In this document: positions 1-64,000 of the stretch, piece by piece
Layout of the letters: every line of letters starts with the position of its first letter
How positions within the stretch are numbered: the first letter of the stretch is position 1
DNA from: Candidatus Moraniibacteriota bacterium
Lineage (GTDB): Bacteria; Patescibacteriota; Minisyncoccia; Moranbacterales; UBA1568
Reading direction: 5' to 3'
NCBI GenBank assembly: GCA_016699425.1
Contig: CP064975.1
Coordinates: forward strand, 386,979 to 450,978
Length of the DNA stretch: 64,000 nt
Notes under the pieces: model-generated
What the model was told of the DNA's origin: nothing
The model's input: only the letters and a program-made list of their open reading frames with translations
Databases searched by the model: none
Translations under genes and position numbers: made by a program

Positions 1-2
1 TT

Positions 3-98
3 AAGAAAGATGATCGCAAAGAAGCGGGTGTGGTTGCCGAAGATACGACAGCCAAGCTCGAAGCCGAATTCAATGCGCTCCCGGGGCCAAGGATATGA
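3..98 (+). CDS. 3' end of an upstream gene of unknown product (partial)
   Basis: Open frame runs from the window edge (…KKDDRKEAGVVAEDTTAKLEAEFNALPGPRI*). Its TGA stop overlaps the ATG of the next ORF in an ATGA junction. Confidence 0.3.
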   Translation, partial: KKDDRKEAGVVAEDTTAKLEAEFNALPGPRI

Positions 99-298
99 AT
101 ATGTTTCAGCGTTTTGCGATGAAGCGCGTCTTGAAGATGTCGCCTGCGGAACGGCAGAAAGTGATGCAGAAAGCCATGACGCCGAAGAATATCGAGAAGC
201 ACAAAGGCGAAATCATCGCTCAGCTCGAGGCGATGAAGAAGGCGGGGCAGATGTCGGATGATCAGTACCGCCTCGCGAAACGCAAACTCGGTCTCTAG
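95..298 (+). CDS. Small Lys-rich hypothetical protein (67 aa)
   Basis: 67-aa Lys-rich ORF whose ATG overlaps the upstream stop. No family was recognised. Confidence 0.4.
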   Translation: MNMFQRFAMKRVLKMSPAERQKVMQKAMTPKNIEKHKGEIIAQLEAMKKAGQMSDDQYRLAKRKLGL

Positions 299-300
299 AT

Positions 301-741
301 ATGGGGCAGCATCTTCCAACCGCGATACTCGCTTCCTACGCAATTCTGAAACAAGGTGGCAGGATATTATTTGGTCTGCGTCAAAACAGCGGCTATTGTG
401 ATGGACAATGGGGACTCCCGGCCGGTCATATCGAAGTGGGTGAAAGTTTCGTATCGGGACTCATAAGAGAGATGAAAGAGGAATTGGGAATTGATTTGAT
501 TCCTGAAAATATCCGTCTCGTCCATATAAACCATCGGAAAGCTGAAGACACATCGGAAAGAGTGAATGTGTTTTTTCTGATTGAGAGCTGGTCCGGCGAG
601 GTGGAGAATCGAGAACCCGAAAAAACGAAAGAGCTCAAGTGGTTTTTTGCGGATGATTTACCGGAGCTCACTATTCCGTACATCCGAGACACTCTTGAAT
701 ACATCAAGAAAGGAATCGTGTATCGTGAGGAGGGATGGTAG
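301..741 (+). CDS. NUDIX hydrolase
   Basis: Nudix box GHIEVGESFVSGLIREMKEELGI (GX5EX7REUXEEXGU). Confidence 0.8.
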   Translation: MGQHLPTAILASYAILKQGGRILFGLRQNSGYCDGQWGLPAGHIEVGESFVSGLIREMKEELGIDLIPENIRLVHINHRKAEDTSERVNVFFLIESWSGEVENREPEKTKELKWFFADDLPELTIPYIRDTLEYIKKGIVYREEGW

Positions 742-750
742 AATGAACCT

Positions 751-1953
751 ATGGAAAAGACTCAGGAACAACTCGTCGATGATATTTTGAGCCGAGGTAC
801 CATCGTTTCAATTCTCCCCGACAAGGAAAGTTTCCGGGTTCGGCTATTGAGCGGGGAAAAGATGAGATTTTTCATCGGTTTCGACGCGACCGCACCGACA
901 CTGCACCTCAGCCATGCGAAAAATATCATGCTGCTCGAGAAATTCCGGAAACTTGGGCATGAGACGATTGTTCTCTTTGGAGACTTCACAGCGCGGATCG
1001 GGGACCCGACAAGCGAGAAGTCAGCTCGGACCCAGCTTTCCCGTGAGGAAGTGCTACACAATATCGCCGCCTGGAAGGAACAGATAGCACCTCTGATGGA
1101 TTTCGGCGATGAGGTCAACCCACCCCGAGTGAAGTACAATCACGACTGGCTCTCCAAACTGAGTTTCGAGGATGTCATCCGCCTCGCTTCAAACTTTACG
1201 GTGCAACAGATGCTTGAGAGGGATATGTTCGAGAAGCGGATACAGGAGCAACTGCCCATTTACTTGCATGAGTTCTTCTATCCGCTGATGCAGGGATACG
1301 ATAGCGTTGCGATGGATGTCGATGTCGAACTGTGTGGCACTGACCAGACGTTCAATGCGCTCGCTGGCCGGACATTGATGAAGAAGTTAAAGCAGAAAGA
1401 GAAGTTCGTCGTTACGGTGACGCTCATGGAGGATCCAAAGACGGGGGAACTCATGTCCAAGAGTAAGGGGACGGGGGTGTTTTTGAATACATCAGCCAAT
1501 GAGAAGTTCGGACAGGTGATGGCTCAGCCGGACGAGATGATCCGGGTGCTGCTCGTGAACTGCACCCTGCTGTCCCTCGCTGAGATCGAAGTGATCATGC
1601 AAGCTCCGAATCCGCGTGATGCGAAGCTCCGACTCGCGAAAGAAATCGTCACTCTGTATCACGGGGCCGAAGCTGGTGTGGCGGCTGAACAATATTTCAT
1701 CGATACTTTTAGCAAAGGGCAGACGCCGACGGAGATGCCGTCTGTCACGGCAAGTGAAGGCATGGCATTTACTGAACTCATGGTCCTGGCGGGTGTCGCT
1801 ACGAGCAAGGGTGAGGCGCGGCGCAAGATCGAGCAGGGAGGCGTGTCGGTCAATGACACAAAACTTGAGGATTTTCTGGCCACAGTTTCAAAAGACCAAA
1901 ATGGCGCCGTCGTGAAAGTCGGGAAGAAGGATTTCTTTCGAATTATCCTTTAG
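751..1953 (+). CDS. tyrS: Tyrosyl-tRNA synthetase
   Basis: Class I aaRS with an HLSH (HIGH-like) motif, a KMSKS-like motif (LMSKSKG) and a C-terminal S4 domain (GEARRKIEQGGVSVND). Confidence 0.9.
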   Translation: MEKTQEQLVDDILSRGTIVSILPDKESFRVRLLSGEKMRFFIGFDATAPTLHLSHAKNIMLLEKFRKLGHETIVLFGDFTARIGDPTSEKSARTQLSREEVLHNIAAWKEQIAPLMDFGDEVNPPRVKYNHDWLSKLSFEDVIRLASNFTVQQMLERDMFEKRIQEQLPIYLHEFFYPLMQGYDSVAMDVDVELCGTDQTFNALAGRTLMKKLKQKEKFVVTVTLMEDPKTGELMSKSKGTGVFLNTSANEKFGQVMAQPDEMIRVLLVNCTLLSLAEIEVIMQAPNPRDAKLRLAKEIVTLYHGAEAGVAAEQYFIDTFSKGQTPTEMPSVTASEGMAFTELMVLAGVATSKGEARRKIEQGGVSVNDTKLEDFLATVSKDQNGAVVKVGKKDFFRIIL

Positions 1954-1960
1954 TGCATGT

Positions 1961-2578
1961 ATGTCACTGGAACACCCCGTCGAAGCGGGAAAAAAGAAAA
2001 ACGATTCCGAGAAGGCGAATCGACAGCGAACGGTTACGGGGTCCCCAGAGCACGAGATGACTCGTCAGAGGATGGCATTGCTTGAAAATATCCGGAAAGA
2101 ACTGAGGAGCACGACGGATGCGTTGGGGGAGCCGATTGAAGCGGGGATTTTCGAGACGGTGGCGATATTGAATGCGCTTAAATTTCCGACCTATCAATCT
2201 TGCGAGGGGCATCCGGATGGAGGGGGTGAGAAAGGGCGCATGAGTCCATGGGTCGTCGTCCACCCAGAAGAGCCGGAGCAGTCAGATTGGAAGGAACAAG
2301 AGTCGCTCCGGACACAAGTAGTCCAGATGAGTGAGGCACTGCAGAATAGACTAGTGAAGTTATTGGATGAATTCTACCTGAAACGACAAGCCTTTCCTGA
2401 TGTCCGGCTGGCGCTGCGGCCCTATAACTATGGGTTCTCATTGGAAAGCAAAGGGATGCAACTGTTACCGAATCTGAAGACAATCGAGGAAAGAACGAAT
2501 CGCAGTGCGCTCTATCGGAGGGAAATGGAGGATTTCACAGCGTTTCTCCAATCTCAGTTTTTTTCCCAGGAAAAATAG
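1961..2578 (+). CDS. Hypothetical protein (205 aa)
   Basis: ORF lying between tyrS and pheS with no recognisable motifs. Confidence 0.45.
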   Translation: MSLEHPVEAGKKKNDSEKANRQRTVTGSPEHEMTRQRMALLENIRKELRSTTDALGEPIEAGIFETVAILNALKFPTYQSCEGHPDGGGEKGRMSPWVVVHPEEPEQSDWKEQESLRTQVVQMSEALQNRLVKLLDEFYLKRQAFPDVRLALRPYNYGFSLESKGMQLLPNLKTIEERTNRSALYRREMEDFTAFLQSQFFSQEK

Positions 2579-2649
2579 CACGCCCTGTCTTTTGGGTAGT
2601 GTGGATGGGACCTGTGCGTGAGTGTTCTTCTTAGGGGTGGAGAGTAGAA

Positions 2650-2680
2650 TTTTGACCGACGGGGAAGCAAACGATAGAAT
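2650..2680 (+). promoter_or_regulatory. Putative sigma70 promoter of pheST (TTGACC-N17-TAGAAT)
   Basis: Read directly: ttTTGACCgacggggaagcaaacgaTAGAATgacactATG. Confidence 0.4.
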
Positions 2681-2686
2681 GACACT

Positions 2687-3718
2687 ATGACGCTCGATCG
2701 ACTGGAGGCAATAAAGAAAGAGGCACTCTCCGCGCTCGCCCTGGTGGCGGACGAAGCGGGTCTTCAGGCTTGGGAAAATACGTACCTCGGCCGAAAAAGT
2801 GAGTTCAATACGCTCCTCCGGGGAGTGAAAGAACTCTCGCCCGAGGAACGGAAAAAAGTTGGCGCTGCGGGGAATACTATCAAGCGTGAGCTGTTTGAGG
2901 CGTTCGAAGGAACAAAGAAAAAGAATACAATGACGGTCCGGGCTTCGGATACGGAGCGGATTGATGTGACACTGCCGGGTGGGGGGGATGGTACAGGACA
3001 CTTACACCCGATCACGCGGATCGAGCACGAGATTGAGGATATCTTTGGCTCGATGGGATTTTCAGTGGCCGATGGTCCCGAAGTCGAGAGCGAGTGGTAC
3101 AACTTTGATGCGCTGAATTTTCCACCCGACCACCCTGCGCGCGATATGCAGGACGCCTTCTGGCTCGCCGATACGTGGGGGAAAAAGAAATACTTGCCGC
3201 GTACTCACACGTCTTCCGTCCAGGTTCGGTACATGGAGACGCACAAGCCACCGTTCCAGATCATCATCCCAGGTCGCATCTTCCGTAACGAAGCGACCGA
3301 TGCCTCGCACGAGCATACTTTTCATCAGTTCGAGTGTTTGGTGGTCGGGGATACTGTCTCAGTCGCAAATTTTAAGTCGGTCGCAGAGACGTTCTTCACC
3401 ACATTTTTTCAGCGAGCGACGACGGTGCGGCTTCGGCCAAGTTTCTTTCCCTTCACTGAGCCGTCATTTGAGTTCGATGTAAACTGTCTCCTCTGTAACG
3501 GTCAGGGCTGCCCGGTGTGCAAGGGGACAGGCTGGCTTGAAATCGGTGGCGCCGGCATGGTCCATCAGCATGTCTTCGAAGCCGCCGGGTATCCCAAGAA
3601 TCGCTATCAGGGGTTCGCCTGGGGCTTCGGTCTGACCCGGCTCGCGATGATGAAGTACAAGATTTCCGATATTCGTCTCTTCATGTCGGGGGACCTTCGT
3701 TTTATCCGCCAATTCTAG
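2687..3718 (+). CDS. pheS: Phenylalanyl-tRNA synthetase alpha subunit
   Basis: Class II core with FNFDALNFPPDHPARDMQDAFW and the C-terminal GFAWGFGLTRLAM. Confidence 0.95.
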   Translation: MTLDRLEAIKKEALSALALVADEAGLQAWENTYLGRKSEFNTLLRGVKELSPEERKKVGAAGNTIKRELFEAFEGTKKKNTMTVRASDTERIDVTLPGGGDGTGHLHPITRIEHEIEDIFGSMGFSVADGPEVESEWYNFDALNFPPDHPARDMQDAFWLADTWGKKKYLPRTHTSSVQVRYMETHKPPFQIIIPGRIFRNEATDASHEHTFHQFECLVVGDTVSVANFKSVAETFFTTFFQRATTVRLRPSFFPFTEPSFEFDVNCLLCNGQGCPVCKGTGWLEIGGAGMVHQHVFEAAGYPKNRYQGFAWGFGLTRLAMMKYKISDIRLFMSGDLRFIRQF

Positions 3719-3721
3719 TTT

Positions 3722-6091
3722 ATGCTCTTTTCTTATCACTGGCTCAAAGAGCTCTCGGGCACGAAGAAAACACCTCAGCGCCTGGCGGATATGCTCATGG
3801 CGCATGCGTTCGAAGTGGAAGCAGTGATGCCGTACGCCCATGGTCTTTCGGACGTCATCATCGGGAAAGTCATGACCGTGAAGCCGCACCCGAACGCTGA
3901 TCGACTCCGGGTGGCAACCGTCTCGACCGGCAAGAAGACTATTCACGAGATAGTTTGTGGTGCCCCCAATCTCGCCGCTGGTCAGAAAGTTGCCGTGGCT
4001 CTGCCGGGAGCGAAACTCCCGGGTGGAATTGAAATTAAATCAGCTGAGTTACGCGGGGTGAAATCCGACGGGATGATCTGTTCGGCGCATGAACTGGGAC
4101 TCGGGGATGACCATGCGGGTATCCTCGTCTTGCCTCCGGATGCACCACTAGGCAAGAGCTTTAGCGCGTATGCGGGGCTCGAAGATACCGTGCTGGATGT
4201 GAAGGTACTACCGGACCGCAGCTGCGATGCGCTCTCGTACCGAGGGATGGCCCGTGAGATCGCCGCTCTCGAAGGCGGAATCGCTACCTTCCTTTCGTTG
4301 ACGAAGCGACCCGCTCGTCTGCGGAAGAGCGCCAAGGTACCGAAAGTAACCCTCAGGACCGATCGCGCCAAACGCTATCTAGCAATCCGGATGGACCACG
4401 TGACACCGAGTCCGAGCCCGCTGCTCGTTTTGGCACGGCTCAGCCTTTCGGGCATTCGTCCTAGACAGGCGATTGTCGATCTCACCAATTACCTCATGCT
4501 CGAGACAGGACAGCCGGTGCACGCCTTCGACGCGGACGCAATTCCCAAGGGAGGTATCGTCGTGCGTTTAGCGAAAGCGCGCGAGCGACTCTTGCTTCTC
4601 GATGGTACGCAAATTGCTTTGTCCAAAGACGACATCGTCATCGCAGACACGAAGAAGTCGTTGGCGCTCGCCGGCGTGATGGGAGGAAAGCATTCCGCGA
4701 TTAGTGAGAAAACGCAACGGGTGGTTTTCGAGATCGCAAGTTTCGATGCTCCGAGTATCCGTCGGACGGAAAAACGTCACCGCCTGCTGACCGACGCGGC
4801 CTATCGGTTCGAACGGGGTGTTGACGTCGATCGCCCGGGCGAGACAGCTCAGCTATTGGCGACCTATGTCGAAGCGTGGGGGATCGGGCAGGGACTGACA
4901 GTCCGTGACGTCGCTTCGCGCCCCGGGAAACCAACCGTTATCCTCCTCGAACTGGCCTATCTCGAACGCCTACTCGGGACGAAACTTCCGCTCTTCCAGG
5001 CCGTCCAGTATTGCGCCTGGCTCGGTCTCACCGTGAAGAAGGTGCCGAATCAACCAGTCCTCCGAGTAGTCGTCCCGTCCCGGCGGCCGGATCTTCGCAA
5101 CCCGGAAGACCTCATCGAGGAGATTGGCCGACTTCATGGGTACCACACCATCGATCCACTCCCGCTTCTGCGACCGGCGGTGCCGCTAGTGCGAGATCCA
5201 GCCAAGACATTTGAACGCACGGTCAAGACAACACTCGCCGCGATGGGCTTCGACGAGGTCATGTCGTACTCGTTCTATGGAGAGAAGAGTCTCGCCCTTG
5301 TTGCGCTGCCGAAGGAAGAGCATCTCGCGGTTGCCAATCCGATGAATCCTGAGCAGGCATTCATGCGCGCGAGTCTCTTCCCTGGGCTCTGTCGGGCTCT
5401 CTCGGCCAATGCCAAGCAGAGCAATCGTCTCAGTCTCTTCGAGTTCGGAAGTGTTCATAAGCGAGGGGACGGTGGTCCGCAGGAGGAGAAACACGTGGCA
5501 TTGGCCGTCCTCACTCCGGCAGGAGATTTGGCCGAAACAGATTTTCTCCGTTTCAAGGCCCGGGTAGAAGCGTTCTTCCAATCGGTCCGGGTAGAAGTTG
5601 TGTGGAATGAATTGGCAACTGGAACGCCAGCTGCCTATCGATCCGGCAGCGTGGCACATCTCACGACACGGAGTGGGCATTCCCTCGGGTATGCTGGGGA
5701 GATTAACCCGACGTTGTCCAGACGTCTCGGGAGCGGCACGAGAAGTTACTTTGCGGAATTGTCTGTACCGGCCGTGATGAGCGAGACTCAGGACGCGATA
5801 GTGTACCGTGATTTCTCGCGCTTCCCCTTGGCGCATCGCGACATTTCTCTCATTGGACCCAAATCCGTATCGTTCGCTGATCTCGAAACCGTGCTCTTGG
5901 CTGCGGGCGGATCGCTTCTCGTCGAGCACGAGCTATTCGATGTCTATGTAGCAGGGGAGGAGAAGAGTTTTGCGCTACATCTCTCATTCGGTTCACCCGA
6001 GCGGACGCTTTCTGGTGATGAAATGGACAAGGTGTTTGAACACATTGTCGAGGCAGCCAAAGAACGTCTCGGGCTCCGATTGAAGATGTGA
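3722..6091 (+). CDS. pheT: Phenylalanyl-tRNA synthetase beta subunit
   Basis: N-terminal MLFSYHWLKEL…, a tRNA-binding domain, and B3/4 plus B5 domains. It is 789 aa and lies immediately downstream of pheS. Confidence 0.95.
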   Translation: MLFSYHWLKELSGTKKTPQRLADMLMAHAFEVEAVMPYAHGLSDVIIGKVMTVKPHPNADRLRVATVSTGKKTIHEIVCGAPNLAAGQKVAVALPGAKLPGGIEIKSAELRGVKSDGMICSAHELGLGDDHAGILVLPPDAPLGKSFSAYAGLEDTVLDVKVLPDRSCDALSYRGMAREIAALEGGIATFLSLTKRPARLRKSAKVPKVTLRTDRAKRYLAIRMDHVTPSPSPLLVLARLSLSGIRPRQAIVDLTNYLMLETGQPVHAFDADAIPKGGIVVRLAKARERLLLLDGTQIALSKDDIVIADTKKSLALAGVMGGKHSAISEKTQRVVFEIASFDAPSIRRTEKRHRLLTDAAYRFERGVDVDRPGETAQLLATYVEAWGIGQGLTVRDVASRPGKPTVILLELAYLERLLGTKLPLFQAVQYCAWLGLTVKKVPNQPVLRVVVPSRRPDLRNPEDLIEEIGRLHGYHTIDPLPLLRPAVPLVRDPAKTFERTVKTTLAAMGFDEVMSYSFYGEKSLALVALPKEEHLAVANPMNPEQAFMRASLFPGLCRALSANAKQSNRLSLFEFGSVHKRGDGGPQEEKHVALAVLTPAGDLAETDFLRFKARVEAFFQSVRVEVVWNELATGTPAAYRSGSVAHLTTRSGHSLGYAGEINPTLSRRLGSGTRSYFAELSVPAVMSETQDAIVYRDFSRFPLAHRDISLIGPKSVSFADLETVLLAAGGSLLVEHELFDVYVAGEEKSFALHLSFGSPERTLSGDEMDKVFEHIVEAAKERLGLRLKM

Positions 6092-6186
6092 ACCAGGCCA
6101 CATCAGATTGGGCCGTGGTTTCTATGTCAAAATAGTGACAAAGCATATTAATTATGCTTCAATATACATGGGACGGCAGCTCTTTA

Positions 6187-6954
6187 CAAAACAGATCAGA
6201 CTACCGCGCTGGCCCTCGTAAAAGAGGGTAGTGAGGAAAGTCCGGACATCGGCCCGCCCCTTTGGTTAGAAAAGGCTTGAGGGAGCTATTTTTCGCCCAA
6301 AGGGGCGGGCAGCAGGTAGCGGGTAACACCCGTCTCTCGTTTCGGCGGGAAGAGGTGCGAGCAGTGACGCCGGAGCCGAAAGGCCGAGGGTTCCTGGACT
6401 GCCATCAGGCAAACCGGGAATAATCCTGTCGCAAGGCAGGAGTGAAACGGCTAAATCCTTATCTCGATGCAAGGTCGCGTCTCGCACCTTTTTTGGAAGC
6501 TTGGATGCATAGTGTGAGTGTATGGGGAAGATTGAGGCGCTTTTGTGCCAGAAATCACCCACACTCATTTCCAAAAAAGGTGCGGGAAGAACCGCAAAGA
6601 TCTCTCTGGCGACAGAGAGGCAAGAGAAATGGTAGTCCCTCGCACCTTTTAGTCTTTACGAGAGCATATGTATTACTTGTATGTGCTGAAGAGTAAGAAG
6701 ACAGATAAGTTTTACATCGGTTATGCTAAAGATCTTCAGCAAAGAATTCTTCAACATAACAATGGAGAGTCTTTAGCCACAAAGTCCGCTATCCCTTGGG
6801 AATTGGTATACTACGAAGCGTATGCTTCTCAGGGATTAGCCAGGAAACGAGAGGCAAAGCTCAAACATCATGGAAAAGGATTCGCGGAACTCAAAAAGAG
6901 AATTCTTGAAGACTAAAAGGTGCGGGGACAGAATCCGGCTTATCGATCTGTTTT
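6187..6954 (+). ncRNA. rnpB: RNase P RNA (bacterial type A-like) with a ~450-nt insertion in the P15-P18 region
   Basis: The P1 helix pairs 5' aaaacagatc (6187-6196) with 3' gatctgtttt (6945-6954). P3 is the hairpin ccctcgtaaaagaggg. The P4 5' strand is GAGGAAAGTCCGGAC. The 3' part GGGACAGAATCCGGCTTATCG matches the universally conserved ACAGAAnCCGGCUUA. The stretch 6470-6918 falls where P15-P18 would normally occupy about 100 nt. Confidence 0.7.
6668..6916 (+). CDS. GIY-YIG nuclease-domain protein (YhbQ/UPF0213-like, 82 aa) encoded inside the rnpB insertion
   Basis: N-terminal YYLYVLKS…KFYIGYAKDLQQRILQHN is the GIY-YIG signature. The C-terminal KGFAEL resembles E. coli YhbQ. The ORF is enclosed by the inverted repeats ctcgcaccttttagtc (6634-6652) and gactaaaaggtgcggg (6911-6926). 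Confidence 0.7.
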   Translation: MYYLYVLKSKKTDKFYIGYAKDLQQRILQHNNGESLATKSAIPWELVYYEAYASQGLARKREAKLKHHGKGFAELKKRILED

Positions 6955-6996
6955 GTACAGAGCCGTCGTCTCGGGGCTTATGTCCCGCGCGTATTT

Positions 6997-8451
6997 TTGC
7001 GTGAAGAAAGCACTAACTCGATATTTGTTAACGGGGTGAAACGATCGGAAATTTATTTCAGCGCCATCCAACTCCCAGTCGACTTTCTCATGATTGTCCT
7101 CGCGGCGCTTTCGGCCTATGCGGTCCGTGACGTGCCGCAGATCCTCGCTCTTCGGCCCAAGCTCTATTCTGTTGATTTCGTCGATTTTCTCCAGGTGACG
7201 CTCATCATCGCGCCGCTGTTCCTCGTTGTGTACGCGATCGAGGGGCTGTACACGATGCGAGCGACCCGAACAATGCTTTCGGAGGCCTTCAAGGTGTTCC
7301 GTGCGACATCGCTTGTCCTGGTGCTCGTCATTGTGACTATTTTCTTGAAGCGGGAATGGTTCTCTTCGCGATTTATCATTCTCGCCGGGTGGTCGTTCAT
7401 GGTGATGTATGTCACGATTGCGCGTTACCTTATCCAGCGTATTCAGAAATACTACCTGGCAAGGAAAGGTGTTGGCGTGCACCGCATCCTCCTTGTCGGT
7501 ACCAATGGAAAAATCGAACGGCTAAAGAAACTTTTTGCGACGCGGCCGGAGCTCGGATATGTGACCGCCGGACAAGTCGAAGCCGTCTCACTCCACACGA
7601 TCAAGGACATCCGTGCCGCTCACGGCATTGATGAGATCATGGTCTGCGATCCGTCGCTAACCGATGATGAGCAGGAAAAGCTCCTCGACTATTGTCAGAT
7701 CAACAACATCACGTTGAAGTATCTCCCAACGACGCGTGAGACCTCGCGATTCACGATGAGTATCTTCAATGGCGAGCCGATTATCGAGTTTCAACACACT
7801 CCGCTTGATGGCTGGGGGAAAATCTTGAAGCGCGCGTTCGATATCGTTGGCGGTGTGTTCTTGACGATCCTGTTTTCACCTATCATGCTCGCGATCGCGA
7901 TTCTGACGAAGCTGGAGGATCCGGATGGTCCGATCATCTATACCAATGAGCGGATTGGTGAAGACGGGGAGAAGATTTCCGTGTTCAAGTTCCGCTATAT
8001 GCAGTGGAAGTGGTGCATCAACAAGAAGAATCCGAACTTTGGAGCCGCGCTCGAATTTGAAAAGCAGCTCATCGCGGAGCGGAGCGTTCGTCAGGGCCCA
8101 CTCTACAAGATCAAGGATGACCCACGCAAGACAAAAGTGGGTGCGTTCATTGAACGTTACTCACTCGATGAGCTCCCGCAGTTCTTCAATGTGTTGCGTG
8201 GGGAAATGAGTCTGGTGGGCCCCCGACCGCATCAAAAGCGCGAGGTCGAGAAATACAGCGAGTACCATCGTCGGCTGCTCACTATCAAACCGGGAATTAC
8301 TGGCATGGCGCAGGTTTCCGGTCGCTCGGATCTTGATTTCGAAGATGAGTTCCGGCTTGATGTCTTCTATATCGAAAATTGGTCCCTCTGGGTTGATATC
8401 GTGGTTTGCCTGAAGACCGCGGGAGCGCTCCTCCGCCGCCGGAAGAACTAA
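6997..8451 (+). CDS. Polyprenyl-phosphate sugar-1-phosphate transferase (WbaP/EpsB 'bacterial sugar transferase' family)
   Basis: Several N-terminal TM segments. The C-terminal catalytic domain carries …FKFRYM…LDELPQFFNVLRGEMSLVGPRP. The exact start codon is uncertain. Confidence 0.8.
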   Translation: MREESTNSIFVNGVKRSEIYFSAIQLPVDFLMIVLAALSAYAVRDVPQILALRPKLYSVDFVDFLQVTLIIAPLFLVVYAIEGLYTMRATRTMLSEAFKVFRATSLVLVLVIVTIFLKREWFSSRFIILAGWSFMVMYVTIARYLIQRIQKYYLARKGVGVHRILLVGTNGKIERLKKLFATRPELGYVTAGQVEAVSLHTIKDIRAAHGIDEIMVCDPSLTDDEQEKLLDYCQINNITLKYLPTTRETSRFTMSIFNGEPIIEFQHTPLDGWGKILKRAFDIVGGVFLTILFSPIMLAIAILTKLEDPDGPIIYTNERIGEDGEKISVFKFRYMQWKWCINKKNPNFGAALEFEKQLIAERSVRQGPLYKIKDDPRKTKVGAFIERYSLDELPQFFNVLRGEMSLVGPRPHQKREVEKYSEYHRRLLTIKPGITGMAQVSGRSDLDFEDEFRLDVFYIENWSLWVDIVVCLKTAGALLRRRKN

Positions 8452-8584
8452 TAGTAACAGGGTGCTGGGTAGCGAGGGGTGAGTTTTTAGATAATACCGG
8501 ACAGACAAGTTTAGGTGTAGAATAGAGTTACAGATTGGACTCCCTTTCAATTTCTGGCTCCTAACCCCTAATCTTTTCGGTCTT

Positions 8585-8941
8585 ATGAAACTTATTCTGC
8601 GTTGGGCGCTCAGTGCTGGTGCGTTCTGGATCGTCGCTCACTATGTCCCGGGTGTGAGCTTGGCGAGCTGGAAGGTGGCGCTCATTTTGTCGTTCCTCTG
8701 GGGACTCATCGGCTTTACCGTGAAGCCGGTACTCGTGCTCCTGACGCTTCCGATTAATTTCCTGACGTTTGGACTGTTCACGCTCGTCATCAACGGGTTT
8801 CTCCTCTGGCTCCTCGGTGGAGTTGTAAAGGGCTTTGAAGTTGATACGTTTGTCCATGCGATCGTCGGCGCTCTCGCGCTGTCGCTCCTCGTTGGAGTTA
8901 TCAACTGGTTTCTGGATGCTGCTGATCGAGAAGATGACTAA
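8585..8941 (+). CDS. Phage-holin-4/DUF360-like 4-TM membrane protein
   Basis: 118 aa. Matches the YvlD/holin-4 family pattern …VKPVLVLLTLPINFLTFGLFTLVINGFLLWLL…. Confidence 0.55.
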   Translation: MKLILRWALSAGAFWIVAHYVPGVSLASWKVALILSFLWGLIGFTVKPVLVLLTLPINFLTFGLFTLVINGFLLWLLGGVVKGFEVDTFVHAIVGALALSLLVGVINWFLDAADREDD

Positions 8942-8964
8942 GGTCTTTCTTGACTCTACGGTCA

Positions 8965-9657
8965 TTACTCTTTCCGACGAGCGATCCAGGTGAAGAAAAG
9001 AATTCCAAGGAGAAGTCCTGAAACCCCAAGTGTGAGCATCGAACCTTTCGCAATAGCCGGCTTGTACTGTGAAAGCCTGTTTTCTAATGCTTCAATACGC
9101 TCGGTAGGGTTTCCTCCGTTTGGTGCGTAGAGCGGACGGATTTCGAGTGTGCGTCCAAGATAGGTTTTCCCTTTGCCGTGATCAGTATACGAGAGTTCTT
9201 GAGATGACTCTGCTTCGGTGACCCTGATATAGGGCCGCTCCTTCTTTTTCCAGAGGCCTGGATGATATTCAATAGAGAGGCAATAGGAATTGTTTGTGCT
9301 AGCAGGGATGGTGGGAAATACGAAATGAATATCTCGTCTCGTTGGAATCGAGAACATGTTCCGGTTCGCACGGGCGAATACCTTGTGGCATGTCAGGTCC
9401 GACAGTACGAACTCGATCCGTTCACCGAGCCCGAGATCCGTATCGCCCATGAATATCTGAAAGCCTTCAAGTTCGTCCTGGTCCGCAATGAACACTTGAG
9501 TAATCGGGCCATTTGATGAGAGCTCAGCTCGTTTGGTATCCCCAAGAAAGTTCTGTGATGAATCAGGGAAATGAAGCAGGCTGAAGAACGCGACTCCGCA
9601 GGCTCCGATTGTAACGGTGAGGATGAGCGTCTTTGTGTTGAACCGGGCTAATTTCAT
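8965..9657 (-). CDS. Hypothetical exported/membrane-anchored protein
   Basis: Start placed at MKLARFNTKTLILTVTIGACGVAFF, a signal peptide or TM segment. Its ATG overlaps the upstream gene's stop (ATGA). It also has a C-terminal TM segment. Confidence 0.5.
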   Translation of the reverse strand: MKLARFNTKTLILTVTIGACGVAFFSLLHFPDSSQNFLGDTKRAELSSNGPITQVFIADQDELEGFQIFMGDTDLGLGERIEFVLSDLTCHKVFARANRNMFSIPTRRDIHFVFPTIPASTNNSYCLSIEYHPGLWKKKERPYIRVTEAESSQELSYTDHGKGKTYLGRTLEIRPLYAPNGGNPTERIEALENRLSQYKPAIAKGSMLTLGVSGLLLGILFFTWIARRKE

Positions 9658-11123
9658 AAGTAGTAGCGAGGGAGGATGACGAACCACAAAACATATGAGG
9701 TGAGCGCAAACATGGAAACTGAGAGAACGAGCAGGAGCTTTTGGAAAGACGCTCTCGTACGAGTGAAGTAGCCGAGGCCGGAAACCAGGAGGAGAACATG
9801 AGGGACGATATTTGGGAGAAAGTAGCGCCCCGGTGTCCCACTCAGAATCTTGCCCGTGGTATCGAAGATACGCCAATCAAAGAAACGGATCGCGAACTGA
9901 AGGAAAAGGATAGAAATGAACGCAAAAAGAAGGACGGATTTGTTCGCGAGAAAACGAGGAGGGTTTTTATCAAAAGTAAGCCAGATTAAGCCAAACGCAG
10001 CGGCAGTTTCGATGGCGAGAATGGTGTGAAGAATCGTTTTGGGAATATATGCATCAAGCCAACCGAAGCTGCCCCAGTAGGTGATGGCGGTCCAGGTGAG
10101 TGCTCCGAGTGACAATGTTTTTTCAATGTAGGCACTGATGGATTCAAGCGGGCTAGCGAAAACCGAAGCTGCCCCGAGATGAAGGAAGTTGGCAAGGATA
10201 TGAGCCGGAGTGAAGATGAAGAAAAGGCTCGTAATAACGAATCCAAACAAGAGACAGTAGGGGAAGAGGTCTCGACACGATGAGCTATAGCGACGGTATC
10301 CTGAAAAGAGTATGAGCACAATGAAAAGTCCGGCAAGTATAATGCCGGGACCCTTGGTGAAAACTCCAATGAGTGTTGCGACAAGAGAGATGCCGACCGA
10401 TTGAATTGTCAGACCAGAGGAAATCCAGAGGACTCCTCCATAAAAGAACAGTGAGAAGGCGAAAACGAGGAGGATATCGATGTTGACGACGGAACTCGTG
10501 GCGAGGAGCATCGGTTGAAAAGCGATGAGTGATGCAAACAGGGAGGCGATGATGGGTGACCAACCGAGTCGACGTGCGCTTAAATAAGCAACGAGAACGG
10601 TTAGGGCCCCAATGGCCACAGAGAGCAGACGAGCGAAAAAGAGTCTGTCAAAGATGGAATTGTCTGAAAACAGTCTCTCAATACCTGAACCGAGCCAATA
10701 GTAGAGTGACCAGGTTCCGGAAGTGTTTGCTGGGTAGGTGTCGATATACGGTTTCCAATTATTGTTCCGAATTTCATTTTCGGCAGGACCTTCTCGTGTT
10801 GCGGAAAAGTGCTGAGTATTGTTGGGTTGCCACTTGATCTCATCGAACTGCATCCGATAGACAGTCTCTCGGACTTCTTCCGAGAAGCGGTATGTACGAA
10901 TGTCGTCACCCTGGTTGAACTCGTGACTTTCAATGGTAGGCCAGGTTTTCTCGCTCGGTTCTGCCCAATGCTGGATGGTGGCGTAGTGGACCTGCTCATC
11001 GGGACCCTGGAAAAACGGTACGAGGAGCGCGATCCAGGTTCCAAGGATAAGAAAAAGTCCGACAAGCGGCATCCAGATGAACCGTTTTTCTACTCCGCGA
11101 GTGGTCGCTTGCTCAGTGGTCAT
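9654..11123 (-). CDS. GT-C fold integral-membrane glycosyltransferase (ArnT/PMT-like)
   Basis: About 12 TM segments. The first extracytoplasmic loop carries FFQGPDEQVHYA, resembling the ArnT PDExRYAE motif. Confidence 0.55.
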   Translation of the reverse strand: MTTEQATTRGVEKRFIWMPLVGLFLILGTWIALLVPFFQGPDEQVHYATIQHWAEPSEKTWPTIESHEFNQGDDIRTYRFSEEVRETVYRMQFDEIKWQPNNTQHFSATREGPAENEIRNNNWKPYIDTYPANTSGTWSLYYWLGSGIERLFSDNSIFDRLFFARLLSVAIGALTVLVAYLSARRLGWSPIIASLFASLIAFQPMLLATSSVVNIDILLVFAFSLFFYGGVLWISSGLTIQSVGISLVATLIGVFTKGPGIILAGLFIVLILFSGYRRYSSSCRDLFPYCLLFGFVITSLFFIFTPAHILANFLHLGAASVFASPLESISAYIEKTLSLGALTWTAITYWGSFGWLDAYIPKTILHTILAIETAAAFGLIWLTFDKNPPRFLANKSVLLFAFISILFLQFAIRFFDWRIFDTTGKILSGTPGRYFLPNIVPHVLLLVSGLGYFTRTRASFQKLLLVLSVSMFALTSYVLWFVILPRYYL

Positions 11124-11172
11124 ATATGGCAGTATACTACCAACAATGGCTTTATGAAAGCTTTTTTGTTGT

Positions 11173-12081
11173 ATGCTTGATCGGTACGATTCAATTCTTA
11201 TCGGTGGATCTGGGTTTGTTGGTACTCAATTGGGTGCACATTTGGCCAGAACTGGTGAGCGGGTTTTGAATGTGTCTCGGCGCCCACCTGCAGAGCCTTT
11301 AGCCGGCGTGGATTTTGTCCCGATAGATTTTGAAAACCAAGAAGCAGTAGCGAGCTTTACACTCCCTCATGCAGATTCGATTATTATATTGATCGGACAG
11401 ATTGGCCCAGGTTTCGATCCTGAGTCCGACCGGCGTGCACGCCGAACTATTATTGATCTTGTGAACGCTCAAACGGAGCTGATGAAAGTGCTGTATTGCT
11501 CAACCACCCTCGTCTATGGCAACAGTGATACGCCAGCGGAGGAATCTGATCCGCTTCAAGCGATCGAACCATATGCGAAGCATAAGGCGGAAAATGAAGA
11601 TTTTCTGAAAAAACATCTCTCCCCGAGGCATCACCTCGGTATCCTAAGACTGTCCAATGTTTTCGGGGATACCCGGAGCCGGGGATTCGTATCGCTCGTC
11701 ATGAATCGAATCCTCGCATCCAGTACGGAGAAGTTTCGAGTCAATGGTGATGGGAATCAGGAGCGTGACTATATCTACATAGACGATCTAGCAGAGGCGA
11801 TTGCGAGCGTCAAAGCTCGTCTCGTAGGAAATGATACGGTGAATATCGCGACAGGGGAGAGTCGGACACTTGTCTCGGTCCTGGGCACGGTCCAGTCGGT
11901 ATGTAGTGAAAAGCTCGCATTTGAAGTCACTCATGAGCCAGTGCTCGAGGCAACACGGATACGGGTTTCCAATATGCGCCTCTGGGAAAAATATGGCTAT
12001 GTCCCTCGCCATACGTTTGCCGAGGGTGTGGCGCTGATGTGGAAGCACTCACGGGCTATCAAGATGAACCATCCATATTAG
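11173..12081 (+). CDS. NAD-dependent epimerase/dehydratase (SDR)
   Basis: Rossmann motif GGSGFVG and catalytic YAKHK (YxxxK). Confidence 0.8.
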   Translation: MLDRYDSILIGGSGFVGTQLGAHLARTGERVLNVSRRPPAEPLAGVDFVPIDFENQEAVASFTLPHADSIIILIGQIGPGFDPESDRRARRTIIDLVNAQTELMKVLYCSTTLVYGNSDTPAEESDPLQAIEPYAKHKAENEDFLKKHLSPRHHLGILRLSNVFGDTRSRGFVSLVMNRILASSTEKFRVNGDGNQERDYIYIDDLAEAIASVKARLVGNDTVNIATGESRTLVSVLGTVQSVCSEKLAFEVTHEPVLEATRIRVSNMRLWEKYGYVPRHTFAEGVALMWKHSRAIKMNHPY

Positions 12082-12091
12082 AAAACAGATT

Positions 12092-13498
12092 ATGAACCAG
12101 CACAATATACTGATTGTCGGAGCAGGTCGAGCGGGACGGATTCTTGCTCGTGACATAGCTACTCACCATCACGATTGTCACATGGTTGGTTTTGTCGACG
12201 ACAACGTAAAGGTTTCTGGAGCAGTACTCGGAGATATTAGCGCGATGCCAAAACTCCTGAAGCTGTGGCGAGTCGACGAAATCATCATCGCTATTCCATC
12301 GGCTGACGGTGCACTTATCCGTCGGATTCTGCTTACAAATATCAAAAACCGGATACCAATCCGTATCGTACCGCGTGATCAAAGAATTATTAGTAAGAGC
12401 GATGTACGGTATGCAGAGGTCCGTTCACTTGATCCGGAGGATTTTCTCGGTCGGCCATTCAAGCGGCAGCATGTTGACCGGCTGACTGATTACTATCGAG
12501 GAAAGACGGTGTTCGTTACTGGCGGAGCAGGATCAATTGGCTCAGAGATCGTCCGTCAGCTTATCGATCTCCAGGCGAAGCAAGTCATTGTGTATGACAA
12601 TTCCGAATACCTCATTTTCCTTCTCGAGCAGCAGTTGAAAGAACGTGGTCAGCGCGATAAGTGCGAACTTATCGTTGGGAGTATCCTGCATGACAATAAG
12701 TTACTCGCGCTCCTTACTCGTTTCAAACCGGATATCGTTTTCCATGCGGCAGCGTACAAACATGTCCATCTCATGCAGGACAATATCGACGAAGCTGTCT
12801 ATAACAATGCCATTGGTACGCGGCGGGTCATTGATGCGGCGATGGCTGCTGCTGTCCCGCAGTTCACATTTATCTCGACGGACAAGGTCGTCAACCCGAC
12901 GAGTGTGATGGGTGCGACAAAAAAACTTTGTGAATACTATATTCAATCGCTTCGAAATACAAAGACAAAATTCAATATTGTCCGTTTCGGAAACGTCATC
13001 AATTCGAACGGGTCGGCTCTGCCACTTTTCGAGCGTCAAATGGAACTGCATGGTTATGTAACCGTGACCCACAAGAAAATGCAGCGTTTTTTCATGTCGA
13101 TCCGCGAAGCGGCCTCACTCGTCATTGAAAGTACGGCGGATGGAAAGCCGAATGCAATCCATATCTTGAATATGGGCGAGCTCATCAATATCTACGATGT
13201 GGCACTCTGTCTTATCCGTTCCAGGAATCATGTGCCTGATGAGGATGTAGAGGTTCGGATTACTGGGCTCCGGAAAGGGGAGAAGATGATCGAGGAACTC
13301 TACACCGAAACAGAGAAGGGGAACCTGCGTCAACTTAAAGGTGGTAAAAGTATCTATACGTTAAAGAATGAAGAAGAATGTCCAGTCGATATTGTCAACG
13401 TGCTGAATGAATTAGAGGCTATCGTAAAAGAAGTGGATGCCAAAGGTGATCTTCGAAAAAAAATTCGCCAGATATTTCCTTCACTCAAAAAGATCTAA
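12092..13498 (+). CDS. Polysaccharide biosynthesis protein CapD-like NDP-sugar 4,6-dehydratase/epimerase (soluble form)
   Basis: Second Rossmann domain TVFVTGGAGSIGSEIVRQL, which is typical of the CapD/WbpM/PglF family. Confidence 0.8.
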   Translation: MNQHNILIVGAGRAGRILARDIATHHHDCHMVGFVDDNVKVSGAVLGDISAMPKLLKLWRVDEIIIAIPSADGALIRRILLTNIKNRIPIRIVPRDQRIISKSDVRYAEVRSLDPEDFLGRPFKRQHVDRLTDYYRGKTVFVTGGAGSIGSEIVRQLIDLQAKQVIVYDNSEYLIFLLEQQLKERGQRDKCELIVGSILHDNKLLALLTRFKPDIVFHAAAYKHVHLMQDNIDEAVYNNAIGTRRVIDAAMAAAVPQFTFISTDKVVNPTSVMGATKKLCEYYIQSLRNTKTKFNIVRFGNVINSNGSALPLFERQMELHGYVTVTHKKMQRFFMSIREAASLVIESTADGKPNAIHILNMGELINIYDVALCLIRSRNHVPDEDVEVRITGLRKGEKMIEELYTETEKGNLRQLKGGKSIYTLKNEEECPVDIVNVLNELEAIVKEVDAKGDLRKKIRQIFPSLKKI

Positions 13499-13503
13499 GT
13501 CTC

Positions 13504-14769
13504 ATGTACAAGCAACTTGTAGATTTTACAAGTAGAATATTGAAAGTAGACGCGGGATATTTTTTCCGGAATGGATTCTGGGTGTCATTTCGTTACGCCT
13601 TTGTTTCAATTATTGGCCTAGCGACGACAATTGTGTTTACGCGGATGGCCCCCAAGGAGGTGTATGGCGCGTATCAGTACATCCTCTCTTTTGTTGCTTT
13701 CTTCTCTTTCCTTTCTCTCCCAGGGATGAATATAGCTGCCCTCAAGTCTGTGGTGAATGGTAATGACAGTGCGGTTTTCCAGGCGATTAAGTGGAGTTTC
13801 CTTTCCGGACTTCTCGGTATCCCATGCATTATCGGTTACAGACTGTATTATCAAGGCACGCAGGAAATACCAGCAATTCTTTTTATTATTATTGCCCTTG
13901 CTTTTGCCCCATACTATGCACTCAATACGTGGTACGTATTCTATGAGGGTCGGCAAGACTTTTTTTCAGTCGCCTGGAGAGCACTTTTTGCTGTAGTAGT
14001 TAATTTCCTAGCGCTTTGGATCGCACTTTTATTTGATGCGTCGCTTACGATGCTCATAGCAGTCTATTTCGCTACGGGAATCATTACTTCAGCAGTATTC
14101 TGTTTTGAAATATGGCTCAAAACAAAAAAGAAACTCCCATCCGTACCTCCTTTATCCGAAGACAAACTAGATGCCCGTTATGGCTTAGCCGCGACTGCGC
14201 AAAAACTAATTTTTAACGCTTCTGAAACCTTACCCCTCATGACCATCGGTTCGGTTTATGGATTTGCCGAGGTTGCAATTTTTCAGGTTGCATTTTTTGT
14301 CTACTCCAGTATAAGTGGATACATCGGAGCGCTCATAGCCATGTATCTTCCTCGATTATTTTCCGGCACGCGGCTTGAGAGAGGGAAAATGATCACTCAT
14401 AATCTGCTTTCTGGGTTGCTCATCGCGGGCGGGATGGCGCTCTTCTTAGTTGTTCTCTTCCCATTTTTATTTGGCGATGGTTATCGAGAGAGCGTGCGCA
14501 TCGCCTGGTATCTCCTCCCGATAGTAGTACTCCTTCCACTCAAGAGTTACCTCACGAGCTACTTTACCGCAAATCATCGAATCACCCTTTTGATCGTTAC
14601 CTATTTGGTCGGAAACGTTCTGGCTGGCATCATATTTTACTTAGTTCGCGCTGAAGGCGCAGGTATCGCTGGGAGCCTATACGTAGCAACACTTGTTCTG
14701 ATAACTACGATACTTCTGTTACTTAGCTATTTTCCAGATGCCGCTTCAAGAAAAACAGCCTCTATTTGA
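13504..14769 (+). CDS. Polysaccharide flippase-like polytopic membrane protein (Wzx/MOP-like)
   Basis: 421 aa with about 12 predicted TM helices, inside a polysaccharide locus. Confidence 0.6.
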   Translation: MYKQLVDFTSRILKVDAGYFFRNGFWVSFRYAFVSIIGLATTIVFTRMAPKEVYGAYQYILSFVAFFSFLSLPGMNIAALKSVVNGNDSAVFQAIKWSFLSGLLGIPCIIGYRLYYQGTQEIPAILFIIIALAFAPYYALNTWYVFYEGRQDFFSVAWRALFAVVVNFLALWIALLFDASLTMLIAVYFATGIITSAVFCFEIWLKTKKKLPSVPPLSEDKLDARYGLAATAQKLIFNASETLPLMTIGSVYGFAEVAIFQVAFFVYSSISGYIGALIAMYLPRLFSGTRLERGKMITHNLLSGLLIAGGMALFLVVLFPFLFGDGYRESVRIAWYLLPIVVLLPLKSYLTSYFTANHRITLLIVTYLVGNVLAGIIFYLVRAEGAGIAGSLYVATLVLITTILLLLSYFPDAASRKTASI

Positions 14770-15923
14770 TCAGAAATTTTCTGAGCTGCAAATTTTCGTT
14801 CGTAGAGTTCAATTGAGGACTGAGAGAATCGAGAAAGAAGGGTGTGGTCTAAAAGAAATCTCTCCACGGATGTCTCGATGAAGCTCTCAATTGGTTTCAT
14901 TTTTCCCTCATCTTGGAATCGAAAAAGATCGGTATAGAAATCGGCCGGACTATAGTATTTTCCTAGCATTCGGTATGTTTCAGGGTCGTAATCTTTAAGC
15001 GGATGATCGGGATAGACGAATCCGTTCTCATTATCGATAACCATCTCCGTTGTCGCATACTGGTCTGTCGCTATGATTGGCATACCATGTGCCAGTGCCT
15101 CGATAAGGACGAGGCCAAAACCCTCGCGAAAAGTTGGGAGAACAAAAATATCATGTGTTCGGTACATCTCCCGCATTTCTGCTTCATTTAGTTTTGCATC
15201 AATGAGAGTGAGTCCAGGAATTGATCGTAGATAGTTCAAGTCCTGTTCTTTAATCATACGAAGAACGGTTATGATGGTCAGCGTGACATTGTGGTTCTTC
15301 TTCCTTAATGCCTCGAAACCGTGGGCAAGCTCGATTCCGCCCTTCATGTAAAAGAGCCCAGCAAAGAGAAGTTTGAGAGATCCCGACCAGCCTTTTGGCG
15401 GTGCTGCTGTTGTATCAACGAGTGGGTACACTACGCAAGCTTTTTGAGCGGCGGCGGTGGTTATCCAAGACGGGTAATGAACGGAAGCAAAGAAGCTTTT
15501 GCGCGAAGCTTCGCTCATAAAAATGAGCTGTTTGCATTGCGGGGAGAGAATTGATAACGCGATGATGAACCGAGCGATAGGATTTTTTGCTATACCAACG
15601 TCGTAACTGAACGGGGCGAGTCCTGTCTCGAGGTATGTGACAAACGGACGGTTGGAAAAAAGGAAACAGCCATAGGTGAATAGTACATCACCGCTAGTCG
15701 TAAGCTTGATCCTAATGTTGGGTATTCCCAAAATGCGACGTAATCTGACAAACCACGAATCCTTCCGTCGCCGCATCTCTCGATCAAAATCTGGCAACGA
15801 TGCGTAGCTGAACTTTTTGGTCTTTGATTGTTGCCAAACAAAGTCGACTTTTTGTAGACCTCTGCCAAAGTTTAGTATGTGTTGACGTAAATATGGCTGG
15901 AAAAGCAATACGATCGGTTTCAT
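14727..15923 (-). CDS. Glycosyltransferase family 4 (GT-B)
   Basis: EGFGLVLIEALAHGMPIIATD (EX7E-type motif). Confidence 0.85.
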   Translation of the reverse strand: MKPIVLLFQPYLRQHILNFGRGLQKVDFVWQQSKTKKFSYASLPDFDREMRRRKDSWFVRLRRILGIPNIRIKLTTSGDVLFTYGCFLFSNRPFVTYLETGLAPFSYDVGIAKNPIARFIIALSILSPQCKQLIFMSEASRKSFFASVHYPSWITTAAAQKACVVYPLVDTTAAPPKGWSGSLKLLFAGLFYMKGGIELAHGFEALRKKNHNVTLTIITVLRMIKEQDLNYLRSIPGLTLIDAKLNEAEMREMYRTHDIFVLPTFREGFGLVLIEALAHGMPIIATDQYATTEMVIDNENGFVYPDHPLKDYDPETYRMLGKYYSPADFYTDLFRFQDEGKMKPIESFIETSVERFLLDHTLLSRFSQSSIELYERKFAAQKISDQIEAVFLEAASGK

Positions 15924-16726
15924 GATCGTGTTTTTCTGAGTACAAGGAGAATGGAATGGCTGGAGTAAGGAGCTAGGAGGCGTGCGAGAATGAAGCTGAG
16001 AACTTGCGCAAAGATATTCTTTCCCGCGTAGATAGATTTTAGCAAGGACTGAACAGGGCCGGTGAGCTCGTCTTTTGCTCCTTTTAGTCCTTCTAGTGGA
16101 CGTTTTTCGACGAGTGTGAATCCGTGACCTTTCAAATCTTTAATAACTAACTCTTCGGGAAGGGCAAACTGATAGAAATTCCCATTCTTTATTAGCTCCG
16201 AATTGAAAATCAAAAACTTCGATCGACGAGCTTTGTTTCGGCGAAGTTTTGACATGTGGGGAAAGGTAAGAAAAAGATATCCATCTGGCCGGACGACACG
16301 AACCATTTCCTTGAGGATAGCCTCGTAGCCGTCATAAAAATGTTCGATAACGCCGAGTGACCAGTATCCATCAAAAGTGTTATCGGGATATGGTAGCGAT
16401 CTAACATCACCGTGTTCAAAGTGGTGTAGCGGAAAAAGGGATTGGAGGCGATCTATGATATTTTCTGCAAAGTCGATCCCATAGGCCTCATAGCCACGTT
16501 CCTGAAGTGAATAGACGAACTGCCCCTTTCCACAGCCTCCCTCGAGAATTTTTGAACCGAGGGGAAGGTATTTTTTTGTGGTTGGATAGACGAATCTTTC
16601 ATGGATCCCTGCGGTCACATGTTTTTGTAACTGCTCATCTTGCCATTGCCGATCCCAAAAATCTGGCGTGGCGGATTCGGCAAAAAAAACAAGTCGATTG
16701 TGTGACGGATCAAAATATTTCATCAT
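15920..16726 (-). CDS. Class I SAM-dependent methyltransferase
   Basis: Motif I ILEGGCGKGQF and an acidic motif II GIDFAE. Confidence 0.8.
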   Translation of the reverse strand: MMKYFDPSHNRLVFFAESATPDFWDRQWQDEQLQKHVTAGIHERFVYPTTKKYLPLGSKILEGGCGKGQFVYSLQERGYEAYGIDFAENIIDRLQSLFPLHHFEHGDVRSLPYPDNTFDGYWSLGVIEHFYDGYEAILKEMVRVVRPDGYLFLTFPHMSKLRRNKARRSKFLIFNSELIKNGNFYQFALPEELVIKDLKGHGFTLVEKRPLEGLKGAKDELTGPVQSLLKSIYAGKNIFAQVLSFILARLLAPYSSHSILLVLRKTRS

Positions 16727-17406
16727 AATCCGGTCGGTTTTTTGGCGCGAATTACCATCTCATTGAAGAGCATTGACGGAAGGTACGGTACGAGAAATCG
16801 ATGTCGGCCAAGAATGAGAACCGTCAAAAAATCATTTATGTTGAATCCAGCTTTCTTCAACATGAAACGGATGAGTCGCGGGGTGAAGAAAGTGTGGTGT
16901 TTGTAGAATCCGGATGTCATGTACATGCCTTCTTGATGAGAGATGCCGAAGAGCATCTTGACGCGCGAAACGAGTCCGACATCACTCGGAATAGTGATGA
17001 GCATAGCGCCGCCTGGTTTCAGAACGCGGCCAGATTCGCGGAGGAGGCCGATCGGGTCGAAGACATGCTCGACGATATCGCCAGCCCAAACGATGTGAAA
17101 GGTAGCATCCGGAGGGGGAATACCTTCATCCAGATTAGCTCGCTTCGCATCGATCCCACGTGCAACAGCTTTTTTTACCGCTTCCTCTGAGAAATCGAGT
17201 CCAGTTACGTGGTAGCCGAGATTCTGTAAGTTTTTACTAATTCGTCCACTACCGCAACCAATGTCGAGTACGTGGACGGCATTATTTGGAAGCCCAAGTT
17301 CGCTTACTGTTTTTTTGAGGAGGTCGAGCATGAGTCGCTCTTCCTTACTGACTGTACAAAAGTCCTCGTTGGCGTATCGTTGATTCTCTCGGTCTTCGGG
17401 TTTCAT
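16723..17406 (-). CDS. Class I SAM-dependent methyltransferase
   Basis: VLDIGCGSGRISKNL…GLDFSEEAV. Confidence 0.8.
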   Translation of the reverse strand: MKPEDRENQRYANEDFCTVSKEERLMLDLLKKTVSELGLPNNAVHVLDIGCGSGRISKNLQNLGYHVTGLDFSEEAVKKAVARGIDAKRANLDEGIPPPDATFHIVWAGDIVEHVFDPIGLLRESGRVLKPGGAMLITIPSDVGLVSRVKMLFGISHQEGMYMTSGFYKHHTFFTPRLIRFMLKKAGFNINDFLTVLILGRHRFLVPYLPSMLFNEMVIRAKKPTGL

Positions 17407-17407
17407 T

Positions 17408-18400
17408 TCAATGGTTGTCAGTGAGTAAAGTTTCGTACGAACGTATCATGTTATCGAGATTGTACGTGGACTTAGCTCGTTTGTGGGAGTTCTCAGACAA
17501 GGTGAGGAGATCGGTAGTTACGTCGTGTATCGCATCGGCGAACATCCTATACTGGTAGCCGGAAAATGGATACGCGTCTCTATAAGGGTCCGAATCATTC
17601 TGAACGGCGACTGTTTTTCCATTGTAGCCGGATTCGATGAGTTCTGGAATGCTCCCTCGCTCGAAGGCAACCGTCGGTAATCCAGCCGCCATAGCTTCGA
17701 GAACACTATTTGGGCAAGCCGACTGGTCGGAAAAGAGGAATATGTCGTATCCCGAAAGTAGCCCCAGCATCTCATCATTTTTTCGTTTTCCCATGAAATG
17801 GATATTGTCAGGAAGACCTTCGAAGAGCGACCGGAGATTCTCTGTGTAAGAACCGTAGATGTCGAGCAGGAAGGCCTCGGGATCGAGGTGCTTTACCGAC
17901 TCCACAATCGGTTCTATCTGGTCGCGGCGGCGGAACTTGGCAAAGGTGACAAGTTTTGTCGGGGGACTGGAGCTGAATGGATTTCGGGCTTGTATCTTTT
18001 CAACGTCGACACCATTGTAAATGACAGTGGTATGCTTCGCTCCAGTCTTTCCGATAAAGAGTTCGCAGGAACGTTGGCTGAAAGTGCTTTGGTAAATGAC
18101 GGTGTCAGCGAGGAATCGATGAATGATCCACATCTTCAGATTGTAGAGTGGATACAGTCGACCGGCTGGAGTGGCAGGATGATACACGCCATCAAGGCGC
18201 TGGACAACCTTTTTTCCGATAAGTTTGGCATATAGAGGGATCCAGAGTGGGCAGTCCGCGATGATAAGGAGGACATCGAAATCACTCTGAAATTGATTGA
18301 GTAACGTATGCCCATGAACAGAGATGCGGTCACGAAACTTTGCCGCAAAGGTCGCGGTGCCACCGATGTCTTTAATTTCAAATGGAAGGAGGATTTTCAT
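17408..18400 (-). CDS. Glycosyltransferase (GT-B, GT4-like)
   Basis: C-terminal LEAMAAGLPTVAFERGSIPELI. Confidence 0.7.
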   Translation of the reverse strand: MKILLPFEIKDIGGTATFAAKFRDRISVHGHTLLNQFQSDFDVLLIIADCPLWIPLYAKLIGKKVVQRLDGVYHPATPAGRLYPLYNLKMWIIHRFLADTVIYQSTFSQRSCELFIGKTGAKHTTVIYNGVDVEKIQARNPFSSSPPTKLVTFAKFRRRDQIEPIVESVKHLDPEAFLLDIYGSYTENLRSLFEGLPDNIHFMGKRKNDEMLGLLSGYDIFLFSDQSACPNSVLEAMAAGLPTVAFERGSIPELIESGYNGKTVAVQNDSDPYRDAYPFSGYQYRMFADAIHDVTTDLLTLSENSHKRAKSTYNLDNMIRSYETLLTDNH

Positions 18401-18403
18401 AAA

Positions 18404-19192
18404 CTAGCCTAAATATTTCCGTTTGAGATGGCGTAGCCAATCAGGAGCGAGGGCAACGGCAAGCGGTTCAAGTATGAAGCGGTATTCGGTAAAGGGTCGT
18501 TGGTAGTGCTTGAGATATTTGAACTGCGTCTTTACGCACTGCAACATCTGCTCACGCTGGCGGCGGGCAGTGAGGGTTCCTTCAGTCATCCGAAAACAGA
18601 GTATTTCGGGAACATTTGCGAAAACGGTTTCCGGGAGGAGACGGAGCCAGAGGTCATAGTCTTGGCCATAACGTATGGTTTCGTCATATCCGCCGAGGTG
18701 TTTTACTATGTCGGTCCGGAAGAGGACGCAGCTATGCGCGAAGGGGTTACGTTTGAAGATCGACTGCCTGATTTCAGTATCAGTCTCGGGTAGCGATAAC
18801 CGTTTCGATCCATGGGAAGAGATGTTTTCATACCAGGATCCAATGATTCCGCATCCCGGATGTGAATCAAAATATTCCAATTGTTTTTGGAGTTTCTCGG
18901 GATGCCACCAATCATCGGCATCGATGCGCGCCGTGTAGGGTTCGCTGATCACTGCAAGTCCCGCATTGAGGGATTGGGTAAGGCCAAGGTTCGTTTGGTT
19001 CTTGATGATCGTGAACCGTGATTCTCCGAAACGCGACTGCCAATGCGTGAGACGAGCCCCAGTATTGTCACTTGAGGCATCGTTAACCGCTATTATGCGG
19101 AAATCCTGAAAAGTCTGCGCCGAAAGGCTCTCGAATGTCTTGTCGAGCGTCTGTTCAGCATTAAAGAGAGAAATAAGGACAGCGCATTTCAT
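18404..19192 (-). CDS. Glycosyltransferase family 2
   Basis: VLISLFNAEQTL…IIAVNDASSDNT, which is the DXD-type GT-A N-terminus. Confidence 0.8.
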   Translation of the reverse strand: MKCAVLISLFNAEQTLDKTFESLSAQTFQDFRIIAVNDASSDNTGARLTHWQSRFGESRFTIIKNQTNLGLTQSLNAGLAVISEPYTARIDADDWWHPEKLQKQLEYFDSHPGCGIIGSWYENISSHGSKRLSLPETDTEIRQSIFKRNPFAHSCVLFRTDIVKHLGGYDETIRYGQDYDLWLRLLPETVFANVPEILCFRMTEGTLTARRQREQMLQCVKTQFKYLKHYQRPFTEYRFILEPLAVALAPDWLRHLKRKYLG

Positions 19193-20292
19193 ATAGAGTG
19201 AAGGAAATCATTCCAGTCCTGCGCAATTGAGACCAGTCCATGGCGGACTTTGATGGTGGTTTTGGCCTGTACCATGATGCTCTGAGCGGCAGCTGGATCA
19301 GTGATAAGTTGCTTGATAGCCTCTGAAAGACGACTAACATTTTCTGCTGGGACGAGGAAACCTGTTGTCTCATGTTCGATGCAAGCGCGGTTTTCGGGGA
19401 TATCGGTCGAGATGACGGGGACGCCGGCGGCCATTGCCTCTAGGATAGCATTGGACTGGCCTTCGAAGAGCGTCGGCAACACGAAGAGGTGGGAGAGTTT
19501 CAAAATGGCGGGTACGTCGCTCCGTCGACCGAGGAGTCGGATGGCGTCCTTCGAACGAAAGGAGGCGATTATGGTCTCTATATTCCTTCGCTCTTTACCG
19601 TCTCCGACCAGGAGGAGTCGTAGATGCGGGAAGTCTGGCCAGAGAGCTTCGAAGGCTTTCAGCAGAAATTCATGACCCTTATTCGGGTGGAGATTGGCCA
19701 CGCAGGTGATGACGAAATTATCCGGACCGATAGTGAGCGTAGCCCGAAGTTCTGGATCGGGAGTGAGTTGGTCAAAGTACCCGGTATCGATCCCATTTGG
19801 GATGACCGTGATGTTTTCAGCTGCTACGCCGATACGCTGGACGTAAAAGTCTTTGACGGCTTCAGAATTGGCGAGATAGCGCCGAACAAGAGGTTTCGAG
19901 AGCCATTCGAAGATCCGAGCAATCGCGTAGCGGGGATGATTGAAGGTGGTTCGGAGGAAAGGGACGATCGGTGCATGAGTGGCGCCGATGAGCGCGAGGC
20001 GGCCGAGGACGTCAGCGTGAAAGAGATAGGTGATGATGATATCGGGATTCTTCTCCTGGACACGTGCTCTGAGCCGTCGAATTCCAGCAGGGCTCAGTAG
20101 GTGGTGAGTGTTGATCGATTCCACCGGGATGCCGACCGGCCTGAATTTCGGCGCGAGCTCACCCGGTTCTTTCAGGGTCAGAACCAGGTGTTCAAAGTCA
20201 GAAACGAGCGGCAGAGTGCGAAGCAACATGTTCTCACAGCCGCCGTTTCCGAGCGAATGGATGAGGTGGATGATGCGGCGCCTAGTTGCCAT
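19189..20292 (-). CDS. Glycosyltransferase family 4
   Basis: GT-B fold with FEGQSNAILEAMAAGVPVISTD. Confidence 0.85.
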   Translation of the reverse strand: MATRRRIIHLIHSLGNGGCENMLLRTLPLVSDFEHLVLTLKEPGELAPKFRPVGIPVESINTHHLLSPAGIRRLRARVQEKNPDIIITYLFHADVLGRLALIGATHAPIVPFLRTTFNHPRYAIARIFEWLSKPLVRRYLANSEAVKDFYVQRIGVAAENITVIPNGIDTGYFDQLTPDPELRATLTIGPDNFVITCVANLHPNKGHEFLLKAFEALWPDFPHLRLLLVGDGKERRNIETIIASFRSKDAIRLLGRRSDVPAILKLSHLFVLPTLFEGQSNAILEAMAAGVPVISTDIPENRACIEHETTGFLVPAENVSRLSEAIKQLITDPAAAQSIMVQAKTTIKVRHGLVSIAQDWNDFLHSI

Positions 20293-21376
20293 AGATACCC
20301 GTTGCGGTGATACCGGCCTCTGGATGCTCGTATGATTTTGTATTTTTCAGATGTGCCGCTGCGAACCACTCCTCAATTGTTTCGACGAAATAGTAATTGC
20401 TTTTTGGTGTGGCGAGGACATCAAAAGCATCATTCAATTTCATATTGAACGGGAAATGGCGGTAGTAGTTGAAGGGAAGTTTTTTCTCAAGATCGGGGAA
20501 ACCAATATCGGCAATCCAGCGACCGAAGAGGTTGATACCATGGACGACTCCGCCGGGGAGATAACAGAGCTTGTACAGGATTGGCTTGGGAAGGTGTCGG
20601 AGGACGGCACGGAGTGGCTCGTAGAAATAGAGTGCCCGCCCATTGTCTCGGCGATTGTACACCCAGATAAGGAAACGCCCGCCTTGTTTCAGTACTTTCG
20701 GAAGCGCAAGAAATCCTTGTTTCGGCTCGGGTAAGTGGTGGAGGACGCCGATGGAGTAGGCAAAGTCAAAGGCTCCATGGAACGGCATCGCATAAATGTC
20801 GGCCTGGATGATGCAGGCATTCGGTAGTTCTTTTGTCATCTCGTAAGCGACAGCGACGCTTTCGCCAAGGTCGGAGCCGATCGCCATCTCAGCGCCAGAG
20901 AGCGCAGCCCATTTCGTGAATCGACCGGACCCGCAGCCAATATCGAGCGTACGCTTTCCGGTGAGATCCGCTTCCTTTACAAAAGGGCTGAGGAAGTGGA
21001 GGAAGTTCTGTTGCTCATAGTCGTTCTCGCGATAAATGTATTTCCATTCGTAGGCGAAACTTTCCCCGGTCTTCTTTTGATGGGCGAGGAAGGCATCGAG
21101 ATCATTGATCGCATCAATCGCGCCCTGCCACTCAGCCTCGGCGCTTGCCGTAAGTCGTTCACGATACGTGCGGAAGAACGTGAGCTTTTCCTGGAGCATG
21201 TTCTGTCGAAGTTCGCCTACGAGGAAGCGCGGAATGCCATCAATGATTGGGTACCAGTTTGAGTTGCTCTCGAGGACGCCATCGACTACGTGTTCGCCGT
21301 CTTTTTTGAAGGCATTGAGGGTAATGGCTGAACCATCGATGGGGTCCGAGAACAGACTGATGAATCGTTCACGCAT
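20282..21376 (-). CDS. SAM-dependent methyltransferase with an N-terminal Trm112-like domain
   Basis: Motif I LDIGCGSGRFTKWAALSGAEMAIGSD. The N-terminal …WYPIIDGIPRF resembles Trm112p. Confidence 0.75.
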   Translation of the reverse strand: MRERFISLFSDPIDGSAITLNAFKKDGEHVVDGVLESNSNWYPIIDGIPRFLVGELRQNMLQEKLTFFRTYRERLTASAEAEWQGAIDAINDLDAFLAHQKKTGESFAYEWKYIYRENDYEQQNFLHFLSPFVKEADLTGKRTLDIGCGSGRFTKWAALSGAEMAIGSDLGESVAVAYEMTKELPNACIIQADIYAMPFHGAFDFAYSIGVLHHLPEPKQGFLALPKVLKQGGRFLIWVYNRRDNGRALYFYEPLRAVLRHLPKPILYKLCYLPGGVVHGINLFGRWIADIGFPDLEKKLPFNYYRHFPFNMKLNDAFDVLATPKSNYYFVETIEEWFAAAHLKNTKSYEHPEAGITATGIYGN

Positions 21377-21416
21377 ACGGAAAAATGTCAGGAAAACGGC
21401 TGATTACTAGGGTATT

Positions 21417-23311
21417 TTACCCCTTCCCGAAGTATTCTTCAAACCAGAGTTCGAGGGTGAGGAGAGCCCAGATATGAGGCGCAAAATTGATGTTTGTCTG
21501 ATTGTGTTGGTCAAGGATTCGTTTCACGGCATCTCGTCGGACGATTTCCCTTCGAACGAGCTCGCCATCCTGGAGTTTGACATAGGCATAGTCTCGGAGT
21601 TCGTTCCGAAACCAGTGATCGATCGGGACGCCGAAGCCCATTTTGGGCCGATCCATCACTTCATCTGGGACGATGCCGCGGAGCGCTTCTTTCAGGATAT
21701 ATTTCTTGTTGTTGACTCCCTTCAGCTTGAGCTCGAAAGGGATCTTGGCGGAGAGTTCTAGAAGATGGTGATCGAGAAAAGGCGATCGGCCTTCGAGGGA
21801 TACCGCCATGGTAGCGATATCGACCTTGGCAAGGAGATCTTCGGGGAGGTAGGTGGCAAAGTCAGCATAGAGAGCCTGTTCAGTCCGGTTTCTCGAACCT
21901 GACTCAAGAAAGTGTGTCGCTATGAGATCGTAGGTATTTGCATCCCAAACTTTTGATGCAAAGCTATCTGTGTACAGTTCAGCCTTCTGTTCATTGGTGA
22001 AGTAGGAAGTAAAGCCCATGTAGCGCTCACGATAGTCCGTTGAAAGTGTTTTCGTCAGGCGATGAAAGCGACTCGTGAGTGTATTCGGTACAGTATCAGC
22101 AAGGAGCTTTGTTACCGGAACACCGATAGTTTTTGCGAGCCAGGAAAAGTGTTCAAGGAAAAGCGAAGCCTGAAGTGCAGCATAGCGCGTGTAGCCAGCA
22201 AAGTTTTCGTCGCCTCCATCGCCATTGAGTGCTACGGTCACATGTTCACGCGTGAGTTTGGAGACATAGTAGGTCGGGAGCGCGCTTGAATCCGCATAGG
22301 GCTCCTCATAGTGTTTGACGAGCATGGGGAGAAGGTCGATAGCATGTGGCTCGACCACGAACTCGGTATGGTCAGTACCAAATGCTTCAGCGACTCGCTT
22401 CGCATAGGGGAGTTCATTGTATTTTTCTTCTTTGAATCCGATGGAAAATGTCTTTATCGGCTGTGCAGAATTCCGTGCCATCAAAGCGACGACAGCACTT
22501 GAATCGACCCCGCCCGAGAGGAAGGCTCCGATCGGTACGTCGGAAATCATGCGGAGCTTCACTGATTCCTCGAGCGTGCTTATGATACGGTTCTTCCAAT
22601 CTTCTTCCGGGAGATCGAGCTTCTCGAGTAGTCGAGCTTCCAGTAACGTTCCTTCTGGAGAATTTTGGTCTTCAAATCGAGGTGTAGATAGTGACCGGGT
22701 TCAAGCTTGGAAATCCCGACGAATCCAGTCAAAGGAGCTGGGACATACTGAAGTGTCAGATAGTGGTGTATTGCTACATAGTCAGGTTCGCGCTCGTATT
22801 CTGGCTGCGTGAGGATGGCTTTCAATTCTGAAGCAAAGAGAAACATCTTCCCATCAAAAAAATATTTGAGGGGCTTCTTGCCGACGCGATCGCGGGCCGC
22901 AAAGAGCACTTGCTCTCGCTCATCATAGATCGCAAAAGCGAACATGCCACGCAAATGATCGACGCATTTCTCTTGGTACTTGTCGTACAGCGCGAGGATG
23001 ATTTCGGTATCGGAGTGCGACTGGAACGTGTACCCGTCCTTTTCGAGGAGCGCGCGTTCCTCTTGGAAATTGTATATTTCTCCATTAAAGACGATCTCAT
23101 AGCGATTCATGTAGCGCATCGGCTGATGACCAAGCGGAGAAAGGTCAATAATAGCGAGCCGGCGATGGCCAAGTGCGACTGACCGGTCGGGCGAGAGGTA
23201 GGAACCACTATCGTCTGGTCCACGGTGACGGATGGCATCGCACATCATCTCGACGGATTCAATCGAGACCGGTGTATCAGAGAGGGAGATTTTTCCAGCG
23301 ATACCGCACAT
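21417..23311 (-). CDS. asnB: Asparagine synthase (glutamine-hydrolysing)-like amidotransferase, disrupted by an apparent frameshift
   Basis: The N-terminal ORF (22580-23311) begins MCGIAGK, the Ntn glutaminase domain, and ends …RYWKLDYS. The C-terminal ORF (21417-22562) carries the synthetase PP-loop SDVPIGAFLSGGVDSS. Its frame continues upstream as …KLDLPEEDWKNRIISTLEESVKL, so the two frames overlap around 22600-22660. Confidence 0.8.
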
Positions 23312-23323
23312 AGGCCTTTAGGA

Positions 23324-24481
23324 TTACTTTGATTTCCGAGAAATACTCTTGAAGATGTCGAGATATTGCTTGACGGCATTCGGCCAGGAGAATGTATTTT
23401 GTACGGCATCATGCGCACGTAGGCCGAGCGAACGCCGCAGCTCGCCATCATTGGCGAGGAGTTGTAGTTTTTCCCCGAGCGTTCTGATATCACCGACTGG
23501 GACGAGGAAACCATCGCTATTTCCAGTGATGATCTCTGGTGTTCCACCAACGTCAGTGGCGACGATCGCTTTCTTTAAAAGTGCGGCTTCGATGACAGAG
23601 GTCGGGATACCCTCGGAATAGCTCGGATTGACGAATATATCAAACGACTTCATCAACCCCAATGCTTCGGGGAGTGGTCGATGACCGAGGAGCATGACAG
23701 AGTTCTCGAGGGAATGCTCTTTGATGTAGGTCTCCAGTTTCGTCCTTTCTGGCCCGCTGCCGATGATGGCACAGGCGAGTCGTTTGTCACTGATACGGTC
23801 TAAGGCTTCGAGTACATGGATCACTCCTTTGCCATCGATGAGACGTCCGAGATAACCGATGATGATTTGATCGGGAAAACGTTCACGAATCTCGTTTTGT
23901 ACAGGGGCATGAAGTATTTCATCGGTCTCGACGCCACGATAGATGGTGGTGCAATCCGTGCGGCCGGAGAGTTTGGTCACAAATGCAGATGAGGCCAGTG
24001 AATTCGCCACCACCCGGTCTGCTTGACGGAGCGTGAAACGGCCAAGGGTCCAGTCATAGAGCTTGCCGATTGAGGATTTCAGAGCTGAATGAAAGTGGAC
24101 GAAATCCGAGCCGTGCTCGACGTGGAGCCAGGGGAGCTCTTGCGAACGAGCGAATCGCCATGCCATGAGTGAAGTGAAGAAGAATCGCGTGCGCGAGACG
24201 AGATGGGATGGCGTACTGTTGAGTGCCTCTCGCCACAGTTCCCAGAAATCAGAACGCCAGAATTTCGGGATAGGATAGTTATGTATCGGTTCGAAGGCAG
24301 GAAAACGGAGGACGGTAATGTTGCCTTTGGTTTCACGGACCGGGGCAGATACTGGGAGCCGTGGTGTGAAAACCAGAATACTCTCGACGGAGGGCGCGAT
24401 ATGTCGGTTGAATTCGAGGGCATGCGTTTCAAGTCCACCGATATGCGGTGGATAGAACGGGCAAAAAATGAGGAGTCGCAT
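23324..24481 (-). CDS. Glycosyltransferase family 4
   Basis: MRLLIFCPFYPPHIGGLETH… and a C-terminal GT-B domain EGIPTSVIEAALLKKAIVATDVGG. Confidence 0.85.
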   Translation of the reverse strand: MRLLIFCPFYPPHIGGLETHALEFNRHIAPSVESILVFTPRLPVSAPVRETKGNITVLRFPAFEPIHNYPIPKFWRSDFWELWREALNSTPSHLVSRTRFFFTSLMAWRFARSQELPWLHVEHGSDFVHFHSALKSSIGKLYDWTLGRFTLRQADRVVANSLASSAFVTKLSGRTDCTTIYRGVETDEILHAPVQNEIRERFPDQIIIGYLGRLIDGKGVIHVLEALDRISDKRLACAIIGSGPERTKLETYIKEHSLENSVMLLGHRPLPEALGLMKSFDIFVNPSYSEGIPTSVIEAALLKKAIVATDVGGTPEIITGNSDGFLVPVGDIRTLGEKLQLLANDGELRRSLGLRAHDAVQNTFSWPNAVKQYLDIFKSISRKSK

Positions 24482-24487
24482 ATGGCT

Positions 24488-26638
24488 TTATTGTATCAGC
24501 TCCCAAATGACTACTTCATCCTCGGGGAGGGTATAGACACGCCGAAATTCGCCTGGGTAGCGGTCGAATACCGGTAGGTCTCCCGGTCGGATGGTTTCCT
24601 GCGCTTTCATGTACGGACGATTCGCATACGGACTCTCAGTATTGGGCTTTGCATAGTAGATATAGATTTTCGGATCACTTTTCTTTGTATCGGTCTGGGG
24701 AGCAGTATCGGAAAAATTTGAGGATAGAAAAGTACGAATAAGCGTATCGTTTGCCAAGAGATCAGTAGTAATTCGCCCCCTTTCGTTAATCGGGTCAAGT
24801 GAGATGATGCGTTTGAGCGAATTATCCAGGTTTGTGATCAACGTCGCAAACGAGCGACGATAGATCTGATTCTCATTGGGAAGATTCTTACGGGCTGTTT
24901 CAAAGACACGGATATCTCGATAGAAAAGCGGGTCATTAATCTCGATGGCTGCTTCGGTCTGCGAGTGGAAACGAATGAGATTCCAGTGGCTTCCCGTGAG
25001 AATGATCCGGTTTGTGGGAAGTGATCCACGTATCCATTCTGCTGAGGAAATCTGTGTTGGTGTGATCAAGAAACGTTTTTCGCTATTGATGTAGAGCGCC
25101 GCTCCAGCATTCAGCAGCGCGGTACAAATGAGGATAAGTGATAGAGCGTTCGGCCAAAGACGCTTGGTGCTCCCGGCAAGCGCGATCATGACGAACGCAA
25201 CAACAGTAAATCCAAAGAAACCCATAGCGCGCTCGGGAAGAAGGGCGATATTGAAGAGTCGTGGGAAAACCTCACCCATGAAAAAAAAGAGGATGAGGAG
25301 GCATGTGAGAAAAACAAGTGATGCGTGCTCGGAAACGGTTCGTTCAAGAGGAATAAGTACCGGTGGTCGCCTACGATGGAAATGCCATCCGAGTGTGAGG
25401 AGACTTGCTCCGACCAGTGGTCCAAAGTAAAACGCGTAGTATCTGAGTACGCCCTGCCAGTCCCCCCATCCAACGGCATTACCGTCGACATTGATATAGG
25501 TTACCGGAAAGGCGAGATTTGGTTGGAGATGAATGATGCTCCGGAAAATTTTATCGGTCCAGCTTATGAGGAACCGTCCTATCTCGAAGAATGCCGGAAA
25601 GAGGTGGCTTGTGATGAGTATCAAGGCAAGGATTGCTGCGAGTGGGTTTTTCCTGATGTGTCCAAGGAGCTCGATACGATAGAGAAACAGGGTAAGCCCA
25701 ATCCAAGGGAGGAAGAAAAGTACGGCCATCTCGTGATAGAGCATCGAGAGAAAGAAGATACTGCCAGCCAAAAAATAGAATATGGGTCGCCGGGCGATCA
25801 GTGAATAGGTGATGAAGTAGATTCCGGAAAGAAAGGAGAGATTGAGAATAGTTTGCGGTATCGAGGAGAAGGAGTAGAGGATAAATGACCCGCACACGGC
25901 CGGCATGAGAAAGACGAGCAGAGTGTCAAAAAATCGCCGCATTCGACTGGCGACCAGTGCGGCAGGGATAAGGACGACGAGTGCAAGTGACGGCAAGAGG
26001 TATTTGAAGTATGCGTAGAGGTCAATTCCAGCGGTCTGAAAGAAAACGTAGCCGATTGATGAGAAGAGGGGTCGATGGAGTCGTATATCCGTGACGAGGT
26101 TTTCGGTGTATTCAGTTTGGAATTTTTGTAGCCAGTAGTAGGGGTCAAAATCAGGTAATGCGTAGTAGGCAGTTGTTAGGTGAAAGAACAAAACGGCGTA
26201 GAGAGTAGCCGCCAGGATTGCTGCGGGGAGAAGGTGTGGCGAATATGCTGTATCGGGCGTATCTTCCCAGAAATAGGGATGGATCCAGATGGCGATACAG
26301 CTCGTCGCTCCTGCGAGAAGAATTGGGACGAACCGTAGCCAGTCCGTCGTGGCGTGAGCCGAAAGGGTTACAGTGAGCGGCGCAGCAAAAATTGCTATGA
26401 GCACGATGACAGCAAATTTCTCAAGGAGTGATAATCGGTTTCGGCTGACCGTTTCGAGAGTTGCGGTGATATTCTGGCCATTCAAAAAAAATGCGATGCC
26501 GAGCGCGATGAGCGAGTGGATATAGCCGCCGATGATACTCTCCTGAAGCGTCGGCAAAAAAAGAAAAAAACCATAGATCCCAAAGGCGATCGTATTGATC
26601 CAGAAAAGGAGTCCGAAACCGCGATTCGTCTTAGTCAT
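24488..26638 (-). CDS. Large polytopic membrane protein (716 aa), possibly a GT-C-like glycosyltransferase or polymerase
   Basis: More than 12 TM helices followed by a C-terminal soluble domain. No diagnostic motif was found. Confidence 0.45.
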   Translation of the reverse strand: MTKTNRGFGLLFWINTIAFGIYGFFLFLPTLQESIIGGYIHSLIALGIAFFLNGQNITATLETVSRNRLSLLEKFAVIVLIAIFAAPLTVTLSAHATTDWLRFVPILLAGATSCIAIWIHPYFWEDTPDTAYSPHLLPAAILAATLYAVLFFHLTTAYYALPDFDPYYWLQKFQTEYTENLVTDIRLHRPLFSSIGYVFFQTAGIDLYAYFKYLLPSLALVVLIPAALVASRMRRFFDTLLVFLMPAVCGSFILYSFSSIPQTILNLSFLSGIYFITYSLIARRPIFYFLAGSIFFLSMLYHEMAVLFFLPWIGLTLFLYRIELLGHIRKNPLAAILALILITSHLFPAFFEIGRFLISWTDKIFRSIIHLQPNLAFPVTYINVDGNAVGWGDWQGVLRYYAFYFGPLVGASLLTLGWHFHRRRPPVLIPLERTVSEHASLVFLTCLLILFFFMGEVFPRLFNIALLPERAMGFFGFTVVAFVMIALAGSTKRLWPNALSLILICTALLNAGAALYINSEKRFLITPTQISSAEWIRGSLPTNRIILTGSHWNLIRFHSQTEAAIEINDPLFYRDIRVFETARKNLPNENQIYRRSFATLITNLDNSLKRIISLDPINERGRITTDLLANDTLIRTFLSSNFSDTAPQTDTKKSDPKIYIYYAKPNTESPYANRPYMKAQETIRPGDLPVFDRYPGEFRRVYTLPEDEVVIWELIQ

Positions 26639-26996
26639 GCAATTCCGGCGTTTTCAGTTTCTTCAAGGCATCTTCACGGGTGAAGAGTGTCACCTGCTGT
26701 TCAAGACGTTCGATAGCGGAGAGGAGCTTGAAGATCATGAGGAAGACCAGGATAAAGCCGGTGAGGATGACGGCGTTGATATTGCCCTGGATGCCGATGA
26801 GTTCGGCGAGGACATTGCTGAAATTTGGAAAGAGAGCGATCGTCGCCATGCCGCCCCAGACGACGATGCGGACACCGAGCTTGAGGATGGTTTGATGATT
26901 TTTGCCCTTGAAGTAGTCGCTCACGCCCTGATAGAGCATGAAGCCTGCGAGGATCAGGATGACCACTTGATAGAGCCGAAGCGAGCTAAAATCCAT
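26631..26996 (-). CDS. Small 4-TM membrane protein (DUF2304-like; GT2 partner)
   Basis: 121 aa and hydrophobic, located immediately downstream of the GT2 genes. Confidence 0.45.
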   Translation of the reverse strand: MDFSSLRLYQVVILILAGFMLYQGVSDYFKGKNHQTILKLGVRIVVWGGMATIALFPNFSNVLAELIGIQGNINAVILTGFILVFLMIFKLLSAIERLEQQVTLFTREDALKKLKTPELHD

Positions 26997-27008
26997 ACGC
27001 GTGATGAT

Positions 27009-27710
27009 TTAGGAAATAAGGTTCCAAACGATTTTGTAGAATGTCTTCAGGCCATTGACGAATCCTTGCTTATGGAGCTTTCCCATGGAGTAGTCAGTGT
27101 AGCGCACCTCGATGGGAACCTCCTGATATTTTAGCTTATACTGGTAGATCTCCCGAATGACTTCGCTGTCGTATTCGTAGCGATCAGTTTTGGTGTTGAT
27201 GAGTTCGGAGGCATGGCGCGAATAGGCACGGAAACCAGACTGGCTGTCTGAGACCCATAGGCCGTAGAAGTACCAGGTGATGGCATTGCCCACCCAGTTG
27301 GCGAGGAGCTTGTGCCAGGGCATGCCCCGGAAGTCCTTCAGTCGAGTACCGAGAACGACATCGCAGTGCTGCTTTTGGATCGGTTCGACGAGTCGGGAGA
27401 TATCGGCGGGATTGTGTTGACCATCACTATCCATCGTGACGATGATATCAGCACCCAGAAGTTTGGCCGCTTCAATGCCGGTTTTGGTGGCTGCCCCTTT
27501 GCCACGGTTCAACCGGTGTCGGAGAGCGATGACTCCCGGAGTAGCCTGTGCGACCGTGAATGTCGCATCGCGGCTGCCGTCGTCGACGACGATGATCTGG
27601 CGATGGCCGGCTGATTGGATTTCATGGAGGACATCACTGAGCATCTGGGATTCATTCCAGGCCGGGAGAACGATACAGACGAGATCAGGGCTAGTGGTTG
27701 AGGTGGTCAT
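27009..27710 (-). CDS. Glycosyltransferase family 2
   Basis: VCIVLPAWNESQML…IIVVDDGSRDAT. The start was chosen at MTTSTTS; the longer ORF extends to 27803. Confidence 0.8.
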   Translation of the reverse strand: MTTSTTSPDLVCIVLPAWNESQMLSDVLHEIQSAGHRQIIVVDDGSRDATFTVAQATPGVIALRHRLNRGKGAATKTGIEAAKLLGADIIVTMDSDGQHNPADISRLVEPIQKQHCDVVLGTRLKDFRGMPWHKLLANWVGNAITWYFYGLWVSDSQSGFRAYSRHASELINTKTDRYEYDSEVIREIYQYKLKYQEVPIEVRYTDYSMGKLHKQGFVNGLKTFYKIVWNLIS

Positions 27711-28482
27711 AGCGGCCAAGGGATTCATTCCAACGAATTTTGATGAGCGCGCCGAGCATATTGAGTGAGTCACGGATGATGCGGACATTGGTGTTGCGAG
27801 CATCTTTCAGGATACGGACGGGGAGGATAGCGACACGCAGGTTCATCCGGCGGGCGAGGAAGAGGAGCTCGGCATCGAAGGCGAAACGATTGATGGTGAG
27901 CGCTTCGAAGAGCGGCCGGGTTTTTTCACGGCGGAAGAGTTTGAAACCACACTGGGTATCCGAGAATTCGAAATTACCAAGGAGGAGTATCTGTAGAACA
28001 TGGAAGATTCGGGCGGTCAGAACACGGTGAAAGGGTGTTGGTTCCTCGAACACTGTCCCAGGGACGAGACGTGAGGCGATCGCCATGTCGGCATGCTCGA
28101 TAGCGGGGAAGAAATTATCGAGCTCGGTGACAGCGATCGTGAGGTCGGCATCGATCATGAGGACGAACTCGGAATTGGCGGCGAGAAATCCGGCTCGGAC
28201 CGCAGCTCCTTTTCCGCGGTTCAACGGGAATTCGATCAGATGGATGGGCAGCGCCGGATAGGCCTGCTGCATGCGTCGCATTTCAGCGGGGGTTCCGTCC
28301 GGGCTACCATCAGTGACGACGATGATCTCGTAGTGCTCGAAGCGGGTTCGGACAAATTCATCAACAATCAACACGTTTGCCGTGATGACCTCACGTTCCT
28401 TGTAGCAGGGAATGATGACAGAAAGGGATGAAAGCATTACTAAAAGGCTTAGAGAAAGCAAAACATGCCATGAGTATAGCAT
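27691..28482 (-). CDS. Glycosyltransferase family 2
   Basis: LSVIIPCYKEREVI…IIVVTDGSPDGT. The start was chosen at MLYSWHV; the longer ORF extends to 28596. Confidence 0.8.
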   Translation of the reverse strand: MLYSWHVLLSLSLLVMLSSLSVIIPCYKEREVITANVLIVDEFVRTRFEHYEIIVVTDGSPDGTPAEMRRMQQAYPALPIHLIEFPLNRGKGAAVRAGFLAANSEFVLMIDADLTIAVTELDNFFPAIEHADMAIASRLVPGTVFEEPTPFHRVLTARIFHVLQILLLGNFEFSDTQCGFKLFRREKTRPLFEALTINRFAFDAELLFLARRMNLRVAILPVRILKDARNTNVRIIRDSLNMLGALIKIRWNESLGRYDHLNH

Positions 28483-28517
28483 GTTTCGGATGAAATTTGC
28501 AGTGGTAATTGTGAGGG

Positions 28518-29453
28518 CTAGCTTTCTCGAGAGCGAGCCTTGAACCAAGTCGCAGTCGCCACGAGGCCTTCGGAGAGGGCGACTTTCGGTTCCCACTGGA
28601 GGACGGTTTTGGCTTTGCCTGCGGCGAGTGCACTCGCTTTTATTTCCCCGGATTTGGCCGGCCCATGCGATTCTTCGAAAGCTTTGCCAAATTGCCAGTT
28701 GAGCATGCGGAAGATGTCATTGACGCTCGTTTCGATGCCCGTTCCGATATGGAAGACACCTTCGGAGATGGTTGCATCAAGTGCGAGCATATTTGCTTGG
28801 GCGACATCGCCGACATAGACATAGTCGCGAGTCTGGAGACCGTCGCCATTGATGGTCGGGGTCTGGCCATCGAGGAGTCGGGTGAGGAAAATGGAGACGA
28901 CTCCAGCCTCGCCATGGGCGTTTTGCCGTGGTCCATAAACATTGGCATAGCGCAGCACGATATAAGGCAATCCATGCACCTGATGGAAGAAGCGCAGATA
29001 ATGCTCGGTGGTGAGCTTGGCGATGCCGTAGGGTGAAAGGGGTGCCGCCGGCACGGACTCCGGAGTGGGTCGAGGCGCTGTATCATCGAACATGGCCCCG
29101 CCCGTGGACGAAAAAATAAACTTCTTCACTTTATGCTTGGCAGAGAGCTCGATGAGGGAGAGGCTACCGAGGATATTGGTCGCCGCGTCTGCCGACGGAT
29201 CTTCGACTGAGGCTCGGACATTGATCTGGGCGGCGAAGTGGAGCACGGCTTCGGGTTCGGTGGTCTCGAAGATCTTTTCAAGCCGTTTCCGATTGCCAAT
29301 GTCAACTTTGTAGAATTTGGCGCGACGATTTACGTTCTCTTCGCTCCCGCTCGACAGATTGTCGATGATGGTGACGCGATGACCGCGATCGATGAGAGCG
29401 TCGGCGACATGGGAACCAATGAATCCGGCACCGCCGGTGATCAATATTCGCAT
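28518..29453 (-). CDS. galE: UDP-glucose 4-epimerase-like NAD-dependent epimerase
   Basis: MRILITGGAGFIGSH and YGIAKLTTEHY (YxxxK). Confidence 0.8.
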   Translation of the reverse strand: MRILITGGAGFIGSHVADALIDRGHRVTIIDNLSSGSEENVNRRAKFYKVDIGNRKRLEKIFETTEPEAVLHFAAQINVRASVEDPSADAATNILGSLSLIELSAKHKVKKFIFSSTGGAMFDDTAPRPTPESVPAAPLSPYGIAKLTTEHYLRFFHQVHGLPYIVLRYANVYGPRQNAHGEAGVVSIFLTRLLDGQTPTINGDGLQTRDYVYVGDVAQANMLALDATISEGVFHIGTGIETSVNDIFRMLNWQFGKAFEESHGPAKSGEIKASALAAGKAKTVLQWEPKVALSEGLVATATWFKARSRES

Positions 29454-29666
29454 AATAGGGATGAATGGATTGAAAGTAAGATTCGTGTATAGGATTCGAT
29501 GCCTGGGTGCGGTTCGACCGAGGCGCGCTTGGTCTCGGAAGCAGCAAATCAGTATATTTGTTTCAATTATTGATATTGCCGGAAAAGACTCATTTTGTCA
29601 AGATCGCACGAGTTTTATGCGTACAAACCATTTTGCTAAGAGCGCATATATCCGCTACCATAAAGC

Positions 29667-30612
29667 CATGGAAAAAAGTGATACGATGCTTTCGGTTGTG
29701 GTTCCGCTCTACAATGAGGAGGGGAACGTTTTCGAGTTGCATCGTCGAATCAAATCAGCCCTGGAGGAGATCGGAAATCCCTATGAGATCATCTTCGTTG
29801 ATGATGGCTCAAAAGACAAGACCCGCGCTGAGGCGATGGCCTGCACGCCGGTAAAGTTGGTTGTTTTCCGTAAGAATTTCGGGCAGACAGCGGCTTTCGA
29901 CGCGGGCATCAAGGCTGCAACCGGCGGCATCATTATCACGCTTGATGGTGATCTCCAGAATGATCCGGCCGATATCCCGCTCCTCCTCGAAAAGATTGAC
30001 GCTGGGTATGACGTCGTTTCAGGCTGGCGGTACAAGCGGCGGGATCCCTGGAGCAAGACGATCCCTTCCCGGATTGCGAATTTTCTCAGGACCTGCCTGA
30101 TTCACGATCGGATTCATGACTCGGGCTGCAGTTTGAAGGCGTATCGGAGAGAATGTTTCAATGACGTCGATCTCTTCGGTGAGATGCACCGGTTCATCCC
30201 GGCCATTCTCCAGCTCGAGGGGTTCCGCGTGGCCGAGGTGAAGGTCAGTCATCACCCACGTCTTCACGGAGTGACGAAATACAATTGGAAGCGGGGCATG
30301 AAAGGCTTCGTCGATATGCTCGCCATCTGGTTCTGGCGGAAATACTCGCATCGTCCGCTCCATCTGTTCGGAGGGGTCGGGGTCGTTCTGTTCCTCCTGG
30401 GATCAGCGATTCTTCTCTGGATGCTCGCGTTGAAGCTGTATTTTGGCGCCTCACTCGCGGAACGCCTCTGGCCGCTCGTCGGCATCTTCTTCACCCTCGT
30501 CGGCATCCAATTCTTCATCTCGGGCCTGTTGGCGGATATTTCTGTGAAGAGCTACTATCAAGCGCGTGGTCGGATGAATTACAACATCCGCGAAGTAATC
30601 ACGAATCGATAA
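29667..30612 (+). CDS. GT2 polyprenyl-phosphate glycosyltransferase (DPM1/GtrB/ArnC-like) with C-terminal TM helices
   Basis: Start at MEKSDTMLSVVVPLYNEEGNV…IIFVDDGSKDKT. Two C-terminal TM segments. The listed ORF start at 29392 overlaps the convergent galE. Confidence 0.8.
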
Positions 30613-30634
30613 GCTAGACGGGAACATTACGGTT

Positions 30635-31945
30635 ATGAAACTCTCCTTCCTCGGGACTGGCTATGTCGGGCTGGTATCAGGCGCCTGCATGGCAGAGATC
30701 GGGCATACTGTAATCTGTGCCGATGTTGATCGGGCCAAGATCGCCAAGCTCAACAAAGGAGTCATTCCGATTTATGAAATTGGCCTCGAAGAAGTAGTAG
30801 AACGGAATGTCCGCGAGGGCCGGCTGACTTTTACGACGAATTTGAAAGCGGCGATTCAACAGTCGGAAGTGATTTTTATGGCGGTCGGTACGCCCGAAGA
30901 TCCTGTGACCGGTGAGGCGGACTTGAAATATGTTGTCTCGGCGGCTGAGGCCTTTGGCAAGTACCTAAACGGCTATAAACTTTTCGTTGACAAATCGACA
31001 GTCCCCGTCGGGACTGCAGAGGAGGTCACTCGTGTCATTCAGCGGGCGTCTCGAGGGAAACACTCGTTTGAAGTGGTCTCTAACCCGGAATTCCTCCGCG
31101 AGGGTGCAGCGGTAAAGGATTTCCTCAACCCGGACCGGATTGTCGTCGGTACCGCATCAGTGAAAGCGAAAAAGATTATGGAGCGTGTCTACCGGCCGAT
31201 TGCTCGGGCGGGACGGCCGCTTATGCTGACCGATGTCCGGAGTGCTGAAATCATCAAATACGCCGCGAATTCCTTTCTCGCGATGAAGATCACCTACATC
31301 AATGAGGTGGCGAATTTCTGTGAGCTGGCCGGTGGCGATGTCAAAGAAGTAGCGCGCGGTCTCGGTTATGACAGCCGTATCGGATCGCGGTTTTTGTATG
31401 CGGGTATCGGCTATGGTGGCTCCTGTTTTCCGAAAGACGTGAAGGCCTTCATCCGGACTGGACAGGTGTTTCACTCACCTTTCCGGTTGCTTGAGACTGT
31501 CGACGAGGTGAATGCGCTTCAGCGGTTGCGTCCCTTCATGAAACTCCAGGACTTGTGGGGCGAGGATATGAAAGATAAAACGGTGGCCGTCTGGGGGCTG
31601 GCATTCAAGCCGCGGACTGACGATGTGCGGGAAGCTGCTGCGCTCCTCAATATCGCTGCGCTCCTCAGGGCCGGGGCCAAAGTGCGCGCCTTCGATCCGG
31701 TGGCGATGGAGAATGCTGCTCGGGCTCTTTCGGGAAAGAGGTTGGTGTATACGAAGAAGGCGGTCGATGCCGTACGGCGGGCCGATGCCCTCATCATTGC
31801 GACCGAGTGGGATGAGTTCCGTGTCCTCGACTTCGCAGATCTGAAGCAGCGGATGAAGGGGGACATCATCTATGACGGTCGGAATGTCCTCGAGCGCAGT
31901 GAAGCCGAAGCAGCTGGTTTCGTCTATTACGGCATTGGGGTCTAA
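30635..31945 (+). CDS. ugd: UDP-glucose 6-dehydrogenase
   Basis: MKLSFLGTGYVGLVSGACMAEIGHTVICAD and the catalytic Cys region GGSCFPKD. Confidence 0.9.
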   Translation: MKLSFLGTGYVGLVSGACMAEIGHTVICADVDRAKIAKLNKGVIPIYEIGLEEVVERNVREGRLTFTTNLKAAIQQSEVIFMAVGTPEDPVTGEADLKYVVSAAEAFGKYLNGYKLFVDKSTVPVGTAEEVTRVIQRASRGKHSFEVVSNPEFLREGAAVKDFLNPDRIVVGTASVKAKKIMERVYRPIARAGRPLMLTDVRSAEIIKYAANSFLAMKITYINEVANFCELAGGDVKEVARGLGYDSRIGSRFLYAGIGYGGSCFPKDVKAFIRTGQVFHSPFRLLETVDEVNALQRLRPFMKLQDLWGEDMKDKTVAVWGLAFKPRTDDVREAAALLNIAALLRAGAKVRAFDPVAMENAARALSGKRLVYTKKAVDAVRRADALIIATEWDEFRVLDFADLKQRMKGDIIYDGRNVLERSEAEAAGFVYYGIGV

Positions 31946-31959
31946 TCATTGCCAAAAAA

Positions 31960-33126
31960 ATGAAAGTCCTTTTCCTTAACTATGAGTACCCGCCTCTTGG
32001 CGGCGGCGCGGCCAATGCGACTGCCTGTATTCTCGAGGAATGGGGCCAGGATAAGTCGCTTGAGGTCCATCTGGTCACCTCAAGTATCAGTGCTGAACTG
32101 AATGAGACGATGCTTGGTGCCAATGTGTTTATCCACCGTTTGCCGATTGGGAAAAACGCGGGTAATCTGCACCATCAATCGATCAAAGATGTCCTCGTCT
32201 ATAGTCTGAAGGCATGGTGGTTCTCGCGTACGCTCATCAGAAAGCAATTGACCCCATTCGATATAACGCTCGCTTTCTTTGGTGTGCCATGCGGATTCCT
32301 TGCTCTGCTTCTCAAAACAGAATTCCGTATTCCGTATGCCGTGGCGCTTCGTGGATCGGATGTCCCAGGCTACAGCCACAAGTACCGGTGGTTGTACCCT
32401 TTCCTCCGACCGGTTATTCGTCTGGTCTGGCACTCGGCATCGACGGTTGTCCCGAATAGCGTCGGTCTCGAAGTGCTGGCCAAGGAGACAGCGCCAGATC
32501 AGTCGTTCACCATCATCGAAAATGGAGTCGATGTCCGCCGCTTTTTACCTGATCAGGCCAAACGCCCAAAGAGCGAGTTCATCATTACGCCTGGAGCCTC
32601 TCGGGTGACGGAGCGGAAGGGGTTGAATTATCTGATTGAAGCGATCGGGATACTCATCCCGAAGTATCCAAACATACATCTCAAAGTCATGGGTGATGGC
32701 AGCGCCAGACCGGCGCTCGAGGCGCTCGTTCGAGAAAAGGGGCTAGAAGAAAAGGTGACCTTTCTCGGCCGGATACCGCGCGAAGCAACCGCTCCTTATT
32801 ACCAGGAGGCCTCGCTCTTTGTCCTCCCGTCGCTCAACGAAGGAATGAGCAATGCCATGCTCGAGGCGCTCGCTTCAGGACTGCCCATTATTGCTACTCC
32901 GACTGGTGGAACGGCTGAGTTGGTTCAGGAAGGGATAAATGGTATGGTTGTTCCGGAGAAATCTGCCGAAGCGCTCGCGAAAGCGATTGAAATGTTTCAG
33001 CAAAACCGAGAGCTCATCCTTGCTTATGGAAACGAGAGTCGTAAGCGAGCCGAAGCGCAGAGCTGGCAGCGGACAGCGAAGGATTTTCAAAAACTTCTGG
33101 CTGAATCTATACGGCGCAAGAATTGA
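31960..33126 (+). CDS. Glycosyltransferase family 4
   Basis: MKVLFLNYEYPPLGGGAANA… and NEGMSNAMLEALASGLPIIATPTGG. Confidence 0.85.
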   Translation: MKVLFLNYEYPPLGGGAANATACILEEWGQDKSLEVHLVTSSISAELNETMLGANVFIHRLPIGKNAGNLHHQSIKDVLVYSLKAWWFSRTLIRKQLTPFDITLAFFGVPCGFLALLLKTEFRIPYAVALRGSDVPGYSHKYRWLYPFLRPVIRLVWHSASTVVPNSVGLEVLAKETAPDQSFTIIENGVDVRRFLPDQAKRPKSEFIITPGASRVTERKGLNYLIEAIGILIPKYPNIHLKVMGDGSARPALEALVREKGLEEKVTFLGRIPREATAPYYQEASLFVLPSLNEGMSNAMLEALASGLPIIATPTGGTAELVQEGINGMVVPEKSAEALAKAIEMFQQNRELILAYGNESRKRAEAQSWQRTAKDFQKLLAESIRRKN

Positions 33127-34106
33127 TGGTTAAGAAAATCAGCCCATCAGCCACTATGAAGGATTGGAAGACGTTACTCAAAATTCTCGTGTCGTTCGGG
33201 CTGGTAGTCTGGTTGATTGAACGCGTGGATTGGCCAACGGTTGGTCATATCTTGGGGGGTGTTTATCTGCTCTTTATTGGAGTGTATATTGTCCTTCAGA
33301 TCACGGGGAATATTATCTCTGCCGCAAAGTGGCGTTATCTCGCCGGGCTCCAGGGGAGCGCTACATTTTCGCTGAGAGATGGATTCTTTGCCTATCTCAC
33401 GGGAGCATTCATTAACAATTTTCTGCCGTCGACAGTCGGAGGTGATACGTACCGAGTGCTATGGATGAGTCGCACCAGTGCCCGAGCAAGGGCGTTTGCG
33501 GTTGTTTTTTTTGATCGCATCACTGGACTGGCCGCACTCTTTCTCTTTTCCGCTTTGGGCTTAGCATTCTTGCCCTGGCAGTTACTCCTTGAGAAGCCGG
33601 GATTCATTATTCTTTCAGCGATTGTCTTTTCGGGAGCGCTGGTGATTCTCGCAGGACTGTTTCTCATTCGAAAATACTTTGAAATCGTTCGGGCACTTTT
33701 CAGGCAACTGCCCTGGCAGCGTATCCCGATGATCGTGAGTCAGTTTCAATCGTTCGCACTGTACCGTCCGTATGGAACGACACTCGCCTGGGCCGTACTT
33801 TTTACGGTGGTCGGCATCGGGGGGAGTAATTATTTCTTGTTTCAGAGTCTCGGAGCCGAACTTTCGCTTACCGGATTTTTTAGTGCGATTTTTGTCGCGA
33901 CACTCGTCGCAAATATCCCGATTTCGATTAATAATATCGGCGTGAAGGAATGGGCGTATGTCTTTTTCTTCGGACTGGTTGGCGTTTCAGTCGAGGTAGC
34001 TGTGACGGCCGCACTCCTGTCGCGACTCCTCCAGATGCTCATTTCTTTCATTGCTTTGCCCAGCTATATCGCTGAGCGTCGGCAGGGGCAGGCTGAGACA
34101 GTCTGA
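33123..34106 (+). CDS. Flippase-like membrane protein (lysylphosphatidylglycerol-synthase TM-region/UPF0104 family)
   Basis: 327 aa with about 8 TM segments. It overlaps the upstream GT4 stop. Confidence 0.55.
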   Translation: MMVKKISPSATMKDWKTLLKILVSFGLVVWLIERVDWPTVGHILGGVYLLFIGVYIVLQITGNIISAAKWRYLAGLQGSATFSLRDGFFAYLTGAFINNFLPSTVGGDTYRVLWMSRTSARARAFAVVFFDRITGLAALFLFSALGLAFLPWQLLLEKPGFIILSAIVFSGALVILAGLFLIRKYFEIVRALFRQLPWQRIPMIVSQFQSFALYRPYGTTLAWAVLFTVVGIGGSNYFLFQSLGAELSLTGFFSAIFVATLVANIPISINNIGVKEWAYVFFFGLVGVSVEVAVTAALLSRLLQMLISFIALPSYIAERRQGQAETV

Positions 34107-34108
34107 CG

Positions 34109-36355
34109 TTACTCTGCGTACGGGTAGATTTTCACGAATTGGTTCGGCCGTCCGTTGATGAGGATTTCATGGATAGGTGACGGCTTGTGGTAATACTGAT
34201 CATAGCGGATGACATTTGATACCCCGCTGTTAGCTTGCCCGACGACAATTTTGGTCGTTCGGCTTTCACGACCGGACGAGACTACGATGTAATCAATCCC
34301 TTCCCGGCGCCGGGTATCATAGTTTCCGAAGCCACGCCGACACTTGCCGACAAAAAACTTGCAGACACCGTCTTTGTCGGTCCAGATCGTCAGATTTTCT
34401 GCATCTGGCTGGCGGTTGAGCCACTGGGCAGCCTCATAGCTTCCTGGTCCCATATCCTTCACGTCGGTGTGGAAACGGTCCGGCAAGAGCGAAGAAGCAT
34501 AGGAGAGGGGGAAAGGTGTCGTCACGAGCGTGCTCAGGCCGGTCACGCCGAGAAGGCTGAAAAGCAGAGTGAAAGCATAACCGGCCTTCAGTGTCACGAA
34601 GCGATCGAGGAGCACCAAGAGCCCGAGTGTGGCAAGGAGGGTAGCAATCGGGAAGAGGATGATCTGATAGCGGACAATCATCGCGACACCGTTGCCCGTC
34701 GCCCCGACATAGTAGAGGAGGATGAAGAGGATGAGGTAGAGAGCGAGTCGGGCTTGATCATCCGCGAAGAATGCTTTGCGGAAAATGAGGGACACCCCAG
34801 CGAATATGCCGAGGAGGATGAAGGGAGGGAGACCAAAAAGGAGCGGGTAGAAATTCGTGAGAAAGATCCCGAAGATATCGGTTCGTCCGGAGACTGTCTT
34901 GGGCGAGGAAAGCAGGCTCATAAAGTCGTACCCTGTCATCCCAAGCCAGCTGTTTACGAGAACTGTAAGTGTCGCCACGAGAAAGAATCCCGCCGCACCC
35001 CAACCAATCCACACTCGGGCACGCTCGAGGCGGCCGAGCAGATAGGAGAGGGCCCGGGTTCGATTCCAGGCGAGGTCGATACCGATGAAGATGAGTAGGA
35101 CGATGAACAGTGGAGCGAACTTTTCAAAGGCTTGGCTGTACAGTGTCGATGTGATGAGTTTTTCGGGCTTCACCCACACGGCCGGGAAGAGCACGTAGAA
35201 GGTGGCGAGCGCCGTGAAAATGAGGATAGAAAGATCGGAAAGGGATCGTTTCAGGTAGTCGCTGAGAGAAACGGCATGCGCCCGTTCCTGGTAGATCCAT
35301 TCGAGGAAAACGAGCCCGACCATGAAGACGATCACGAAGTTGGCGACGTACTTGGTCAGGAGGGCGAGTCCGACGAGGACACCGGAAAGGATCAGGTAAC
35401 GGTAATGACGGCGTTTCAGGAAGACGAGATAGGCCAAGAGCGCCTGAGGGACGAAGAGCCAGAGGAGCGAATCGGGATTGATGATGGTGCTCATCCCGAG
35501 GAGGACAGGTGAGAGGGTGATCCCCGCATAGGCGAGCAGGGCATCGCGTTTTCCCAACAGTCGTTCGATCAGGACATAGAAGAACGGGAGGAAGAGTGTA
35601 ATCGTGATGAGGAGGGGGAGCCGGAGGGCGTAGTAGAGAGTTTCGATGTCGAGATCCTTAGCATGGAGTTCGCCGCCGGAACGAATAGCTTTGTAGTCTT
35701 TCGTATCGACGAACCAGATGCCTGGGCCGGCAGCAAGAGCGACGGTGATGCCGGGTTTGTCGCTGATGCGCGTCCCTTTCCAGTCGCGTTCACCGATATT
35801 CTTCCAGTACTTCGGTATCCGTCCGTCTGTCCAGAGCGGTTCATCGACAGCGGCGAAGTGGGTGAGACCGTGGTAGCCGAATGAGAAGAAGAGGATAGTG
35901 AGGAATGCTACTGCGAAGAGAGTTAGGAATCCTTGTTCCCGGATCCAGGGCAAAGCCGAGCGCAGTGCATGCGCGAGGAGCGGGCGTTCCCCGGTCTCTC
36001 TCGTCACATAGACATGGATGGCGACCATCCCCGCGACGAGGATATAGAATCCGATCGCGATGAGGAAGACATAGTGGAAGTTCTTCGATTGGGACAAGCC
36101 GAAGATGAGGGTGAGTTCTGTGGGGAAAAAAAGGAGCAGGAGCCGCTCGAGTATTCGTCGGACCCGGATGGAACGCATGAAATACAGGACGGCACCGACG
36201 GAGAGAATCCCGAGAATGAGAAAGGCGAGGTAAAAGGGGTCGTTGTTCTCGGTGAATTTCGCCTGAGGAAACCACTTGAATTGCTGAGAAACGAAGAGGA
36301 GTGCGTTTCCAGCGAGGAGCGTGGAGAGGATCGACGGAATGAGGCGTTCGGCCAT
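34109..36355 (-). CDS. GT-C fold membrane glycosyltransferase (ArnT/PMT-like) with a C-terminal periplasmic domain
   Basis: 748 aa. The loop after TM1 carries FAAVDEPLWTDGR, a DE motif. Many TM helices. Confidence 0.6.
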   Translation of the reverse strand: MAERLIPSILSTLLAGNALLFVSQQFKWFPQAKFTENNDPFYLAFLILGILSVGAVLYFMRSIRVRRILERLLLLFFPTELTLIFGLSQSKNFHYVFLIAIGFYILVAGMVAIHVYVTRETGERPLLAHALRSALPWIREQGFLTLFAVAFLTILFFSFGYHGLTHFAAVDEPLWTDGRIPKYWKNIGERDWKGTRISDKPGITVALAAGPGIWFVDTKDYKAIRSGGELHAKDLDIETLYYALRLPLLITITLFLPFFYVLIERLLGKRDALLAYAGITLSPVLLGMSTIINPDSLLWLFVPQALLAYLVFLKRRHYRYLILSGVLVGLALLTKYVANFVIVFMVGLVFLEWIYQERAHAVSLSDYLKRSLSDLSILIFTALATFYVLFPAVWVKPEKLITSTLYSQAFEKFAPLFIVLLIFIGIDLAWNRTRALSYLLGRLERARVWIGWGAAGFFLVATLTVLVNSWLGMTGYDFMSLLSSPKTVSGRTDIFGIFLTNFYPLLFGLPPFILLGIFAGVSLIFRKAFFADDQARLALYLILFILLYYVGATGNGVAMIVRYQIILFPIATLLATLGLLVLLDRFVTLKAGYAFTLLFSLLGVTGLSTLVTTPFPLSYASSLLPDRFHTDVKDMGPGSYEAAQWLNRQPDAENLTIWTDKDGVCKFFVGKCRRGFGNYDTRRREGIDYIVVSSGRESRTTKIVVGQANSGVSNVIRYDQYYHKPSPIHEILINGRPNQFVKIYPYAE

Positions 36356-36447
36356 ATTTTTGCTCTAGAATGAGGAAAAGGCTACAATAAAAGGGCTAAT
36401 TCATGGCCTTTCTCCTTATCATAGAGGGAAACGGTTGAGATGAAAAG

Positions 36448-38244
36448 ATGACTGCGAACCGGCAAGTGCGTCTCGTCTGGTTGGGCCTCGCACTTATTGT
36501 GGCGTTCGGTTTTTTTCTTCGAAGCTATCACTTTGTTGACTGGCTCCATTTCGAGTTGGATCAGTCGCGTGATGCACGAGTCATCGATGCCGCACTTGAG
36601 GCAGGCCCGGGCGCGTTGCCCTTGCTCGGGCCGAAAGCGGGCGGGACTTTTCTCCGGCTCGGTCCAGGTTTCTATTACCTCCAGTATCTCGGTGCGTTGA
36701 TCTTCGGCGGGTCGCCGGCGGGGATGGCGATGATCGTCATGGTCGTATCGGTTGTATCGATCGGTCTTTTCTTTCTCCTCATTCGGCGGTTTTTCCCGGA
36801 TTGGCTCTCGCTCATGCTCACACTCGCGTACGCCGTTTCTGAATACTTCGTCATGTACGGGCGATTTGCGTGGAATCCGAACATGCTTCCGGGTTTCCTT
36901 CTCCTTGGGATGTACGCGCTTCTGCGATCGGTCGGCGGCAGTGAACGCCATCCGGGCCGCTGGTTTGCGGTTTCTATCGCCGCATTCGGTATCGCGACTC
37001 AGCTGCACTTCCTTGCGTTTCTGGCCGTTCCCACCTTCCTCACCCTCTTCCTCTTGCTCCGACGGCCGAAATTTCGGGCACGGACCTGGGGTCTGGCGGC
37101 AGGAATCGTCTTACTCTTGTATTTCCCGATGTTCTTGAATGAGCTTGCGACCGGTGGAGCGAATACGCGCCAATTTATCGGTGCGATTACCGAGAAATCA
37201 ACCAAGGAAAATCATACGCTGCTGGAAAAAATAATTCGTAATGGAGCTGAGCATGTGCTCGCCGGTCTCGTCATCACGACCGGTTTCGAGGGCGGGACGC
37301 TGCCAAGGGTGGAGACAGTGAGTGGCTTGCTCATCAGCTGCCAGGGGAAATGTGATGTCGGCAAACCCTATGGCCTGGCCGCGGGGGTGGTGTTTCTCCT
37401 CGCGGTTGTCGCCTCGGTCCTACTCTTCGCTCGGGAAACAGAGCAACGGAAGAAAGACTTTTTCCTCGCGGTGGGTCTTTGGTTCCTTATCACCTTTGTC
37501 TTGTTCACGCCCTTGGCCTATGGGATGGCACCGCGCTTCTTCCTGCTCTCTGGACCGTTCTTCTTTGTACTGATTGGTTGTCTTATGCTCCTGGTATCTC
37601 GACTGATGCCATGGAAGAAACTCGGACATACCGTTGCGGTCACGGCGCTGGTCATTTCGGCGGCGTTCAATTATTCATCGCTCAACTTGCGCTTTGATGA
37701 ATTATCGCGGGCAGCGAGCGAACCGGTAGACAGTCCGCCGGATCGGATATTGAAAGAACGCATCCGGGTGACACTCGCGCAGCAGGAACGGATCGTCGAT
37801 TTCCTGCAGGCCCGCTCGGCCGAGTATGGCTATCCGGTCTATATGTTCAGTGAGCCACAACATCGTCGGGCACTCAAGTACCTCATGGAGCGGCGCGGCA
37901 TCGAGAACGCGGTGCTCGGTTATGACGGTATCTATCGACAAGGAGTTTACTACCTCGTTCTCCGAGCGCAGTCTGAGCTCGAGGATGCACTGCGGAAATA
38001 CCGAGCCTACTATACCATTGGCTCGACCGTTCCTTTCGGGACGCTCGTAGCGATTGAACTCATTCCTCAGCCATCGGCGATTATCGGCGAGCGGCAGGAC
38101 TTCTCTGTGTCGAAGCCGAGCGATTCGCTGGCTCCGCGGCGTTACACTTGGAGTGAGTACTTCGGTCAGATGGACAGTGGACTGCCAGACGATACGACAT
38201 CACTCGACCAGTCCGAGGATGCGGCGAATAATCAATCCGAATAA
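36448..38244 (+). CDS. Glycosyltransferase family 39-like (ArnT/PMT, GT-C)
   Basis: N-terminal LRSYHFVDWLHFELDQSRDARVID and about 11 TM segments. Confidence 0.7.
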   Translation: MTANRQVRLVWLGLALIVAFGFFLRSYHFVDWLHFELDQSRDARVIDAALEAGPGALPLLGPKAGGTFLRLGPGFYYLQYLGALIFGGSPAGMAMIVMVVSVVSIGLFFLLIRRFFPDWLSLMLTLAYAVSEYFVMYGRFAWNPNMLPGFLLLGMYALLRSVGGSERHPGRWFAVSIAAFGIATQLHFLAFLAVPTFLTLFLLLRRPKFRARTWGLAAGIVLLLYFPMFLNELATGGANTRQFIGAITEKSTKENHTLLEKIIRNGAEHVLAGLVITTGFEGGTLPRVETVSGLLISCQGKCDVGKPYGLAAGVVFLLAVVASVLLFARETEQRKKDFFLAVGLWFLITFVLFTPLAYGMAPRFFLLSGPFFFVLIGCLMLLVSRLMPWKKLGHTVAVTALVISAAFNYSSLNLRFDELSRAASEPVDSPPDRILKERIRVTLAQQERIVDFLQARSAEYGYPVYMFSEPQHRRALKYLMERRGIENAVLGYDGIYRQGVYYLVLRAQSELEDALRKYRAYYTIGSTVPFGTLVAIELIPQPSAIIGERQDFSVSKPSDSLAPRRYTWSEYFGQMDSGLPDDTTSLDQSEDAANNQSE

Positions 38245-38255
38245 TTATCCTTGGT

Positions 38256-39782
38256 ATGCTCAATGGGAAGCGAACCCTGCAGGTACTGGTTGCGATACTC
38301 ATTCTCGGCACCGTCTTGCGATTTTATCATCTCGGTGAAAACGCATTCGTGGCGGACGAGTTTCTCGATATCAATTCGGCGTACGGCTATCACCAGACCG
38401 GACAGTGGCAGGCCTGGGATTTCAATTTTGCGAAACCCAGTGAGATGAATGGAAACCAGCTTCGCGATGAACGGGCCGCTCCATACAAATGGCAGGTCGC
38501 GCAGGTCTTCTCCTTGCTGCCACCGACCGAGGGTGTCGCTCGATCGGTGAGCGCTCTGTGGGGAGTCTTTGCGATCTTGGTCGTATACTGGTCCGCCTGG
38601 ATATTCACCCGCCGTCGAGACATCAGCCTGGTCGCGGCCCTTTTGTGTGCGATCAGTGTCTCGGCGATTATCTTCAGCCGGCGACTTCGCATGTACGCGA
38701 TGTTCTTCCCATTGTATCTCGCCAGTGCAACAGCCTTCTACGCGGCCTATGAAAACGCGTACACTGGCAGTATCCGCGCGTGGAAGTCCGTGTCGGAACG
38801 TTTCGGTATCCATCTTCCCTACATCTTGCTCGGCGTCGTCCTGACTGGTCTCTCGCTGTCGGTCCATCAATTGGCAGCTCACCTCCCATTGTCATTGGGA
38901 GCGTACCTACTGGTTCAAACCATCCGTCAGTATCGGAGCACGGGAACCTGGCAGCACAAGTACGGCTATACGGTCTTGCTCGGTCTCATCGCGTTCGTGG
39001 GCGGCTTGGTCTTCTTTCCGAAAGCGATTCAGGCCTTCCTGCAGGGGCTTGTCTTCTTCGATGATCATTTTGGCTACTTGGCGCATGCCTTGAATGATTT
39101 TGCGACCCCTGCCATCGGCGCAGCTCTCATCGGCGGCGGGGTCTGGTACCTGTTCCGGCAGCTAGCGTCCCGTCCCGCGGCGCTGTATCTGTCTATCGCC
39201 TATGCGCTTCCGCTGGTGATGGCGGTTTTCCTGTGGCGGCGCAATGTTGGTCCGCAGTATATCTTCTTCATCCAATCGTTCGGGATGATCTTGGCCGCGG
39301 CGGGTATCGTAGCAATCTTCGAGCTCTTACAAAAGATGATGGCCGAGCGGTGGAATCGGCGCGCAGCCATCGCTCTTTCCCTTGGGCTGTTCGTGCTCGT
39401 GCCAAACCTTGCGTACTTCCTCGAAGAGAACAATACCTATCACGAAACCTCGACGGGCGGCAATCCGAATTATCGCAAGGTCTTTGCGTATTTCAAAAAA
39501 GAAAAAACTGCCGACGCGGTGCTCATCACTCGGAACTTCCGCAACTATTATTGGAGCGGTGCAAACACCCAAGTATTTGATTTCGGGGGAGAACTTTCGA
39601 AAGAGAAGCTTTCCTTAGCGGACATCCAAAAGATACAAGCAGAGCATCCCACTGGCTGGTTCATTTACTCGGGCAATGACGAAGACTATATCTCGTCTGA
39701 AGTGGAACGTTTTGCTGAGAAAAACTGGGAGCGGGTCAGCAATGCCCAAGTCCGTGGAGACATCACGGTCTATCACTGGTAG
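38256..39782 (+). CDS. Glycosyltransferase family 39-like (ArnT/PMT, GT-C)
   Basis: LRFYHLGENAFVADEFLDINSAYGY, an ADE motif after TM1, and about 11 TM segments. Confidence 0.75.
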   Translation: MLNGKRTLQVLVAILILGTVLRFYHLGENAFVADEFLDINSAYGYHQTGQWQAWDFNFAKPSEMNGNQLRDERAAPYKWQVAQVFSLLPPTEGVARSVSALWGVFAILVVYWSAWIFTRRRDISLVAALLCAISVSAIIFSRRLRMYAMFFPLYLASATAFYAAYENAYTGSIRAWKSVSERFGIHLPYILLGVVLTGLSLSVHQLAAHLPLSLGAYLLVQTIRQYRSTGTWQHKYGYTVLLGLIAFVGGLVFFPKAIQAFLQGLVFFDDHFGYLAHALNDFATPAIGAALIGGGVWYLFRQLASRPAALYLSIAYALPLVMAVFLWRRNVGPQYIFFIQSFGMILAAAGIVAIFELLQKMMAERWNRRAAIALSLGLFVLVPNLAYFLEENNTYHETSTGGNPNYRKVFAYFKKEKTADAVLITRNFRNYYWSGANTQVFDFGGELSKEKLSLADIQKIQAEHPTGWFIYSGNDEDYISSEVERFAEKNWERVSNAQVRGDITVYHW

Positions 39783-39805
39783 TCGAGGCCGAAAAAAGAG
39801 GACTG

Positions 39806-39862
39806 AAAAAAAGAGCCCCGGCCAACCTCATGGTTCGAGGTGGTCGGGGTATGGCCGGAGTC
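39806..39862 (-). terminator. Rho-independent terminator for the minus-strand gene ending at 39870
   Basis: Minus-strand hairpin ccggccataccccgaccacctcgaaccatgaggttggccgggg followed by ctcttttttt. Confidence 0.5.
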
Positions 39863-39869
39863 AGGCGTT

Positions 39870-40400
39870 TCATGCGGCGAGACCCACGGTTGCTTCGGTT
39901 GCGGTAAGCGCTCGGGAGAGCTCGGTCAGCAGTGCGTTGACGGCTGACGGCGTGGCCGTATCCGACAAGAGCACACGTCGGTACAGGCTGGAATCAACGC
40001 AGAGGAGCGCTGAGAGCCGGTCCCGGTATGAACCAGGTCGCCGCCACTCGGTCCAGCAGATACCCATGCGACGGCTAAGTCCATGCTCCACTCGCTGGAA
40101 GTTTCGGACGAAAGTCCGGAGCAGCCGCACTTCAAGTGCATGGATCAGCGGGATTCCGCTGCACTCGGTGAGTACATGATTGTACTCGAGGAAGGGACGG
40201 ATAGCGGCCGAGATCCGGAGCAGTCGGAGCATAGCCCTTTGCTCATCATCCTGGTTGCCCTTTGCTCGGGGTCGGTTCGTTGCGAGAGCAACCTGGATGG
40301 CCGCCTCGTTGGAGAAGCGGGTTTCCTCCAGGAACTTTCGAAAAAGAACCGCAAAGGAATCCCAATAGGTACTAAACTGCAACACCTGTGCGGTGTTCAT
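39870..40400 (-). CDS. Hypothetical protein (176 aa)
   Basis: No motif recognised. It has its own candidate promoter in the 40400-40580 gap. Confidence 0.4.
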   Translation of the reverse strand: MNTAQVLQFSTYWDSFAVLFRKFLEETRFSNEAAIQVALATNRPRAKGNQDDEQRAMLRLLRISAAIRPFLEYNHVLTECSGIPLIHALEVRLLRTFVRNFQRVEHGLSRRMGICWTEWRRPGSYRDRLSALLCVDSSLYRRVLLSDTATPSAVNALLTELSRALTATEATVGLAA

Positions 40401-40579
40401 GATGAACTCCTTTCACAGAACATTGAACACTGATACAACAATCATGGTAAAAACCCACGAAAGTCACCCTTGTTTCATACCATTGGTATACTCCCAAAAG
40501 GAGAATTCCACAAGGGCATTTTCTATCTTCTGTCAAGTCCCCCGAAAGAGAGGTAAAGAAATGCCTCGGGTATGCCTTT

Positions 40580-42052
40580 TTAAGGCGCTTTCTTCGTGAA
40601 TAATCGAAGGAGTGGAGCGGTATCAGCCGGCGTGAGGACTCCAAATGCACGCAACATGAGAAAATGCACTCCTGTGAGGAAGGATCCGGATGCGATGAAA
40701 AAAAGATGTGTCCGGGGGAGATATCGGGCAGCGATGACAATACTCACCATGCCGAGAAGCGAAACCGCGATGAGTCTGAGTGAGAGTCGCGCTTTGAAGT
40801 GAAGCTCGGTATAGGCGAGTATCGAGAGCATCAGGACGCCAGAGATAATCGTCGTCGCCATCGCGGCGCCGGTGATCCCGTAGCGGGGGATGAAATAGAG
40901 ATTGAGGAGGATGATACCAATCATACCGAACAAGGTGAGTTTCATCGGCACTCGGGCTTGTCCTGCACCATTGAGTGCAAAAGCGAGGATATAGAAAATG
41001 GTGAGGAAGCCGACACCGACCGCGTAGATCCGCATCGGCGCAACTGCTTCGGCATACTGACCGCCATAGAAGAGATTGAGTACTTCTGGCGCGAAAGCAA
41101 TGAGGAGGGCCACCATCGGGAAGAGCAGGAGTGTGAGTAAGCGCAGGGCCTGAGTGATGAAACGGGTGGTTTCGGCCTCGTCACGCTCTGCGTTAAGCTT
41201 GGATACGGTTGGGAGCATGATGAGGGCGAGGGCGTAGAAGAGGTAGTAGGGGATGCGACCGACGGTGATAGCGGCATTGTAGATCCCGGTTAGGTGGTCG
41301 CTTCCGAGCATGGCTTTGACGAAATACAGGTCGAGGGTGAGGATACACTCATAAAAAAGCAGAAAGAGGGTGACTGGCCAGGCGTACTGGAGAATTGTTC
41401 GCATGGAAAACAATGATTCGTCTTTTGTGCTGTGGGCGGCCAGGAAGTGTCGCTTCATCGTTATTCGTTCGGCAATGAGTCCGATGAGGAAGACGACGAG
41501 CGGGGCGGCGATATAGCCACTGATCGCTCCCTGGACACCGAAGTAATAGCCGAAAAGGATGATGAAAATAATCCGCGCCAGGGCCCGGCTCATTTTGAGC
41601 ATGGCCTGGATTCGGAAGAAGTGCAGGCCCGTGAAGAAGAAGGCATTGAAAGAGGCCGCCGAGAATGCTGGGATGATGAGCGCGGAGAGTCGGAAGAGAG
41701 GTGTCAGACCAGGGTCATTGAGGAGCACGGCAATCACGGGCGCAAAGAGGAAAAATATGACAGTGACCGATCCCATGAGGAAGAACTGGAGTCGAGCGGC
41801 TGCCCTGCGAATCCCGTAGATTTTTTCTGGTGTCGTTTCGAAGACTTCGCTCAGGTATTTGGACATGGCGGTCGGGATGCCATTGCCGATGAGCACGATG
41901 ATCATGGTGGTGAGAGTGACGACGAGCCCGAATCGGCCGTAGTCGGAGGGCCCAAGGATGCGCCCCATCGCAGAGTGGATGATATAGCCAGCCAAGTTGA
42001 AGACGATCTCGGAGAGCGATAACCAGAAGAGGGATCGGGAGAAGGTGCTCAT
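40580..42052 (-). CDS. Oligosaccharide flippase (Wzx/MOP superfamily)
   Basis: 490 aa and about 14 TM segments. The N-terminus is typical of polysaccharide_biosynth/MurJ-like flippases. Confidence 0.75.
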   Translation of the reverse strand: MSTFSRSLFWLSLSEIVFNLAGYIIHSAMGRILGPSDYGRFGLVVTLTTMIIVLIGNGIPTAMSKYLSEVFETTPEKIYGIRRAAARLQFFLMGSVTVIFFLFAPVIAVLLNDPGLTPLFRLSALIIPAFSAASFNAFFFTGLHFFRIQAMLKMSRALARIIFIILFGYYFGVQGAISGYIAAPLVVFLIGLIAERITMKRHFLAAHSTKDESLFSMRTILQYAWPVTLFLLFYECILTLDLYFVKAMLGSDHLTGIYNAAITVGRIPYYLFYALALIMLPTVSKLNAERDEAETTRFITQALRLLTLLLFPMVALLIAFAPEVLNLFYGGQYAEAVAPMRIYAVGVGFLTIFYILAFALNGAGQARVPMKLTLFGMIGIILLNLYFIPRYGITGAAMATTIISGVLMLSILAYTELHFKARLSLRLIAVSLLGMVSIVIAARYLPRTHLFFIASGSFLTGVHFLMLRAFGVLTPADTAPLLRLFTKKAP

Positions 42053-42648
42053 AGTCGTTCAAGAACCGTCTGATGGATTTTTTCTGGGTTGTCATCAGCT
42101 TCGACAAGGATAAAGTCCCAAAGCGCCGCCGCCTCGGCAAAGAGCAGTTGTTTGTCTTTCAGGTAGGCGAGACCTTGCTCGGGCTGTCGTTCGCGCGCCA
42201 TGACGCGCTCCGGGTCGATCGAGAGGAAGAATGCATGGTTGGGTTTTGGGATGAGACGCGTCATCCAGGCAGCATACGGTGTCTTGAGCAGAGTACCGTC
42301 GAGATAGGCGATATTGACGAGGGAATCATAGAGATAGCGATCGGAGAGGAGGTAGTCAGTATCAGCGTGCTCGAGGCGGCGGACATACCGTCGGAATCGA
42401 AGGACATCGACGAAGAGAATGATCTGACGCAAGAGCACGCCGAGGCCCGAGCTCTTGATGACCGCTTTCGCTGTGCCGGGCTGGCTTGCGTGACGGCGGA
42501 ACAGTCGTTTGGCTGCCTGAGGCAGACTCCACTCGACGGCGTGGAAGTAAGCGACTCGGGCGCCGCCTGTCTCTACGTATTTCCGGAGCAGCGCGAGCTG
42601 GCTCGACTTCCCCGATCCATCAATGCCGCTGAAGGTGATGATTTTCAC
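42049..42648 (-). CDS. tmk: Thymidylate kinase
   Basis: P-loop FSGIDGSGKSSQ, DRY motif LLSDRYLYDSL, and 199 aa length. Confidence 0.8.
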   Translation of the reverse strand: MKIITFSGIDGSGKSSQLALLRKYVETGGARVAYFHAVEWSLPQAAKRLFRRHASQPGTAKAVIKSSGLGVLLRQIILFVDVLRFRRYVRRLEHADTDYLLSDRYLYDSLVNIAYLDGTLLKTPYAAWMTRLIPKPNHAFFLSIDPERVMARERQPEQGLAYLKDKQLLFAEAAALWDFILVEADDNPEKIHQTVLERL

Positions 42649-42666
42649 AGCAAAGAAATGACGTGA

Positions 42667-43227
42667 TTACCGTGAGTCTTCTGATAGAATGTACTCCCAA
42701 CCAGGTTGCCAGTTCTTCGTCTTCCGCCAATCATCTGCGAGCGCTTGCTTCCATGTCTTGCCATTGATCAGAACATCCAGCGAGAGTTGTGGAGCCTTAT
42801 GCGCAACGATGGCAACACGTTTCCCGTCGTAGTTTTTCTTCAGGAATTCGAGAAAGTCTGCCACACGTGCTTTGACATCCTCATAGCTTTCTCCTTCCGG
42901 AAATGGCTTTTCAATGCATTCTTCTTCCTGCATGGGCTCAACGATATCAGATGAAGCGCCATTGAGTGTTCCATAATTACACTCACGCAGTCTGGCATCG
43001 GGGATAATTACATAGAGACCTTCCCATGAGAGCTTTGCCGAGTTGTGGGCGCGCTGTAAATCAGAACAGAAAACAACATCAAATGTCTTGTCTTTGGTCT
43101 GCTCTTTCAAGTCAACGGACTGCTTGACTCCAAGTTCGGAAAGTTCGACATCTTTCCAACCAGAAGATACATGTCGTTCGTTATCCGTAGTGGTGCCATG
43201 AACAAAGTAGGTAATGTAAACGGGCAT
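42667..43227 (-). CDS. Histidine phosphatase (phosphoglycerate-mutase-like) family protein
   Basis: N-terminal FVHGTTTDNE, a conserved SDLQRAHNSA, and the second His in IVAHKAP. Confidence 0.65.
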   Translation of the reverse strand: MPVYITYFVHGTTTDNERHVSSGWKDVELSELGVKQSVDLKEQTKDKTFDVVFCSDLQRAHNSAKLSWEGLYVIIPDARLRECNYGTLNGASSDIVEPMQEEECIEKPFPEGESYEDVKARVADFLEFLKKNYDGKRVAIVAHKAPQLSLDVLINGKTWKQALADDWRKTKNWQPGWEYILSEDSR

Positions 43228-43233
43228 AGGAGG

Positions 43234-44739
43234 TTAGTACATGATGATCGAGACGGGCATGAGGCGGGCGACGGGCTTGACGATATTGTTTTCTTTGACC
43301 GTCGCGATGATGTCGTCGATCCGCTTGTAGTGCGCACTGTCCTGTTCGATGACTTTGGAGGACTGGCCATTGTAGAGCCTCACACCGCGGGCTGTGAGTT
43401 TCTCATGGAGAGCTGACTTGTCCTCAGGGACAATCGTATCCGATTTTGACTTGGCCTTGCCGGCGCCATGATTGCAGGAGTAGAAGCTCGACTCGTTGCC
43501 GTCCATGCCGACGCAGAGGAAGGCTTCGGTTGACATCGAGCTCGGGATGAAAGCGGGCTCGCCCGTATCCTTGAACAGCGGGTGTCCCGCCATGCGCGAT
43601 GGACCATAGGCGCGGCTCGTGCCGTTGCGGTGTACCCAGACGGACTTCCCGTAGTGCTCTTCCTCCGAAACAAGGATATGCGGCATGTCGTAGAGGAGCT
43701 CGAGCTCAGGATCACGGCCGAGGACCTGCTTTACCGTCTCACTCACGTTGTGGGTGATGGTCGCACGGTTCGCATGAGCGAAGTTGGAGCAGGCATTGCG
43801 CGCCGCCATGTACATCTCGCCTTCCGGTCCGTGGCCATCATAGGTGAAGAGCTCTTCTTTGGCGCCGAACTGGTAGGCTTTGATCTTCTTTGCGATCCGA
43901 TCGTACACTGGCCGGAGCGGTGAGCGGAAGAGAAACTTGCCGAGCTCGACCATGATGGCCTGCGAGAGGTGCTCGCGCTTTTTCGCCGTGTACATGTACA
44001 TCGTGTATTGGCCGAGGATGCCCGATCCACAGTGGACCATGAAGACGTATTGGCCGTTTTGGAGACCGAATTTCTTGGCGGTCTCTTCGTCTTCGATGCC
44101 GGTCACTTTCATGAGGTCAAGGAAGTGATTACCGGCCGCGCCGAGGATGCCAAGCCGAAAGGTTGCAAACCAGAGGAAGAGTTTCGGGATGACGCTGTAG
44201 ATGCTCTCGCGTGAAACCTCGCTGCCGAAGAAATTTCCACTTTCGATGCAGTGCGTCTCCTCGTTCTTCGTCTCGATACCGAGCGCCGTGATGAGCGGAC
44301 GAATGCCGCCCCGGCAGATATCGACGACGGTATCAAAGGAAACCCGGGTACCGACAAACTGCTTCGTCGGGACGGTCGCGACGAGCGCCTGAAAGAGCAC
44401 ATCGAGTTCCTCAGGCGTGATATTGTTCTCGGTCAGATTGGTCTTCACCAGGCGCATGCCACAGGCCGGATCGGAGTCATTGACCTGGGGGAGGATGTGG
44501 TGTTCCGAAGTGACCGTTGTACCGGTGGCGTTCTTGCGGCCTGGCTTGGAGTGGACGTCGGCCATGGCCGCGATGTGATGGAACACCGTGTCGTTACTCG
44601 CGACACTTTCGAGTTGTTCTAGCGTCGCATCGCTTGGCATCAGGTCGTCGCCGACATGGAAGACGACGGGGACTTTCATCTGGTCCGTCTTCATTTCTTG
44701 CTTGAGATTGCCGATTTTCTTGATGGCGTCTTCGAACAT
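43234..44739 (-). CDS. rtcB: RtcB-like RNA ligase
   Basis: AMADVHSKPG, MVHCGSGILG and SCNHGAGKAKS correspond to the RtcB metal-binding and His-nucleophile regions. Confidence 0.6.
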   Translation of the reverse strand: MFEDAIKKIGNLKQEMKTDQMKVPVVFHVGDDLMPSDATLEQLESVASNDTVFHHIAAMADVHSKPGRKNATGTTVTSEHHILPQVNDSDPACGMRLVKTNLTENNITPEELDVLFQALVATVPTKQFVGTRVSFDTVVDICRGGIRPLITALGIETKNEETHCIESGNFFGSEVSRESIYSVIPKLFLWFATFRLGILGAAGNHFLDLMKVTGIEDEETAKKFGLQNGQYVFMVHCGSGILGQYTMYMYTAKKREHLSQAIMVELGKFLFRSPLRPVYDRIAKKIKAYQFGAKEELFTYDGHGPEGEMYMAARNACSNFAHANRATITHNVSETVKQVLGRDPELELLYDMPHILVSEEEHYGKSVWVHRNGTSRAYGPSRMAGHPLFKDTGEPAFIPSSMSTEAFLCVGMDGNESSFYSCNHGAGKAKSKSDTIVPEDKSALHEKLTARGVRLYNGQSSKVIEQDSAHYKRIDDIIATVKENNIVKPVARLMPVSIIMY

Positions 44740-44745
44740 AGGATT

Positions 44746-45237
44746 TTATTTGTGGTCGCCGAAGGGTTCAATGGAACGATTGGGGCGAATAAGAAAGCGT
44801 AGTGAATAACCAGCACCATTTTCTTCTTTATGGAGAAAGTCAGCGAGACCAGATTGGAAATTTTCGAGAGCAGCCCATGAACAATCCTGATCGCGTTTTT
44901 CGGGATGGAGCTTAGATCCGAACGGTGACTCCCTGCCTTGAGTCGTGTGCAGATTGATACGGTAGACTCCTACCGGCCACCAAGAAGTATCGAGAGAGTA
45001 GTATCCGTCTTTATTGGCGGAGAGAGGCATCATTGTATCATCGAGCTTATTTCCAACCCACATTCCGTACGGAACATGAGGATAGTATTTTTCCATTAAT
45101 TCTCGAGTTTCTTTGACACGGGTGTCATCATTATCAAGCGCACTATAAGCCGAACCTACCCATAACCAGGCCGTATCGGTCCCAAGGAGCGTTTGAGAAA
45201 AGCGCATTTGATCTCGTGAAAGTTCAATTAGCATACG
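44746..45237 (-). CDS. Hypothetical protein
   Basis: The start is uncertain. The longer ORF, extending to 45321, would overlap the upstream GT4 gene. Confidence 0.35.
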   Translation of the reverse strand, partial: RMLIELSRDQMRFSQTLLGTDTAWLWVGSAYSALDNDDTRVKETRELMEKYYPHVPYGMWVGNKLDDTMMPLSANKDGYYSLDTSWWPVGVYRINLHTTQGRESPFGSKLHPEKRDQDCSWAALENFQSGLADFLHKEENGAGYSLRFLIRPNRSIEPFGDHK

Positions 45238-45253
45238 AATAAACGGTAACAAG

Positions 45254-46396
45254 TTAGAGGGAAGCGTAGAGTTCACCGTAGTGTCGGGCCGTTTCTCGGA
45301 GGTCGAAATGTGTTTCGGCATAGGTCCGAGCGGTTTGCCCGATTGCTGCCCGAGTATCCGAATTATGCTTTAAATAAAGGATAGTATCGATCAGTGCCTG
45401 GTCATCGAGCCTGGGGATGGTAACAGAAATTTGGTCATTTGAGAACTCTCGAAAGGCTTCCAAGTCAGAGAGGATGACGGGCTTTCCGCAGGCATAGGCC
45501 TCGATGATGACGAGCGGGACGTCGAATTTGCCACGGAGGTCGCCCACAGGAAATGCGATCACATCCGCGGTATTGTAGACGGTGGCCATATCGGCGGTGG
45601 CATTGCCATCGTCGAAGCGGATATGTTCGAGGCAGCCGGCCTGACGGAACCGTTCCCGTACTTCTTCGCGTTTCACTCGATCGGCTTCGTTCTTGATCCG
45701 GCAGGCAAAGAGGAAAATAAACGGTTCAGAGATCGGAGCTGTGAAATGGCGAATGAGCGTTTCGACGAGATAGTCTGTCGCGCCGAGCCGAGTGTATTCG
45801 CCAGGGTAGACGACCAGGAAATCCTCGGGTGTGAGGTTGTATGAATCAAGGACGGCCTGGCTCTTCGGCCGGGGCTGATACTTTTCCAGATCGATGCCGG
45901 GATAGATCCGCTCGACATTGTCGAAGCCGAGCGCATTCAGTTTCGTCTTGGTCGCATCGGTGTAAGTTGCGAGTTGATCTGCGAAGAAAAGGTGTTTGAG
46001 AAGATTTCGAGGGTATCGATCTTCACGAAGTGTCGCGACGGTTTGGATACTTTTAGGACGGAAAGGTGTAAAGTACTTTATGACAAAAGCATTGAAGAGT
46101 GTCGGAGTAAAGAGGTAGTGAACAATGTCGTATTTAAAACTCTGAGCAAATAAATAGAGCGGAAGTCTCGCTTTCTGAAGAAATGGATAATGTGATTTAG
46201 CTCCAGTTTTTTGTTTTGAATAGAGTGGGTGAAGAATGACGTTGGTACCCATATCCTTGAGTCCTTCCGGGGTTGTCAGAACATGCATCGTCAAATCTTC
46301 ATTGCGAATGTTTTTGGCTAAAAAGTACGCAAAGTTTTTTGAGGCTTCATCCCAAGGCGGGACAATCGGTCGGGTCGCGAGGAGGATTTGCTTCAT
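45254..46396 (-). CDS. Glycosyltransferase family 4
   Basis: GT-B fold with IIEAYACGKPVILSDLEAFREF. Confidence 0.8.
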   Translation of the reverse strand: MKQILLATRPIVPPWDEASKNFAYFLAKNIRNEDLTMHVLTTPEGLKDMGTNVILHPLYSKQKTGAKSHYPFLQKARLPLYLFAQSFKYDIVHYLFTPTLFNAFVIKYFTPFRPKSIQTVATLREDRYPRNLLKHLFFADQLATYTDATKTKLNALGFDNVERIYPGIDLEKYQPRPKSQAVLDSYNLTPEDFLVVYPGEYTRLGATDYLVETLIRHFTAPISEPFIFLFACRIKNEADRVKREEVRERFRQAGCLEHIRFDDGNATADMATVYNTADVIAFPVGDLRGKFDVPLVIIEAYACGKPVILSDLEAFREFSNDQISVTIPRLDDQALIDTILYLKHNSDTRAAIGQTARTYAETHFDLRETARHYGELYASL

Positions 46397-46755
46397 AGTG
46401 AGCGATAGATGGTTTCGTCGCGGCCATCGTGCGAGACGGTGATGGTGATACGTCCAGAGACGGGCATGAATGGTATCGAAGGGACGTGTGTCATATCGTT
46501 CCCGGGTTCGACTACGAATACGCCCGTGGCGAGGGTCTGATCATCGGCCGAGATAGTGTAGCGGAAGTCAGCAGTTGTCGTATGGTTTGAGACGACAAAG
46601 TCGAGGCTCGCCGCGTTCTTCGGTTCGGCGAAAGACAAGCTCCACCAGTTTTTCCCAGTGTTCGGATCAAGCCCCCGTTCGTTCACCGAAAACAGGTACG
46701 CGGCCGAAAGCGCAAAGAGAACAATCAAGCCAAAAATGAGGCGTTTTTCAGTCAT
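46393..46755 (-). CDS. Small exported hypothetical protein
   Basis: Start at MTEKRLIFGLIVLFALSAAYLF, a signal anchor. Its stop overlaps the start of the downstream GT4 gene. Confidence 0.45.
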   Translation of the reverse strand: MTEKRLIFGLIVLFALSAAYLFSVNERGLDPNTGKNWWSLSFAEPKNAASLDFVVSNHTTTADFRYTISADDQTLATGVFVVEPGNDMTHVPSIPFMPVSGRITITVSHDGRDETIYRSL

Positions 46756-46843
46756 AGCAGTACCGCTAGTATACTGGGAATAAAGTAATATTTCCACATA
46801 CTCTCAGAACCCGCACGCAAACCCTAAATCCCGTTTCCTCTAC

Positions 46844-46883
46844 CTGTACAAAGTGTGTTACTATAGTACCAGTCTTTGTACAA
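46844..46883. promoter_or_regulatory. Bipartite palindromic operator-like repeat (copy 1): cTGTACAA-N24-TTGTACAA
   Basis: TTGTACAA is a perfect 8-bp palindrome. The two boxes sit 32 bp centre-to-centre, separated by a conserved AGTGTGTTACTA spacer, and overlap the promoter of the regulator gene at 46911. Confidence 0.45.
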
Positions 46884-46910
46884 AGAGAAGTTATTCTATC
46901 CAAGATTCTT

Positions 46911-47516
46911 ATGCATCCGAAAACTCAAGAAGCTATTTGGTACGGAGCTTCAGCCAAACATACGGGTAACATCTCGATCAGTGGAGTGCTCCTCGGTGTC
47001 GTTGGGATGACGGGCCTCGTTGCGATCAGTCTCGTTGCTCCAAACGCTCTGAAACTGCTTCAGGCGATACCCACGCGAAATCGCCGCCGATCAGACAAAA
47101 AGTCTATTGATCAAACCCTAGATAAGCTCATCCAACAGCAGCATATCCATAAGGTACGAAAAAATGGAGCAAGTTTTTATATGCTTACCAAGAAAGGGGC
47201 GGCACAGTTGGCGAAGCTGAGACTCTCGATGGGTGCGCTCACTATTCCAAAAAAATGGGATGAAAAGTGGCGTATAGTGACCTATGATATTAGTGAAAAG
47301 CGACGTTCTAAACGAATACTGTTATTGCGAGCCTTATATGAGGCGGGATTTTATCACCTGCAGGATAGCGTGTGGGTTTATCCGTACCCTTGTCGAGAGC
47401 TCAGTGTGTTACTCAAATTTCACTTCGCGCTGGGGAAAGAAGTCTTGTATATTGAAGCAGCAGAAATTGAATTAGAGCCAAAATTGCTCAAACACTTTGG
47501 CCTACAGAGGAACTGA
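46911..47516 (+). CDS. PaaX-family-like wHTH transcriptional regulator (short, 201 aa)
   Basis: A winged-helix wing GASFYMLTKKG resembles PaaX RSFYSLSDKG. A middle-domain motif KKWDEKWRIVTYDISEKRRSKRILLLRALYEAGFYHLQDSVWVYPYP resembles PaaX AWDGKWLLLLSEGLDKS…LIWQGFGALAPSLMASP. Confidence 0.55.
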   Translation: MHPKTQEAIWYGASAKHTGNISISGVLLGVVGMTGLVAISLVAPNALKLLQAIPTRNRRRSDKKSIDQTLDKLIQQQHIHKVRKNGASFYMLTKKGAAQLAKLRLSMGALTIPKKWDEKWRIVTYDISEKRRSKRILLLRALYEAGFYHLQDSVWVYPYPCRELSVLLKFHFALGKEVLYIEAAEIELEPKLLKHFGLQRN

Positions 47517-47533
47517 TGCTGTGGTTGAGATTT

Positions 47534-47573
47534 ATTGTACAAAGTGTGTTACTACCGTTACTGGATTTGTACA
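47534..47573. promoter_or_regulatory. Bipartite operator-like repeat (copy 2): TTGTACAA-N24-TTGTACAA
   Basis: Same motif and spacing as copy 1. It lies about 25 bp upstream of the -35 of the COG0523 gene's promoter TTGACG-N17-TATGAT. Confidence 0.45.
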
Positions 47574-47634
47574 ATAAAGTGACGGGAGTAGGTTATTGAC
47601 GTATGATTGAGCGCTGCCTATGATGCAGTGACCT

Positions 47635-48684
47635 ATGGTTATGTCTGAGAAACTTTCACCAGTATTCAAGAAGATCCCAGTCACTATCCTGACGGGCTTC
47701 CTCGGCGCCGGCAAGACCACGCTCCTCAACCATATTCTCTCGTCCAAGACCGGTGAGAAGATCGTGGTCATCGTCAATGAATTCGGCGCGGTCGGGATCG
47801 ATGGGGCGTTGGTGGTCGGGGGCGAGGAGCACCTCGTCACGCTCGACAATGGCTGCATCTGCTGCACGGTCCGCAATGACTTGGTCGAGACCCTGACTGA
47901 CCTTCTGAAGCGGAAACTCGGCATGGCAGGAGAAATGGCCGAAGCAGGGGAAAGTGCTGCCCCACTTGTTTTCGATCGGATTGTGATCGAGACCACGGGC
48001 TTGGCTGATCCCATCCCGCTCGTCCAGACATTCATGATGGATGATGTCCTCATGGCAGCCTATGAAATAGCGGCCATCGTCACGGTCGTCGATGCCGTCC
48101 ATATCGAAAAGCAGCTCGGGTACCTGCCCGTAGCAGCCGAGCAGATCGCGCTCGCCGACCTCATCCTCCTGTCCAAGACCGATCTCTTCTTGGGCGAGGG
48201 AGAGAGCGAAGAAAGAAAAAAACGTATGTCTGAGATCGAGTCAAAAATTCAAGCCATCAATCCTGCGGCTCCGATCATAGCGACTGTCATGGGAGTGATC
48301 CCGAATGCCGAGCTCTTCCGCGAGCGGCGTTTCTTTGCGGCACCCGAAACCGTCCAAGGACATGACCACACGAGCCATACACACGGCATCTCGAGCGTTG
48401 TTCTAAAAACAGATAAGTTAATCGATATCGACCGGCTTTATGCCTGGATCGGGGAGCTTCAGAATAGCCTCGGCCCCGACCTCCTCCGCTACAAGGGCAT
48501 CATCTATTCGGACGAGTACCCAGGCAAACACGCTGTCCTGCAGGGTGTCCATGCGCTCTATACCGTCACCCCAGACCGCGAGTGGAAAGAAAATGAAAAA
48601 CGCGAATCCGTCATCGTCGTCATCGGCCAAAACCTCGATCGTGAAGCGATAGAACAAGGATTCAAGCGGTCACTAGCAGACTAA
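47635..48684 (+). CDS. COG0523-family GTPase (CobW/YeiR/ZigA-like metallochaperone)
   Basis: Walker A GFLGAGKTTLLNHIL and the metal-binding CXCC motif GCICCT. A C-terminal CobW_C-like domain is present. Confidence 0.85.
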   Translation: MVMSEKLSPVFKKIPVTILTGFLGAGKTTLLNHILSSKTGEKIVVIVNEFGAVGIDGALVVGGEEHLVTLDNGCICCTVRNDLVETLTDLLKRKLGMAGEMAEAGESAAPLVFDRIVIETTGLADPIPLVQTFMMDDVLMAAYEIAAIVTVVDAVHIEKQLGYLPVAAEQIALADLILLSKTDLFLGEGESEERKKRMSEIESKIQAINPAAPIIATVMGVIPNAELFRERRFFAAPETVQGHDHTSHTHGISSVVLKTDKLIDIDRLYAWIGELQNSLGPDLLRYKGIIYSDEYPGKHAVLQGVHALYTVTPDREWKENEKRESVIVVIGQNLDREAIEQGFKRSLAD

Positions 48685-48698
48685 GAGGCAAAAAGAAG

Positions 48699-48730
48699 AC
48701 GACCTCTGAGGTGGGTCGTCGTAGCTTCGG
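48699..48730 (-). terminator. Intrinsic terminator of the secreted-protein gene A (minus strand)
   Basis: Minus-strand hairpin gacgacccacctcagaggtcgtc followed by ttctttttg. It shares the cgtagcttcggttgaagcg tail with the other two terminator copies. Confidence 0.5.
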
Positions 48731-48750
48731 TTGAAGCGCCTTGGTGAACC

Positions 48751-49119
48751 CTAGTTCACCTTCTCGATCATTTTCAGCGGGCCGCTGGAGCAGGGCGATT
48801 GGCCGCCGCAAGGGCAAAGCTTGCCGAACTCGTTCAGCGCAGCTTGGACGGACGTCCACGAATTCGGCGACGCAGCCTTGACCACGGCCAGATCGACCTT
48901 CTCGCGAAGGTGGCGCGGCTGTCCCTTGAGGTTGGCCAAAGCAAAGGTGATCTCCATCATGGTTTCGTGAGGCTTCTCGTCGAAGACCGCGGCCTTGTAG
49001 TTCGAGATGTTGCCAGCGCCGATACCGGCCGCGCGGCAGATGGCTTCGTTGGTCACAGTCTGTGCCAGGGCAGCGGCAGACATGGTAGCGAGAAGGGCAA
49101 TGAGAAGGAACTTGGACAT
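48751..49119 (-). CDS. Small secreted Cys-containing protein, paralog A (122 aa)
   Basis: Signal peptide MSKFLLIALLATMSAAALA. Conserved blocks EAICRAAGIGAGNISNYKA and ALNEFGKLCPCGG. Confidence 0.6.
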   Translation of the reverse strand: MSKFLLIALLATMSAAALAQTVTNEAICRAAGIGAGNISNYKAAVFDEKPHETMMEITFALANLKGQPRHLREKVDLAVVKAASPNSWTSVQAALNEFGKLCPCGGQSPCSSGPLKMIEKVN

Positions 49120-49143
49120 GTTTACACTCCTGTTTGGATTGAC

Positions 49144-49203
49144 GTCTGACGAGGGAATCTCATCAGACTTTATATGATAGCATATAACGTGCCATCAGTC
49201 AAC
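49144..49203 (-). promoter_or_regulatory. Sigma70 promoter (TTGACT-N17-TATCAT) plus 5'-UTR hairpin of paralog A
   Basis: Minus-strand read: TTGACTgatggcacgttatatgcTATCATataaaGTCTGATGAGattccCTCGTCAGAC…aggagtgtaaacATG. Confidence 0.55.
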
Positions 49204-49294
49204 TATTAAAATGAGGCTTGAAAAAGCCAGAATTTGCGAAATATTTTGATTGCTGCTAGTCCGTCACTGTCATGGGTGAGGTCTGTGTAGAATA

Positions 49295-49471
49295 GGGCGG
49301 AGGCTTTGAAGCGCTCGAAAGTCTGGAAGCACAGCGTGCAGGACCGAGAGAATGATCGCGATGGGCAACTGTCGAGGTATAAGGTGCGCAAGCATCCGCG
49401 GAGCCGACCGTGAAATACGCCCCGGGCGTCAAAAGGTGACCGGCATGTCGAGTTGGATGTGCCGTTTTTTT
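49295..49471 (+). ncRNA. Candidate small RNA (copy 1) ending in a rho-independent terminator. It is part of a ~255-bp conserved non-coding module (49276-49530).
   Basis: A possible -10 TAGAAT at 49288-49293. The body carries internal hairpins gcacagcgtgc and acgccccgggcgt. The terminator is ccggcatgtcgagttggatgtgccg plus T9 at 49438-49471. Confidence 0.35.
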
Positions 49472-49477
49472 TTACAC

Positions 49478-49508
49478 AAAAAGAAAACGACCCTCTTGTA
49501 GGCGGGGT
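49478..49508 (-). terminator. Intrinsic terminator of paralog B (minus strand), back-to-back with the plus-strand terminator
   Basis: Minus-strand hairpin cgaccccgcctacaagagggtcg followed by ttttctttttgtgt. Confidence 0.5.
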
Positions 49509-49546
49509 CGTTGTAGCTTCGGTTGAAGCGGCCTCGTGGGACTTAG

Positions 49547-49915
49547 TCAGTCCTTCACCTTCAACGGATTGGTCACCGGCATGGAGCATGGCGCTTGGCC
49601 GCCGCAAGGACAAAGCTTGCCGAACTCGTTCAGCGCGGCTTGGACGGAGGGCCAAGACTTCGGCGAAGCAGCGTTGATCTTGGCGACGTTGACCTTTTCT
49701 TGCAAGTAGCGTGGTTGTTTGGTAAGGCTGACCGTTGCCGACAAGATGACCAGCATCGTCTCGTGGGGTTCCTTGTCGAAGACCGAGGCCTTATAGTTGC
49801 TGATGTTGCCAGCGCCGATACCGGCCGCACGGCAGATGGCCTCGTCAGTCACATCCTGCGCCAGGGCAGTGGCGGACACGAGGGCGAGGGCGGCGATGAT
49901 AAAGAGCTTGAGCAT
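49547..49915 (-). CDS. Small secreted Cys-containing protein, paralog B (122 aa)
   Basis: Start at MLKLFIIAALALVSATALA. It is about 65-70% identical to paralog A, sharing the same ICRAAGIGAGNISNYKA and NEFGKLCPCGG blocks. Confidence 0.6.
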   Translation of the reverse strand: MLKLFIIAALALVSATALAQDVTDEAICRAAGIGAGNISNYKASVFDKEPHETMLVILSATVSLTKQPRYLQEKVNVAKINAASPKSWPSVQAALNEFGKLCPCGGQAPCSMPVTNPLKVKD

Positions 49916-49935
49916 GGAAACCTCCAGTTGTTGAT

Positions 49936-49989
49936 GCCGATGAGAATTCATCGGACTGCATATGATAGCACGTTTTGTGCCATCAGTCA
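49936..49989 (-). promoter_or_regulatory. Sigma70 promoter (TTGACT-N17-TATCAT) plus 5'-UTR hairpin of paralog B
   Basis: Minus-strand read: TTGACTgatggcacaaaacgtgcTATCATatgcagtCCGATGAattcTCATCGGcatcaacaactGGAGGtttccATG. Confidence 0.55.
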
Positions 49990-50083
49990 AACTAAAAAGT
50001 GGCTTTATAGAGCCGTAGTTTTCACTTATTTCTCACCTTGTACTAGTCTTTTTCTGTTACTAGTGAGGCCTGTGTAGGATAGG

Positions 50084-50261
50084 GCGGAGGGCTTTGATGC
50101 GCTCGAAGGTCTGGAAGCACAGCGTGCAGGACCGAGAGAATGATCTCGCGGGCAGCCCCCCGAGGTATACGGTGCGCAAGCATCCGCGGAGCCGACCTTG
50201 AAATACGCCCCGGGCGTCAAAAGGTGACCGGCATGTCGAGTTGGATGTGCCGTTTTTTTTT
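50084..50261 (+). ncRNA. Candidate small RNA (copy 2). It is part of the second ~255-bp conserved module (50063-50320).
   Basis: About 95% nucleotide identity to copy 1, including the identical terminator ccggcatgtcgagttggatgtgccg plus T9 at 50228-50261. Confidence 0.35.
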
Positions 50262-50275
50262 ACACAAAAAGAAAA

Positions 50276-50297
50276 CGACCCTCTTGTAGGCGGGGTC
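50276..50297 (-). terminator. Intrinsic terminator of the secreted-protein gene at 50335-50853 (minus strand)
   Basis: Same hairpin as at 49486-49508, followed by a U-tract. Confidence 0.45.
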
Positions 50298-50334
50298 ATT
50301 ATAGCGTCGGTTGACGCAGCCTATTGCTGCATGG

Positions 50335-50853
50335 CTACCAGGTGGGTACGAACCTGGCCAGCCCAATGGTGTCCAATTTCACGTAGTGGACATAGATTTT
50401 GTGGAGGATGTTCGGAACCTTAATGACGTCATTTCGCCAGTTACGTGATGTCACTGGGTTAATCTCAGCTTGCACGAAGACGCCGTTGCCGTACAGGTTG
50501 CCGGGACCACACTTTGCCTGAATGTGGACGGTTTCGGGCACGCCAATGACATCAACGAAACAACGCCCGGTGCGGTCGGTTTGACGACGGATTTCGTTCG
50601 TGCTTTCAGGAACCTTCGTCCAGTCGTTTCCGACAATCACCCAGCCGTCTTTGGCAAAGGCGGCCTGGATGTCCTTGAATGCAAACTCGACTGCGTTTCT
50701 GTCGGCTTTCGGACTGTCCAGGCGATAGCTCACGGTGATTTCCGGCATCCCCTTCTTCGAGAGGAGTGCGTAGTTGTCCGTGTCTTCGGCATGCGCGCAG
50801 GAAGTGACGATCGACAGCAGGGTGACGAATAGCGTGGTAAGGAACTTGGACAT
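50335..50853 (-). CDS. Secreted/possible lipoprotein, hypothetical (172 aa)
   Basis: Signal peptide MSKFLTTLFVTLLSIVTSCAHA, with a possible lipobox Cys. Its promoter and leader are like those of the two paralogs. Confidence 0.55.
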   Translation of the reverse strand: MSKFLTTLFVTLLSIVTSCAHAEDTDNYALLSKKGMPEITVSYRLDSPKADRNAVEFAFKDIQAAFAKDGWVIVGNDWTKVPESTNEIRRQTDRTGRCFVDVIGVPETVHIQAKCGPGNLYGNGVFVQAEINPVTSRNWRNDVIKVPNILHKIYVHYVKLDTIGLARFVPTW

Positions 50854-50886
50854 GGAAACCTCCGATTAGGTTGGTGCCGACGAGGA

Positions 50887-50941
50887 ATTCATCGGACAAC
50901 ACATGGTAGCATAAAACGTGCTATCAGTCAATATAAAAAGA
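50887..50941 (-). promoter_or_regulatory. Sigma70 promoter (TTGACT-N17-TACCAT) plus 5'-UTR hairpin of the third secreted-protein gene
   Basis: Minus-strand read: TTGACTgatagcacgttttatgcTACCATgtgttgtCCGATGAattccTCGTCGGcaccaacctaatcGGAGGtttccATG. Confidence 0.5.
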
Positions 50942-50966
50942 GGCTTATTGAAGCCGTAAATTTCAC

Positions 50967-52892
50967 TTATTTTTCGGTTCGTTCAAAGATAGCGGCGGTT
51001 TGGCTGGTGTAGAGCTTGGAGAAGGAGTCGGATTTCTCGAACTGCGCCTTGTCGTACTCGGGGTTCACGACGAGATAGCGGACCTCGGTCGTTTTGAAGC
51101 AGGCTTCGCCGAAAGCGGTGTTGGGCGTCGAGATCATCGCGAGGGTGCAGCGCTCACGGCGATTGCCGCCCTCTTCGTAGCGGCCAAAGAGTCCGCGCGA
51201 GAGTGGATAGCCATAGTCGCGGTGGAAGGAGAGCTTCATCCAGGCGTCGGCGGAGAGGTAGTTGTGGTCCTTCAGGATCATGGCGCCATCGGCGTGGTCG
51301 GCCAGGTAGCTAGTCGCCGCAAAGGTCTGGACGAGTTCCTTTGAGCGGTCCTTGGTGCTGAGCGAGCTCGCATTGTCGAAAGAGCCCGAGCCGACGAGGA
51401 AGACGAGGATAGCAGCGGTCGCGAGCATTCGGAAATCCACTGGGAGGTTTGATCGACTCCAGAGCGCGCCAGCGAGCCAGGTGAGTGCGAAAGCGGCCGC
51501 GAGCGCGAGCGGATAGGCCAAGTAGCTCCCGATGCGGCTCGAAGGGATATCGAGGAGGAGAAGATGCGGATACATGGCCATGACGAGGAGGATGCCGCCC
51601 CAGCCGATGACAAACCCGCTCTCGATCGGTCGGCGGCGGACGAAGCCAAGCACGAGAAGAATGCCAAAGACTCCGAGCGCGACTTTTCCCATGCCGATGG
51701 AGTTCGAGACTTGGAAGAAGGAAAGCCCGGTGCGCGTCGTTTTGGTCGGGGTGCCGATAGCGGAATCGATCGCGGCGGTATCGAGATAAGTCGGGAGCAG
51801 GGCGAATCCCATGAAGAGTCCGGCGAGGAGGAGGACTGATAGTACTGCTGGAGAGAAAGCGAGGCGAAGCCAATCACGGAGGAAGTTACGCTTGCTCATC
51901 ATGAGGCCGAGCGCCGTGATGGCGATCGTGCCAGCGAGGATGAATGCCAGGACAAGGGTCGAGAGATGATGAGTGTAGGCGAGGATGAACGCGAAGAACA
52001 GCCCAACCGCGATGAAGACCGAACGTCGCTCATGGAGCCCGCGATAGAAGAGGAGTAGCACCGCCGGGATGAAGAGATTGCCAAAGAGATTGCCCACGAC
52101 GCCGCCAGTCACGAATTTCGCCTGGGGTGAGGCCAAGGCGAAGAGCGGCCCGAGGATGAGGAGAACAAAGAGTGCGACATACTCGGGACGGATGTCTTTC
52201 TCGAACGGCTGCGCGACGCGAAACGCGAGCGCTGTCACTGCGAGGACGGAGAGGAGATTGATGATATGCAGGAAGAGAATCGGGAACGCGCTCGTGAAGT
52301 CGAGGCTCGAAAGTTCGGAGAGAAACGCGAGCGGGAGATGTTCGCCGATGATGAAGTCAGCGATACCGCGGGGCGGGGCGACGGTTGCCGTGCCAGTCGC
52401 GGGATCGACGACGATCTCGATTTTTTCGTAGTTTGGGAGGGCTTTGGTCTCGCGGATCATCTCGGACCAGTAGACATGATGGCCGAGGTCGGTCGCGGTG
52501 GGGAGGATGTTTGGCGCGAGATAGATGGTACGAATGAGAAGGGTCAACGCAAAGAGCACGAAGAAAATACGAAGGCCGTTTTTCGTGAAAGTCGGCACGG
52601 GATCGTTTATAGTCCCGGCAAGGGGCTTCTTCGCCCAGAGTATCGCTCCACCCAAGAGGATAAGGAAGACAAGTGAACTGCCGACATACGGGAGCGAGAG
52701 CGGGAGACCGAACCGTCCGAGGAGGAGCATGATGAGATCGATCGCTGCGAGGCTCGTGAGGAAGCTGAAGACGATCTCTTCTAATCCAGAGAACACGCGG
52801 CTGAAAATCGCGCGCCACCAGATGAAACCGGGGACGAAGAAAGCGCCGATGAGGGCGAGGAGGAATGCGGCGGTATGGAGGAGTGCGTCCAT
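50967..52892 (-). CDS. Large polytopic membrane protein (641 aa), possibly a GT-C-like glycosyltransferase or polymerase
   Basis: About 14 TM segments followed by a C-terminal soluble domain. No diagnostic motif. Confidence 0.45.
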   Translation of the reverse strand: MDALLHTAAFLLALIGAFFVPGFIWWRAIFSRVFSGLEEIVFSFLTSLAAIDLIMLLLGRFGLPLSLPYVGSSLVFLILLGGAILWAKKPLAGTINDPVPTFTKNGLRIFFVLFALTLLIRTIYLAPNILPTATDLGHHVYWSEMIRETKALPNYEKIEIVVDPATGTATVAPPRGIADFIIGEHLPLAFLSELSSLDFTSAFPILFLHIINLLSVLAVTALAFRVAQPFEKDIRPEYVALFVLLILGPLFALASPQAKFVTGGVVGNLFGNLFIPAVLLLFYRGLHERRSVFIAVGLFFAFILAYTHHLSTLVLAFILAGTIAITALGLMMSKRNFLRDWLRLAFSPAVLSVLLLAGLFMGFALLPTYLDTAAIDSAIGTPTKTTRTGLSFFQVSNSIGMGKVALGVFGILLVLGFVRRRPIESGFVIGWGGILLVMAMYPHLLLLDIPSSRIGSYLAYPLALAAAFALTWLAGALWSRSNLPVDFRMLATAAILVFLVGSGSFDNASSLSTKDRSKELVQTFAATSYLADHADGAMILKDHNYLSADAWMKLSFHRDYGYPLSRGLFGRYEEGGNRRERCTLAMISTPNTAFGEACFKTTEVRYLVVNPEYDKAQFEKSDSFSKLYTSQTAAIFERTEK

Positions 52893-52896
52893 AATA

Positions 52897-54027
52897 TTAG
52901 TGCGTGTTGGTTACGCTTTTCACGAAGTCTTCGAGAAGCGCAGCATAGCGTTGGCTGATGATCGACCAATGAAAGTGTTCCCGTGTATAGCGAGCCGATC
53001 GTTCGCCGAAAGCCTGACGTTTCTGCTCATCAGTGAGGAAGGTGTTGATTTTCTGCACGAAGTCCGCGGCATTTCCCGCCTCGGCAAAGACGCCGTTCTC
53101 ACCATCCACGACAGCTTCCTGAAGTCCTTCCAGACGGGAGACGACGATCGGGAGGCGGGAGATGCTCGCTTCGAGGACCGAAATACCGAACCCTTCCATG
53201 GTCCCTGGGACGGGGATATTGGGCGCGACGGCGACATCGGCTGTGTGGAGGAGGAGTTGGACGTCTTTTCCGGGAAGATTCATGAGGAGGATGACCCGAT
53301 CCTGCAGACCAAGCTCTCGGACGGCCTGTTCGCAGCGCGGGAAGAAACTCGTGTCACCCGGGACGCCTTTTTTGGCGACTCCACCCGCAGCGACGAAGAG
53401 CACTGACACGGGGAGCTTCGGCATGACATTTCGGATAAACCATTCGACGCCCTTGTGTTCGACGAAGCGGCCCAAGCGGAGGATGATCTGCCGGCCGGCG
53501 ATGTCTCTTCCAAGGAGTTTTTCCAGTTCTGTCCGTTCATATTCACCGGCAAAAGTCTCGGGATGGATGCCGTTTGGAATAACGAAAGCACGTTCGGGCG
53601 CGATACCGATACGGAGGGCGACTCGTTTCGTTTCCTGACTCACGCAAATAACACCATCGAGGGCGCACAGCGAAGGAAAGTGAAAGAATCGGTAAACGCG
53701 CGGCAGGAAGCCTGACTTTTCGGCAAAGGTGAGATCGAGGCCATGGACGACTGATACGACTGCTTTTCGTGGAAAGAAAATTTTCGCGATAGCACCAAGT
53801 GGCGCGAGGACACCGTCACCGAGGAGGAGGGCATCATGACTTGGGAGGAGGAAGAGAGTTTTGACGAGCGCGAATGGAAAAAATATCGGAAGGAAACTCT
53901 TCCCGCGGCGGTTGGCGATGAGAGTCAGCTCGCACTGACCCCCAAGAAAACGGGCGAGGTCAGCATTCTGCTGCTCGATACCGCCGATGGTCGGTGGGAA
54001 CGCACGTGAGACGAAGAGAATACGCAT
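52897..54027 (-). CDS. Glycosyltransferase family 4
   Basis: MRILFVSRAFPPTIGGIEQ… and a GT-B C-terminal domain. Confidence 0.85.
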   Translation of the reverse strand: MRILFVSRAFPPTIGGIEQQNADLARFLGGQCELTLIANRRGKSFLPIFFPFALVKTLFLLPSHDALLLGDGVLAPLGAIAKIFFPRKAVVSVVHGLDLTFAEKSGFLPRVYRFFHFPSLCALDGVICVSQETKRVALRIGIAPERAFVIPNGIHPETFAGEYERTELEKLLGRDIAGRQIILRLGRFVEHKGVEWFIRNVMPKLPVSVLFVAAGGVAKKGVPGDTSFFPRCEQAVRELGLQDRVILLMNLPGKDVQLLLHTADVAVAPNIPVPGTMEGFGISVLEASISRLPIVVSRLEGLQEAVVDGENGVFAEAGNAADFVQKINTFLTDEQKRQAFGERSARYTREHFHWSIISQRYAALLEDFVKSVTNTH

Positions 54028-54044
54028 ACATTCTGAAAAATCAA

Positions 54045-54608
54045 TTAGGAAGCGTTTTCTATGATCTTCCAGATATAAGCTAGGGTTTCTGGAGGGTTGA
54101 GATTATCCGTCTTGATAATGATTGCGTCCTTTCTTGTTGTAAGAAATTCTTTCATGGCATTGTGGAATTCGATAACAGTCGTAGGGGTAACTGATCCATC
54201 TGGTCGAAAACCCCTCTTTTCAGCACGCTTCATCAGTGTATCCTCATCAGCCATAAGAATGAATTCGAAAAAAATCCCGCCTTGTGCCAATGTTACAGAT
54301 CGATAGATATCGATTGCTGATGCCATTTCTCCATAAGAAGGTTCATCAAAGAGCATCTTATCAATTACGACATCGAAACCGTCAGATACAGCTTCTTCAA
54401 GAATACGTTTTGTGAATTTTCGCGCAACCGGGTAGCTTATTTCTGGGAATTGCTTTCTAGAAGTTATCAGATGTCGAATCTCATCTATATTGATTCGTAT
54501 GCACGGCTGAGGAAGCTTTTTGCATAAGAGCTCAACAAGCGTTGTCTTCCCGACCGCCCCAGGTCCGTTTATCAGGATAACACGAGGTATTCTATTGGTC
54601 TTTGTCAT
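54045..54608 (-). CDS. P-loop small-molecule kinase-like protein (AAA_33/chloramphenicol-phosphotransferase/zeta-toxin-like)
   Basis: Walker A ILINGPGAVGKTTL. Its 187-aa size and single-domain layout are typical of small-substrate P-loop kinases. Confidence 0.55.
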   Translation of the reverse strand: MTKTNRIPRVILINGPGAVGKTTLVELLCKKLPQPCIRINIDEIRHLITSRKQFPEISYPVARKFTKRILEEAVSDGFDVVIDKMLFDEPSYGEMASAIDIYRSVTLAQGGIFFEFILMADEDTLMKRAEKRGFRPDGSVTPTTVIEFHNAMKEFLTTRKDAIIIKTDNLNPPETLAYIWKIIENAS

Positions 54609-54623
54609 AAAATAATCAGAAAC

Positions 54624-55097
54624 TCATTTTAGGCCTGAGATTTTTCTCAGATATTCTTGCTTCTTTTCTGTCTTTCCGCTTGTCAATGATTGTTCGTAGC
54701 AAGAGATGAGATCGGCTCTGCTCATAAACAGCAGTGGAGTGTCATTTATCAGTCCCTTAATAAGGGATTCCTTTTTCAGTTTGAGATTCTTTATGTCATG
54801 GAAACTGAGTTTGTTCCCTAAGTAGAACACACGTAAAGAAGCCGGTGATGGCTCAATGATGAACTGAGTAGTATTACTGATCGCTTTTTCGATTTTTGGA
54901 AACCATTCCGAGGGAACAATAAAATCTATATCTCCGATAATGATATCTTGATCGCCTGAGTAGAATGCGTAGGCGACGCTTCCGTATACGATTGCAGCAG
55001 CCTGAAGCCCCGGGCAATTCCCATAAAGCAGACAAACACCTTCGAGCATCGTGTCGAATGCCTCTGCATTTTTTGGTCGGTATATCCTATCGCTCAT
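54624..55097 (-). CDS. Pol-beta superfamily nucleotidyltransferase-domain protein
   Basis: NTase signature YGSVAYAFYSGDQDIIIGDIDFIV (GS…hDhD). 157 aa. Confidence 0.5.
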   Translation of the reverse strand: MSDRIYRPKNAEAFDTMLEGVCLLYGNCPGLQAAAIVYGSVAYAFYSGDQDIIIGDIDFIVPSEWFPKIEKAISNTTQFIIEPSPASLRVFYLGNKLSFHDIKNLKLKKESLIKGLINDTPLLFMSRADLISCYEQSLTSGKTEKKQEYLRKISGLK

Positions 55098-55105
55098 GAT
55101 TGAGG

Positions 55106-56059
55106 CTATTTCCCGTAGCGTTCCTTCTTTAGCTGGTACATCAGGTCTTCGGTGAGGCGGCGGCTCGTTTTGATCATGTCGGCGATGAAGGCGAAGACGA
55201 GGAGCTGCATGCCGATGAGGAAGGTGACGCTCGTGAAGAGGAGGTAATTGAGGTAGGGCGTCACTTTGAAGCCGTGCGAGAAGTACTGGAACAAGAAGAC
55301 AGCGAACGAGAGAAGCGCCAGAGCAATCAGTACCAGCCCGGGGATGCCGAAGAACTTCATCGGTCGGACATCGCGGACCGCTTTGACGATGATGCGGGCG
55401 CTATTGTTGACGAAGCTGTAGACACTTTTGACGATCTTGGATTTCCGGTCAGCGAAATAGGTGACCTGAACCGGGACCCAGAGGACACGCAGGTTCTTGC
55501 CGATCGCATCGATGATGGTCTCTTGGGTATAGGTGAAGCCGGTCGGGTTATTCAGCCGGAGGAGCGTCTCGCGGCTGTGGGCCCGGAAGCCACAGGTGAG
55601 GTCGGTCGTTTTGACGTTGAGGAAAGAACCGACAAGGCTGGCGCCGAGGCGGTTCAGAGTGTCTTTAATCCACGGAATATTCTTGGCACTCGACTCTGAG
55701 AAGCGATCACCTACGACCATATCCGCTCGATTGTTCAAAATCGGATCAATCAGTTTCTGAATTTCCTTCGCATCGAATTGCCCATCGGCGTCGATGTTCA
55801 CCATGATGTCCGCACCTTCCTTGAGGGCGTTTTCACTGGCCGTGGCGAACATGACTCCCAGCCGGCGATTGATACCATGGCGGAGAACAAAGTCAGCACC
55901 CGCTTCCTTGGCGACATCCGCCGTCCGATCCGACGATCCGTCATCCACGACCTGGACAAAGGCCTCGTCGATGCCGGTATAACTCCTCGGCATATTGCGG
56001 ATCGTGTTCCCGATGACGGACTCCTCGTTGTAAGCGGGGATGTTGATGATGAGACGCAT
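55106..56059 (-). CDS. GT2 polyprenyl-phosphate glycosyltransferase (DPM1/GtrB-like) with C-terminal TM helices
   Basis: MRLIINIPAYNEESVI…QVVDDGSSDRT and two C-terminal TM helices. Confidence 0.8.
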   Translation of the reverse strand: MRLIINIPAYNEESVIGNTIRNMPRSYTGIDEAFVQVVDDGSSDRTADVAKEAGADFVLRHGINRRLGVMFATASENALKEGADIMVNIDADGQFDAKEIQKLIDPILNNRADMVVGDRFSESSAKNIPWIKDTLNRLGASLVGSFLNVKTTDLTCGFRAHSRETLLRLNNPTGFTYTQETIIDAIGKNLRVLWVPVQVTYFADRKSKIVKSVYSFVNNSARIIVKAVRDVRPMKFFGIPGLVLIALALLSFAVFLFQYFSHGFKVTPYLNYLLFTSVTFLIGMQLLVFAFIADMIKTSRRLTEDLMYQLKKERYGK

Positions 56060-56193
56060 ACCCGGTCAGTAGAACTTCGACAGTGTATTTCATTTCTACA
56101 CCTTCGAAGTTGTATTAAATATTTAGAGACCTCCGGAATCCTGCTAGAGCTAGTTTATACATCAGTGGTCGAAGTTTCACTGCCGGACATAGT

Positions 56194-56433
56194 TTATTTT
56201 TTATGGATGAGGAGCTCCAGGTCGAAGCATTGCCACTGGCACTTTTCCTTCGCACCCTCCAGACCAGTCTTCACGAGATCGTTCTGGCACTGGCGGAGCA
56301 CTTTCTCGCACACGGCTTTGCGGTCAGAGAAATATTCCCAGTTCACGCTATAGCCCATGAAGGTGAGCACGAAATACACCACGACGGCCATACCCGCGAG
56401 CCAGATCAACAATCGCACGAGGCCGAAGATCAT
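56194..56433 (-). CDS. Small membrane protein, hypothetical (79 aa)
   Basis: One or two TM segments, with four Cys in the C-terminal half. It lies between the dehydrogenase and the GT2 gene. Confidence 0.35.
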   Translation of the reverse strand: MIFGLVRLLIWLAGMAVVVYFVLTFMGYSVNWEYFSDRKAVCEKVLRQCQNDLVKTGLEGAKEKCQWQCFDLELLIHKK

Positions 56434-56438
56434 AGTGG

Positions 56439-57722
56439 TTAGGCGCGGCCGATGCCGTGATAGCGGATCCCGTGACGGGCGAATTCGGCCTTGCTGAAGG
56501 CGTTCTTCCCATCGATGAACACCTTCACCCCGTGCTGTTTCAGGAGTTCCGGCGTGATGCCTTCACGGAACTCACGGTGGTCAGTTGCGAGGATCACGGC
56601 GGTTGATTTCTTCAGGAATCCAGCGAGCGTCTTTTCCGTTGAATGAGCCGGGACATGCGGGTCATGGGTGATGACATTCGCTTTGTGGCGCTTCAGTGCC
56701 GAAATGATTTTCAGCGCCGGGGATTCGCGGAGGTCATCGATGTTGGCTTTGTACGCGACCCCGAGGACGCCGACCGTCGTGCCATTCACTGCTAGCTTTT
56801 CATCGTTCAGCGCGTCTTGGAGTAGCTCGACGGCATACGCGGGCATGCTGTTGTTGATCTCGCGAGCGATTTTCAGAAAGCGGTGATCGAAGCCAGACTG
56901 CTTGGCGCGTTCGATCAGGTAATAGGGGTCGACGGGGATGCAGTGGCCACCGACTCCACAGGAAGGGTAATGCGCCAGGAAAGCGAAGGGCTTGGTCGCC
57001 GCTCCATCAATGACGTCTTTCGTATCGATACCGAGGACGTCAAAGGACTTGGCCAGCTCATTGACGAAAGCAATATTGATATCGCGGAAGGAGTTCTCGA
57101 CGATCTTCACTGCCTCGGCTTCTCGGATGGACTTCATCGGTCGGATTTCTCCGTCGACGATGGATTGATAGAAGTCGAGCGCCTTGGCGAGACCGGCTGC
57201 ATCAAAGGAGCCGACGACCCGCGGGATATTGGTCACATTCCACTTCGCATCACCAGGATTAATCCGCTCCGGACAGTGAGCGATGAAGACGTCCTTGCTG
57301 ACTTTTTTGCCCTGCTTTTCGAAGATGGGTCGGACGATTTCTTCGGAAACACCCGGGTTGACGGTGGATTCCAGGACAACCAGCGCGCCTTTCTTGGCCT
57401 GGCGGGCGACAAGCTCGGAGGCACTGATAACGGGTGTGAGGTCGGGATAATACGATTCATCGACGGGAGTGGGGACGCAGATGAGGAAGATATCAGCCTT
57501 TTTGAGCTCTTTCTCGTCCGAGGTGGGGCGGAATTTGAAGTGGCCGATGTTTTCTTTCAGGAAGGGGTCTTCGATCGGAGAGACTCCTTTTCGGAGAAGC
57601 GCGATCTTTTCCTTACTCGTATCGAAGCCGATCACATCATAGCCACGCTCGCTCGCACGCAGAGCCAAAGGGAGTCCGACATAGCCGAGACCGATGACTG
57701 CGACTGTTTCCTTCTTCGCCAT
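56439..57722 (-). CDS. Nucleotide-sugar dehydrogenase (UDP-GlcNAc/ManNAc 6-dehydrogenase-like; WecC/TviB/WbpA family)
   Basis: VAVIGLGYVGLPLAL…GFDTSKEKI is the UDPG_MGDP_dh N-terminal domain. It is a paralog of, and distinct from, ugd at 30635. Confidence 0.85.
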   Translation of the reverse strand: MAKKETVAVIGLGYVGLPLALRASERGYDVIGFDTSKEKIALLRKGVSPIEDPFLKENIGHFKFRPTSDEKELKKADIFLICVPTPVDESYYPDLTPVISASELVARQAKKGALVVLESTVNPGVSEEIVRPIFEKQGKKVSKDVFIAHCPERINPGDAKWNVTNIPRVVGSFDAAGLAKALDFYQSIVDGEIRPMKSIREAEAVKIVENSFRDINIAFVNELAKSFDVLGIDTKDVIDGAATKPFAFLAHYPSCGVGGHCIPVDPYYLIERAKQSGFDHRFLKIAREINNSMPAYAVELLQDALNDEKLAVNGTTVGVLGVAYKANIDDLRESPALKIISALKRHKANVITHDPHVPAHSTEKTLAGFLKKSTAVILATDHREFREGITPELLKQHGVKVFIDGKNAFSKAEFARHGIRYHGIGRA

Positions 57723-57811
57723 AGACAGAGAATAAGAGTGAAAGTTAACAATGCCCGTATTCTACGGAAAAATGGCTTGTTTGACAAGTTGTACTGGCTT
57801 CATCCGTCCTC

Positions 57812-57877
57812 TGGACAAGAGTGGCAAAAGATGCTATAGCGGCCAGTCCGATGAATCCTCATCGGCATGACAACGGA
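57812..57877 (+). promoter_or_regulatory. Promoter (TGGACA-N17-TATAGC) plus 5'-UTR hairpin of the 57878 gene. It matches the leader motif of the secreted-protein genes.
   Basis: Plus-strand read: TGGACAagagtggcaaaagatgcTATAGCggccagtCCGATGAatccTCATCGGcatgacaacGGAGGgtttgagATG. Confidence 0.45.
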
Positions 57878-58183
57878 GGGTTTGAGATGGCGAAAGATCT
57901 TGGTTTCGTTAAGCTGCGTCAGGGGAAGGAAAACCTGGTTCTGGAAATCCACCCCATTAGTTCCATGCAAGTCGTATGTCACCGGTTTCTGCAAGACACG
58001 CCCCACTTGATGCAAGTGGAAGTCGGGTCGCAAGTCTTTCCCGTCCCAATTGAAACCGTCAGGCGTCACTTGACGCTGGGGCAGATGGTGAGTGGGTACT
58101 TCGTTACCTACTGCGGGTCTTTGACTGATCCAGTCTGTGTCTCAGCTGATTTCTTTCCGACGCCTGAGCCGTCAGTGGACTAG
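57878..58183 (+). CDS. Hypothetical protein (101 aa)
   Basis: ORF preceded by a GGAGG ribosome-binding site and the conserved leader hairpin. Confidence 0.4.
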   Translation, partial: GFEMAKDLGFVKLRQGKENLVLEIHPISSMQVVCHRFLQDTPHLMQVEVGSQVFPVPIETVRRHLTLGQMVSGYFVTYCGSLTDPVCVSADFFPTPEPSVD

Positions 58184-58307
58184 TGGTCCAAGGCTCTCGT
58201 AAATTCGCCCTCGTTGCATCGCAGCGGGGGCAATTCTTTTTTGTCCTACATTGGCTTTCCCTTGGGGGGAAGGGTAAGATAGCGGTAGAGCTATCAAGGG
58301 TTTATGT

Positions 58308-58913
58308 ATGTTTCTCACTGATCCAATCTTTCGGGCGATCGAGCGGGCCACCGCGCTTCATCATGGTCAGATACGCCGCGTGACGGGTGTGCCGTATATC
58401 GTCCATCCGTATGCGGTTGGTTTTCTCTTGGCGCATTTCACGGACGACGAGTCGGTCATCATCGCCGCACTCCTGCACGATGTGCTCGAAGACGTGCCGG
58501 GCTATACGCGGACGATGCTTGAAGCTGAGTTTGGCTCCGAAGTTGCACGACTCGTCTCTGAGGTGACCGAGGACAATGCACTCTATGCCGAGCATCCCGA
58601 ACTTCCCCACGGTGATCGCGTCGGATTGAAGAAAGCTGATTATCTGCGACGACTTGCGGATGATTCCGAGGGCGCACTCTTGATCGCGGCGGCGGACAAG
58701 ATTTGTAATGCACGCTCCTTCCTCGCTGAGTACCCGAAACTTGGTATACATTTTTGGGCCAAGTATCACGGGACGCCCGAACGCTATCTCCTCTTTTCAC
58801 GCGCGGTGAACGCAATTATCCAGGAGAAGCTCGCGCATCCGTTGGCCGAAGAGCTCGATCGAGTGACAAAGCTAGCCGAGACCCTTATCCGGGAAACCGA
58901 AGAAACAGTATGA
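58308..58913 (+). CDS. HD-domain (p)ppGpp hydrolase-like protein (SpoT/RelA hydrolase domain only)
   Basis: ALHHGQIRRVTGVPYIVHPYAVGFLL…AALLHDVLED. A promoter TTGGCT-N17-TAAGAT lies upstream. Confidence 0.75.
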   Translation: MFLTDPIFRAIERATALHHGQIRRVTGVPYIVHPYAVGFLLAHFTDDESVIIAALLHDVLEDVPGYTRTMLEAEFGSEVARLVSEVTEDNALYAEHPELPHGDRVGLKKADYLRRLADDSEGALLIAAADKICNARSFLAEYPKLGIHFWAKYHGTPERYLLFSRAVNAIIQEKLAHPLAEELDRVTKLAETLIRETEETV

Positions 58914-60055
58914 AAATCGGCATCAATGCCAATTATTTCCAGAAGCCCTCAACGGGGATCGGTGTTGTCACGCGCGAATTCATGCGGGCGCTGGCGGATA
59001 GGCCCGAAGGACGCTCGCATGAGTGGATATGGTATTACGAGGGTGAGGTGCCGGCCGGGCAGTGGCCAGGCAATTGGCGTTTTGAAAAGGTATCGACCTG
59101 GTGGACGCGCGATGATATCCCACATCGGTACTTGTGGGAGCGCTTTTCATTGCCGCGCGCGGTTCGACGTGACCAGTGCGACACTGTTTTCAGTTTGTAT
59201 CAGTCTGTGACGCGTTTGCCACAGTCGGTCCACCACGTGATGCTCGTGCATGACCTCATCCCGAAACGTTTTCCAGCGTATCTCGGCAATTGGCGGCAGC
59301 GACTTTATTACCATGCCATCGAACGATCCATCTGTTCAGCCGATCGAATTGTGACGCCTTCGAAGGCGACGAAACATGATGTGGAACAATATCTCTCCGT
59401 CCCACGCAAAAAGGTCGCCGTCGCATCACTCGGGATCGCGACCGCGTTCCAGACACCGCTCGCGCCAGCAGATCGGGATGCGGTACTCAAGCGATACGGG
59501 CTGCAGCCAGGGTATCTGTATCACGGCGGCGGACTCGAGCTCCGGAAGAATACGGAAGTCTTGTTGCGGGCGTATGCTGCTCTCATGTCGATGCTCGATC
59601 GTGAGTCACTCCCGCTGCTCGTCGTGAGCGGCACGGTCTATGCAGAGACGAATCCTCTGGCGACGCCGGTCCACTCGCTCATCGCCGAACTGGGTCTCGG
59701 CGACCGGGTCCGATTGTTGGGTCAAGTACCGGAGACTGATTTGCCCGCGCTGTACCAGGGGGCGCTAGTGTTTATTTATCCGTCGCGCTTCGAGGGCTTC
59801 GGATTGCCAGTGCTCGAAGCCTTTGCCTCGGGGACACCAGTTATCACCACCGCAGCTGGATCATTGGGCGAACTAGCCGAGGGTACGGCTGAGATCGTTG
59901 CTGTCGATGATGTCGACGGGTTGGCCAGAGCGATGCAGCTGGTCGCGACGGATGAGACAGTCCGGGCAGGTCTCTCAGCACGGGGCCGAGAGCGCGCCCA
60001 AGAGTATGCGTGGTCACGGTTTGCCGATGCGACTGTGGCGGCTTTGCTACAATAA
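58909..60055 (+). CDS. Glycosyltransferase family 4
   Basis: Start at MKIGINANYF, with an ATGA overlap onto the HD gene's stop. C-terminal FEGFGLPVLEAFASGTPVITTAAGS. Confidence 0.8.
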
Positions 60056-60059
60056 TCAT

Positions 60060-61649
60060 ATGGATACCTTGTTTCGATGTTTTCGTATGTGGTCAGCCGA
60101 TCCACGGACGGTTTTCGGTATAGTCGGATTGCTCATCGGCGGACTGGGGGTCATGCTCATGCTTGTCGGTGCCTTCCCGCTCGGCGTCATCAATCTTGTT
60201 TTTTTTACCTTGCTGCTTTTCCTCATTGCTCTGTATCGGCCGAACTGGGGATTTTTGGGACTGGTTGCGGTGCTCCCATTTGAGACTGTGAATCTGCTGC
60301 CCGCGTCTGTGAGTGTCGCGTTGCGGCCGTATCAGTGGATCTTTCTCATCGTTGCCCTCGCTCTAGCGGTACGAGTCGGATCGAGGCGGACGCCCTGGTC
60401 GCTCTTCCGTTTGACCTCACTCGATGTCCTGCTGGCGCTCATCCCGCTCGGAGCCGGGGTTTCCGGACTCATGGCGGGTGGAGCGGGGGTACACAATGCG
60501 GTGATCCTCGCTTCTTTCTTTGCGCTGTATCTCCTGGGTCGGGTATTTCTCCGGACGCCGGGGGACATCGGTGTCGCCGCGACTGTACTGGCCGCTTCGG
60601 GGCTTGTCTCACTTAGTTTCGGCATCGCGCAAAACATCGCCTTCGAACACGGCCAAAACCTCGCCGCGGTCATGCCCGGTCGGCCAAATGGAACTTTTGC
60701 CGAACCAGATTGGCTGGGCTTATTTGCCGTGATTATCTTACTCCTGCTCCTCGCTCAGCTCACACCTGCTTCCAGAGACCGTTCGGATACGCTCGTCGAT
60801 CAACTGCCGAGCATCGTTTTGCTTGCTTTGCCGCTCACCCTCGTGATCGTGACCCTTATCCTCACAGTAAGTCGGAGCGCTTGGCTCGCGGCCTGTGTCG
60901 CCATCATCAGCTGGGCGAGCGCTCTCCTCATAGCGAAGGGGAAAGCAGCCATCTCTCTCGTTCTTCAGAGCGCACGGGTGCTCGTCATCGTCTTTGGGCT
61001 GGCGCTCCTCATCGTGGTGGATATTCCGTTGACCCGCTTCGACCTCTTGAATCGGGCGGGGAGTACGGCGACGGGCCTTCAGGAAATCACGGTCGCGTGT
61101 CCTATTCCGACCACACTTCCGACTGAAATTGCCAGTGTAGACGACCTGCGTTCCTTCGGTTGCCGCCACATCGATCTCGAGGAACGAGCCACGCTCGCAG
61201 CTCTCGGACAATCCATCCAGACGATCTACCGGCCAGACCCAAATGTCGTCATCCGGAGCAGTATTTATCAGCGCTCGTGGGAGGAGATCCGCTCTCAGCC
61301 GGTGTTCGGCATCGGCTGGGGGAATATCGGCACGGTGCTCGGTCGCGACGAGCATGGTGCGGCTTACAATGCGAGCAATCTCTGGTTTGAAGTCTGGCTC
61401 GGGGCGGGGATCATCGGACTCTTGGGTCTGGCTGGGGCGATCGGACTGGTGGCGGTTCGGGGAGTGCGTCTGCTCGCTCGTGACGTGCGCCCAGAACCAG
61501 GACGCATACATCTTCCCATCACGCTGTCACTCCTCGCTGCGTTCCTCGTGTTTAATTTCTTCAATGCAGGGCTGCTTATTGGTTTTGTCTGGATCGGCTT
61601 CGCTTGTTTGCCAGTGTTGTTGAGTGACACAGTAGCCGAACGGGTATGA
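60060..61649 (+). CDS. O-antigen ligase/polymerase-like polytopic membrane protein
   Basis: Start at MDTLFRCF. About 12 TM segments and a large periplasmic loop beginning at LTVSRSAWLAA (a Wzy_C-like position). Confidence 0.5.
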   Translation: MDTLFRCFRMWSADPRTVFGIVGLLIGGLGVMLMLVGAFPLGVINLVFFTLLLFLIALYRPNWGFLGLVAVLPFETVNLLPASVSVALRPYQWIFLIVALALAVRVGSRRTPWSLFRLTSLDVLLALIPLGAGVSGLMAGGAGVHNAVILASFFALYLLGRVFLRTPGDIGVAATVLAASGLVSLSFGIAQNIAFEHGQNLAAVMPGRPNGTFAEPDWLGLFAVIILLLLLAQLTPASRDRSDTLVDQLPSIVLLALPLTLVIVTLILTVSRSAWLAACVAIISWASALLIAKGKAAISLVLQSARVLVIVFGLALLIVVDIPLTRFDLLNRAGSTATGLQEITVACPIPTTLPTEIASVDDLRSFGCRHIDLEERATLAALGQSIQTIYRPDPNVVIRSSIYQRSWEEIRSQPVFGIGWGNIGTVLGRDEHGAAYNASNLWFEVWLGAGIIGLLGLAGAIGLVAVRGVRLLARDVRPEPGRIHLPITLSLLAAFLVFNFFNAGLLIGFVWIGFACLPVLLSDTVAERV

Positions 61650-62815
61650 ACGGACGACTCCTCGCGGTCGGGATCGATATCCGGCTCATCGGCAAGCAAC
61701 GGACAGGAGACGAGGTCGTTTTCTTCCAGTTAGTTCGCGAGCTCGTTCGACGCCAGGATTCCGATATTCGCTACGAGCTCTTCACCGATGAACAGAGCGC
61801 CGATCGTTTGGCCGCGCTTCGGTCCCGGCTCGAGGCGCTCGGTCGAGGGGATATCGAGATCATCTCGCTTTCGGCGAGGAATCGATTTGTGTGGAATGGT
61901 TGGGTGCTGCCGTGGCGACTCTTTCGACACCCGATCGATGTCTTCCATACGCAGTACATCCTCCCGCTCGTTCTACCGCGCCGATTGAAGGTCGTCACAC
62001 ATATCCACGACGTTTCTTTTCGGGCACATCCAGAGTGGATTGGAGCTGTCGATCGGCTGTTCCTGTCCCTCCTCATCCCGCGGACGCTCGCTCGTTCGGA
62101 TCGATTGATCGCCCCGTCCGTCTTTACCCGTGATGAAATCTGTGCGCGCTTCGGTTTTCCACCCGAACGAGTCGTCGTCATCGCAAATGCTGCCGCCGAT
62201 GAATGGTATCAGTCGATCCCGGTAGCAGCTATTGAAGCTGTCCTGGCGAAATACGGCCTGGCGCGCGGCCGATACTTCATCTCATCCGGGACGCTGCAGC
62301 CGAGGAAGAATATCCCATTTCTCATTGCGGCTTTCACCCGAGCCGTTCGCGAGCATGGACTTGGTCACAGGCTCGTCCTGACAGGTAACCCTGCTGGGCA
62401 CAATGTCGATACCCAAGTTCGAGCGGTTGGTGACGACCGCATCATCTACACCGGCTATGTGTCGGATGCCGACTTGCGGGCCCTGGTTGCGGGGGCGGCC
62501 GCATATGTCTTCCCATCGCTCTATGAAGGCTTCGGTATCCCGATCGAAGAAGCCCTGGCGCAGGGGACAGCTGTGCTCGCCTCAGACATCCCAGCTTTCC
62601 GTGAGATAGGGCGTGAACGGATCCACTATTTCGACCCGCGAGCGCTTGCTCCACTCGCTGACAGTCTGTATACTTTCTCTATTCGGAATGTTTCGGCCAC
62701 AGAGCGTAGAGACGAGCGCTCTACGTTTGGAACACCGCTCTATTCGTGGACCGAGAGTGCAGCCGCTCTGGTCCGGCTCTACCGATCACTGGCAGATCGG
62801 CCGGCTAATTTATAA
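61646..62815 (+). CDS. Glycosyltransferase family 4
   Basis: GT-B fold with YEGFGIPIEEALAQGTAVLASDIPAFREI. Confidence 0.8.
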   Translation: MNGRLLAVGIDIRLIGKQRTGDEVVFFQLVRELVRRQDSDIRYELFTDEQSADRLAALRSRLEALGRGDIEIISLSARNRFVWNGWVLPWRLFRHPIDVFHTQYILPLVLPRRLKVVTHIHDVSFRAHPEWIGAVDRLFLSLLIPRTLARSDRLIAPSVFTRDEICARFGFPPERVVVIANAAADEWYQSIPVAAIEAVLAKYGLARGRYFISSGTLQPRKNIPFLIAAFTRAVREHGLGHRLVLTGNPAGHNVDTQVRAVGDDRIIYTGYVSDADLRALVAGAAAYVFPSLYEGFGIPIEEALAQGTAVLASDIPAFREIGRERIHYFDPRALAPLADSLYTFSIRNVSATERRDERSTFGTPLYSWTESAAALVRLYRSLADRPANL

Positions 62816-62823
62816 AGCTTCTC

Positions 62824-63999
62824 CATGACTTCCCAATCAGCGAACACAGTGAATTCGCCTAACAAGAAGAAACGGATTATTCGAATCGTTTTGTTTTTTG
62901 TAGTGCTCGGACTCATTGCGGGCGGCGTTTTTGCTATCAAAGCCGGTTTCGTCTTCAACAAGATTTCATTGGGCAAGGACAGTATCTTCAGGAATCTGGC
63001 GAAGTCGCTACCGGGAGCGAAAGACGAGCTCAAAGGCGAAGCGGATGGCCGGGTCAATGTGCTTCTCCTCGGGATGCGGGGCGAAAATGTCCCCGGCGGT
63101 GGCCTTTTGGCAGACACCATCATGGTACTCTCGCTCCACCCGAAGGATGCAGAGAAAGAAGGGGGCGATACGGCGCGGGCCTCGCTTGTTTCTATTCCCA
63201 GGGATCTGTATGTGAAGGTGCCCGGGCGTGATGAACAACGCAAGATCAATGCGGTCTATGCGCTGGGCGAAGAACGCGGCAAGGGCGGTGGGATCGAAGA
63301 TATGCGGACGATCGTCGGTGAAGTAACGGGGCAGACTATTCCCTATGCGGTCGTGATCAATTTCCAGGGATTCATCGATCTCGTAAATGCCATCGGTGGC
63401 GTGACAGTGACTCTGAATGAGCCCTTCAGCGAGGGAGTGCAATTCCGTGAACCTCATGTGTGCGATGCCAATGTCTATACTGTCCCGACTCGCCCGCCCC
63501 AGTATGAGCACAAGTACTACACACGGAGCGAGGGCACTCGGTATATCGCGAAGTCGTATCTCCTCTGTTACAACAAGGATCAGGAGTGTGGGGGTGTCTT
63601 CGAATTGCCCGCGGGTCCAAACGAGCTCGATGGCAACAAGGCGCTCTGTTACGCTCGGGCCCGGTATCAGAGCAGTGATTTCCGGCGAGCCGAACGCCAA
63701 CAACTTGTCATCCAAGCGATCAAGGACAAAGCGCTCTCGGCGGGAACTCTCACTGATTTCGGTAAGATCAATGCACTACTCGACAGTTTGGGTGACAATC
63801 TCCTCATCAACATGGAGGCATGGGAGGCGAAGCGGTTCTTCGAACTGTATCAGGCGAATCAAGACGCGACACTGACGCAGCGTGTTCTCGAGGATTCCGA
63901 AGAGGGGTTGCTCTATGCACCGCCCGCGACACCGGAATCTGGCTATATATTGCTCCCGCGTGGGGATACCTATGATCGCATCCGGGCTTTGTTTCAGAG
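62824..63999 (+). CDS. LytR-CpsA-Psr (LCP) family protein, partial
   Basis: N-terminal TM anchor followed by RVNVLLLGMRGE…GLLADTIMVLSL…LVSIPRDLYVKVPG…KINAVYALGE…INFQGFIDLVNAIGGVTV. The ORF runs off the window edge. Confidence 0.8.
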
Positions 64000-64000
64000 C

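Follow-up and report, generated by a model that had tools for sequence, protein, structure and literature searches.

A hairpin-bounded GIY-YIG nuclease cassette within the RNase P RNA gene of a Candidatus Moraniibacteriota bacterium

Layout of the rnpB gene and its insertions

We analyzed a 64,000-nt stretch of a Candidatus Moraniibacteriota genome, referred to here as the window. The organism belongs to the candidate phyla radiation (CPR; Patescibacteria). Within the window lies an RNase P RNA gene (rnpB) of class A, and inside this gene is an open reading frame (ORF) for a GIY-YIG nuclease. See Table 1 for the coordinates of all features. An Rfam scan of the whole window at the gathering threshold gave no match, and rnpB was only recovered in a relaxed scan, which ran all Rfam models over positions 5800–7400 at E ≤ 10. 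There, RF00010 matched positions 6188–6684 and scored 42.5 bits; two insertions in the gene keep this under the gathering score of 100. Lowered thresholds have been reported as necessary for CPR RNase P RNAs (PMC8172020), and such insertions are part of the reason why standard annotation misses rnpB in CPR genomes, as with the 42 bits against 100 seen here. No tRNA or tmRNA genes were found in the window.

The RF00010 alignment also misplaces the 3' end of rnpB because of an insertion. The true 3' end is ACAGAATCCGGCTTATC followed by GATCTGTTTTGT (6928–6956), which pairs with the 5' strands of P4 and P1. Both P4 strands, GGAAAGUCCGG and ACAGAAnCCGGCUUA, are present in the correct order, and the model aligns them likewise in relatives. 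P1 and P2 close the molecule, and P15 and P18 are present. Furthermore, rnpB relatives that lack the ORF align to RF00010 from end to end, at 86–139 bits, and have the same flanks as the window. The preliminary description of this DNA had claimed a conserved rnpB core, and the model match, the pairing of the P1 and P4 strands, and these end-to-end alignments bear that out.

Table 1. Features of the interrupted rnpB gene; positions are those of the window
Feature	Position	Strand	Details
rnpB, class A	6186–6956	+	771 nt with two insertions, 373 nt without; RF00010 E 1.8e-11
P1 5' strand and upstream extension	6172–6197 (core 6186–6197)	+	Pairs with 6945–6970; inverted repeat of 26 nt, 88% complementary
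P2 5' strand, GACTACC	6199–6205	+	Pairs with GGTAGTC, 6631–6637
Native P3 hairpin	6206–6233	+	RF00010 alignment
P4 5' strand, AGGAAAGTCCGG	6234–6245	+	Universally conserved core; RF00010 alignment
Extra 14-bp hairpin between P5 and P7	6252–6310	+	Inverted repeat, 100% complementary
Insertion 1, ORF-less hairpin in P16/17	6480–6587	+	108 nt; terminal repeat TCTCGCACCTTTTTTGGAA / TTCCAAAAAAGGTGCGGGA; arms 6480–6498/6569–6587, 19 nt, 95% complementary
Native P15 3' strand, P18, J18/2, P2 3' strand	6588–6637 (P15 6588–6595; P18 6599–6621; P2 6631–6637)	+	Model positions ~274–320
Insertion 2, GIY-YIG cassette at J2/4 (P19 position)	6638–6927	+	290 nt; arms 6638–6656 CCTCGCACCTTTTAGTCTT / 6909–6927 AAGACTAAAAGGTGCGGGG, one G·U; inverted repeat 6638–6661/6904–6927, 24 nt, 88%
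GIY-YIG nuclease ORF, 82 aa, UPF0213/YhbQ-SLX1 type	6668–6916	+	Stop codon inside the 3' arm of insertion 2
P4 3' strand, ACAGAATCCGGCTTATC	6928–6944	+	Relatives align at model positions 336–352
P1 3' strand and extension	6945–6970 (core 6945–6956)	+	Inverted repeat
Terminator-like hairpin, then T-run, 3' of rnpB	6972–6997	+	

The gene is interrupted by two separate hairpin insertions, both bounded by one and the same inverted repeat, CYCGCACCTTTT / AAAAGGTGCGGG. Both inverted repeats named in the preliminary description exist. However, a single ~450-nt block in place of P15–P18, as proposed there, does not fit the alignment. Instead, 50 nt of native sequence (P15 3' strand, P18, and P2 3' strand) separate the two insertions, and the one bearing the ORF lies not in P15–P18 but at J2/4, the P19 position, between the 3' strands of P2 and P4. 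Insertion 1 takes the form of a rod, with a folding energy of −58.6 kcal/mol (z = −6.7 versus shuffled sequence), and insertion 2 has a closing stem of ~23 bp (z = −7.1 versus shuffled sequence). RNase III-type intervening sequences (IVSs) sit at helix tips or junctions of stable RNAs, enclosed by repeats that pair over about 20 bp or more, and the two stems of 19–24 bp, one in P16/17 and one at the P19 position, have this geometry.

The motif common to both ends, CTCGCACCTTTT, occurs five times at one mismatch or fewer versus 0.33 expected, and because this terminal motif is common to both insertions, we assign them to one family. No further copies of the terminal repeat were found in the window; beyond rnpB there are two more 8-mer matches, which have no pairing partner and are no more than chance predicts. 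Comparison by eye of the interior of insertion 1 with the ends of the ORF cassette showed no convincing likeness beyond the terminal repeat. Therefore, insertion 1 cannot be called a deletion derivative of the ORF cassette. The extra hairpin between P5 and P7 is also found in L092, a relative without insertions 1 and 2, and another relative (L007) has a different hairpin at that site, with a CCGCACCAAT repeat. This extra hairpin may be an older, diverged insertion.

The GIY-YIG ORF and its relatives in Patescibacteria

The 82-aa ORF matches PF01541 with an E value of 7.9e-15 and a score of 55.4 bits, above the curated cut-off of 22.6. It also matches PDB 1zg2 (E = 5e-13) and SLX1 (E = 2e-5 to 8e-4), and the YhbQ-like GIY-YIG ORF first noted within rnpB is thus confirmed. 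The catalytic motif (two Tyr, Arg, His/Asn, and Glu) is conserved, with Y5, Y16, G18, R26, H30, and E62 invariant across 35 homologues. The dN/dS ratio is 0.05–0.2, with codon-position differences of 5/6/34, a substitution pattern that shows strong purifying selection on the nuclease gene. The protein is the catalytic domain alone, with no DNA-binding domain. Only ~40 nt of insertion 2 are non-coding, and no promoter-like site was found between P18 and the ORF.

Patescibacteria commonly carry this cassette family, and species-representative genomes hold at least 594 relatives of it. Among the best 80 of these at least 594 loci, 13 lie inside rnpB (in P3, P12, or P19), about 16 in 16S/23S genes or spacer, and 7 just 5' of tRNA genes, which begin 0–120 nt 3' of the cassette. 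At least one recurrent site is the rpmI-rplT spacer of a ribosomal-protein operon. Cassettes lie on the sense strand in rnpB, in 16S/23S, in tRNA leaders, and in the ribosomal-protein operon, without exception in the RNA-gene contexts counted above. All 13 rnpB loci were confirmed by RF00010 on the ORF strand with E values of 1e-14 to 1e-68. These ORF-bearing rnpB genes come from 13 species representatives in several Patescibacteria lineages and score up to 216 bits. Loci of the P3 class have the 5' strands of P1 and P2 upstream of the ORF.

A covariance-model alignment places one cassette (L003) in 16S helix 17; this homologue is 68% identical and has the same terminal repeat. The other 16S/23S sites are assigned by conserved motifs, and one (L042) by covariance model. 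Rfam scans of 20 and then 10 context-unassigned loci found no more RNA hosts except the 23S gene in L042. Nearly all copies with a short ORF have a 14–30-nt inverted repeat of the form CCCnnCACC...GGTGnnGGG, whereas relatives with a long, fused ORF score only 5–8. An ORF-less copy outside RNA genes was also found (L001, 2293–2413).

We compared close relatives of the window with and without the insertions, and found both, as the preliminary description had proposed checking. The interrupted rnpB architecture is kept in three species (the window, L007, and L008) at core identities of 73–79%. The P2 pairing shows a compensatory change among them, with ACT/AGT in L008 versus ACC/GGT in the window. 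The rnpB core of L092, which lacks insertions 1 and 2, is 78.2% identical to the window, versus 78.6% for L007. Insertion 1 is present in L007 and L008, whereas P16/17 of L092 has 37 nt instead. The J2/4 site in L092, L087, L088, L089, and L091 has only 18–28 nt, mostly a short hairpin. Likewise, P3 is native in L001 where L004 has a cassette. The nearest protein neighbors are found at different sites, at 77% identity between P3 and P19, 70% between 16S and P19, and 71% between P12 and P3. More generally, the same terminal repeat and proteins of 66–77% identity are found in P3, the P19 position, 16S rRNA, and intergenic DNA. From protein relatives at different sites, and close rnpB relatives with and without insertions, it follows that the cassette comes, goes, and changes sites.

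The cassette has terminal inverted repeats, as a TIR transposon or a MITE does, and lacks a target-site duplication and a recognized transposase. No direct repeats flank the rnpB copies; direct repeats of 8–10 nt occur at tRNA 5' ends only, and are ambiguous. GIY-YIG proteins are not known as bacterial transposases. A site-specific homing endonuclease was also considered and rejected, given relatives in P3, P12, the P19 position, 16S, 23S, and tRNA leaders, and a protein that is a catalytic domain only.

The mismatches in the stems bear on whether the hairpin matters as DNA or as RNA. Across the family, 54 mismatches are G·U versus 13 A·C (binomial p = 4e-7), a bias that is possibly inflated as some stems are related and the 3' arm is partly coding. 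We used this asymmetry in place of a formal count of stem covariation, which was dropped because the arms were chosen for complementarity and the count would be circular. As the mismatches are mostly G·U, the hairpin appears to be selected at the RNA level, and it is likely that it acts there.

Proposed explanation and its alternatives

We consider it very likely that the ORF-bearing insertion is a member of this cassette family inserted in a functional rnpB. Our fuller reading, toward which we lean with some reserve, is of a mobile, co-transcribed, hairpin-bounded cassette that is borne by the ribozyme as a protruding helix and probably clipped off. The ORF would have no promoter of its own and would be transcribed within the rnpB precursor. 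In the RNA, the terminal repeat would form a helix of ~20 bp, allowing the P1/P2/P4 core to close around the insertion, so that the ribozyme would still work. An RNase III-type double-strand RNase would probably then cut the helix, as for rRNA IVSs and for the P12 expansion of Thermodesulfatator indicus RNase P RNA. Cleavage would leave a ribozyme of two or three pieces that P1, P4, and the stem stubs keep joined, and the freed loop would serve as an mRNA for the nuclease. At the DNA level, we assume that the nuclease, without a DNA-binding domain, spreads the cassette, possibly through cleavage of DNA that forms hairpins in strongly transcribed RNA genes. Some points count against this reading. 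No natural precedent is known for a three-piece ribozyme, which cutting both hairpins would produce, there is no known means by which an 82-aa GIY-YIG domain finds its target, and no target-site duplication is seen at the rnpB sites.

Our analysis somewhat favors excision of the insertion over retention. If both hairpins instead stay in a mature RNase P RNA of ~770 nt as long protruding helices, that RNA may be ribozyme and mRNA at once, or the ORF may be translated only from the precursor or a minor fraction. We regard such a retained expansion as rather unlikely, though it fits several observations. The insertion sites (the tips of P3 and P12, P16/17, and the P19 position) are all in peripheral helices that tolerate length variation, the closing stem adjoins P2 and P4 without a linker as native P19 does, and large helix extensions have been reported in CPR RNase P RNAs (PMC8172020). 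The insertion has also persisted until the synonymous sites of the ORF are near saturation, with the core still conserved. However, the same cassette and stem occur in 16S helix 17, and it is difficult to imagine how a ribosomal subunit would keep a translated ORF within it. At 19–30 bp, the stems are also long enough for RNase III to act on, and in one case an expansion of RNase P RNA is already known to be excised (PMC9945441). Excision and retention were two of the three fates offered in the preliminary description, and both are still candidates; the third, an intron, is not. A self-splicing group I or II intron with a GIY-YIG homing endonuclease, whose removal would ligate the rnpB exons, comes to mind since GIY-YIG genes are well-known passengers of group I introns, which are abundant in structured RNA genes of Patescibacteria (PMC13011429; also the 23S gene of L042). 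This reading is effectively refuted here. Neither RF00028 nor a group II model matched positions 5800–7400 at E ≤ 10, the ~40 nt outside the ORF of a 290-nt element are far too short for a ribozyme core, and the ends of the element form a plain, uninterrupted helix. GIY-YIG insertions in CPR rRNA genes are likewise not intron-like (PMC11270868).

Two further alternatives concern the host gene and the mobility of the insertions. The window covers 64 kb of a ~1.2-Mb genome, leaving room for a second rnpB or a protein-only RNase P, and the Rfam score is under the gathering threshold; the gene could then be dead, inactivated by the insertions, with RNase P function supplied from elsewhere in the genome. 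This is highly improbable, as the core strands P1, P2, P4, P15, and P18 are all intact with pairing kept, the architecture is maintained in three species with the compensatory change in P2, and 13 species representatives carry the ORF in an otherwise well-scoring rnpB. It is also very unlikely that the hairpins are simply helices native to this lineage, with the nuclease a domesticated host gene nested there by chance. Vertical inheritance within the clade of the window, L007, and L008, the missing target-site duplication, and the lack of a recognizable transposase or DNA-binding domain agree with an immobile insertion. Against it, equally close relatives differ in presence and absence, the same repeat is found with closely related proteins at unrelated sites, and ORF-less copies exist outside RNA genes.

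More tentatively, the cassette may represent an undescribed minimal mobile element, in which a gene for an SLX1/YhbQ-type GIY-YIG nuclease with only the catalytic domain is carried in a conserved RNA hairpin and specialized for highly transcribed structured-RNA genes, the RNase P ribozyme among them. A host double-strand RNase would release its mRNA by cutting the hairpin, and RNase P RNA would be naturally split into two or three pieces in many Patescibacteria.

Comparison with known systems

The transcripts of CPR rRNA genes reportedly lack such insertions. Non-intron insertions encoding GIY-YIG proteins in CPR 16S/23S genes were described by Tsurumaki et al. 2024 (PMC11270868), who cite an earlier study for their first identification. 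The cassettes described here are like those insertions in their protein family, in not being intron-like, and in occupying scattered, poorly conserved sites at stem-loop tips. They differ in that the host here is the RNase P ribozyme and not 16S/23S rRNA. Inverted repeats or palindromes go unmentioned in the text of that paper, and the hairpin repeat, the ORF-less copies, and the tRNA-leader and rnpB sites are not described there. The cassette family is known in CPR rRNA genes. The preliminary description knew of no ORF-bearing insertion reported in rnpB, and none was found in the literature we searched. As far as that literature shows, a protein-coding gene nested in RNase P RNA, a universal and essential ribozyme, would be new for bacteria. 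The nesting recurs at three or four helices in many Patescibacteria lineages. A defined terminal repeat unites the insertions in rRNA genes and rnpB, the ORFs in tRNA leaders, and the hairpins without an ORF as a single family of elements. This raises the questions of whether CPR RNase P RNA works from fragments, whether protein is made from a ribozyme transcript, and what the substrate is of a nuclease without a DNA-binding domain.

Cleavage of IVSs by RNase III provides a precedent for excision (PMC11270868). Like the IVSs of 23S rRNA, some of which have small ORFs, the cassette is a segment at a helix tip of a stable RNA, has an inverted repeat forming a long stem, is sporadic, and leaves the host RNA functional. 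Unlike them, it resides in rnpB and carries a GIY-YIG nuclease versus an S23p-type protein, and its excision is inferred only. In Thermodesulfatator indicus, an expansion of P12 is excised and the RNase P RNA is fragmented, yet functional (PMC9945441). That segment is ~70 nt, non-coding, located at P12, and known from one lineage (PMC9945441). In contrast, the insertions here are 108 and 290 nt, one is protein-coding, and they belong to a dispersed family; they are found at P16/17 and the P19 position here, and other species have them at P3 and P12. As with group I introns that carry GIY-YIG genes, such as phage T4 td with I-TevI, the gene for the nuclease lies within an essential gene whose function is kept. 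However, the cassette has no ribozyme core, its nuclease is a catalytic domain only, and it shows no fidelity to one target site. Finally, the protein is of the same sequence family as the structure-specific UPF0213/YhbQ and SLX1 nucleases and is a single catalytic domain. Genes of the YhbQ type are treated as free-standing, whereas here the gene sits in a conserved hairpin nested in stable-RNA genes.

The RNase P RNA core and its two insertions

We performed a relaxed Rfam scan of positions 5800-7400, in which the sole significant match was RF00010 (bacterial RNase P class A) at 6188-6684 on the + strand, with an E value of 1.8e-11 and 42.5 bits vs a gathering score of 100. At gathering level, the whole window has no Rfam match. 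In this alignment, the model's 3' end is wrongly drawn into the start of the ORF, and the real 3' end was read from the sequence. Together with the P1, P2 and P4 strands, this match bears out the preliminary description of the locus as an RNase P RNA gene (rnpB). Minus both insertions, the gene is 373 nt long; the RF00010 model has 367.

The preliminary description had a single ~450-nt block replacing P15-P18. The cmscan alignment and coordinates instead reveal two separate insertions, with the P15 3' strand and P18 present between them. From 5' to 3', the order is P15 5' strand, insertion 1 (an ORF-less hairpin at P16/17), P15 3' strand, P18, P2 3' strand, insertion 2 and P4 3' strand. This helix order and the coordinates place insertion 2 in J2/4, which helix P19 occupies in some RNase P RNAs, directly against P2 and P4 with no linker. 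Both insertions are predicted to fold as long rods (z -6.7 and -7.1 vs shuffled sequence), and both contain the motif CTCGCACCTTTT / AAAAGGTGCGGG, with five matches in the window vs 0.33 expected.

Features of the window's rnpB locus and host sites of related cassettes (best 80 of at least 594 relatives)
Feature	Position or loci	Strand	Details
P1	6186-6197 / 6945-6956	+	ACAAAACAGATC with GATCTGTTTTGT; pairing extendable to 26 nt
P2	6199-6205 / 6631-6637	+	GACTACC / GGTAGTC
Insertion 1	6480-6587	+	108 nt; 19-nt arms TCTCGCACCTTTTTTGGAA / TTCCAAAAAAGGTGCGGGA
P15 3' strand	6588-6595	+	
P18	6599-6621	+	
Insertion 2	6638-6927	+	290 nt; arms CCTCGCACCTTTTAGTCTT / AAGACTAAAAGGTGCGGGG around ORF
ORF	6668-6916	+	82 aa; Pfam GIY-YIG E 7.9e-15
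P4 3' strand	6928-6944	+	ACAGAATCCGGCTTATC, matches AGGAAAGTCCGG at 6234-6245
rnpB	13/80 loci	ORF's strand	RF00010 E 1e-14 to 1e-68
16S rRNA genes or 16S-tRNA spacer	11/80 loci	sense	conserved motifs, except L003/L009
23S rRNA genes	5 or 6/80 loci	sense	
Just upstream of tRNA gene	7/80 loci	sense	cassette end 0-120 nt before gene
rpmI-rplT spacer	L084 2470-2775, also L062, L086	sense	recurrent non-RNA site

A third extra hairpin lies between P5 and P7 (6252-6310). At this site, the related locus L007 has a different ~100-nt hairpin (~2065-2165, alignment columns 101-200) with ends CACCGCACCAATCGA / TCGATTGGTGTGGTG, a repeat variant known from other cassettes, and P5/P7 is thus a possible fourth or fifth rnpB hotspot. 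The native strand AAGAGGTGCGAG (6350-6368, P10/11 region), conserved in all relatives, is similar to the 3' arms of insertions 1 and 2 and complementary at 11/12 positions to the 5' arms of both (repeats D1, D3, I4, I6); it could permit alternative pairing or be a clue to the origin of the repeat. Ordinary genes flank the window's rnpB: on the upstream side pheT, for the beta chain of phenylalanyl-tRNA synthetase, and on the downstream side a Bac_transf sugar transferase (3722-6091, 6997-8451). The latter also follows rnpB at L001 and L004, two closely related loci whose upstream gene differs from the window's.

The 82-aa YhbQ-like GIY-YIG ORF of the preliminary description is upheld by its Pfam match and by a profile built from ORF homologues, which matches UPF0213 structures 1zg2 and 1ywl, then SLX1. 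Purifying selection on the ORF is strong: dN/dS is 0.05 against L007 and 0.2 against locus L008, with synonymous sites almost saturated, differences per codon position are 5/6/34, and no GIY-YIG catalytic residue varies among 35 homologues. Co-transcription with rnpB is the simplest reading, since the stretch from P18 to the ORF contains no promoter-like site and rnpB is followed by a terminator-like hairpin.

Host sites of the cassette family

A scan of species-representative genomes gave at least 594 relatives, and the best 80 were fetched. Nearly all short-ORF copies among these lie within an inverted repeat of 14-30 nt with the outer part CCCnnCACC...GGTGnnGGG (variants CCCCGCACC, CCCCTCACC, CCCAGCACC and CCCCCACACC, each with a matching partner arm); by the same measure, relatives that are part of longer fusion proteins reach only 5-8. 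Wherever the host RNA was identified, the ORF is encoded in the sense direction. Two of the 13 rnpB loci have the cassette at J2/4, one in P12 and ten in place of P3; in these ten, the 5' strands of P1 or P2 precede the ORF, and their partner strands come after the P4 3' strand. At L003/L009, covariance-model alignment shows a 277-nt insertion in 16S helix 17. For 30 loci without an assigned context, Rfam scans gave no further RNA match.

At tRNA sites, the cassette is a 5' leader that would be released by RNase P cleavage. At four of them (L050, L061, L076 and L082, ~2750-2780), the first tRNA bases are the last 4-5 nt of the cassette 3' arm (GGGGC / GGAGGC). Immediately before the 5' arm, 8-10 nt of the tRNA 5' end occur a second time, as in GGGGCCCTTA, cassette, ...GGGGCCCTTAGCTCAG; this could reflect target-site duplication or restoration of the tRNA end. 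The rpmI (L35)-rplT (L20) site, in the infC-rpmI-rplT-pheS ribosomal-protein operon, has conserved flanks, GCCGAAYTT and TNAATTCG, and no Rfam match. The 23S rRNA gene of L042 contains both a cassette near its 5' end and a group I intron at 4591-4859 (RF00028, 80.5 bits), so both insertion kinds coexist in one gene. Two loci have paired GIY-YIG homologues 0.2-1.5 kb apart (L079, 1306-1566 and 2893-3138, with an extra repeat arm just upstream of the first; L064, 2501-2764 and 2937-3149). A partial extra copy of the 3' arm (TAGCACGAAGGGTGCGGGA) directly follows the rnpB 3' end at L018 (~3225-3250). Records L007-L010, L045 and L048 have Patescibacteria-type rnpB or 16S genes with cassettes under the titles "uncultured Bdellovibrionales" or "Gammaproteobacteria" and are probably mislabelled bins.

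Gain, loss and movement of cassettes

Metagenome contigs were searched by pattern for rnpB genes in which only a short spacer separates the 3' strands of P2 and P4, and six were found. Five were scanned with RF00010, leaving out L090, nearly identical to L087; all five align end to end (85.8-139.3 bits) with a J2/4 of only 18-28 nt. The short P19-like hairpins in L087 (~13270-13290), L091 and L088 resemble the cassette repeat at its outer ends (GTCCTGC-TTCG-GCGGGAT in L087 compares with ATCCCGCACC...GGTGCGGGAT), and may be remnants after loss of the cassette interior.

L092, whose rnpB core is as close to the window's (78.2% identity) as that of L007 (78.6%), shares the window's hairpin at 6252-6310 and has a 26-nt J2/4 segment and a 37-nt P16/17, whereas L007 and L008 contain both insertions. 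L001 has a native P3 and an ORF cassette at J2/4; in its close relative L004, the cassette replaces P3, and J2/4 holds an ORF-less hairpin bounded by the cassette's repeat. There is thus presence/absence polymorphism, and the cassette substitutes for the native hairpin instead of being an addition.

The closest protein neighbours often occupy different host sites, including L004 (P3) and L001 (P19 position) at 77% protein identity, L012 (P12) and L013 (P3) at 71%, L003 (16S) and L007 (P19 position) at 70%, and L016 (16S) and L028 (P3) at 62%. The pattern is not that of site-faithful homing. A non-mobile element is highly improbable. No target-site duplication was seen at rnpB sites. ORF-less hairpins with the cassette repeat occur as insertion 1, at J2/4 of L004, and as an intergenic copy in L001. 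The last, ~120 nt long (2293-2413, TCCCGCACCTTATTTGCGC / GCGCAAATAAGGTGCGGGA), directly precedes the rnpB promoter region. We conjecture that the cassette may move through a structure-specific cut made at hairpin-forming DNA by an SLX1-like nuclease.

A proposed route for the RNA and known systems

Non-Watson-Crick positions on the sense strand of 63 distinct stems comprise 54 G·U vs 13 A·C (binomial p 4e-7). A DNA-only repeat would show no asymmetry, which argues for selection of the closing helix as sense-strand RNA. Kinship among some of the stems and the coding part of the 3' arm may inflate this bias.

Judged from sequence, rnpB hosts two cassette-family members at peripheral positions and looks functional, and the nuclease gene is kept by selection; that this rnpB is a pseudogene seems very improbable. 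The cassette would be transcribed from the rnpB promoter, and its ~20-bp closing helix would let P1, P2 and P4 form around it. We lean towards excision of the cassette from the RNA. Two precedents are rRNA intervening sequences, whose helix is cut by a double-strand-specific RNase, and the RNase P RNA of T. indicus, from which a P12 expansion of ~70 nt is excised in vivo to give a fragmented RNA (PMC9945441). By this analogy, the closing helix is probably cut by such an RNase. If insertion 2 is cut, the 3' piece would be ~40 nt long and stay attached through the stem stub, P4 and the long P1, and the loop would be released as an mRNA whose ends are paired. The main rival, that the helices are retained in the mature RNase P RNA, is possible but rather doubtful; an intron we consider scarcely credible.

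No report of a protein-coding insertion in bacterial rnpB, of the conserved hairpin repeat, or of the rnpB, tRNA-leader and ORF-less forms was found in the searchable literature. Known CPR RNase P RNAs include diverged ones whose helices are extended and whose scores lie below Rfam thresholds (PMC8172020). Non-intron insertions with GIY-YIG ORFs are already known in CPR rRNA genes; the cassette resembles them in both respects, and they were likewise judged not to be site-faithful homing (PMC11270868). One excised expansion is known in bacterial RNase P RNA, that of T. indicus, which is non-coding and in P12 (PMC9945441), whereas the window has two larger insertions, at P16/17 and the P19 position, the second of them coding.

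Follow-up and report, generated by a model that had tools for sequence, protein, structure and literature searches.

A small PaaX-like regulator of Patescibacteria encoded between two copies of its probable operator

In the genome of a Candidatus Moraniibacteriota bacterium, the gene of a small PaaX-like protein lies between two copies of a 40-bp palindrome (Table 1), and most of the homologous genes that we compared are bracketed in the same fashion, each by a pair of palindromes of its own. Both repeats are most likely binding sites of the protein encoded between them, and we regard it as probable, judging from sequence comparison, that this protein is a minimal PaaX-type autorepressor with two cognate 40-bp operators. 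The whole palindrome-gene-palindrome unit is best read as a self-contained cassette situated between unrelated housekeeping genes in Patescibacteria (CPR). Members of this group are mostly uncultivated, and to our knowledge almost nothing is known about their transcriptional regulation. The family provides dozens of naturally matched small repressors and 40-bp operators, inferred from sequence alone, many of them with the promoter embedded in the operator and an apparently leaderless start. Such pairs are directly testable in vitro or in E. coli and could possibly serve as orthogonal parts for synthetic biology. The family would also be a case of the PaaX scaffold working without an effector domain, and it raises the questions of what purpose is served by a second, better operator behind the stop codon of an autorepressor and for what reason the Cas2 aspartate has been kept.

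Table 1 Features of the regulator locus. Positions are those of the window, i.e., the whole stretch of 64,000 nucleotides that was analysed (contig CP064975.1 of assembly GCA_016699425.1, positions 386,979 to 450,978)
Feature	Position	Strand	Details
Divergent promoter-like site of a small secreted-protein gene, outside the module	46768..46796	-	TGGAAA-17-TATACT
Palindrome, gene, palindrome and short flanks	46798..47595	.	~798 bp; boundaries approximate, from alignments
Upstream palindrome, proposed operator	46844..46883	.	CTGTACAA-AGTGTGTTACTA-TAGTACCAGTCT-TTGTACAA; outer arms CTGTACAAAG / CTTTGTACAA, central core GTTACTATAGTACC
TATAGT, candidate -10 box of the regulator's own promoter	46862..46867	+	putative
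Mini-PaaX-like regulator gene	46911..47516	+	201 aa
Downstream palindrome, second operator copy	47535..47574	.	TTGTACAA-AGTGTGTTACTA-CCGTTACTGGAT-TTGTACAA; outer arms TTGTACAAA / TTTGTACAA, core GTTACTACCGTTAC, without -10 box
COG0523 promoter, outside the module	47596..47624	+	TTGACG-17-TATGAT, sigma-70-like

Two palindromes flanking the regulator gene

The two flanking direct repeats described in the first-pass annotation are real. In a repeat search, the two copies were recovered as a direct repeat of 39 nt with 82% identity, an inverted-repeat search identified both 40-mers as imperfect palindromes, and the octamer TTGTACAA occurs three times in the 64-kb window, always inside the two palindromes (0.46 occurrences expected; three or more in 2 of 100 shuffles). 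Each repeat measures 40 bp instead of the ~45 bp first assigned, and the second, which begins 18 nt past the stop codon, is shifted by one base to the right of its earlier placement. The octamers are indeed spaced 24 nt apart, i.e., 32 bp from centre to centre, in both copies, and the arms TTGTACAAAG and CTTTGTACAA together span 40 bp. The self-palindromy of TTGTACAA, however, is incidental, the outer arms of the relatives being simple inverted repeats, and comparison with these relatives revealed that the supposed conserved spacer is no separate element but half of the central core palindrome.

AGTGTGTTACTA occurs exactly twice in the window (0.03 expected), plus one 11/12 match within the gene. 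This internal copy, AGTGTGTTACT (47403-47414), was considered as a third operator and is probably due to chance; it has no arms and is not conserved in the orthologous locus L081. No further palindrome copies were found in the 64-kb window, where the upstream copy is the only palindrome with a score of at least 11. Among the closest orthologues, the upstream palindrome is kept 5' of the gene in L081, L082, and L083, and the downstream one 3' of the gene in L081 and L083. A metagenome scan with GTACAAANNNTGTTACTA for a wider regulon returned at least 120 stretches, which were judged to be chance hits and uninformative; among the matches listed, all were single, none adjoined a PaaX-like gene and none carried a second arm.

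A family-wide layout with locus-specific sites

Loci were counted as paired when the flanks upstream and downstream of the gene shared a repeat scoring at least 16, a score that mismatched control pairs reach in 1% of cases. By this measure, the gene lies between two near-identical, locus-specific palindromes of 36-44 bp in 62 of 82 homologue loci (30-40% identity), and about a quarter of the loci have no clear repeat pair. Within a locus, the two copies are ~0.85 identical at arm and core positions, whereas the identity of sites between loci drops from 0.93 to 0.37 with regulator divergence; for instance, when L035 is compared with L039, each of its four half-sites shows the arm change from TGTATCAA to TGTCGCAA. 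As the copies stay about 85% alike within a locus while sites of different loci drift to 37%, the palindromes co-evolve with the regulator. Their symmetry reaches at least 85% at the core (positions ±2-4, with C at -3 in 98% of sites) and at the arms (±11-18; symmetric arms are seen at ±11-19 across the family), while the AT-rich positions ±6-10 are only 50-80% symmetric, and it is this difference that suggests a pattern of protein contacts and not a continuous stem. Pairing, concerted evolution and symmetry are, together, strongly indicative of the repeats being the cognate sites of the regulator.

The downstream copies are more perfect palindromes than the upstream ones (p=0.01), and in many loci they start 0-30 nt past the stop codon. 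They are present in either orientation of the downstream neighbor, which is convergent in 30 of the 82 loci. These neighbors have heterogeneous and unrelated housekeeping functions, and cobW was encountered only in the window among 76 that were scanned. Extra palindrome copies are rare (three in 56 loci of up to 8.5 kb), i.e., the repeats are not a dispersed family unrelated to promoters, an eventuality that had been raised beforehand.

A PaaX relative without an effector domain

The regulator consists of a hydrophobic N-terminal segment (residues ~23-43), a predicted winged helix (~44-106), and a Cas2-like PaaX_M domain (114-196). Its proposed kinship with PaaX is borne out by several lines of evidence: a PaaX_M match (PF20803; E 1.1e-16, 61 bits versus a cut-off of 24, residues 114-186) shared by 61 of 61 family members, a match to TIGR02277 (E 4e-9, 36.4 bits versus a cut-off of 264.55, alignment from residue 64), and a Foldseek search with the AF2 model (pLDDT 77), whose top matches were E. 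coli PaaX (8a39, an alignment of 202 columns), Rv0674 (3kfw), and 3l09. Profile comparison also confirmed it, as the family profile matched PaaX in the PDB at 2.4e-5 (profile positions 59-152, aligned to PaaX residues 56-146); single-sequence phmmer against the PDB returned spurious acetyltransferase matches only, and a profile search was needed to detect PaaX. The AF2 model shows the order H-H-H-beta-beta of a winged helix, with low pLDDT for residues 1-60. PF07848, the N-terminal PaaX winged helix, had no match in the regulator at E<=1 and was weakly matched by 8 of 61 relatives (best 0.007).

PaaX_C (PF08223) was not matched either, the protein stopping ~15 residues past PaaX_M, so the absence of a C-terminal domain noted earlier is correct. 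The word "truncated" is not, since the regulator is a full-length member of a family of ~190-aa proteins (829 clusters of 50% identity at E<=1e-30). Nearly all named matches of this family come from Patescibacteria, to which it appears to be confined, and we found no description of it in the literature. No paa genes were seen among the window neighbors or among the commonest Pfam families of the 76 downstream neighbors, and annotating the protein as a phenylacetate regulator or a metal regulator should be avoided.

Similarity to Cas2 is also apparent. The regulator falls below both thresholds (PF09827, 16.8 bits versus 23.8; TIGR01573, 17.5 versus 24.5), whereas 51 of 61 family members match Pfam Cas2; PADLOC gave weak Cas2 matches only, and the Rfam, PADLOC, and PHROGs searches were otherwise uninformative. 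The aspartate of Cas2 beta1 corresponds to D126, which is invariant in the family alignment and is missing from the corresponding column of E. coli PaaX and Rv0674. Given its retention, an enzymatic role for the Cas2-like domain is possible. The domain further resembles Cas2 in the YDI/FDI context of this aspartate and in its KRR and Q-SV motifs, and the 36-44-bp palindromic repeats of the family are similar in size to CRISPR repeats. In contrast to CRISPR systems, the repeats bracket the gene itself. No cas1, array, or spacers were found near the window gene, positions 46000-49000 contain no array-like repeats, the regional ORFs have no cas match, and we saw no evidence of integration chemistry for the regulator module. 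Averaged over 19 residues, the Kyte-Doolittle hydropathy of the N-terminus is 2.0-2.5 throughout the family, and this hydrophobic stretch, modelled with low confidence, might anchor the protein in a membrane.

A promoter embedded in the upstream copy

That the upstream copy overlaps the promoter of the regulator, as was first suggested, is plausible: it contains a central, -10-like TATAGT that is destroyed in the downstream copy. TATAGT occupies the center of all four orthologue upstream copies, with TACCGT or TATAGG in the downstream copies. A promoter scan of L081 yielded TTCACT-18-TATAGT; that of the window detected no strong sigma-70 site in + orientation where the upstream copy lies. In the family as a whole, -10 boxes belong to the upstream copies only; the right halves of upstream copies have a mean best -10 score of 4.15 versus 2.91 for those of downstream copies (p=2e-5), and 8 of 47 upstream copies contain a perfect TATAAT, compared with 0 of 47 downstream ones. 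Spacing between the palindrome center and the ATG has its mode at 17-19 nt, and the upstream copy often ends at the ATG.

Proposed mechanism and comparison with known repressors

We postulate that the regulator combines a winged helix with a Cas2-like dimerization domain and does without an effector domain. The protein would bind as a dimer, or as a dimer of dimers, touching both inverted outer arms, which lie ~31 bp apart on the same helix face, as well as the central C-N4-G core. The upstream operator would overlap the regulator's own promoter, with the central TATAGT as the likely -10 box in the window lineage; most relatives have a TATAAT within the right half of a palindrome that ends at a presumably leaderless ATG. 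By keeping RNA polymerase off this promoter, the regulator would silence its own gene. The downstream operator most likely serves as an auxiliary site of high affinity, from which looping to the upstream operator ~650 bp away would strengthen autorepression; it may also be a roadblock of protein and hairpin that insulates the neighboring gene from read-through. Binding, repression, and oligomeric state of the regulator are what we infer from these comparisons. Looping requires an oligomer larger than a dimer.

PaaX of E. coli and Pseudomonas (TIGR02277; 8a39, 3l09) is built from a winged helix and, after it, a central Cas2-like domain, the order predicted for the window protein. The E. coli operator, TGATTC-N27-GAATCA, is 39 bp in total, its inverted arms being ~27 bp apart within a span of ~39-40 bp as in the window palindromes, and PaaX autorepresses Px by steric hindrance (PMC9493321), the mode of action that we propose here. 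The bipartite, widely spaced architecture that had been likened to PaaX-family operators is thus consistent with this site in span and in inverted-arm geometry (PMC9493321). The window protein differs from PaaX in having no C-terminal effector (phenylacetyl-CoA) domain, in its low score (36 bits versus the TIGR02277 cut-off of 264), in the absence of paa genes nearby, in the retained Cas2 beta1 aspartate and in its strongly hydrophobic N-terminus, while its proposed operator adds a conserved central core and occurs in two copies that bracket the gene.

The arrangement also recalls the immunity region of phage lambda, where cI-rexAB lies between OR and OL and a CI octamer forms a loop; there, too, a repressor gene sits between its own operators, one of which overlaps the promoter while the distal one reinforces repression by looping. 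The repressor folds are unrelated, however, and the operators of lambda, tripartite and made up of 17-bp sites, have the lytic promoters under their control as well, whereas the window sites are single 40-bp palindromes whose looping is conjectural.

Alternative explanations and the age of the module

The ~798-bp segment sits between two back-to-back -35 boxes of divergent promoters. The window and L081 contain it; it is missing from six syntenic Moraniibacteriota relatives, none of which has a solo palindrome. This presence/absence polymorphism could mean that we are dealing with a cassette that is mobile or selfish, akin to REP/RAYT, IS200/IS605 ends, integron attC or Xer/dif modules, with the palindromes as recombination or cleavage sites and the regulator as a site-specific nuclease or recombination factor by which the unit would be moved or maintained. 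Several other features would agree with such an origin: homology between modules sets in at the outer edge of the upstream palindrome and stops at the downstream palindrome or shortly past it, and the flanks are unrelated (L032/L049, L039/L049, L048/L071, L003/L008, L024/L030; also L019/L023, where 95% DNA identity ends at the downstream edge, L019 lacking its 5' end), there are several paralogues per genome, the neighbors are unrelated housekeeping genes, the Cas2 aspartate is invariant and most members match Pfam Cas2, and some differences between copies are symmetric, i.e., compensatory (C..G to G..C in L050; two such pairs in L034). REP/RAYT, IS200/IS605, and pdif elements resemble the module in having a single gene between two palindrome copies, homology ending there, and variable presence. 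We nevertheless consider mobility unlikely. No transposase, integrase, HUH domain, or tyrosine or Xer recombinase was found in the module, there is no target-site duplication beyond the palindromes (the longest common substring averages 4.88 versus 4.81 in the null), and the palindromes are locus-specific and not dispersed. Many orthologous modules are stably syntenic (L047/L056/L059/L061/L068, L018/L040, L055/L060). Systematic placement of the -10 box in upstream copies alone, which embeds a promoter in them, is a regulatory signature, and the protein that serves as structural prototype, E. coli PaaX, acts simply as a repressor. Recent horizontal transfer between the window and L081 lineages is rejected as well: the regulator dS of 1.98 (~2.0) is as saturated as that of RtcB (1.85), hence the module is old at this site. 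The higher amino-acid identity of the regulator (85% versus 74%) reflects purifying selection.

In the first-pass annotation, the downstream copy was viewed as an operator for control of COG0523, the metallochaperone gene, and perhaps also of the secreted-protein genes beyond it. The copy does lie just upstream of the cobW-like promoter, ending ~21 bp before the -35 box of a good promoter, L081 shows the same arrangement, and protein binding or DNA looping could modulate the promoter or block read-through. Site and promoter do not overlap, however, and L081 has its -35 box at another distance from the site than the window, so that helical phasing is not preserved. Downstream of the closest orthologues lie other genes, YchF in L083 and a metallo-beta-lactamase-fold protein in L082, in line with the mixed functions and frequent convergence of the neighbors in the family at large. 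All six syntenic relatives keep COG0523 without regulator or palindrome, and the five closer ones also keep its TTGACG -35 box (with one change in L207) together with a TATCAT -10 box; the divergent TGGAAA-17-TATACT site is likewise kept in the closer module-less relatives. As the downstream copy is independent of the neighbor and six relatives have the gene without the module, the link with COG0523 is not supported, and gating of this gene by the regulator is improbable. The same applies to the secreted-protein array, which is encoded on the other strand at a distance of over 1 kb. Zur-type control is conceivable for COG0523, and by eye we noticed no obvious Zur box there.

It is quite improbable that the palindromes are chiefly nucleic-acid hairpins (an RNA 3' end, terminator, or insulator, or DNA cruciforms) kept alike through gene conversion. 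The predicted RNA folds are strong, with -21 kcal/mol for the window downstream copy (z -2.7), -31 for L035 (z -10) and -24 for L027 (z -6.5), and the closeness of the more perfect downstream copies to the stop codon, along with the compensatory changes in some pairs, would suit such a role. Yet there is no U tract, the terminator scan was negative at both sites, no T runs follow the downstream copies, the palindromes have no Rfam match, and symmetry is lowest in what would be the mid-stem (±6-10). In most relatives, moreover, the -10 box is internal to the upstream copy, so that a transcript would not cover this copy in full. Hairpins would also leave unexplained why the locus-specific sequence tracks protein divergence and why C/G at ±3 is invariant, features that fit the autorepressor with two operators.

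We give similarly little credence to the unit being a new kind of autonomous cassette of Patescibacteria, whose Cas2-like protein, guided by the winged helix and still possessing the metal-binding aspartate of Cas2, would recognize the hairpin- or cruciform-forming repeats around its gene and use them for maintenance, excision/insertion, or insulation of the unit. Were this so, the cassette would be related to repeat-associated selfish elements but built on Cas2, and it might help to explain how Cas2 became associated with palindromic repeats.

Paired palindromes bracket the regulator gene

As the first-pass annotation had described, two repeats bracket the gene for a 201-aa PaaX-like regulator, the second lying 1 nt further along than proposed. 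Over 39 nt the two share 82% identity, and each 40-mer is an imperfect palindrome on its own, the upstream one being the sole palindrome of such quality in the entire window. TTGTACAA occurs three times in the 64-kb window (expected 0.46), always inside the two repeats, and the 12-mer AGTGTGTTACTA is likewise confined to them, save for one 11/12 match within the regulator coding sequence (47403-47414, ELSVLLK). This match has no flanking arms and its equivalent in the close orthologue locus L081 is AGCGTCTTACTC, i.e., it is not conserved; it is probably due to chance, despite an expectation of just 0.03 per 64 kb. The best conserved part in the window's clade is not the outer TTGTACAA but the central GTTACTATAGTAC.

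Features of the module and its surroundings (window positions)
Feature	Position	Sequence or remark
Glycosyltransferase gene	45254-46396 (-)	
Upstream repeat	46844-46883	CTGTACAA-AGTGTGTTACTA-TAGTACCAGTCT-TTGTACAA
Regulator ORF, 201 aa	46911-47516	between the two repeats
Downstream repeat	47535-47574	TTGTACAA-AGTGTGTTACTA-CCGTTACTGGAT-TTGTACAA
Good sigma-70-like promoter of the COG0523 gene	47596-47624	TTGACG-17-TATGAT; after the second repeat
Small secreted-protein genes, tandem paralogues	48751-49119 (-), 49547-49990 (-)	motif ...AICRAAGIGAGNISNYKA.VFD..PHETM...

Both palindromes are also present in L081 (85% protein identity, syntenic) and, among different neighbouring genes, in L083 (63% identity), while in L082 (67% identity) the central palindrome TGTTACTATAGTAACA precedes the gene and a related one follows it. 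The pairing extends to distant homologues (30-40% protein identity), as 62 of 82 loci share an upstream/downstream repeat scoring at least 16, a value reached by 1% of mismatched flank pairs used as a control. These shared repeats are locus-specific near-palindromes of 36-44 bp, and stacking 47 well-defined pairs revealed a common architecture: a 4-nt centre framed by C at -3 and G at +3, both invariant (core types CTATAG, ACGRYCGT, CATATG, and CCATGG), AT-rich positions at +-6-12, and variable yet highly symmetric arms at +-11-19. The two copies within a locus keep an identity of ca. 85% in their arms and core regardless of regulator divergence, whereas identity between sites of different loci drops from 93% to 37% as the regulators diverge. 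The four half-sites thus evolve in concert with the protein.

Two paralogous modules of a single MAG (L019 and L029, CAYHQC) have common outer arms, CTACAAC...GTTGTAG, and different spacers and cores (GCCATGGC vs GCTATAGC), a hint that core and spacer may add to specificity between paralogues. Another homologue locus, L073, has a third palindrome copy (3357-3394), ca. 570 bp ahead of its usual upstream copy, with a small divergent ORF of ca. 68 aa lying between the two; on occasion, palindromes can thus take in a second gene as well.

A compact PaaX-like family in Patescibacteria

The proposed kinship with PaaX is borne out by several lines of evidence, e.g., a Pfam match to PaaX_M, the Cas2-like central domain of PaaX (1.1e-16), an NCBIfam match to TIGR02277 (PaaX, 4e-9, residues 64-163, far under the equivalog cut-off), and a family profile that retrieves E. 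coli PaaX from PDB (2.4e-5; profile positions 59-152 on PaaX residues 56-146). In Foldseek, the AlphaFold model (pLDDT 77) is most similar to 8a39 (E. coli PaaX), 3kfw (Rv0674), and 3l09, with Cas2 proteins and small winged-helix proteins ranking next. PaaX_C gave no match in the Pfam search. The protein is not truncated, as had been suggested, being typical of a family of ca. 190-aa proteins found almost solely in Patescibacteria (108 close clusters; 829 50%-identity clusters at E<=1e-30; 114 genomic relatives in one scan), with several paralogues in some genomes. The genome to which the window belongs is one of the Moraniibacteriota.

Two features set this family apart from canonical PaaX. 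The Cas2 beta1 aspartate (D126, YDI motif) is invariant across the family alignment, whereas E. coli PaaX and Rv0674 lack it at the aligned position, and 51 of 61 family members have a Pfam Cas2 match. The N-terminal 19-residue segment is strongly hydrophobic family-wide (Kyte-Doolittle mean 2.0-2.5), unlike that of canonical PaaX. In the window (46911-47040, residues 1-43), as in all family members, this 19-mer is followed by an invariant A-P-N motif. From the alignment offsets, we infer that the segment matches helices H1/H2 of the PaaX winged helix in position, while its hydropathy resembles that of a membrane anchor; as AlphaFold confidence there is low, it may have a membrane or oligomerisation role.

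Palindromes as candidate operators

The experimentally defined operator of E. coli PaaX is TGATTC-N27-GAATCA, and this protein represses its own promoter by steric hindrance (PMC9493321). The family palindromes have the same overall span. Owing to this, and to the pairing, the concerted evolution and the symmetry pattern, their reading as cognate operators of the encoded protein finds good support on comparative grounds. The family has the scaffold of canonical PaaX and a similar operator geometry, and differs from it in the absent effector domain, the retained Cas2 aspartate, the bracketing operator pair, and the self-contained cassette lodged among Patescibacteria housekeeping genes.

The two copies are not equivalent. 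A -10-like hexamer in the right half is far commoner upstream than downstream (mean best score 4.15 vs 2.91, p=2e-5), with a perfect TATAAT in 8/47 upstream vs 0/47 downstream copies. The spacing between palindrome centre and ATG has a sharp peak at 17-19 nt. The palindrome therefore runs up to the start codon, and the -10 box precedes this by 6-9 nt, an arrangement that would imply a promoter wholly within the upstream operator and a leaderless mRNA. In the window's clade, unlike the family mode, the centre lies 47 nt before the ATG. Here the upstream core is ACTATAGT, in which TATAGT is -10-like (a promoter scan of L081 gives TTCACT-18-TATAGT), while the downstream core reads ACTACCGT in both the window and L081 and TATAGG in L083; the rule that only the upstream copy has a -10-like box holds in this clade as well.

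Downstream copies are more perfect palindromes than upstream ones (p=0.01), begin 0-30 nt past the stop codon in many loci, and as RNA are predicted to form stable hairpins, as a hairpin-only function of the palindromes would have it. However, symmetry is at least 85% in core and arms vs 50-80% in the stretch between, as one would anticipate from protein contacts rather than from a continuous stem. No T runs follow the downstream copies, and in a terminator scan they do not qualify as intrinsic terminators.

We consider it probable that the regulator is a minimal PaaX-type autorepressor acting at the upstream operator. A dimer or higher oligomer would contact the arms, ca. three helical turns apart, and the central core of the 40-bp operator, and the overlap of the upstream site with the regulator promoter would result in negative autoregulation. 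The promoter-less downstream operator, more symmetric and ca. 650 bp away, might serve looping or local concentration as an auxiliary site, act as a roadblock/insulator against read-through, or do both, roles that we put forward tentatively. The searchable literature yielded no description of the mini-PaaX family or its paired flanking palindromes. At the level of the window the finding is modest, but the family-wide regularity is striking, directly testable, and a starting point for the study of regulation in an uncultivated phylum.

History and possible mobility of the module

Six Moraniibacteriota loci (L205-L210) have the same synteny (RtcB, glycosyltransferase, small secreted protein, then COG0523) with neither a PaaX-like gene nor any palindrome, solo copies included. 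Their small secreted-protein gene is only 80-100 bp from COG0523, and in the five closer ones the promoters of both genes lie back to back, ca. 10 nt apart. In the window and L081, a segment of ca. 798 bp (window 46798-47595) lies precisely between the -35 boxes of these two promoters; the entire module is therefore an indel of this size. The window RtcB is 90-91% identical to those of the empty-site genomes vs 74% to that of L081. Synonymous divergence between window and L081 (regulator dS 1.98, RtcB dS 1.85) is saturated for the regulator, which makes the module old in both lineages. It would have been either lost cleanly in the sister lineage or gained twice, and parsimony favours neither.

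Such presence/absence invites the main unconventional reading, i.e., a mobile or selfish cassette. In several locus pairs with unrelated flanks, DNA homology sets in at the outer boundary of the upstream palindrome and ends at the downstream one or within ca. 30 nt, and neighbours of close regulators are often non-homologous. However, we found no recombinase domain, target-site duplication or dispersed palindrome copies, many orthologous modules are in stable synteny, and divergence at the window locus is old, which leaves this reading quite unlikely.

The neighbouring glycosyltransferase gene is a mosaic created by recombination. The first ca. 130 aa of its product share 93% identity with the L081 orthologue (dS 0.75) and ca. 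50% with L205/L207, while the C-terminal part is 78-79% identical to L205/L207 and 59% to L081, with a breakpoint near aa 130-150 (about window 45950-46010).

Neighbouring genes

Local control of the adjacent COG0523 metallochaperone gene by the regulator, as first proposed, finds a basis in the position of the downstream copy beside it. However, COG0523 is retained in the module-free relatives (with its promoter in the five closer ones) and thus works without the module, so there is no support for gating as the purpose of the downstream site. Among 76 downstream neighbours scanned, cobW is seen in the window only; the others are heterogeneous housekeeping genes (L9, translational GTPases, SecA, MetRS, RecA, and RNase among them), and the following gene has a convergent orientation at 30 of 82 loci, the downstream palindrome being present all the same. 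The suggested extension to the secreted-protein array fares no better, both genes being on the opposite strand with no link to the palindromes seen. Neither of these paralogues has a Pfam match. In L207, a reverse-transcriptase (RVT_1) gene (6101-7441, minus strand) lies ca. 1 kb downstream of COG0523, the only such case among the syntenic loci.

Follow-up and report, generated by a model that had tools for sequence, protein, structure and literature searches.

A Candidatus Moraniibacteriota hotspot array of predicted secreted-protein cassettes and candidate L1-stalk-like RNA genes

Three minus-strand genes for predicted secreted proteins (A, B and C) in a 64-kb window of a Candidatus Moraniibacteriota genome, the window being the whole stretch of DNA analyzed, share one copied promoter-leader-terminator module. 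The genes are separated by a 233-nt direct repeat (49302-49534 and 50090-50322; 92% identical), which holds more than terminators: its two copies encode two copies of a plus-strand RNA gene of ~210 nt with their own terminators, overlooked in the original prediction. The array occupies a hypervariable hotspot that is bounded by cobW on one side and by a gene for a ~640-aa membrane protein on the other (Table 1). We estimate a probability of about 0.6 for the best overall explanation, namely that this is a tandemly expanded hotspot array in which cassettes for secreted orphan proteins alternate with RNA genes resembling the head of the ribosomal L1 stalk.

In this explanation, the chromosomal site of the hotspot borders a gene cluster for cell-envelope glycosylation. 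Each cassette would consist, in order, of a short insulating hairpin, a strong extended −10 promoter of the sigma70 type, a 5′ stem-loop, a Shine-Dalgarno (SD) sequence, a Sec signal peptide, the cargo, a 3′ hairpin and an intrinsic terminator. The cargo would be an extracellular orphan of ~100-150 aa with conserved, probably disulfide-bonded Cys residues, and the stem-loop would serve to stabilize the mRNA 5′ end. An RNA gene lies between the cassettes on the opposite strand and would be transcribed convergently with them. The conserved 5′ and 3′ modules would offer matching sequence at which gene conversion and unequal crossing-over could occur, which would explain the tandem duplication unit of 788-796 bp, the mosaic alleles and the differing cargo sets of related strains.

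Table 1. Features of the array and its surroundings in the 64-kb window
Feature	Position	Strand	Details
COG0523 (cobW-family) GTPase	47635..48684	+	Pfam cobW 6.5e-52, CobW_C 4.1e-21; NCBIfam match; conserved hotspot flank
3′ module, cassette C	48690..48737	-	hairpin GCUUC-AACC-GAAGC 48737-48724; terminator 48720-48698, then U-run
Gene C	48751..49119	-	122 aa; secreted Cys protein, paralog of B; ALA|Q; P0001, IPJ68_02130
5′ module, cassette C	49127..49228	-	upstream hairpin 49228-49215; promoter 49202-49174; 5′ hairpin 49168-49144; SD AGGAG 49131-49127
Candidate promoter, RNA copy 1	49218-49247		TTGAAA-N16/18-AATATT/TATTTT
L1-stalk-like RNA copy 1	49256..49473	+	L1 core 49277-49431; terminator hairpin 49441-49464 + U9; Rfam LSU 30.2 bits, E 1.7e-6; CM R1 180 bits
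3′ module, cassette B	49478..49529	-	hairpin GCUUC-AACC-GAAGC 49529-49516; terminator + U-run 49510-49478
Gene B	49547..49915	-	122 aa; secreted Cys protein; signal peptide 1-19, ALA|Q; C...CPC...C; P0005, IPJ68_02135
5′ module, cassette B	49921..50016	-	upstream hairpin 50016-49999; promoter 49990-49962; 5′ hairpin 49956-49936; SD 49925-49921
L1-stalk-like RNA copy 2	50043..50261	+	L1 core 50064-50219; terminator hairpin 50229-50252 + U9; Rfam LSU 24.2 bits, E 1.7e-4; CM R1 192 bits
3′ module, cassette A	50266..50317	-	hairpin GCGUC-AACC-GACGC 50317-50304, then intrinsic terminator + U-run; repeat families D5, D7
Gene A	50335..50853	-	172 aa; secreted orphan; signal peptide 1-22, AHA|E; 2 conserved Cys in mature part
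5′ module, cassette A	50859..50955	-	upstream hairpin + T-run 50955-50942; -35 TTGACT 50931-50926; extended -10 TGcTACCAT to 50903; 5′-terminal hairpin 50897-50876; SD GGAGG 50863-50859
Polytopic membrane protein, 641 aa	50967..52892	-	no family match; other conserved hotspot flank; first gene of glycosyltransferase cluster
Fourth -10 + 5′ hairpin leader copy	leader 57846-57866	+	before non-secreted 98-aa orphan gene 57887-58183

Cassette modules and their predicted secreted products

The original prediction, made from the sequence alone, had assigned to each gene a promoter, a stem-loop at the very 5′ end of the mRNA, GGAGG-ATG spacing and a common terminator, and each of these elements was recovered. 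A promoter scan located all three minus-strand promoters, TTGACT-N17-TATCAT for B and C and TTGACT-N17-TACCAT for A, every one with a TG extension; the array region contains 5 promoter-like sites, compared with 1.2 ± 1.0 expected from shuffles. The −10 hexamer is separated from the leader hairpin by 5 nt in all 11 promoters compared, which puts the hairpin at the predicted +1. Judged from promoter position, the cassette mRNAs would start at the hairpin. The leader hairpins of A, B and C have energies of −9.7 to −15.7 kcal/mol (z-scores −3.2 to −5.7, with equally stable structures in 0-1 of 200 shuffles), and their pairing survives sequence change (GUCCGAUGA/UCGUCGGC, GUCUGAUGAG/CUCGUCAGAC and GUCAAGUGAGA/UCUCGCUGAC). 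The SD sequence is GGAGG at 5 nt from the ATG in A and B, and AGGAG at 7 nt in C. At the 3′ end, all three cassettes have a hairpin followed by an intrinsic terminator with a G+C stem of 6-7 bp and a U-run (z-scores −2.2 to −2.5); a simple terminator scan overlooked them on account of their 9-11-nt loops.

The modules are not tied to one kind of gene. In the clade, one 5′ module and one 3′ module surround at least three unrelated cargo families, i.e. the Cys protein, the gene A family and the L001_156/L014_a/L017_166 family, as expected from the modularity proposed originally, and the common promoter and leader stand ahead of these families at loci L001, L014, L017 and L031. The fourth copy of the leader in the window, whose promoter is more divergent than the cassette promoters, precedes a non-secreted protein gene (Table 1), and thus the leader is not secretion-specific.

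The products of A, B and C look Sec-secreted and of the SPase I type. In a heuristic check, the signal peptides originally proposed were present in all three, with K3, Kyte-Doolittle values of 2.5-3.3 over residues 4-16 and A-x-A at −3/−1, and no later transmembrane segment was found in any of them (maximum 19-aa hydropathy past residue 25, ≤0.77). The A-x-A cleavage motif is kept among the homologs of A and of the Cys proteins. A lipoprotein assignment for gene A was rejected: of 6 homologs, 3 have lost or displaced the lipobox Cys (VTSC, Cys19) and another has F at −1, while A-x-A is invariant. B and C are indeed paralogs, 68% identical and with four invariant Cys residues (C28, C102, C104 and C110) in the order C...CPC...C; the family conserves CPCGGQxPC, and its N-terminal motif DEAICRAAGIGAGNISNYK is highly conserved. 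The conserved Cys residues of the cargo proteins probably form disulfides.

The families of gene A and of the Cys proteins are both orphan and restricted to Moraniibacteriota, and gene A has only five homologs, all Moraniibacteriota-like. The cassette proteins matched nothing in Pfam, NCBIfam, PDB or BFVD, and no remote homologs of either family were found among 1.84 billion representatives; the mundane known family that would have spoken against the original prediction did not emerge. The AF2 model of the gene C product is all-alpha with a core pLDDT above 90, and that of the gene A product has a pLDDT of 57 and no fold match. The overall dN/dS of the cassette genes is 0.3-0.6, indicating purifying selection and real coding genes. 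The locus had also been called diversifying, which is right in that the Cys paralogs are recombination mosaics with one variable central segment, but does not describe the genes overall, given this purifying selection.

Spacer RNAs that resemble the L1 stalk head

The head of the 23S rRNA L1 stalk (helices 76-78) binds uL1 and docks the elbow of the E-site tRNA. The Rfam LSU matches of both spacer RNAs are on the plus strand and cover no more than positions 2128-2213 of the model, and the RNA core is 85-95% identical to positions ~2110-2179 of E. coli 23S rRNA, which is matched by both the 5′ strand, UGUGUAGGAUAGG(N)GGAGGCUUUGA, and the 3′ strand, GGAGCCGACCUUGAAAUAC(N)CCC. Both T-loop strands are retained in the core, as are H77, the base of H78 and, from H76, no more than the distal 9 bp, which close on themselves. 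The T-loop strands GUGUAGGAUAGG and UUGAAAUAC and the uL1-site GGGAGGC/GGAGCC are invariant in all five homologs. The Rfam consensus has an H78 tip of 14 nt; in the spacer RNA its place is taken by a conserved, branched insert of 83 nt with three hairpins. Differences from E. coli in H77 are compensatory (U-A to G-C, G-C to C-G, and C-G to U-A in L001). Within the RNA family, H77 is 100% paired with changes of C-G to U-A and G-C to G-U, and H76 is 80% paired. In the proposed structure, 93% of cells are paired, compared with 36-48% in slid controls.

Several other identities were rejected. The elements are not a fragment of an rRNA gene or operon in place: they are flanked by protein genes, have their own terminator and cover the short stretch of the LSU model given above, and no rRNA or tRNA scored above threshold in the 64-kb window. 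Nor do they fit an autoregulatory leader of uL1: they follow cobW, run convergently to the cassette genes and have no r-protein gene within 5 kb; no Rfam leader family matched them. As for a trans-acting antisense sRNA against the adjacent cassettes, the longest Watson-Crick match is 5-7 nt and duplex energies are within ~1.7 SD of shuffled UTRs. A conserved ORF was ruled out by single-nucleotide indels between homologs.

Homologs of the spacer RNA were found at L001/L002, L014 and L015, and in all it was found only at five loci within a single narrow clade and in L016, an unrelated, MGE-like contig with an independent stand-alone L1-like RNA that has its own terminator. The RNA is dispensable in the close relatives L031, L017-L026, L032 and L033. 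The promoter of the RNA family is weak and uncertain (TTGAtA-N17-TATyTc). The cobW gene lies upstream of the RNAs on their strand, and in L015 the RNA lies 30 nt past the cobW stop codon, so that it may sometimes be a 3′UTR product.

The JC distance of the RNA is 0.06-0.21 versus a dS of 1.1-1.3 for cobW and 0.34-0.67 for the cassette genes, i.e. the RNA evolves 5-20 times more slowly than the synonymous sites of cobW and 2-5 times more slowly than those of the cassettes. Recent horizontal exchange of hotspot content, instead of constraint, could account for part of this low divergence. Rates are uneven along the molecule: the core and the insert hairpins are 87-93% identical, the 5′ leader 74% and one hairpin 67%. 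Covariation analysis of the five close sequences gave 3 double-sided pairs, the observed values being reached by 12-37 of 500 shuffles, and the whole-RNA MFE z-scores are unremarkable (−0.06 and −1.15).

The spacer RNA would fold as an L1 stalk head and bind an L1-stalk ligand, most likely uL1, with the tRNA elbow as the alternative; such binding is our leading guess for its role. In CPR ribosomes, uL1 and helix 78 have been repeatedly lost or remodelled. We tentatively put forward the possibility that the spacer RNAs are founders of a new free-standing class that mimics the whole L1 stalk head (the uL1 site plus interdigitated T-loops), carries a branched H78 and binds uL1 or the tRNA elbow off the ribosome as a decoy, buffer or sensor; the second example on the MGE-like contig L016 suggests that such RNAs would be accessory and horizontally exchanged. 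A stand-alone, terminator-bounded whole L1 stalk head with an added branched domain is not described in Rfam 15 or in the literature searched.

It is unlikely, but deserves weight, that the elements are non-functional relics, derived from a 23S fragment with an expanded H78 that the hotspot acquired and that was passively copied along with the 790-bp tandem duplication. The narrow distribution, the dispensability in close relatives and the travel of the element with the duplicated unit all agree with a relic, but each copy has a well-formed terminator after it, which is oriented in the rRNA sense and kept in 5 of 5 homologs. Similarly, the weak covariation statistics and the lack of a strong promoter are in line with passive copying, whereas those unpaired L1 nucleotides that are universally conserved do not vary, paired positions change compensatorily and the rate heterogeneity fits modules. 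CPR rRNA genes carry insertions and their L1 stalk region is evolutionarily labile (PMC9297842), and the element may have arisen recently from the organism's own rRNA gene. Against the relic reading stand its slow evolution relative to the synonymous sites of cobW and of the cassettes, and the unrelated second case in L016 with the same architecture and terminator.

The hotspot and possible roles of the secreted proteins

The gene next to the array had been identified in the original prediction as COG0523, which the Pfam matches bear out. The orthologs of this cobW gene in L017-L026, L032 and L033 have quite different genes at the array position, the L031 hotspot has gene A alone of the array genes, and the Cys-protein homologs in L003-L012 are not beside cobW. 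The homologs away from cobW and the cobW orthologs with other cargo indicate that the adjacency of cobW and the array reflects a variable insertion hotspot. The host is a CPR bacterium with a 1.2-Mb genome.

The same observations do not support the link to metal that the original prediction had suggested from the COG0523 neighbor. It is improbable that the secreted Cys proteins are zinc or metal scavengers co-regulated with a COG0523 metallochaperone, with CPC...C as the metal ligand and a palindrome in the promoter as a Zur-type operator. The array does adjoin cobW in the window and at L001, L014, L017 and L031, but the L003-L012 homologs lie elsewhere and cobW orthologs with the same synteny (L018-L026, L032 and L033) have no cassette genes. 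The palindrome, TGATRGCA-N7-TGCYATCA, overlaps the three promoters and has 8 matches versus 0.98 expected; the three cassette promoters account for six of them, each being matched on either strand, and the other two are 3-mismatch matches elsewhere in the window. However, it is missing upstream of cobW, in a comparison confined to this palindrome (the Zur motif of this lineage may differ), as well as from the promoters of more distant homologs, and its right arm is the extended −10. The four invariant Cys including CPCGGQxPC could suit metal binding, but the proteins have no His-rich or known metal-site signature and no family match, and extracytoplasmic Cys residues of Sec-exported proteins are more often in disulfides; DsbB is encoded near the homologs in L005-L008. 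A role of the cassette products as antagonistic effectors that recombination has diversified, be they bacteriocin-like toxins, immunity proteins or others, is very doubtful, since the small, secreted, Cys-containing and lineage-restricted products, the mosaic alleles and the strain-specific cargo are offset by a Sec signal peptide instead of a double-glycine leader, by neighbors (cobW, glycosyltransferases and a membrane protein) that include no adjacent ABC exporter, immunity, modification or toxin-domain gene, by the purifying dN/dS and conserved N-terminal motif, and by the lack of any match in the four databases searched.

The protein part of the array illustrates how a CPR bacterium can build and shuffle extracellular proteins predicted to be highly expressed, using one portable module of promoter, leader, signal peptide and terminator at a strain-variable site. 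In organisms that so far do not grow alone in culture, proteins of this kind are candidates for roles in the envelope or in host interaction. More unusual is the RNA part; rRNA mimicry was previously known as short r-protein binding sites within mRNAs. Binding of uL1 or tRNA would make the RNA an off-ribosome regulator or decoy of a new kind and a handle on the lability of the L1 stalk in CPR ribosomes. As nothing more than an rRNA relic, it would still record the capture of an rRNA fragment in a recombination hotspot.

Comparison with known systems

The spacer RNA shares with the 23S L1 stalk head the sequence of the 5′ and 3′ strands (85-95% identical), the H77 and distal H76 pairings and both T-loop strands. 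In contrast to it, the spacer RNA is a stand-alone element with a terminator, retains distal H76 only, has the 83-nt insert, and occurs in two copies and in a strain-variable manner. Known uL1 sites in mRNAs are short cis-acting mimics, consisting of a helix and an asymmetric loop, inside r-protein mRNAs. The uL1 site on the L11-operon mRNA of bacteria or the L1-operon mRNA of archaea is likewise a non-ribosomal copy of the uL1 recognition surface, whereas the spacer RNA lies away from rplK/rplA, forms its own transcription unit and comprises the whole stalk head including the T-loops. Both rRNA and mRNA are known targets of uL1 (PMC2175363). The L1 stalk head has an interdigitated T-loop module like those in the distal region of T-box Stem I and in RNase P (PMC3664808, PMC4810234). 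Among these modules for the tRNA elbow, the spacer RNA keeps the L1 version intact, and by analogy its extra hairpins could add contacts in the fashion of the T-box. Unlike a T-box, it has no specifier, antiterminator, T-box sequence or regulated gene downstream on the same strand.

The E. coli ompA and B. subtilis aprE leaders are 5′-terminal stabilizing stem-loops of highly expressed mRNAs. The cassette leader resembles them in having a stable hairpin that starts no more than 1-2 nt from the predicted +1, ahead of a strong SD sequence, and that is present on several unrelated genes. Its sequence (GUCCGAUGA...UCGUCGGCAUCA), however, is more conserved than a pure stabilizer needs, and a protein-binding role is therefore possible. 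The array as a whole is comparable to integrons and other gene-cassette arrays in its short single-gene units, conserved boundaries, fixed chromosomal site and variability among strains. Unlike in integrons, each cassette comes with a promoter and a terminator of its own; no integrase was found in the window neighborhood or the syntenic loci, and no attC-like sites are present. The best explanation for the turnover of the cassettes is that their conserved 5′ and 3′ modules undergo homologous recombination.

Anatomy and expression module of the secreted-protein cassettes

The original prediction described genes A, B and C as an array built from a common promoter-leader-terminator cassette, and this description is correct, with chance excluded by a wide margin. 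A consensus scan placed TG-extended promoters, TTGACT-17-TATCAT (two copies) and TTGACT-17-TACCAT (one copy), at equivalent sites upstream of the three genes, and returned five promoter-like sites in 2.9 kb compared with 1.2 ± 1.0 in shuffled sequences. The leader hairpin always begins 5 nt past the -10 hexamer, that is, at the predicted +1; its folding energies in the three cassettes range from -9.7 to -15.7 kcal/mol, with z-scores between -3.2 and -5.7. GGAGG or AGGAG lies 5-7 nt ahead of each ATG, and each gene ends in a G+C stem followed by a U-run. Just upstream of these terminators we found small, conserved 3′UTR hairpins with an AACC loop, GCUUC-AACC-GAAGC in B and C and GCGUC-AACC-GACGC in A, the difference being a compensatory U-A to G-C change. 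By a heuristic check, the three products carry the anticipated Sec-type signal peptides, in which K3 precedes a hydrophobic core and a cleavage site of the form ALA↓Q or AHA↓E, and no later transmembrane segment was seen. The paralogy of B and C, located in a Candidatus Moraniibacteriota MAG (CPR/Parcubacteria) on a contig of 1,217,328 bp, was borne out by 68% identity and four invariant Cys residues ordered C...CPC...C, and the cassettes do adjoin the COG0523 gene. The direct-repeat families D1-D9 recur in the array at a spacing of 788-796 bp, indicating that it arose by tandem duplication.

Positions of the features in the window
Feature	Position	Strand	Remarks
PaaX/Cas2-like protein gene	46911-47516	+	201 aa
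cobW/COG0523 GTPase gene	47635-48684	+	family matches
Gene C	48751-49119	-	ORF, 122 aa; IPJ68_02130
Gene B	49547-49915	-	ORF from ATG of MLKLF, 122 aa; IPJ68_02135
Gene A	50335-50853	-	ORF, 172 aa
Leader hairpins (A, B, C)	50897-50876, 49956-49936, 49168-49144	-
Promoter palindromes	49175-49197, 49963-49985, 50904-50926		23 bp
3′UTR hairpins	48724-48737, 49516-49529, 50304-50317	-	AACC loop
233-nt repeat, two copies	49302-49534, 50090-50322
L1-stalk-like RNA, copies 1 and 2	49256-49473, 50043-50261	+	~210 nt
Perfect hairpins of the RNA	49441-49464, 50229-50252	+	each forms a terminator with U9
Candidate promoter of RNA copy 1	49218-49247		TTGAAA-N16/18-AATATT/TATTTT
Fourth leader copy and its gene	57846-58183	+	promoter more divergent
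Gene behind the fourth leader	57887-58183		98-aa orphan

The same promoter, 5′ hairpin and SD precede members of the Cys-protein family of B and C, the gene-A family and a third secreted family (L001_156, L014_a and L017_166), and at the related locus L014 two unrelated cargos carry an identical signal peptide. Pairing in the leader hairpin is retained despite changed sequence, for example in the distant homologs L003 and C. A fourth copy of the extended -10 and 5′-hairpin leader (GTCCGATGAATCCTCATCGGC), again with an SD, lies elsewhere in the window, ahead of a gene whose product has no signal peptide; thus the leader is a general expression element of the lineage and not specific to secretion. 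The ompA and aprE leaders are 5′-terminal stabiliser stem-loops. In its predicted position the cassette leader is arranged like them and may likewise act as a stabiliser.

In each cassette promoter, the spacer between -35 and -10 is occupied by a palindrome, TGATRGCA-N7-TGCYATCA, whose right arm forms the extended -10. The window contains eight matches against 0.98 expected, six of which are the cassette promoters counted on both strands and two of which are 3-mismatch sites elsewhere. The palindrome is absent upstream of cobW and from the promoters of more distant homologs. It may be an operator, with no tie to zinc.

In 5.8 billion sequences the Cys-protein family forms 13 clusters, every one of them from Moraniibacteriota-like metagenomes, and when 1.84 billion representatives were searched by profile for remote relatives, its own cluster alone was returned. 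The gene-A family has five members. Neither family matched Pfam, NCBIfam or PDB sequences. An AlphaFold2 model of the Cys protein, based on a 13-sequence alignment, has a confident small all-alpha core (pLDDT >90 at residues ~30-100), for which Foldseek returned no match in PDB or BFVD; the gene-A model was poor (pLDDT 57) and its fold search matched nothing. Gene A was ruled out as a lipoprotein because the Cys of 'VTSC' in its signal peptide varies among homologs. With a dN/dS of 0.3-0.6, the Cys-protein genes are genuine genes evolving under purifying selection. Their alleles are recombination mosaics: the Cys gene of the related locus L001 matches B at 96-100% identity in nt 1-150 and 301-360 but C at 95-98% in nt 211-330, and the allele groups have one central segment at just 55-60% identity. 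As orphan families the cassette proteins are new, but their kind is ordinary: they are small and secreted and share an expression module. The cassettes would serve high-level expression of Sec-exported small proteins, probably disulfide-bearing, whose likely place in an episymbiotic CPR cell is at the envelope or in interaction with the host. In the more distant relatives L005-L008, the Cys-protein gene is located two genes from a DsbB homolog, which fits disulfide formation in an exported protein, and is convergent to an HI0933-like flavoprotein gene.

An L1-stalk-like RNA between the cassette genes

Between the cassette genes lies a 233-nt repeat, overlooked in the original prediction, whose two copies are 92% identical. 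On the plus strand it contains a terminator made of a perfect hairpin and U9, and it matches the Rfam bacterial LSU rRNA model at positions 2128-2213 (30.2 bits, E 1.7e-6, and 24.2 bits, E 1.7e-4, in a 5-kb search). Its own terminator and this match marked the repeat as a plus-strand gene. The matching 70-nt E. coli sequence was confirmed as 23S rRNA, ~2110-2179, to which the two strands of the RNA core are 85-95% identical. None of the universally conserved unpaired nucleotides is missing: GUGUAGGAUAGG, GGAG, GGAGCC and UUGAAAUAC, which make up both T-loop strands together with the uL1 site, do not vary between homologs. The changes fall in H77 pairs and are compensatory: compared with E. coli, U-A to G-C and G-C to C-G; inside the family, C-G to U-A and G-C to G-U in L001. 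In place of the H78 tip, which has 14 nt in the consensus, the RNA carries an 83-nt insert folding into three hairpins, one with a GCAA loop and another variable in sequence yet still a hairpin. Rfam 15 matched no family in the whole window at gathering thresholds; with the cut-off relaxed to E<=1 over 47-52 kb, the two partial LSU matches appeared, and all else was noise; no tRNA or tmRNA genes were found in the window.

Homologs with 83-95% identity are present in the related loci L001/L002, L014 and L015. The covariance model R1, built from these homologs, scored 160-192 bits on these loci; neither the rest of the window nor 25 other related loci had any match. Pattern scans returned one true match (L014) and one chance match (L013) in the genome-contig collection, and L015 and L016 in the metagenome collection. 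The element on L016, an unrelated contig, was detected with a gapped pattern from the L1 core (4770-4917, minus strand; LSU match 20.4 bits; R1 35.9 bits, E 4e-7). It stands alone; its core is the same, its H78 insert is branched and 73 nt long, and a CCCG-GUUCG-CGGG hairpin with a U-run follows directly as its own terminator. Besides a DUF932 protein, this contig encodes numerous small acidic ORFs, and its gene content resembles that of a mobile element. Scans of viral contigs were either empty or returned three L1 stalks of ordinary length, located at contig ends and probably rRNA; the phage genome collection had no match, and neither source supports a phage origin. The plasmid matches were partial; they fall in unannotated stretches of large replicons and would fit ordinary 23S rRNA genes, which are missing from the PLSDB table.

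In the proposed structure, 93% of cells pair compared with 36-48% when partners are slid, and three pairs change on both sides. Since only five close sequences are available, the covariation statistics are modest, the observed values being reached in 3-37 of 500 shuffles. Evolutionary rate is the stronger argument for a real RNA. Across the window, L001, L014 and L015, the RNA has diverged by 0.06-0.21 substitutions/site, compared with a dS of 1.1-1.3 for cobW and 0.34-0.67 for the hotspot cassette genes. Conservation is uneven from module to module, at 87-93% in the L1 core, two insert hairpins and terminator, 74% in the 5′ leader and 67% in the variable hairpin. A conserved ORF was ruled out since single-nucleotide indels between homologs break the frames. 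The MFE z-scores of the whole RNA are unremarkable.

Copy 1 has a candidate promoter (see table), and the other homologs have weak candidates, TTGAtA-N17-TATyTc, which derive in part from the 641-aa gene, whose 3′ end is duplicated. In all its loci the RNA lies downstream of cobW on the same strand, and thus it may have begun as a cobW 3′UTR element. In L015, the RNA (1-190) follows cobW (216-1250) on the minus strand, ~30 nt past the stop codon with no cassette between, a layout that suggests co-transcription with cobW or a 3′UTR origin. The RNA is dispensable: L031 carries a gene A 97% identical to that of the window and no RNA.

A variable hotspot beside cobW

In ~15 related loci, synteny is conserved on one side of the hotspot (RtcB, GT4, a 120-aa gene and cobW) and on the other (a 640-aa membrane protein, GT4, GT2 and UDP-glucose dehydrogenase), while the content of the interval changes nearly every time. 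From the 640-aa gene to cobW, it holds gene A only in L031, A-RNA-B-RNA-C in the window, 229aa-Cys-RNA-156aa in L001, 163aa-cargo-RNA-Cys in L014, DUF1697 and one cassette in L017, a reverse transcriptase and an fn3-like gene in L018, and other small genes in L019-L026, L032 and L033. The more distant Cys-protein genes, L003-L012, are located elsewhere without cobW. The functional link to COG0523 that had been proposed is not supported: variable cargo at the hotspot and Cys-protein genes without cobW make the adjacency positional, with no conserved functional association.

Since dS is lower for the hotspot genes than for cobW, the hotspot content was apparently exchanged between lineages after the flanking core genes had diverged. 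The conserved 5′ and 3′ modules would serve as sites of homologous recombination, and the array would be created and reshuffled in this way. Within assembly JBATNG01, a single MAG, contigs L014 and L031 differ at the same hotspot, indicating strain-level presence/absence variation in one population. The reverse transcriptase of L018 (RVT_1; 7324-9441, minus strand), beside the fn3-like gene, may be a diversity-generating retroelement. Between a 134-aa gene and cobW, the window encodes a protein with a PaaX central (Cas2-like) domain. This protein was ruled out as a cassette regulator because its gene is missing from the syntenic loci of relatives, which makes it another strain-specific insertion.

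Putative ligands of the RNA and comparison with known systems

The RNA has no complementarity to the cassette 5′UTRs, and an antisense role was rejected. A functional tie to the Cys protein was rejected as well, because the cargo partners of the RNA differ by locus and distant Cys-protein loci lack it. We therefore regard the RNA as an independent accessory unit, not a cassette regulator.

We put the probability that the RNA represents a functional new ncRNA class at roughly one in three. The RNA would adopt the fold of the L1-stalk head and bind an L1-stalk ligand. The most likely putative ligand is uL1, because its binding site is present in full on the RNA and non-ribosomal mimics are among its known targets (PMC2175363). 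The alternative candidate is the tRNA elbow, which could be bound via the T-loop dock that passages in PMC3664808 and PMC4810234 describe as common to the L1 stalk, T-box Stem I and RNase P. In CPR bacteria, uL1 is missing from a Parcubacteria subgroup and H78 has been lost in several lineages (PMC9297842), a context that is suggestive but not evidence. The remaining probability is divided between two readings. One is a functional RNA with some other, undefined role. The other, a relic derived from rRNA, is somewhat less likely than the new class; the absence of the RNA from L031 would fit it, and the low rate and the invariant unpaired nucleotides speak against it.

Among the papers found by full-text search, none describes a free-standing L1-stalk mimic, and the RNA matches no Rfam 15 family. 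Unlike the L1 stalk of 23S rRNA, the RNA is not part of an rRNA gene. Its closest likeness is to the r-protein regulatory sites: their defining feature, a position in cis within an r-protein mRNA, is not shared by the RNA, but rRNA mimicry is common to both.
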